From: Diadema antillarum
Lineage: Eukaryota
Assembly: GCF_040938485.1 (NCBI RefSeq)
Contig: NW_027271004.1
Span: 1,054,001-1,118,000, forward strand
Length of the DNA: 64,000 bases
Direction: 5' to 3'
In this document: positions 1 through 64,000 of the stretch, in pieces
Layout: every line of letters begins with the position of its first letter
How positions within the stretch are numbered: position 1 is the stretch's first letter
Notes under the pieces: generated by a model
What the model was told of the DNA's origin: nothing
Database searches by the model: none
What the model saw: the letters and a program-made list of their open reading frames with translations, nothing else
Program-made: the position numbers and the translations under genes

Positions 1-10
1 ACACACGCAC

Positions 11-11
<1 letters not shown>

Positions 12-61
<50 letters not shown>

Positions 62-72
62 AACACACACAA
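12..72. repeat. compound (TA)n/(CA)n microsatellite
   Basis: Directly visible TA run 12-50 followed by a CA-rich run. Confidence 0.95.
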
Positions 73-387
73 AACACAAACTAGCAATATTGTAGGAGCA
101 TATTAGTTTGCTCCCGCAGACAAATACTCCCACAATGTTAATTTTTTAACCCCTCCGGTGTTGACGGAAAGGGAAACGTAAGAAAATTATGTCAAAAAAT
201 TGAATTCCACAATGTAGCTCTTGCTTAAATAATCAGAATATATATACATATACATACCGTGTGTGTGTGTTGCCCCCCCCCCCCCCCCCCTCCCATTCCT
301 AAAACGGAGAACGCCCTAGTAATTCTTGGTAGGCCTACCCCCTACAAAATCGTAAGGTTCGGTCATCCTTCCATACGTAGGCCTATA

Positions 388-388
<1 letters not shown>

Positions 389-434
<46 letters not shown>
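389..434. repeat. (CA)n microsatellite
   Basis: Perfect CA run; explains the HTHTHT ORF at 259-507. Confidence 0.95.
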
Positions 435-436
<2 letters not shown>

Positions 437-479
437 GTCACATACATACACACATACACGCGTACACGCACAGACTTTT

Positions 480-872
480 TACTGTCCATGAAAATTTACC
501 AACTTAAGGAACGTTATAAAATTACCTAAGTACTGGTAAGAAATAGGCCTACCCAGGCTTAATGTGCAAAATAATGTTGGTAAATTATATTAGGCGAATT
601 TCAACCCAAGTATCAGTTGCCCAACAAAAATTACCCAACACGCAAAGGGAATGCGTCACCTACACAACAGCGGGGCAAAGAGTGCCCAACTCTCCATTAC
701 CAATTCTGTTGGTAAATATTCGCCCAATATTTAAGTAAAAATAATTGCCCATATGTTGGTCTAATCACCTAAAAGCTCAATTGGGCGATAACTGCCCAGA
801 ATGATGATTTTTTTTTCTACCAACCAAGGTATAGCCTACCCAACTAAATTTACCCAATATTTCAAGAGTGTA
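480..872. mobile_element. truncated MITE-like fragment with internal (tt)acccaa/ttggtaaat repeats
   Basis: Repeated CCCAA/TTGGTAAAT sub-motifs ending in TTCAAGAGTG|TA, a typical TA-flanked TIR end. The left TIR was not found. Confidence 0.4.
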
Positions 873-1385
873 CCATTCATGCAGGGACGTGAACTACATG
901 CGTGGCCGCAAGTGTCCGCTTCAGTACATAATGTGTTTATCAATTTTGTGACGCAGAATTTGTCCTTGTTTGATCGAGGTTTGTTGCTCCCCATCATCGG
1001 TGTTTAAATTCAAAGGCAGTTGAGTCTGAAAAGGCACCTCAGCCAAATAAGACCGAAATGGGGGAGGCGGTTATTTTGTCAGTGACGATCGATGCACGAT
1101 TACACAATCGTTATTGTCCAAACGTCTGAATGTACTCATTAAGATGCACATATTATTAGTAGCGGTGGTGAATATTGGATCAAAGATAGACCTCCGTTCA
1201 TAGTCCATGATATGTGTAGAGATTTAGGTCCATGCTCCGACACATATAGAAGAAGAAAGAAGTAGTAAAAGAAAGAAGAAGTGACTAGAAGAAGTGGCAG
1301 TAGTAGTAGCAGCAGTAGGCCCTATTATCATCATTATCATGATTAGGCCTAGCATCATCACCATCATCTATCCTACAGCGTATCC

Positions 1386-1577
1386 GGGCAATAACCCCGA
1401 GAGGGCAATTACCCCCCGGCTAAATACTGGTTAGTGGTAAGCTTAAGAGTAACGATTAGGGTTAGGGTTAGGGTTAGGGTTAGGAGTTTGAGTTAGGGAT
1501 AGGATTAGGTTCAGGATTAGGATTAGGATTAGGGCCAGGGGAAGGGTGCGGGGTAATTGCCCAGGGGGTAATTGCCC
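1386..1577. mobile_element. MITE-like element with internal telomeric (TTAGGG)n repeats
   Basis: Doubled GGGCAAT(A/T)ACCCC at 1386-1398 and 1403-1415 is inverted to doubled GGGGTAATTGCCC at 1550-1562 and 1565-1577. Four perfect TTAGGG at 1456-1479, then variants to ~1534. Confidence 0.75.
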
Positions 1578-2465
1578 TAGACCCCTGGGAATCATTGTGC
1601 AGTATATGCATGTATGATGGGTCATACATGCATATACTGCACAATGATTCCCAGGGAAAGAGTTTGGCCATGGGGTCAAGTGTGAGGTCAAGAGAAAATG
1701 TTCAAATGTCACAATTTCCCCATTTTGAAAATATCTGAAAGTATTGTAATGAAAATGGATGTTACCAGTCAGTGATTACTGAAGTTGTTGCCGATCATCG
1801 GGGTCAATGGCCAAGTGGATGGAAATGCTCAAATTTCCAATAAATTTGCTCATCTATACAAAATCTAGCCATCCATCCAAATTAAACCTAGTTCGCCTTA
1901 GGAAATTAAACATTCAACAAATTTGTGACAAACATTTTCTTAATTACTTATTGTTATTATTTATTTTTTATTATCATCTTTTTTTTTCTCACTGGCAATA
2001 ATACACGTGTATGTTGGTATGCATAATGGGGGAGGCATACCAGTCGCCATGGCAATATTTCTTGTTTTGTTTTTTGTTTTGTTTTGGTTTTTTTTTTTTT
2101 GTCTGTTTGCTTGTTCGTTTCTTTTTTGGTGTTGTTTTGTTTCGTTTCGTTTTGTTTTTGTTTTGTTGTTGTTGTTGTTGATGTTTTTTTTTCGCAAGGA
2201 CACGCCCACATGGCCAAAATTTTCCGCAATAATTACTATGTAACTATAACTGTGCAGCAGGTGTCGGCACGTAGTGAATACACTTGCGGTATCAGACCGG
2301 TGCAGGGTCAGTTCAGTCAATTGGAAGGCTGGTTACGGGTAGGCTGTCATCACACACATCAGTTCTGAGCTGTGCAAAGGCACTGTACCTGGTACTAGGT
2401 ACTACACTTGTAGTACTATACTGTAATATAATTCAAGGCTAGTGGGCCTCTGACTACTGAGTAAG

Positions 2466-4958
2466 ATGGATGACAAACTTGATTTTGAGGATTATTACGA
2501 GGAGAGGTGCGGTTCGCCCAAGGAAGACCGTGGGTATGACGATGAAATCGTTGAGTGGGAGCCGAATATGTTCGAGCCGCTTGACGGAGCATCGGGACAA
2601 TCTGATTTTGAGGATTACAGCAGGTACTCTCGTTACGACGATGGCGATGACGATGACGATGACGATGAAATCGTTGATTGGAAGCCGAATATGTTCGAGC
2701 CGCTTGCAGGAGCACCGGGACCGGTAACGACCACAACCCGTACCGCGCCCCGCGCCGGGGTTGCAGGACCGGGAGAATCTGATTTTGAGGATTACAGCAG
2801 GTACACTCGTTACAAGGACAGAGCACCGGGACCGGGAAAATCTGATTTGGGGGATTACAAGTACACGCATTACAACTACAAGGACAGGTATGGAGACGAT
2901 GATGGAATCGTTGAGTGGGAGCCAAATATGTTCGAACCGCTCTCAGGAGCGCCGGGACCAGGAGTTGCCGCATCAGCTGAAGGCAGGGCCAGAAATAATG
3001 ACCGGTAAGTCACAAGTGGCAGACTTTTATTCAGGTGTGCTAGCTATTAATATCATAGTTTGGTGTATTAAACGGAACTTGCCTGAATGATCCTCATGGA
3101 TCACTAGTTAATGGTAAAAACTGGGCCTTTCTGCCTGAGAGGATAAGAGTTCAACATATTTTATGACTCATTTTACTCTGATTTCATTTGTACCGTTAAA
3201 GGAAAAAAAAAAGGTTGAAATGTTGACATTTGTTACTAAATCATAATGCTAATACAAGGCCTTACTATGAACGTGGCTGATAGTAGTTCAGAGATCTTAG
3301 ATATGACCATAGGCAGTGTTTGTCAAATGTTATTAATTGGATAAGGACAGATAAATGGCATTGTACATATTTTATTCACCAAATCAGATAGGCTGTGTAC
3401 AGGTTTTACATCGATATGACCTCTAGATCTAGAGCCTATAATAAATGTAGCACACAATTTCAACTCAAAACTACACCTGTGGTACTACACCTGTGGTACT
3501 ATACCCCATAGTTTACTTCGGTGCCCCCAGTCCTGAAATAAATATCGATATTGGTTATACATGTACGTGTATTTTGTTATGTCATGCTGCAGGTATTTGT
3601 GCACTGGTGGCTATACACCAATGCCCAGAGTCAAAGAATCCAGCTGGAACTACCGTAAGCCATCGCAGAAATTCATGCCAACAAGGGACGGATATCTGGA
3701 AGAAAAGGGCCGCATCACAGGGCATCCAGGATTTCAGGCAGTGTGTTCGCAGCGATGGGTCAGGGAGACATCCTACAAACAATACTCCTTCACCCAACAG
3801 TACAGGGAGGAAGCTTGGCAACATGCAGCAGAATATGAGTAAGCTACTAGTACATAGATAATTTTCCCTTTGTCATTATAAGGACTGTACATCACATTTT
3901 TTTGTCAAAATTAAAATGTTCCCATTTCAAGAGTATTGCAAGCAAACTCTTGTTCTCTTTGTCTTTGTTTTGGGTAAAGACTAGTGGTAACATTTCCCTA
4001 TCGCCATGGTGGCTACCAACAAGCAATTACACAATGACTCACGGTTCATCTCAGTGCCACTGTATAGATCTGTTCTATGTTGTAAGAGAACCTGGGCCCC
4101 ATTTCATAAAAGATTGAATATGTACATTAGAAAATTGAACATAAAGCTTAAAGGGTGTGTACAGTTCTGGTCGAGGTGTAGATCTAGCTTTTAACATTTT
4201 GCGAGATATTCAGAAACCACTCTATGATATGTCAAAGAGCATGCAGTTCTAAGGGGTATCAAAAGTTTTTCCGATGAAAATCGGTTTTGAAATGGCTGAG
4301 ATATCCAAAAACAAGGTGAAACAAAGAGATCCTAATAAAGTTGGGGCATGTCGCCTTTTATTATTAGCACTTTTTGGGATATCTCAGCCATTTGAAAACC
4401 AATTTTCATCAAATAAACGTTGAATCCTTCTTAAAATTACAAGCTCTTTCATATTTCACAAGAGGCTTTTCATTTTCTCACTTAGGAATGTTCGAAACAT
4501 GAATCCCTACCTCAACCAGTACTGTACAGTCCCTTTAATGTTAAAGTTCATTGTCTGATGCCGACCTGTGTTTGATTTCTCATCTTTTTGTGCAACAAGG
4601 CCCAATTGTGACTAATGTATACCGGTAGTCTGTGCATGCGGGTCATAATTATAATTTTGTTGCTGTGTTACCATGTATGTATTTATATGTACACCCCCCC
4701 ACCCCCCCCCCCCCCCCCCCCCCCCCCCGCCAAAAAACAAAGCAACAACCCAACAATACACATACACACCACACACAAAATGAATATTCATACATGTACA
4801 TGTCTTCAATCTTCTGTCACGTTTACCTTTTTTCCTGCAGAAAATCAAGACACATGACATACGAACAGCGGGCTCGATGGTACTAGGAATACTTTGGTCA
4901 TCACATACGGTTTCCACTTCCGTCATGGGCCGTGAACCTGATCAAAAGTATATTCCAA
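2466..4958 (+). pseudogene. three-exon P2X7 C-terminal ballast/nanor/KolX-like gene with triplicated acidic N-terminal module; probable pseudogene
   Basis: Exons 2466-3004 (CCG|GTAAGT), 3593-3838 (CAG|G ... GA|GTAAGC) and 4841-~4958 (TTTCCTGCAG|A) join in frame through two phase-2 introns. Translation includes LCTGGYTPMPRVKE, ITGHPGFQAVCSQRWV and KSRHMTYEQRARWY*EYFGHHIRFPLPSWAVNLIKSIF, matching recalled ballast-domain motifs. In-frame TAG at 4884-4886; next stop at 5070-5072. Confidence 0.75.
4152..4534. mobile_element. non-autonomous DNA transposon with TTAA TSD (Kolobok-like termini)
   Basis: TTAA at 4148-4151 and 4535-4538. TIR AGGGTGTGTACAGTTCTGGTCGAGGT versus reverse complement AGGGACTGTACAGTACTGGTTGAGGT. 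Internal inverted AATGGCTGAGATATCCAAAA. Confidence 0.85.
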
Positions 4959-7061
4959 TGTGACTTCAGGATTGTTGTCCAAGAGAGATGGAATGGTCAA
5001 ACTTTGATATTGGGGGTTGTTTGTTGTTTTGTTCTTAAAGGGTGGTTGAGGAGCGGTTTGGGCATGATATGACAATTTATCTTGTATGGATTAACTGTCA
5101 TACCACCACTTGTTCGTTTTGGCCAAAATTGCCAATATTACGTCTGTATCGTGCTCGTCTAGTAAAGTTACAGATGTAAAGGATGGGACCGTTTGGGTGT
5201 TTTATGTTTTGCTTGTACTTCTGTTTACAGAGGGAGTCCTCTTTTGTAGATTTATCTAGGTTCAGCATGATTATGCAATTAAATCACCAGTTTGTTTGTT
5301 TTTCTTGTATGGTACATTGTGTTCCAGGAATTTCTAATGTCTGTCACTGTTGCAGGTCATGATACTTTGAGCCAGGTACAAGATACAGTGTAAGTGACTT
5401 ATGTCAGTGTACCTTTTGTTTATTTACTGTTGTTTTAAAAAAAATGCACTCACTTGTTCAACCACATGTAGAAGTACACTTGTACTTTAATATCTCTTTC
5501 TTATTTCCATACTCTTCAATTTCAACACCAGGGATGCATCTTTGCTTTGATTAAAAAAATATATCCAAAAAAAAAAAAAAAATTCACTATCATGGTGGCA
5601 AGGTTTAGTACAGTATGTAAAGTAAATGGAATGGATGTGTATACCAAGGTACCAATACTTGTTTCATGCATTCAAATGTTATAAAATGTCCAATGTATTT
5701 GTCTCTTTGGTCATATGTAGGTTCAGGGCATTTGTACAGTTTAAGACCAAAAGTTTGGGTGTACTATTAATGTGTTCCTACACATACTGGAAATCTGAGA
5801 CTGTTATTACTTGTACAGGATATGTGTTTGCAGTAGTTTGTCTTTACACCGTAGGCATGCTGCTCAGTGATAGTGGTGATGGCTACCTTGCGGGCGGCCA
5901 TTCTTCATCACTGTCATAGTCGGTATTCAAAGATGACAGCCAGTTCCTGCAACATAAGCTATTACAGAAAAAAAAAAGACAATTGTGAAAAATGTATTTC
6001 TCCCTAGAGTGCTTGTGCCTAATTACCAGCATAGGTACAGTATTCATGTTTCAAAGAGTTATCCTCTGCACTTTCACTGATAAGTGTTACTGGTAATACA
6101 TGTAGTACTGTTATGTATACTTGATTGACAAAATGAGAGAACATTCTCTATTCTGGTGCATTTTTTTTTTCTTTTGTCACTTGACAGTCTTTTTCCAAGT
6201 ATCATATGAGTGGATGGCAGATTTAGACACATATGAGAACTGTTTTGACTTGAATTGAGCCAACAATATTTTGGCATGTGTTTTTGTTTGTTTTCTGAAT
6301 AAAATTTGCCAAAAGTTCAAATGAACCCACTGTCATGATTTCACTTAGCTGTGTTTGAGCGTTCAAACGTGAACCACTATCAAACAAAACATATCTGTTT
6401 TAGGAGCTTGTAGTGCTCCTCTGGCGTGGTTACAGCATGGTACACTTTAAGGGAGTGTGCTTGACAGCACCCTTAGTCTTCAAGAGTTATCTCAAGAACA
6501 AGTTTAAGTAATTGAAGACAAAATGAACAAAATAAAACCACCACAAGTCAATCAGACAAGAGCAACAATCAATCGCTCTCCCTGCACTTACTTTTCGCAC
6601 ATCACAGGTCACGTCATTCATTACTCATGTTGCCTTTTTTAACTAATCAATGACAAAATGTTTAAGAAGGCCTTTACATACATGATGCATATTAATTTGC
6701 TACTTATGATCAAACTTTTTCAAAAGTCAACTAGTCTTTGTGCTGATTTAGTCAACCTTGAAGTTGAATTCTTCACTAATGAAAGGTGAAACAGGGAGAA
6801 TAAAGTTGAGGAATTATCAGTAAAATATGACTAAAATGGTAAAATTTTCATTTCTCATTACTCTGAGAAAGTTGCCTGCTTTTGAATCTTATTTGTGACT
6901 TGTAGAATATTCAGGTCCAAGAGCAATCAGACAAATCCATGTATACACACATACTTACACACACACATAATTTGTGCACAGATGTTGGCACTTCAAAAAA
7001 TCAAAGAAAAAAAAAGCATGAAGAAATCTTTTTGTTGCCATTATTAGGCTGACAAGAGTTC

Positions 7062-7067
7062 TTTATT
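7062..7067 (-). promoter_or_regulatory. RPS6 polyadenylation signal AATAAA
   Basis: TTTATT on plus, ~183 nt past the RPS6 stop, followed on minus by a U-rich tract. Confidence 0.7.
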
Positions 7068-7249
7068 TTCCCTGCTTTGTACACTTTCTAGACTTTTGGC
7101 TTTAGACCATAAACTCTACAAAGTAGTTCAGTCAGGATGGCTGCTGCAACGGTGTAGTCGATTTGGTTGAATTGATGGATTGAGGCTGTTGGGTAGTTGT
7201 ATGTGCAGACATTGGTTGTTACATAGATCTGCCGGAAGTGGTGTTGCAT

Positions 7250-14927
<7,678 letters not shown>

Positions 14928-14964
14928 CCTGACTCTCGTCGCCTACGACCATGTAGACATATTC

Positions 14965-14975
14965 AGAAAAGGGAG
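14965..14975 (-). promoter_or_regulatory. TCT/5'TOP pyrimidine-tract transcription start of RPS6
   Basis: CTCCCTTTTCT on minus, ~40-50 nt upstream of the ATG; the canonical ribosomal-protein gene initiator. Confidence 0.8.
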
Positions 14976-15941
14976 TTCAAAGGTGAAACGGGGAAAGACG
15001 TACGTAACCTCCAATCCAGGAGTTTCATTCAAAAGGACGTGCAATCACTACTGGTACAATGTAAACAACAACAAAGAACATTTTCCTTGATTACATGCAC
15101 TTTGTACGTATATTAAATCGTTACGTTCGAGCTCCTTGTTCTATGCGGCTTTATAATTATAAATGGAGTTATAATAAAATTTTTAAACGAAGGACGTGTT
15201 ATCTCAATCGCTATTTGGAAAAAAAAAACCCCAAGAACTTGAGAAGGTACTCAAGTATACAAAAGCGATTCTAGAACTTTCCTGTTTTATGTCAGGTTTC
15301 ACGACACGATTTTCTTCGTCTGTTTTGCATAAATGTGTGTGTGTGTGTTTGTGAGTTAGATAACAGAGTTGGTATCCAGTTATTGAAAAAATGAGATGGA
15401 CAAAATGAATATCTATTTTCATTTATTCATACGTATAAAGAAGATACACAACGGAAAGTAGGCTATAAATGGCTAAAACTGTATGATTTAAAAGGTTGGC
15501 TGTATAAAAGATATTATGCCATTGGCGAACTCGCGGGGGAGGGGTGGGGGGGGGGGGGGGAGGCCTGGGGAGGCGGTCAGGGGCAAGTAAACCCCCGAAC
15601 TAACCCGGATACGTCGTGACCAGGATATACTGTAATAGATTTTCAAAGAATTTGATCAGTAGATGAGAGAAATCACTCAACAATCAAAGAATCTAGTTTT
15701 GGGTGTTGAAGGTGTTCTTCTTCTTTTTTTTTTTCTTTTTTTTTTGGACAAATTGAAAAAATAACAAAACAAACGTAGGCCTATAGGCCTAACCTATTAG
15801 AATAGCCTATATGACCTAGCCATTGTAATTTATGTTTGCAAAGGCCTATTCATTTTTCTTGACTTTTTGTTTAAAATTGTCAAAATATTCCACTCAGAGT
15901 GTGTGCAATCGCTGATCATTGAATTGTGGTTCCCGCGCTCT

Positions 15942-16200
15942 NNNNNNNNNNNNNNNNNNNNNNNNNNNNNNNNNNNNNNNNNNNNNNNNNNNNNNNNNNN
16001 NNNNNNNNNNNNNNNNNNNNNNNNNNNNNNNNNNNNNNNNNNNNNNNNNNNNNNNNNNNNNNNNNNNNNNNNNNNNNNNNNNNNNNNNNNNNNNNNNNNN
16101 NNNNNNNNNNNNNNNNNNNNNNNNNNNNNNNNNNNNNNNNNNNNNNNNNNNNNNNNNNNNNNNNNNNNNNNNNNNNNNNNNNNNNNNNNNNNNNNNNNNN
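15942..16200. other. assembly gap (N run)
   Basis: 259 N between the RPS6 and UBE2Q starts. Confidence 1.
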
Positions 16201-16337
16201 GTTTCTGCTCGGGGTCCAAGCCAAAAGTATTGATTCACAACAATAGTTCAATATGAAAACTCCGTGAGAGACGTAGTTTTCACGAATTTTTGCCCATCCT
16301 AGGGCTTTGTCAAACATTGACAAACGTTGTGAATCAA

Positions 16338-16377
<40 letters not shown>

Positions 16378-16402
16378 CAAATTCACGTATTGGCTCCAAT
16401 AT

Positions 16403-16505
16403 AACGAAGAATCAAGAAATAAACTAGTAATGCATTATTTCACCCATAAACTCATTCTTTATTGGCAAAATAATGCATTACTAGCTTATTTCTTGATTCT
16501 TCGTT
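16403..16505. repeat. near-perfect 38-bp inverted repeat flanked by (TA)n tracts
   Basis: AACGAAGAATCAAGAAATAAACTAGTAATGCATTATTT, 27-nt loop, AAATAATGCATTACTAGCTTATTTCTTGATTCTTCGTT (1 mismatch). Confidence 0.9.
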
Positions 16506-16506
16506 G

Positions 16507-16557
<51 letters not shown>

Positions 16558-17629
16558 TATATATATATATATTTGTAATATGATTTCTAAACTGTTTCTC
16601 ATGTCGATTCACATTACCTGGACTATAGAATCATTTAAGCTACAACAACAACAACAACGACAACAACAACAGAGAGAGAGAGAGAGCAATGAGTTTTGGA
16701 ATTTTGACATTATGGGGGTATTTTTTAAGTAATAGTATTATAAATATTATCTTTCTAGTATCTTTGCGGTTTCATTCAATTTTCCTTGCGTTAATTTTTT
16801 TTAATCATAAAACATAAGTGATCAAAGAATTTGGTGATTGCAAAAATCTTCGGTGACAAAATATTTAAGAAAATCGGACCATCTGCATCTTCAAAACACA
16901 TCAATAGTAGGCCTACCGTATGCTGCCCGCTCTAGATGGCAATTCACCGTCTGCAAGAATCGCAAATAATTGAAGGAAATTAACCCGAAGAAGAAAAAGA
17001 AGAAGAAGATCTAATATTTGGTGTGGTCAACAATAAAGTAGATACAAAAAGAATTTCACAAAATGTTCACTTCTTTTACAAAATTGTCTAAACTTTCTAC
17101 TCGATCCCATTGTTACTGCATGGGAAGATGCGCTCTTTGCTTTTTCTGAAGGATTTTTGTTCAAGTGCCCGTGTCGATATCCTGGATTGTTTTATAAAAT
17201 CTATTGACAATATTAATACGATGTATTTAATTTCATATTCTGTTATAATGTGTAGTAATTTCAACAATGAAATTTCATGTTTTTTAGAATGCAGAGTCAG
17301 TGCGGAGATGTGTAATAGCCCAACAGGCAGGAAACTTGTGGAAATTTGTGGTTTAGCGACCTCTTGCGTTAGGATGATGAAGTCCCTTCCGCCATCTTCA
17401 CGCTATCAGTACACAGTTCTGTGTGTGTAGGATGAGCAATACAGTACATACGGTGTTATGCACGAACTTTTGTTTAGAATCGCCGACATTTCTGTGATAT
17501 TCGCACATCCCCGATATCCCAGCTTCGCAGTGTTCGTAGGCATCACTGGCAACGAAGAGTGGAAAGAAAAGCTGGTGGAACAAATGACTGTGACTGTGAT
17601 TTAGCGCAGCAGCAAGAGTATTTTTCAAA

Positions 17630-20600
17630 ATGTCGTGCGGAGCATCTCTAAAACGTGAAATTAAACTATTAGAGGCAGTGTTCCCCAAAGAAAATGAAAG
17701 GTTTCAACTTTGTACTGCGAACATGGACGAGCTGACGTGCAAGTTTATCGGTTCCAACAACGAAGTCTTCATCATTCATTGTAACTTTACAGTGAGTTAA
17801 ACGTAGTGCTGTGTAGGCTCTTATAGTCTTATTCGTTTGTGTGTGTGAGTGTTCCAGTGACAATGTGGTCTATTGTGCTCATTAGCTTTTGTCTTCTTAG
17901 GAAAAATAAAGGCGATCCATTGTGAACAAAGCCTCCTCCAAGCAAGTAGAGCACATGTTGAAAATCAGGGAGAGTTGCTTGACCAGACCAGTTCCATGCA
18001 AATTGCAAGATACATGCACTGAGAAATCTAGCTAGCCACTTTCTTTCGTTTAGTAAATTTACAATATAACTTTAACCCAGACACTGATCCCACTTCCTAG
18101 TCCCTACTGTACTGCTACAGTGCTATATAGAACTCTACTGTCTACTGACTAATACTGTCCATAACGGAGGGGCCTGAGTGAGCGGGATCTAGCATTAACT
18201 GCTAGACAGGAAAAGTCTTGAAAACATTATAGATAGGCCCTACGCAATGATGATTCATGATTGACTATGGACAAGGTAGAGGCCAGTGATGGATACTGAA
18301 AATTTAGATTTTACCAGGTACAAGTTGCATACTGTCAAGGGATCGCTAGGATGGGTCCCAATGATGGTACACCAAACTCTAACTGCGACCAGCCCGAATG
18401 CGAAGCGTCACTGTGTACAAGGAGCGCCCCGGGCCGGGGTTAACCAAACTCCAATTAAGGTAGAATAGTAGACTGTACTGAACGGAAGGAGAAGAAGAAG
18501 AAGGGCAAAGCTAAATAGACATCAGCTACAAAGAGTAGGCCCCTATTAACAAATGTCAAATGATTAATTTGTTTTACAGCCCAACACCATCCCCTAACTA
18601 GAGTGTAGACCAACCTCGTTGTGGACTGCTCATTGTGGGCATTAAATAAATGGTTTCAGATACAAGATCGTGCCAGGACTGATGGAGATGCTATGTCCTT
18701 CTTTCCATGGACAATCAAAAGCTGAATCCATGACCAACCTCTGTGCTTTATTGTAACTACATGTACAGTCATCAGTAGAACAAGGGTTTAGAACTTTGTT
18801 GTAGAATTTAGAATTGATGAAGTTTGATAAGCCCAGTGTTCATTCTCGACACAGTAGGTCTCCATTGTAAACCCCTTCAAAGAATATTTTTGGAGGATTA
18901 CTGTAAAACGAGAAATGTTCGCATGCATTTTAATTTCGCGAATTTCGCGAGCGCGAAGATTCGCGAAATTAAAATGCACGCGAAAGTTCTTTTCTACACT
19001 ACATTTTGTATATGTATTGAATACCAGGTCCAGTTCGCGAAAATTTCATGCCGCTAAAAATGCCGTCGGCTCCAATTCGCGAAAAAATTCATGCCGCGAA
19101 TATATCATGTTTTACAGTATTCTACCAAGTACCTAATACTTCATGTGTCAAGATGAAACTAAAACTACTTTTTACTGGTTTGGCCCCATGGCATAAGATT
19201 TACTGGTCCATTTCTTTTTTCTTTTTCTTTTTCTTTTTATTGGCCTCGACAATGTTTATTAATATTTTTTTTTCATTTGTTATTATTTTTTTTTTTACCT
19301 GTCATGTTGGAACAGTAAATTTGACAATTCCTGAAAAGTTACTGGCCCAGCAGTGAGAGTTCTAGATCCGGCATATGTACATTTGAACAAAAGTCTGGGC
19401 TGGATGTGTCTATCTACATGTAGATTTAGATCTAAAAACTAGCTGGGAACACTGTTGGCATTTGTTTCAAATATTTTGCACATTGCATGTGGCATTACCT
19501 AGTTATTATACGTGATATCATAATGTTGTGCATCAAACAATACATAATTTGGATGCATGGTAGAAAATCAAGTTGTTATGGGTCCAAGGCAAATTTAATA
19601 AACTCATAGGATGCACTGCATTGGTCTACTCCTGCATCACTGCTTGTGTAAGTGACACCATATCTACCCCATGCATGAGAATTTTTGCTGTTTGTCTTGG
19701 TCGTCAAAAAGGTATTAATATCATACAATGTATCTGCTAAGAGTATCATATGGTATAGACTATTTTATGGTTGTTTTTTGATTTTAAAGAGTCTTAATTT
19801 AAAATGATTTTGGTGAATACAAAATTATTTTTCAGGTGTCAGCCCCTCATCCTATCATGTTGCAAGAATCTTATTCATTGTAACATGTACATTGTATCAT
19901 TTGAAGGCTAGAACGAATAAATACAGTCTTTGTGATTTTTATGTCCTTTTCTGAGAATGTCTTGAATATTTTTTCTGACACAACAATTTCATATCAAGGT
20001 ATGGGCATGAAATTCAGATATAGGTTGCATGCACTAGAATCAGATCATAACTCATGATCTTGAAGGGGTCATATAGTTTTGGTTGAGACCTAAACTTCAG
20101 GTTTCTGTCATTTTTTCAGTGAGATGATAGGTAACCTCCTTTAAGATATGAAAGAGCATGTAATTTCAAGAGGAACTCGGCATTTATTTGATGAAAATCT
20201 GTTTTGAAATGGCTGAGATATCCAAAAAGAGCAATCCTCAAAAAGGTGGACCCACCTTTTATTACGGTTGCTTTGTTTTACTTTGTTTTTGGATGTTTCA
20301 GCCATATCAAAACTGATTTCCATCAAGTAAACTTTGAAGTCCTCTTAGTATGGCATGTTCCATGCTATTTCATAAATGGTTTCTTGGTACGGTATCTCAC
20401 AAAAAGTTAAAAGCCTAATCCTCATCTCCACCATTACTATACCATCCCTTTAAATGTTTATAAATGGATTATTTTTTTATGTGCTATTTAAAGAAATGTG
20501 TAATGAAATCTAAAGAGACATTGATGCCCATCTTTGGTTAGCATGGCATCAACTGTATTATCAAATAGAGCAACACTAAAATAGTGTACATGTGTATAGT

Positions 20601-23600
20601 GCCATCAAATATTTGCCTTATTTTAGAAATCTGCCAATACCTCAAATAGTGATTCTAACTTGAAATCCTGTGGTTAATCTCAAGTCCTGTGGCATTAGTT
20701 CTGTAGTACTTTTATTAGTTCAGAATTACTAAGTAAATGCAGGTTTCTTGACTGCAGTATTTGCTGTATGTAGTATTGCTGCCATGATGTTCTAGTATTT
20801 GAAAAGCTTTGCTATTTTCATTTTATTGGAGTGATCTGAAACCATTGAATTACACAGTTCTTTATTGTTAGTGGGTTAAGTTGTATATTGAGTAAGTTGT
20901 CCACATGTTGGCATAATAATATCGTAAAAAAACAAAACTGAAACAAAGTTCATCAAATTTGTAATTGTTTTCTCAGTATCAACACTTGAGAAAGAGCAAA
21001 TCGCTCAAAAATTTGTGTGCTGAAATAAACTGTTGGTGAATACAGCATGAACTTTGTTTCAGTTTTGTTTTTGATGATCCAATACCTACATATATTGATG
21101 AAAGTGAACTAAATTTTCAGAGACTTTTAATTTTTCAACTAAAATTAATGTTCAAATTTGACTCAGATGGGCAAATGACCCTCTCTCTTACAAATCAGAT
21201 CAGTACTTCCACATTTAGACTTAACAGGTTTGTGTTGATGATGTAAAAAAGAAAAAGATTGCAAACCAATACCTGTTTGTTAGTAAATCTTGTCACAGTG
21301 ATTAAAACTGTCAAGCTCCAAAGTAGATAAATTGAAATTACTGTGAAGGGATATGGGAAGCTTTAATGCCAGCATGTCATGTAAGAGGGCCTTCATAGTG
21401 TATGCTTAAACAGGGATTTTTCGAAATGTGCCATATTTCAGGCACAGATGTACATGTGTAGTATTGCTCAGGTGTTTGTTCAATCTCAGTCTAAATGAAT
21501 GATGTTGCTGGATAAAAACACAATTTAACCAAAATGTTAAAAGTTATGTATGGATTCATTTATTTATAAATGAGAAATAAAGATTAAAGTTTCATTTATG
21601 CTTGAAAACTGAGAATCCACTTTCTTCATTTCCCCATACCAGGATTCCTACCCTTCGTCTCCACCCGTCTGGTTCTCCGAAGCTGACGATGCAGTCATCT
21701 CCACAGTCATTGAGCAGCTTGCGGATGTAACGGGATCAGACTCATTGGTAAATTCACTTATGATGTCACTTTAACCTCCAGTAGGTGTTTCATTCAGAGC
21801 AGCTGAAGTCATTGGGATTTATAATGTTTATGTGGCATGTACTAGAGTAGTTGGGTGCATACATGTGTATCATTGTTTGTTTCAATTGGAATGCACAGTA
21901 TGTAAGGATAATGTGCAGAGTCTTCAGGGGCGTTTGGTCATCATCTTGAAACTATTGAACTTGGCAATTTCCTCGTTTATATTGTTGGTCAACCATACAG
22001 CATACATACGTATATGTTTCATGATTCTGTAAATGCTTCTGTAAGGAGCATAACTGAACTGGCATGATTATTGATTTGATTTGGGGGGGGGGAAGAAAAA
22101 GTATTTGAAATGTCCATTATCAAATGTGACTGTAATGTGAAACTTTAGACGAAAATTAAACTGATTCTATCAACTTCCCTTTCCGTGCTGGATATACAAT
22201 GTATGATGTCACTTACTATGGTATTTTTTTTTTCCCTGCGTCTTATTTTATAGCTTTTGAGACATGTGAAGCACTTAGTGTGTGAACTCTGCAAACTCCA
22301 TGATGTAAATCTACCGTCAACTCTGCCCAAGCTGGAACAGCATTTACCGCCAGAGGTAGGTAGAAATGCAACTTTGCTGCATGTTCCTTGCATACGCATC
22401 ATACATGTACAATTGTGAGTAATGATTTCTGCGGAATCTCTCTGTGGGAGCATTGTAGCCATTCACAAATTTTGACAGCACTTTCGTGTTCTCTCTCTTG
22501 TACACCTGCAGGGGGCATTTCATGAAGCATTTTGTCTGACAAAGTTGTCGGACCAATTTGCTCTAAGCTAACCAGATGCAAGGATTTCAGTTGCTTGTAA
22601 CAGTTTGTCAGAAAAATATCCGACCAAAATGCTCATGAAATGCCCCCCGTGTGGTAGTGATCAACATTACCGCTCAGTTTTTAATACTTCTTAACCTAAT
22701 AGGTGCCAGTTAATGTCTTGTAATTGTCTGTCTGTAGGCCCAAGATCTTGTTATTCATTGCTATATACATGTAGTGATCAAATGTAGAGGCAGACACATG
22801 CGAGATTGCGTGTTTCATTTACACTGCCCAGTTATATTTGTACATCACTTTATACACCTTCATATCTCCTGCTAACTGCTTCAACTCTGACAGAGCCATG
22901 ATGAAGAAATGCTCAGTGCAGACGAGGACGACGCAGTGGAGGATGAGGACGATGACGAGAACCACGAGGTAGATGACTGCCTAGATCATTATGAGATGGA
23001 GGAAGAGCCCAGGTGAGGATATATCATACATCTCTCTTCTATCTCTTTCTCTCTCTCTCTCTTTTTTATATCTTCCATAGTAATAACCTCACATATAAAT
23101 CAGAAACTGACCCACAGAAATATGTCATCAGGTCCATGCAGCATGGCGATTTGTATTATCTGACTTTCAAATGAGATTAAGTCTGTACTACCCGATTCAC
23201 CTAATTGAATGACGGTAACAATAAATTATGATAATTGAGATGTACTTAAAGATGAATCTTATCAAAAGTCAATAACTATTAAAAGTCAAACTAGGTTAAT
23301 ATAATGTGAGAAAACATTAGAAGTTAAGATTATAGATGTGTAATGATCCATGTTTGCAATTATATGCATTCCATCATTTTCCATTGTAATATTGTCAAAT
23401 ACGTATACTTACATTTTGTTTGTGTTAGCATGTCTTCAGTGGAATCTGTGAAACGCTATGAAATGAGACTATTAAAGTCATTGTTATAAAGTATTCCAAA
23501 TAATACTTTTCCTCTCCAAATTGCTTGGAAACTAATAATAGAATAAAATCATTGCAAGCAGTATTTTTGAGGCATAAATGGACAATGCCTCCAAAAACCT

Positions 23601-26600
23601 GGAAACCTCCAACATTCTAGTTTGAAATTGTCCTTTACTTAGTCATTTCCCACAGTGGAAGTTTCCACGAGGTGAACGTACAGGTTTTAATTCTTATGTA
23701 ACCCTCATTTTTTTTTGTTGTTGTTGTTGATTGAATCATTTCTTTATGCAAGAAAATGTATAACATATAAACCAGGTCAATTATTCATTTAGATAATTGC
23801 AGGCATACATCAAAAATTGAAAATCACAATGTTAAGAACATATACTACAAATGACATCAGTGAAATTAATGCGCCGATATCAACAATAATATTTAACATC
23901 AACAATCGTTATAGTAGAGGCAGAATAGTCAGTCCTTGGTGTAAACAAAGGTAAGAAAATGAGAGCTTCATATCTTGTGTGTCTTTATCATCTGTGAACA
24001 AGTTTGCTCTTTTCATGCACAGTTTAGACAAATTGTCACCTTGTGTGTCTGCACACTTTAGTTGGAGTTTGTGAGTTCCTCTAATAGTCGGTCTTCTCAT
24101 TTTTCACTCTGCCCCCCCCCCCCCCCCACCACTAGCAAAATGGAAAAAGACAATGACGAGAAGGAGATTGATGCTGAGAATTACGCTGTCTTAGCAAGAC
24201 TCAAGTCAAATCAAAGGAAAGACTATCTCAAGGTGAGTTCATTCTTCATCGTTTTCAGGATTTAAGAGCCTTGTATCATTTACTTACTCACCTACACTAC
24301 TCCAGGACACAGTGTCACCTTCAATTTGCCCATGTCCTTTTTTAGTCATGAACAGGTGAGTGGAAGATTTTGTGTAACCATCATGCAATGGCCCTGTTTA
24401 CCTCATCTAGCCTGAATGGGCTTGATTAACTTATGTCAGGACATGTAATCTGACCTTGTTTTGTTTGTCAAGGCCTTCCTATGTCCGGCTTCCATCCTAC
24501 AAGGGCAGTGATTTGGCGTAGTCGGTAGTGCGTCTGCCTCCAGATCCAGAGGACCCGGGTTCAATTCCCGAGTACAGCTGAGCAATGTTGTGTGTAATCA
24601 TCCTGTCCTCCCTGGTAGGAGGCAAAAACACACTGTCCCTCTGATAGGACACGAAATGGAGGTCCCGTGCGTGAGATATTCACAACTCCGGCACATACAA
24701 GAACCCACTTCATTCATTCATCGCAAAGAGCAGGGTGCTGATCTGATGACGTGGTTCAGCTACTATTTGATTTTCAGTTATGATTATCTCTCTTTCTTTT
24801 TAAAGATGTCATAACATATGAGAAATGGTAATGGTGCAGAAGCAAGTGGCAAAGTCAATCTTGCTGCAACATGGCTACATTCTTTCACATGAATGATGTG
24901 ACCGTACAGTAGAAGACATTGTGATGTGCCCCTAGCCACAGCCATTATGTTGCAGTGGATGCTGCTTCTCAGACCAGAAAGCAAGAGGGACCATCGCTTA
25001 ACAATCTGTGCCAGGGACTTTGGACAGTGTGTACAATGTTATGGGTTTTTTTTTCTGTCCCTGTCAGCACTCAGAGCACATGAAGGGTTAATTGTTCCTT
25101 TCATGTTCAGCAAGAAGACACACTGCAGTCCACATATCTGTGGTGCAGGTCTTCATGCACTTGCTGAAGGCCTGTAGCATTTGCATCTGTCTTACCTTGG
25201 CAAGAGATTCTCTGTCAGTCGTATCTGTGCACTAATTGTTGTGAAGCCCTACAAATGTGCACGACAGCACGGTACTCAGATGAAAAGTTGCAGCAGTACA
25301 GGAGGTCTTTGCGCAAAAAGGAAGAGGCATTTGAATGAGGGCTTACTTGAAGTAAAGATGACATAGAGTGATCAATGATGTATACTAATACTGGTGTCCT
25401 TATCGAATCCATACACACCTGCTCGGTACATACTGTGTGATCCACAACAGTGTTGAGATAGACCTGTGCACTAGCAAGCAAGCCAGGGTCTGGTTCCATT
25501 TGAAAGTTATAATGCGCCTTACTTTTAGGATAGATGTCATACTTGCATAATGTCAGACAAATGTTAAGAAATGTCATCGAATCATCTACAATGGAATCTT
25601 ATGTGTCCGTGGTTAGCAGGTGACTATATTGCCTCATGCAGTGTAGTTTTCAGATGCATTGTTTTACAGGGGAAGAAAAAGTAGAAGACCAAAAATGCAT
25701 TCTCTCACATTTTTTGTGGTGGAGGTAGGCTCCTCCTCTTTCTTCATTGATGTGAGTAGGACAACAAAGTGTACCTGGTGCATTGTAGACGAATGTGTTT
25801 CTGTATCGGAAATAGTGGCATTTCATTTACATTTAATACATGGCATAGTGTATTGATGATCTTCTGACTTTCACATAGCCATGAAACATTTTTTCTCTTA
25901 TGTGTTAATAGGTTGAAATATGACAGAAAATATAGATTTTAAAGGAAGGTATTGTGTTCACATCATCATTCTGTTTTTAAGTATACCGTCCAGTTTTGTA
26001 GAATGTACAGTATGTCATTCACTATCAATCATGTTTCTTGTGATGGCTTTCCACAGGGTTCCGTCTCGGGGTCGGTAGGGGCAACTGACAGACTAATGAA
26101 GGAGCTAAGAGACATCTACCGATCGGACAGCTTCAAGAAGAAAAAGATGTATGCTGTGGAGCTTGTGAATGACAGTCTATACGACTGGAATGTCAAGATT
26201 TTTACGTGAGTATATACAGAATGGCTGTTAGCCGCTGGTGTGAGCAGGCCAAGATTTGAATGCCGTATCAATTTCGACTGTTTGGCCCACAAAAGATGGA
26301 GATGGGAATAAGGGATCCCAGTGTCCATTGCCTGTCCTCTCTCTGTCGTCCATCACATACTGTATATGCTGTTATTTTCGCGTACAGATATTTTCGCGAA
26401 TTAGAAGGTGAAAGACATTTTTGCGAGGTGTTGATTTCGCGATTTGACGCCAACGCTATCTTGCATGTATTGTTACTCTAGTGTATGACGACATTTTCGC
26501 ATGTTGTTAAATTCGCAATCCAACTGTGATTTGCGAAATTCGCGAAAATTAAACCCTCGCGAAAATAACCACTTATACAGTACATATCCAGTTTACCTGC

Positions 26601-29600
26601 AAGACTCTCTTTGTGAATTAACCTGTTGAGGACGGTTTGATTTTGCTACTACACGCATTTCCCATAGACGCTTGCCTGAGTGTACTCGGGACTCATCCTT
26701 AACGGGTGAAGAGTTGCTCTAAGTGAACTAAACTTAAAAGTCATAAAATTACATGTGGGGTATCATAATATCATCCTGTCCAAAATGTCATACTAGGGTC
26801 AGAAGTCATAGGTTATGCATATCAGAGGATGTACAATAACCCACTGATAACTTTTCATTCTCTTCACTACATTTAAAGTTTGATGTATTCATCCATTTCA
26901 TTTCACTATTCCTGCAATCTTTCATTTAACCATATTGTGATAATAAGGCAGAATTTAGACTTTATATAGACTGTGAGTGTAAAGTGAGGTTCGCGCTGGA
27001 TGTGGACACAGCACTTTTATTTACTCACTCAAGAAAAATATGACTCTTGATTTGTTTCCTTTTGTGTTGCCATTTTTTTTTGTAACTTTCACTTTAACAT
27101 TCCTGCTAGATTAGATTGTTTTGTTAATATGTTTTGTTAATATGACGAGCAATGACATTTTTTGACCTGTGTTTTGCATCCAAAGAAATTCCCGTATCCT
27201 GTCCTATGCATGATATCATTGAAGATAAGTGAGGTGTTCATGTAACTCAATTATTTTTCTTCTTTTTTTTTTTCAACAGAGTTGACTCTGACAGCCCACT
27301 CCATGCAGATCTAATTCAACTGAAAGAGAAGGAAGGCAAGGATCATATACTCCTCAATATGACCTTTAAGGTAGGTTGATGAGTTTAACACGGGACCAGA
27401 CGTTCTGAATTGATTTAAACCGTCGGCCAGGGGTCAGCTATGGTGCATGACTTGCATGAACCTGTGCCAGCCAGCCAGCCAGCCCACAGTGGTTTCCATT
27501 GCTTTAAGTTGCACATCAAGGCTGGGCACTAATAACTAGATCAGTGTTATAAGTGCTATATCTTATTATAATTAATTTTATTACCAATGAATTGGTTTAT
27601 TCTTTTATATTTGTTCTGACAATTATTATTATTTATTTTTTTTGTGGGGTATTTTTTTATTTCTATTTGTTCAAAATGCTGTTTATTTATTTATTTATTC
27701 ATTCTTTGGGTGGAATTGTTGGCCAAGCCAGATCCTGTCAACTGGTTTCAGTCACCCAAAGAATGGCAGTAGGTGCTTATCACTCAAGCATGACTCAACT
27801 CCAGAAAGATCCAGCTGAAGCAAGCAGCATTGACTATTGCTAGGTTGCTAGCATCACAGTACTCAGCCAGATTCTAATTTGCACGAATGGTGTGAGGTAC
27901 CTGTGCACTTTATGCCTCTTAAACAATTATGCTGGAGGCATTTTGGTTCATTGTTTTTATCCGTCTGTTTATTTGTCTCTCTTTCTGTTCTTTTGTGTGT
28001 GTTTTATGTTTTGTAGAGCAAAATTCAGAACGAGCACCCATATCAATATCGTAATGTCACTGAATCTCAGGGATCTTTCTGTCAAAGGGAGTATGAGTAT
28101 ATCTCTTGGGGCACATAATAGATGCAAATTAGCATACACACAAACCTATTCACTTGCATATCTGGTATTTTTATTTGCCGTTCTAAAAAAATTTTCTGAA
28201 CTGGCTACGGATCCGTTTGCTTACATACAAGGGAACAAAGATGTGAAATACCGAGAAGACTTGTGAAACTTGTCATGCACATTTTAGACTGATGCTGCTT
28301 ATGAAAAGTAAGACTTCAAGACAGCACCAAAGGATTGTCTCTGTGATTGGTTATATCCCTTCACTGTCTGTGAAACCATCCAAATAAACACAGTAACATG
28401 GTGAAGAGTTCATTACCAGGTAGTAAAGGCAATGATATGGATGAATATGAAGAGTTTGCATGCAAAAATGATATATGCCACTTTCAATTTTTTGAGCTAA
28501 AGGTCATCAAAAACTAAAATCTTCTCTATGGTACTGAACTGGTTACATAACAAAAGATTTTTTTGAAGATATCAAAATCATCACAAGTATTCTAATCTTT
28601 TTGTTTTTCAGTAGATTTAATCTCATATCTAAAATTGATAAGAATGGTGATATTGGTCTTTGCATTTAAGCTTTTCATATCTTCCATTTGTCGATAAAGT
28701 GGTGATTCTTTGGTGTTTATGTTTCTGAGAAATGCCTCATCCCTCCCCCCCCCCCCTTGCTCCCACTTTGACTCTCTGTATGCTTGTTTTCTCGGCTGAT
28801 TGCCCTTACTGTTTGACATCACCTGTAACTCTTTGCAGGAGCACTACCCGTACGACCCTCCCTTCGTGCGGGTGGTGTGGCCCATCCTGACAGGGGGCTA
28901 CGTCCTAGGGGGCGGTGCAATCTGCATGGAGCTGCTCACCAAGCAGGGCTGGAGCAGTGCCTACACCATCGAGGCCGTCATACTGCAGATCGCAGCCACA
29001 CTGGTCAAGGGCAAGGCCAGGATACAGTTTGGCGCGGGCAAGGTGAGTGGACGTTGCCGGACCCTGTCACCGACGGATGGCCAGTTACTGTAAAGCAAGA
29101 AACACTAGCGGCATGAAACTTTCGCAAATTTGAGCCGACTGCTTTTTCACAGCATGAAATTCGCACAAATTGCCACTGGCATTCAGTGCATTGTATAGCC
29201 AAGCACTTTTACATGTATTTTACTTTTGTGAATCATGGGTGCTCGCGAAATTCGTGAAAGTTTTCTTCTCATGAAAATTTCTAGTTTTTCCAGTAGCTGA
29301 AATTATGCCATCTGTGCAAGCACTGCTGTCATCAAAAGAAGAGGAAGCGTATATGCTGCATTTGGTAATAATGGGTGTGTTATGATGGTAGTCATAATGA
29401 TTCTGATAATAATGATCATACTCTTTGATTTCATTAAAGCATGTTTTTTTTTTTTGTTCAAAGCCAGAACAAAAGGGTGCCCTATTTTTGGCTCTGTTTT
29501 CGCTTGTTTTGCAAGTTGATAGATAAATCATTGCCCAAAGGAAACAAATCTCTTCCTTGGAAAGGAAGTTGTAACCAGCTCACCCGCTGGAGCTATTCCA

Positions 29601-57428: not shown

Positions 57429-58564
57429 GCGCTGTACAAATGTAGCAATTTCATTGTTTTCTTTTGTATTGCAACATGTTGTACCATAATGTGATGTACA
57501 TGTATTGTATTGTATAGTATTAAACACAGCCCTTCTCTACGAACACATACTATATAATGTGAGCAATCAAGTTGAGAAATCAGTCAAAGAAAAAAAAAAT
57601 GCAAACAATAGCTTCCTTGGTCTACAAAATAAGGGAACTACAAAAATATACATGTACACAACAGTTGGCCCAGTGAGTTACAGCATATATGATGTATTTA
57701 GTAACATACTGAAGGTTTTTTTCTCCTTTTCTTTTGAGAGAGAGGGGGTCATGAGAGTGGAGAAATTACAGTATATTATTGATGAGTTTCTTGTTCATAG
57801 GCAATCAATTCTACTCCATTCACACGTAAACATTCAGCAACAGGTGCATCTATTGATTTATGCAACAACAAAAAAAAAAGCTGTGTAGATAAAAAAAGTG
57901 AATTTATATTGCTACATGTAAAAGACTTGTCACTCTTAATTCAAAATGAGTGGGAGCAACACAGCTCAGTCGGTAGCATTTTATAATCATCTGCCTTGCG
58001 ATCAAATGGCTAAGGTTCAATCCCAGCAAATTTTGCTACTAAAGCAATGTTACATTATGTGTTAAATGATGTCGCCCCCTCTTGTTCCCTCATACAGGAC
58101 ATGAAACGGAGGTCCTGTGTGTGAGAGAGTCACGACTCATCTGCATAAATATCAGACTTCATTCATTCATTGCAAAAGAGCAGGATGTGAATGCGGTTAG
58201 TCAGTTGTCTACCTGAAACATCAATGAAAGGAAAAGAAGAAACATTTCTACATCATGATGAAGCAGGAGCTGAGCTCCAGATACCGACAGCAGGGATGCA
58301 TACAAGTACACTACAGGAAGAGACACAAACTATGTACATACCGTGTACAAACTCTATCATAATGTACATGATCAGCTCTAGGCCCACAAAAATATACAAG
58401 TGACTGGAAATGTACTACTCAACACAAAATTAGACAGGCGTTTAGTCAGTACCAACTTGAGACTCCTTGAACAGCGGCATTTGTTTCAAGATAGTGCACA
58501 AGTATACAATTGTGGCGAGCCTACTGAATGAATTAACTACAAATCAATGATAGGGAACTGGTTT

Positions 58565-58598
<34 letters not shown>

Positions 58599-61500
58599 AC
58601 AACACTACAACACAGGTTATTTCACACTTTCATAAATACCACATGCTGAAATACAGTACGATTAGACTTGTAGCCAGCTGGTTTGGCAGATCTAAGCATA
58701 GCTTTGGGATAAATTATGCATGCAGAAATGAACGGCCAATGATGCATGGGAAAGGCCCAGCTGTTCCCTTTTCCCATCATCCACCCCCCTGGGCAAACAT
58801 CCCGACTGCCACGGAGCACTATTGACTCTTTATTCTCAGCAAAGATTAAGAGACTGCAGCAAACAAAGATTAAGTAAACAGAATCATTGCTGAACATCTG
58901 GAAGCTACTTCAGCAGTCGCTAACAGTGATTTCAACAGTCACTGCTTACTGACATGCACTACTGGTCCATATTCCAAATGCATGTCCATAAAAGTACTTG
59001 ATTATGAACTATCTTCTGATACAAATCACTTTTCCTAGTCTGCATTTCTCAACCTTTCACACAAACAGTATTGCCATGGTTTGTATTGTTAATGAACAAA
59101 GGGATGTCCTTGATTAAAAGTTACTTTTTGTATCTTGAATTGTTACATTATACAAGTTTTGTATTTTTGTTGCAGGACCCCCAGAGTAATCGTGTCTAAA
59201 CCACAAAATTTATCTTCCCTGGGTAATTTTATAATGTTAAATAGACAAATTTATAAATTAGTTCATTAAATAAAAAAAACAGAAAGATAATTCAATAAAT
59301 AAATCTAAAATACACATACTGGTGACGCTTCTCTGATGGCTTGTTCAGCCAATCAAAATCTCCAATATGAAATGTTTGTATTCAAAAAGAGAAATGTAGT
59401 GGCCTACACCAAATAACAACCGTGTTGGGCAACCAGTCTTTCACATACGTTTCCATTTTGGAGATCCAATGGAGCAACTAATGGATTGTTATGTTTCCTG
59501 TGTTGCGCACCACTTCATTTCTTTTTGGGAAAGCAACATTTCAGATTGAAAGATCTATGTTAGTTGGCAGATTGGGACACCAAAGAAAAGAGTTAGTGTC
59601 TAGCCCCGACAGCATTGACACGTATGGGGAGTGTTTCACAAAAAAAAAAAAAAAAGCAAAGTCAATCTTAGAATTTTAGATTATTGTAAAATCATGGTAT
59701 GATACTGGCTTCCGTGTCATTTGATCAGCCTTTCAGCATCTACTTCAAACTGTTATTGATATAAATTTACAAAGGAAATAGAAGCATTTTTTTCCTTTTA
59801 TTACAATATGTAGATGATAAAGTACAGCTGTATAATCTAGCTGCATGAATGAAAAAGAAAAAAAAGAGTCTTTAAAATTTTCATTTTGTGTAAGGAAATC
59901 AAAACAACACTGAAGACACTGTAGTATACTATAAACTTACATTTTTAAGTTAACTCGTTCCGCATAATATATAGACACTTGTGAGAGTATACTCAGGACT
60001 CATTCCTCAATAGGTTAAGTTTCTTAGTGAAACACCCTCCCGGTGAAACAGTTTACAGGGCATAATGACTGACTGGACTGAGTGCATTTATTGGAGAAAG
60101 AAATGACATGGCTTACTTTATCTGACATTCTGCTGAAAGAGTTGTCAAAGCAAAAGAGGTAGTCCCCTGTTTCTTGGAGATGAAATCTGGAAAAATCAGG
60201 AAACAAAACAACACGTATAAGTTGCGATTTTAACAAATTTTATTGGTAGAGAGAGACAAAGTGAAGAAACTCACATCTGAACGAATAGTTTACTAGACAA
60301 CATCAAAAAATAATTAAAAAAAGGATAAAATATAGAGAAAGATGATTGGCTTCCCATAGAGTCATCATTCAGTCTGGGTCATACATTCTGAAAGAGGGTT
60401 CCTACTGTAACTGTTCATCACAAAAGTGTCTCAATTCAAAAGTTTATCATGCTGCAGTATAATCTTGACAATTCTATACATTGCAAAAGTTTATCTTCCA
60501 ATATTCATATGCACCACAAGATACATGGTATGGAGCTTTCACTCTGCCACTATCAAAGGTAAAAAAAAAAACCAAAAACTGTTAACGTACTGTAAATGTG
60601 TAAAGAAACACCTGTTGAAAAAAAAAATGGTAGAAACCTGTTTACATTTACAATGTAGAATCTATTCAAAGGAAACCTGCTTTCCCCTCAATAGCACTGA
60701 AATGATTGAAATCATTCTGTCAACGCTTACGAATATATTCCGTCTGGTTTTCTTGCTTCCGTTGCCAGGGCTTTATTTGTTGGCGACCGCAAAATGAAAT
60801 TGATATCCAAATCTCCTCCTTCGAGCACCTGAAATAGAGAGCAAGAAGAAAGCTGCGTTGCTATTTAAGAGAAACAAACTACAACCACAAAAATGATGTG
60901 CCGCTAGTCGAAAACTGCATAAATTCATTAAAAGTGGCACAGAAAATAGCGCCACTTTGAGCAATAAATCTATACTTGATGTACATGTAAGAAGATCTAA
61001 CTAAACTAATAATCTAAATCAATTTGGACAGAATCACAGACTATGCATATTAAAGATTTGGTTGTGCAGTAGAGGCGCCACAGGCTTCACTACTGTCTCA
61101 TTCTCCACAAAATAAACGACAAGGTAGCCGTCAACATCTCTTGACACACATGGCCATGCCCTACACAAACACTAGAAATTATCATCCATTTGATAAGAAG
61201 AAGTTCAATACCCGCATGGTAACCCCGGGCCAGGGCGCTCCTTGTGCAGAGGTATTGTATACAATGTACTGTACAGTGTATACACCGACACCTGAACGCT
61301 TTGCGTACACGTATGGGCTGGTCGCAGTTACCCGCACGGTACAGTACATTTATTCGAGAATCTATGTACATTTACAGCTATTAATAAAGACTATTGTAGA
61401 CCTTATACTACCTAGGACTAGGTAGGACTAGGAGACCTAAGGTAATTCAATTGTTACGCTAGTAAAGTTTACAGTATACCAGCTACAATTTACAAATCTT

Positions 61501-61915
61501 GTTAAATCAATAAATGTTGATTTGCATAATCTTCAACTCATGATATACTGTAGCTTCTTCTTCTTTTATTCTCCCTTTTACCAGAAACAATTGTCACTGA
61601 TTACGAAGATCTGATCGATCCTTACTAGGTGGCTACTAGGTCTAACGTTAGTTTGTTAGAGTTCAACTTTAAATACATTTTTTGTACCACATGCAACGCC
61701 CCTTTCACCAACATTGAATCAAATACATCGGACTGATATAAAAAAGCATTCACCTGAAACTCGAATTCCAAATTGAAATCTTGCTTCATTGCTTGATGAA
61801 AACATTCCCTCTTGCCTGGTGGCACGACGACCGTCATGTCATGCATGATCCCTAATGAAATTTCGATTAAAATGGCGGTGATAAAGTAACTGAAAAATAG
61901 TCGTAAATGATCCAT
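50341..61915 (-). CDS. TMED5: p24-gamma/emp24 GOLD-domain transmembrane protein (TMED1/TMED5-like), 222 aa
   Basis: Exons on minus: 61915-61754 (signal peptide, VPPGKRECFHQ...FEFQ), 60828-60731 (VLEGGDLDINF), 60186-60117 (GDYLFCFDNSFS), 56814-56695 (VVYFDL...EIRLEEIQ), 50559-50341 (RDRYLAERNFERVSFWS, TM helix, GKVRT*). All GT-AG and in frame. TMED1 versus TMED5 cannot be resolved. Confidence 0.92.
50706..51397. mobile_element. MITE (TGTGACC TIR) in TMED intron 4
   Basis: TGTGACCGTGCACCTCAAAAC versus reverse complement TGTGACCCTGCACCTTCAAAAC; AT-rich flanks. Confidence 0.8.
54651..54850. other. assembly gap (N run)
   Basis: 200 N inside TMED intron 4. Confidence 1.
54977..55163. mobile_element. 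short internally deleted copy of the CAGTGCACTCCCG MITE
   Basis: TA|CAGTGCACTCCCATTATAACG ... TTCGTTATAATGGGAGCCCACTG|TA. Confidence 0.85.
56928..57253. mobile_element. nested MITEs: GGGCGCAGCC-TIR element (56977-57211) inside an older palindromic element
   Basis: Inner TIR GGGCGCAGCCATAGTGGGTGTATCAGCCGACCCCCC is perfect at both ends; outer inverted repeat CTATTGACCGATTC / GAATCGGTCAATAG. Confidence 0.85.
57952..58185 (+). mobile_element. second tRNA-derived Deu/Nin-like SINE copy
   Basis: AGCTCAGTCGGTAG and GGTTCAATCCC, then AGGACATGAAACGGAGGTCCTGT...CTTCATTCATTCAT.GCAAAAGAGCAGG shared with 24503-24735. Confidence 0.7.
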
Positions 61916-63828
61916 TTTGGAAGAGTTTCTGTGGCAGGAAGTCCACCGCGCCGGTATGTGTGTGTACGGTGTATGTGTGTACGCGTTGTCCAATGAAGAA
62001 GCTACACAACACACACACGCTCTTCCTGTAGCCTTCTTACAGTCGTTTCACCCAGTTCGACTAGCCGACTGCATACATTTTTGTTGTAAACGCCAACGAT
62101 GTTTGGTTCTGATATTATGGCGATTTGATTACTAGTAATGTTTCACGTTATTTTTGTTGTTGACATTACTGCTGTTCGAAACAGTGATATATAAATCATT
62201 GCTGGTTCTTTAGTAGAATTGAACTTTCGATGGTTTCTCATTTTCTTTAACAACAACTTCTATTGTGCTAAATTGTCCGTGCTAATATCACTGATTGATT
62301 GTTAGAAGGTATAGAAACAAATATGAAGGCCTATTTGTTCTTCTATTCAATGATTATGATTACATTCGCTGTTTCTGGCTCAGAATTTCCAAAGCCTCTG
62401 AATTGATAAAATAAGGCATAATATCATTTATGATCTATTCTTCAACTGTCAAAAGATTTTGCGGACATAAAATTTTGTTTTTTCTGGGTATTATTGTTTT
62501 GTTTCGTTTTGCTTTGCTTTTCTGCTCACGGACAGCAATACATTTCACAAATCGCACTATCTGTACGTTCTACATGATGTGAAATTGATCATGTATTCAG
62601 TATAGGTCATATTCAGTGGGTGTAATTTGCACCACCATAATGTATTTATAGAACTTAGACAGGCTTAAAAGGGGAAAATGTGTCACTCTGCAGAGCCTGT
62701 TACGTCTCTCTTGATTTATTTATTTCTTGGATTAATTCAATTTTCACTTCTTCTTTTTTTACTCTTTCATTGAATTTCATTTCATTCATCCCGCCCTTTA
62801 CCGTTTAAATTGTTAATTCTATGCATTATTTAGTTGCTGTTGATCAAATTGATATAATGTAAGTAGGCCTACATGAATACTCCCTATAATATGGTGTATT
62901 GTCTGATGAAATGCACTTGTCAATCAACATATCAGAGGGACTACGACCTATCATAACTGCATAAAATCGATAACAATCGGTCGTGTTTCTTTTTTTCCCG
63001 AGCATCGATTTCTATATTTGTTTAGAAGCACTGTGGTCCAGACAGGCTGTAGACTTTCAAAGCAATTAAAGGTATAAGTATACCATTTGCAGATGAAACA
63101 AAAATCCAGCGTTTGTGCTTTAGAATAGTTCTGAAATGTGAGTTAGGGATAGAAACAACCACTGTAAGAACTTGAATCCATATAATCGATGTTAAGTATA
63201 TTGAAATAGACAAAAATAATGTGAACAATAGTTGTAATAAAAATGTTTTCGGACTAATTAACCATCTACAGTTATATAGTTTAATGAGAAAAGTACTGAT
63301 ATCTCCTTATATTTTAGGCTTTATTGTGAAAATGTTATATGGTAGGGTGTTTTGTGATACAACAGACCTACACATATGAATCAAATGTGATATCTTGAAC
63401 ATTGTTTTTTAATTACTGCTTCCAAAGGTAATCAGGACCTTTAAGGGCGAATAATGGAGTTCGAATACTACGCCCTCACGAGCCATAATCATGATAATGA
63501 CCAGCATTTCATTCCTGAGTCATAGATTTACAATGTTGTCTGTCATCATACCGTCCCCTCTGGTAGAAAACACTCTGTCCCTCGGATAAGACATAATAAT
63601 GGAGGTGTGTGAGGCCGGGGAAATGTGCGAACTCCGTGATCTATAATGTGTGCAGACGACGGGAAAAGTGCAAACGCTCAGTCTTGCCGGAAAATGTGCA
63701 AATGCCGCCGGGTATAATGTGGAAACCATTAATTCACTTCATTAATCTATCATTGTGTACTAGTAGTAGAGATGGAAGATAAACTCTCTATCAAAACTGT
63801 ACTTGAAACACATTACACTTTTGATTTA

Positions 63829-64000
63829 CAGTCAAACCTGTCATAGCGACCTCCTGTCTATAGCGACCACCTGACCATAACAATTACTAAAAAACAATAT
63901 TTTCTCCCAGAGAAAAAAGCATAATAAATAAACTATATAGCAGTCCCCTGTTTATAACGGCCACTTTTGTTTTTCGTCTCCCTTGGAGTGACCTCCATAG
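63829..64000. mobile_element. left part of a Tc1/mariner-type MITE (CAGTCAAACCTG), runs off the window
   Basis: TA|CAGTCAAACCTGTCATAGCGACCTCCTGTCTATAGCGACCACCTG. Confidence 0.7.

What the first reader, a model, noticed from the sequence alone, without database searches (positions are those of the whole stretch)
2466..4958. Hidden three-exon gene for a P2X7-ballast/KolX-like domain, with no P2X channel and no transposase nearby
Seen: three ORF fragments the ORF track shows separately splice in frame through two phase-2 GT-AG introns. Established (recalled): CxCGxCxxMP, CITxHPGFxxVC and RYxAYRQFxxW...LPSCxVxxIRxxFP motifs define the Zn/GTP-binding ballast domain of P2X7, which also occurs as stand-alone nanor-like proteins and resembles the KolX accessory protein of Kolobok transposons. 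Inference: an orphaned or domesticated KolX-like gene, convergent with RPS6.
Basis: partly seen in the sequence, partly recalled or inferred. Interest (0 to 1): 0.78.

Follow-up and report, generated by a model that had tools for sequence, protein, structure and literature searches.

The report
Zinc-less, truncated ballast-family gene in Diadema
This sea-urchin locus is a real three-exon relative of the P2X7 "ballast"/KolX protein family, but it has lost six of the seven zinc-binding cysteines and is cut short by a stop codon, so it is a degenerate offshoot rather than a working ballast domain.

Summary
The three pieces do splice in frame through two phase-2 GT-AG introns (2466-3004, 3593-3838, 4841-). 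RefSeq annotates the same model in Diadema setosum (XP_072166825.1, 276 aa), also convergent with RPS6.

The ORF ends there, and the third quoted motif (LPSW..., 4917-4958) lies after the stop.

Homology to the ballast family (Pfam P2RX7_C, KolX, nanor-like) holds:
- phmmer hits reach E=1.9e-8, and most of the hits are PF20478 members.
- Intron positions and phases match a Lytechinus family gene.

The locus itself gets no Pfam hit. It keeps 1 of 7 Zn-ligand cysteines, against 27 of 39 other conserved positions. The stop replaces the conserved Trp of RWCW.

The family's N-terminal acidic FEP motif is triplicated in exon 1. Between the two Diadema species the exons carry 3 indels, all in frame, where about 15 are expected at the intron rate. 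dN/dS (0.51) does not reject neutrality.

There is no transposase, no bracketing TTAA termini and no P2X channel. No RNA data were available.

Verdict: a fixed, single-copy, Diadema-lineage derivative of a known family, either remodelled or slowly dying. The scan has noted KolX relics elsewhere in this genome, and exon 1 of this stretch separately.

The parts
2466..3004 (+). Exon 1 (ATG at 2466; 179 codons + 2 nt): acidic, low-complexity N-terminal region with three copies of a DFEDY...IVEWEPNMFEPL module
   Evidence: 92% identical to D. setosum XP_072166825.1; same exon in L001 10001-10536
2481..2582 (+). Module 1 (DFEDY ... EIVEWEPNMFEPL)
   Evidence: internal blastn repeats; FEP at 2571
2604..2705 (+). 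Module 2 (DFEDYSRY ... poly-D ... EIVDWKPNMFEPL)
   Evidence: FEP at 2694
2781..2942 (+). Module 3 (DFEDYSRY ... GIVEWEPNMFEPL). Its FEP lies 21 residues before the remnant of the first Cys cluster, the place where family members carry PYxFEP.
   Evidence: FEP at 2931
3005..3592 (+). Intron 1, phase 2, GT-AG. It splits the codon CG|G (Arg) that corresponds to the TG|G (Trp) of WCxCGxC in Lytechinus.
3593..3838 (+). Exon 2: degenerate core of the ballast/ZCD domain (YLCTGGYTPMPRVKESSWN ... RITGHPGFQAVC ... WVRETSY..QQY)
   Evidence: family HMM E=2.6e-12; alignments; no Pfam hit
3839..4840 (+). Intron 2, phase 2, GT-AG, at the same position (E|[RK]) as in Lytechinus and in a D. setosum paralogue
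4152..4534 (.). Kolobok/T2-type MITE inside intron 2. TTAA duplications lie at 4148-4151 and 4535-4538, and the ends read AGGGT.../AGGGA.... It is absent from D. setosum and has an enormous word depth in the DNA runs.
   Evidence: signature as given in PMC6004289
4841..4886 (+). Exon 3 coding part (E)KSRHMTYEQRARWY + TAG stop (4884-4886). The TAG sits where the family has the second Trp of RWCW.
   Evidence: the stop is shared with D. setosum
4887..4961 (+). Post-stop relic, in frame and collinear with the family's last segment (EYFGHHIRFPLPSWAVNLIKSIFQ vs GxLGxxxRVxLPSCAVxxIRxxFP). It is not part of the annotated product.
   Evidence: 10.8 bits alone; the joined score rises from 68.9 to 92.8 bits with X at the stop; second-best piece in the window
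7250..7537 (-). Last coding exon of the convergent neighbour RPS6 (eS6 C-terminus)
   Evidence: E=2.3e-16 to eS6 chains; PF01092 on the D. setosum neighbour; collinearity

Best explanation
The locus is a single-copy, immobile descendant of the three-exon stand-alone ballast gene family (Pfam P2RX7_C; KolX of Kol0 Kolobok transposons; nanor-like), fixed in the Diadema lineage. Shown: it keeps the family's whole layout. That layout is an acidic N-terminus with an FEP motif, a phase-2 intron just before the first Cys cluster, the HPGF core, a phase-2 intron before the R-x-x-A-Y-R-Q segment, and the LPSC tail. The zinc cluster has been taken apart: Cys became Tyr, Tyr, Trp, Asn, Arg and Trp, and one Cys is kept. 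A TGG-to-TAG change in the conserved RWCW motif removes the last ~45 residues, which include the third Cys cluster and half of the guanine-nucleotide site. The N-terminal FEP module is triplicated. Inferred: the product cannot work as a canonical Zn/GDP-binding ballast. The 276-codon frame has been kept free of frameshifts between two species, and non-Cys core residues are much better kept than the Cys. I therefore think it most likely still makes a protein that acts through its triplicated acidic FEP-type linear motifs and a zinc-free helical remnant, for example as an adaptor or competitor for whatever partner the family's N-terminal motif binds. It does not act through metal or nucleotide binding.
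For: Homology: phmmer of the orthologue's residues 130-276 against 1.84 billion proteins gave 24 hits at E<=1e-3. The best clear family hit (a D. setosum paralogue) has E=1.9e-8. Two higher-ranked hits (P0002 from a plant, P0003 from a shrimp; many short stretches) were not examined. 15 of 22 aligned sequences are PF20478. The alignment is collinear from FEP to RW. A local family HMM scores 68.9 bits, or 92.8 with X at the stop. Gene structure: intron positions and phases (2, 2) are identical in Lytechinus variegatus LOC121429815. Orthologue: D. setosum XP_072166825.1 has the same exons, the same stop and the same RPS6 neighbour. Constraint: exons have 3 indels (6, 3 and 3 nt) in 831 nt, against 23 in 1202 nt of introns. 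The Poisson P is 1.8e-4, and all three are in frame with P~0.004. Selective loss: Zn Cys 1 of 7 kept against 27 of 39 other conserved columns, Fisher p=0.010. N-terminal motif: all 17 family members with a long N-terminus have PY.[FY]EP 25-35 residues before CxCxxC. Here EPNMFEP occurs three times, the last one 21 residues before. Exon 1 dN/dS is 0.38. Single copy: contig depth on the exons is like the flanks, unlike the MITE, and there is only one such protein in the database.
Against: No RNA evidence: the only runs holding the stretch are DNA contigs that cover the introns. Overall dN/dS is 0.51 with 17 non-synonymous and 8 synonymous changes, not different from neutral (p=0.13). In the ballast-like part the counts are 6 and 1, giving dN/dS about 1.6. 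There is no Pfam hit for the product or its pieces. A nonsense mutation inside a conserved motif is the classic mark of a pseudogene. The indel comparison rests on one species pair, and introns hold more indel-prone simple sequence. The proposed motif-based function is pure inference, and no function is known for the family's FEP motif. Structure prediction was uninformative.
Confidence: 0.5

Rival explanations
1. It is a young unitary pseudogene. A fixed copy of a KolX/nanor-like gene lost its function (zinc ligands, then a nonsense mutation) and is decaying. The remaining 276-codon ORF is annotated only because it has not yet been hit by a frameshift.
For: There is an in-frame TAG in the conserved RWCW motif, with a still recognisable relic after it. 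6 of 7 Zn ligands are lost. C-terminal dN/dS is about 1.6, and overall N:S is not different from neutral. No Pfam hit. No expression evidence. The locus sits on the longest stem of the family tree, 1.56 changes per column.
Against: Exons have about five times fewer indels than introns and flanks, and all three are in frame. Cys positions are lost far more than other conserved positions (p=0.010), which uniform decay does not predict. Losing six separate Cys codons by neutral drift would need a divergence at which a 276-codon ORF should also have picked up stops and frameshifts (inference). The triplicated exon 1 is intact in both species.
Confidence: 0.38
2. It is the accessory (KolX) gene of a still recognisable Kolobok transposon, whose transposase and termini lie nearby or just outside the window.
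For: The family is carried by Kol0 Kolobok elements (PMC9587614). Earlier scan notes report such elements in this genome (not checked here). A Kolobok-type MITE sits in intron 2.
Against: No TTAA + AGGRR termini bracket the gene, and no convincing inverted repeats flank it. The convergent neighbour 2.3 kb away is RPS6, not a transposase. The 10 kb upstream in D. setosum holds only a LINE with APE and RT domains. The locus is single copy and syntenic in two species.
Confidence: 0.04
3. The full ballast domain is still made, by read-through of the TAG or by a splice form that avoids it, so the post-stop LPSW segment is part of a longer product.
For: The post-stop segment is in frame, collinear and open for 61 codons. 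It has no indel and is 97% identical between the two species.
Against: 75 nt is too short for its conservation to mean anything (about 1.4 indels expected). Its Zn Cys is also replaced (LPSW), and the window species changed the conserved Pro to Gln. No alternative splice sites that skip the TAG were seen. RefSeq ends the model at the TAG.
Confidence: 0.05
4. Chance: unrelated ORF fragments that happen to splice in frame and to resemble a few motifs.
For: No Pfam, PDB or Atlas hit for the single pieces.
Against: phmmer E-values go down to 1.9e-8 in a 1.84-billion-protein library. The alignment is collinear over about 110 residues. Intron positions and phases are shared with the family. An orthologue is annotated in another species.
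Confidence: 0.01

Closest known systems
Stand-alone ZCD / nanor-like ballast proteins of invertebrates (Rump et al. 2020, PMC7016195; Pfam PF20478 P2RX7_C), e.g. Lytechinus variegatus LOC121429815 (P0027)
   Same: Whole-protein layout: acidic N-terminus with an FEP motif, then the MP..VKES, ITxHPGFxxVC, WVxET..Y..QQY and R.xxY.Q..RW segments. Three exons with phase-2 introns at identical positions. No P2X channel part.
   Different: 6 of 7 Zn-ligand Cys are replaced. The product ends at RWY, before the (L/I/V)PSC...IRxxFP cluster. The N-terminal module is triplicated. It falls below Pfam's detection. It is not syntenic with the Lytechinus gene within 10 kb.
KolX accessory protein of Kol0-lineage Kolobok DNA transposons (Kojima & Bao 2022, PMC9587614)
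   Same: Same protein family (ballast fold, HPGF-type core as in Kolobok-1_Aqu 2p). The closest hit is a multi-copy D. setosum paralogue.
   Different: No linked transposase, no TTAA/RR termini around the gene, single copy, fixed beside RPS6 in two species. The seven Cys that the paper stresses are mostly gone.
KolX-like second proteins of some piggyBac families that lack most of the seven Cys (PMC9587614, Data S6)
   Same: Precedent for ballast-family relatives without the zinc cluster.
   Different: Those resemble only the C-terminal part (AY..F...LGK..RV.IP.CA...IRR.WP). That is exactly the part missing from the product here, and this locus keeps the middle HPGF core instead. They are also transposon-borne.
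Cytoplasmic ballast of vertebrate P2X7 (rat structure 6U9V, McCarthy et al. 2019, as cited in PMC7016195)
   Same: Distant homology through the family. The R-H pair of the guanine-nucleotide site is kept (SRHMTY).
   Different: No P2X channel. No direct sequence hit to any PDB chain. The zinc cluster is lost. The R574/R578/K583 equivalents lie after the stop.

Membership tests
Ballast / ZCD family (Pfam PF20478 P2RX7_C; PANTHER PTHR36981) | Significant sequence similarity to accepted members | tested here: met
   phmmer gave 24 hits at E<=1e-3. The best clear family hit is 1.9e-8. 15 of 22 aligned sequences carry PF20478. The local HMM scores 68.9 bits.
Ballast / ZCD family (Pfam PF20478 P2RX7_C; PANTHER PTHR36981) | Match to the curated Pfam profile above its gathering score | tested here: not met
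   No PF20478 hit even at E<=10, for the window's pieces or for the full D. setosum orthologue.
Ballast / ZCD family (Pfam PF20478 P2RX7_C; PANTHER PTHR36981) | Seven or eight Zn-coordinating Cys in three clusters: PxWCxCxxC; CC...CIT; (L/I/V)PSC (PMC7016195) | tested here: not met
   Cluster 1 reads R-Y-L-C-T-G-G-Y (one Cys kept). Cluster 2 reads S-W-N ... R-I-T. Cluster 3 reads P-S-W and lies after the stop.
Ballast / ZCD family (Pfam PF20478 P2RX7_C; PANTHER PTHR36981) | Guanine-nucleotide site (rat P2X7 R546-H547 and R574/R578/K583; PMC7016195) | tested here: not met
   The R-H pair is kept (SRHMTY). The second half maps to the post-stop segment LPSWAVNLIKSIFQ and is not in the product.
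Ballast / ZCD family (Pfam PF20478 P2RX7_C; PANTHER PTHR36981) | Ballast fold | tested here: inconclusive
   AF2 with 29-sequence alignments gave pLDDT 54 for the Diadema protein and 42 for an intact Lytechinus member. The method therefore had no power, and no fold search was run.
Ballast / ZCD family (Pfam PF20478 P2RX7_C; PANTHER PTHR36981) | Sea-urchin family gene structure: three coding exons, two phase-2 introns before the WC|xC cluster and before R-x-x-A-Y-R-Q | tested here: met
   Window 3004/3593 and 3838/4841. L. variegatus 10323/12254 and 12487/14321, both phase 2. The D. setosum paralogue has the same second junction.
Ballast / ZCD family (Pfam PF20478 P2RX7_C; PANTHER PTHR36981) | Acidic N-terminus with a PYx[FY]EP motif 25-35 residues before the first Cys cluster (my own observation on 17 members from 4 lineages) | tested here: met
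   The window has EPNMFEP three times, and the last copy lies 21 residues before the cluster remnant. The match is by motif and position only, not by a statistical score.
KolX gene of an autonomous Kol0 Kolobok transposon | Linked DDD/E (THAP-type) transposase gene in the same element | tested here: not met
   The neighbours are RPS6 (convergent) and, in D. setosum, a LINE upstream. No other called gene lies within 10 kb. ORF inspection of the window shows nothing transposase-like near the gene. Short transposase exons could escape this check.
KolX gene of an autonomous Kol0 Kolobok transposon | TTAA target duplication and inverted terminal repeats with RR/AGGRR ends bracketing the gene | tested here: not met
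   The only such termini are those of the 383-bp MITE inside intron 2.
KolX gene of an autonomous Kol0 Kolobok transposon | Several copies in the genome | tested here: not met
   Exon depth is like the flanking single-copy DNA. There is one protein of this kind in D. setosum. The position is syntenic in two species.
P2X7 receptor | P2X channel domain (IPR001429) upstream of the ballast in the same gene | tested here: not met
   The ORF starts at an ATG in exon 1 with the family's stand-alone N-terminus. The RefSeq model is 276 aa with no Pfam domain.

The most novel reading that the evidence does not exclude
A host-retained, zinc-free and truncated KolX derivative whose triplicated acidic FEP motif competes with transposon-borne KolX for its partner. 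That would make it a domesticated dominant-negative regulator of Kolobok transposition, in a genome where Kolobok-type MITEs have inserted since the split from D. setosum.
Probability: 0.08. Interest if true: 0.6.

Novelty: new variant of a known kind. Interest (0 to 1): 0.3.

Why it matters
The stand-alone ballast/KolX family is widespread in animals, yet no function is known for it or for its conserved N-terminal PYxFEP motif. In this locus the zinc cluster and the nucleotide site are gone, but the reading frame, the HPGF core and a triplicated N-terminal motif are kept. If it is expressed, it is a natural separation-of-function variant. It would show which part of these proteins can matter without metal binding, and it gives a concrete bait (the FEP module) for finding the family's partner. 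If it is only a dying gene, it is one more relic of a very common family, and it shows that RefSeq 'uncharacterized protein' models can be truncated pseudogenes.

Tried and rejected
- Pfam on the separate pieces and on the full orthologue: no hit.
- phmmer of exon 2 against PDB chains at E<=10: nothing.
- ESM Atlas feature search on exon 2: no usable hit.
- Word-based protein search with the C-terminal region: only the orthologue itself.
- RNA evidence: the one run search returned no RNA holder. The four runs laid were contigs that cover the introns, that is DNA of a close relative whose differences match D. setosum. They say nothing on splicing, and both caps are used.
- AlphaFold2 of the C-terminal part gave pLDDT 54. 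The control on an intact Lytechinus member with the same alignment gave 42. Folding was therefore uninformative and I ran no fold search.
- Synteny with the Lytechinus family gene: RPS6 is not within 10 kb of it.
- Whether the closest D. setosum paralogue rides a Kolobok element: Pfam on the long ORFs of L003 gave nothing useful. Left open.
- Tree of 33 family sequences: the Diadema pair sits on the longest stem with no resolved sister.
- Link to the Cys-poor piggyBac KolX-like proteins: rejected, because they match only the C-terminal segment that is missing here.
- The 7-nt GTACTAG around the stop is far too short to be an intron and would shift the frame.
- I did not hand the 276-aa spliced window protein to the search tools, because it has no reference. 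The orthologue P0001 and local scripts were used instead.
Full report
**1. What is in the sequence**

The + strand holds an ATG at 2466 and an open frame to 3004, followed by GTAAGT. After ...GCAG the frame resumes at 3593 and runs to 3838, followed by GTAAGC. After ...CTGCAG it resumes at 4841.

The spliced frame does not run to 4958. It reads ...EKSRHMTYEQRARWY and then meets TAG at 4884-4886.

The quoted consensus motifs are not literally there either. The sequence has YLCTGGYTPMP, RITGHPGFQAVC and RHMTYEQRARW.

**2. An orthologue exists and is annotated**

A word search with exon 1 found one protein, 92% identical over the whole exon. It is XP_072166825.1, 'uncharacterized protein' of Diadema setosum, 276 aa.

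Its locus (L001) has the same three exons, the same GT/AG dinucleotides and the same TAG. RPS6 lies convergent downstream.

The window is collinear with that locus from 389 to 11765. The window's 7250-7537 (-) is the eS6 C-terminus. The window therefore comes from a close relative of D. setosum. Earlier scan notes also call this genome a sea urchin.

**3. Is it related to the ballast / KolX family?**

Pfam gave nothing for the pieces or for the full orthologue, even at E<=10. Nor did PDB sequences or the ESM Atlas.

Because the family scans and the word search left the protein open, I spent the exhaustive phmmer search on residues 130-276 of the orthologue.
- It returned 24 proteins at E<=0.001 in a library of 1.84 billion.
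- Of 22 aligned sequences (20 hits plus the two query rows), 15 carry PF20478 P2RX7_C.
- Named examples are 'P2X purinoceptor 7-like' proteins of Acropora and uncharacterized proteins of Lytechinus, Littorina and Batillaria.
- The best clear family hit (E=1.9e-8) is a multi-copy D. setosum paralogue. Two higher-ranked hits, P0002 (a plant protein) and P0003 (a shrimp protein), match in many short stretches and were not examined.

The alignment is collinear over the whole protein.

| Family consensus | Diadema gene |
|---|---|
| PYxFEP | EPNMFEP |
| R..N.WCxCGxCxxMPTVKESVCC | RNNDRYLCTGGYTPMPRVKESSWN |
| CITEHPGFQxVC | RITGHPGFQAVC |
| WVLETAY.QY.QQY | WVRETSYKQYSFTQQY |
| R.xAYRQLxRWCW | RHMTYEQRARWY* |

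A local HMM of 35 family members gives 68.9 bits for the C-terminal part. This figure is somewhat circular, since the members were found with this query.

The gene structure gives independent support. In Lytechinus variegatus LOC121429815 the two introns are also phase 2 and sit at exactly the homologous codons, TG|G before CxCGxC and E| before RYRNLAYRQ.

Homology is established. Chance is excluded.

**4. The part after the stop**

The post-stop translation was not part of any query. It still aligns to the family's last segment (GxLGxxxRVxLPSCAVxxIRxxFP) at 10.8 bits.

Reading through with X at the stop raises the score from 68.9 to 92.8 bits.

Among 2862 six-frame pieces of the window it ranks second, after exon 2.

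The TAG stands exactly where the family has the second Trp of RWCW. TGG-to-TAG is a single transition, and the neighbouring Cys-to-Tyr is another. The gene was therefore once full length and was truncated by a nonsense mutation that predates the split of the two Diadema species.

**5. What has been lost**

Rump et al. define the domain by three Cys clusters (PxWCxCxxC; CC...CIT; PSC) that hold two zinc ions, plus a guanine-nucleotide site at R546-H547 and R574/R578/K583 (PMC7016195).
- Cluster 1 keeps one Cys of three (Y-L-C-T-G-G-Y, anchored on the shared intron).
- Cluster 2 reads W-N ... R.
- Cluster 3 reads PSW and lies behind the stop.
- In total 1 of 7 ligands is kept.
- The R-H pair survives, but the second half of the nucleotide site is behind the stop.

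By contrast, 27 of 39 other well-conserved domain columns are kept (Fisher p=0.010). The loss is aimed at the metal ligands and is not uniform decay.

**6. What has been gained**

Exon 1 holds three copies of a module DFEDY...(acidic)...IVEWEPNMFEPL.

All 17 family members in hand that have a long N-terminus carry PY.[FY]EP 25-35 residues before the first Cys cluster, preceded by an acidic run. They come from four lineages: Littorina, Lytechinus, Batillaria and Acropora.

The third Diadema module lies 21 residues before the cluster remnant. The family's N-terminal motif is thus kept and triplicated. This correspondence rests on motif and position, not on a score.

**7. Is the ORF under selection?**

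Between the window and D. setosum:

| Measure | Result |
|---|---|
| Exon identity | 96.4-97.8% |
| Intron identity | 93.7-97.2% |
| Exon indels | 3 in 831 nt (6, 3 and 3 nt) |
| Intron indels | 23 in 1202 nt |
| Exon indels expected at the intron rate | about 15 (Poisson P=1.8e-4) |
| All three exon indels in frame | P~0.004, given that 16% of non-coding indels are multiples of three |
| dN/dS, whole ORF | 0.51 (17 non-synonymous, 8 synonymous; p=0.13 against neutrality) |
| dN/dS, exon 1 | 0.38 |
| dN/dS, ballast-like part | about 1.6 (6 non-synonymous, 1 synonymous) |

The indel pattern argues for a maintained frame. The substitution pattern cannot tell. One species pair is thin evidence.

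**8. Expression**

Expression could not be tested. The single run search found no RNA holder. The runs laid were contigs that span the introns, so they are DNA of a close relative. Their differences (for example E-to-G at 4864 and Q-to-P at 4957) match D. setosum.

They do show that the TAG is kept there and that the exons are single copy. The RefSeq model shows only that an independent gene caller reached the same structure.

**9. Mobile-element context**

- No inverted repeats or TTAA + AGGRR termini bracket the gene.
- There is no room for a transposase between the stop and RPS6, which lie 2.3 kb apart.
- The 10 kb upstream in D. setosum holds only a tandemly duplicated LINE with APE, RT and zf-RVT domains.
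- Inside intron 2 sits a 383-bp MITE (4152-4534) with TTAA duplications and AGGGT/AGGGA ends. That is the Kolobok/T2-MITE signature described in PMC6004289.
- The MITE is absent from D. setosum, where the site reads TCAA. Its words are extremely abundant in the DNA runs, and a diverged copy lies at 20146-20449.
- Kolobok-type elements have therefore moved recently in this lineage, but this gene is not part of one now.

**10. Reading**

Shown: the locus is a fixed, single-copy, long-branch descendant of the three-exon ballast/KolX/nanor-like family, with its zinc cluster dismantled, its C-terminus cut off and its N-terminal motif triplicated.

Inferred: it cannot be a canonical Zn/GDP ballast.

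My best reading (0.5) is that it still encodes a protein acting through the acidic FEP modules and a zinc-free helical remnant. The main rival (0.38) is a young pseudogene whose ORF has simply not broken yet. A live Kolobok element, read-through of the stop, and chance are all unlikely.

**11. Comparison with what is known**

The family, its transposon link (KolX) and its spread through invertebrates are published (PMC7016195, PMC9587614). Cys-poor relatives are known from some piggyBac families, but those match only the C-terminal segment that is missing here.

I found no description of a syntenically fixed, zinc-less, truncated member with a multiplied N-terminal motif. It is a new variant of a known kind and of modest interest.

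The scan has already noted KolX relics on other pieces of this genome, and exon 1 of this very stretch was noted separately.

**12. Operators' notes**

No N was filled. Read laying was given 4996 letters.

Noticed in passing
window 4148-4538: A 383-bp MITE (4152-4534) sits in intron 2, with TTAA target duplications on both sides and ends AGGGT.../AGGGA.... This is the Kolobok/T2-MITE signature. It is absent at the orthologous D. setosum site, and its words have a depth of about a million in the DNA runs. An internal 87-nt inverted repeat lies at 4225-4311 / 4372-4458.
   Followed up: partly
window 20146-20449: A second, diverged (76%) copy of the same MITE, in the opposite orientation.
   Followed up: no
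L001 1-6200 (D. setosum, 4-8 kb upstream of the orthologue; outside the window): An intact 1258-aa ORF (1875-5651, minus strand) with endonuclease, reverse transcriptase and zf-RVT domains, that is a LINE. It lies in a tandem duplication with a 4143-bp period, whose first 300 nt are 100% identical.
   Followed up: partly
window 4692-4732: A run of about 35 C in intron 2, just upstream of the exon 3 acceptor. Contigs of the relative break there.
   Followed up: no
window 1583-1656: A perfect 35-nt inverted repeat with a 4-nt loop, upstream of the gene. Nature unknown.
   Followed up: no
window 7925-8466: Paired inverted repeats (26 nt at 96% and 24 nt at 100%) about 400-500 nt apart inside the RPS6 gene region. 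Possibly another MITE. The collinearity with D. setosum breaks between 7927 and 8466.
   Followed up: no
L002 10323 (Lytechinus variegatus LOC121429815): The first intron of the intact Lytechinus family gene uses a GC donor (ACTG|GCAAGT) rather than GT.
   Followed up: no
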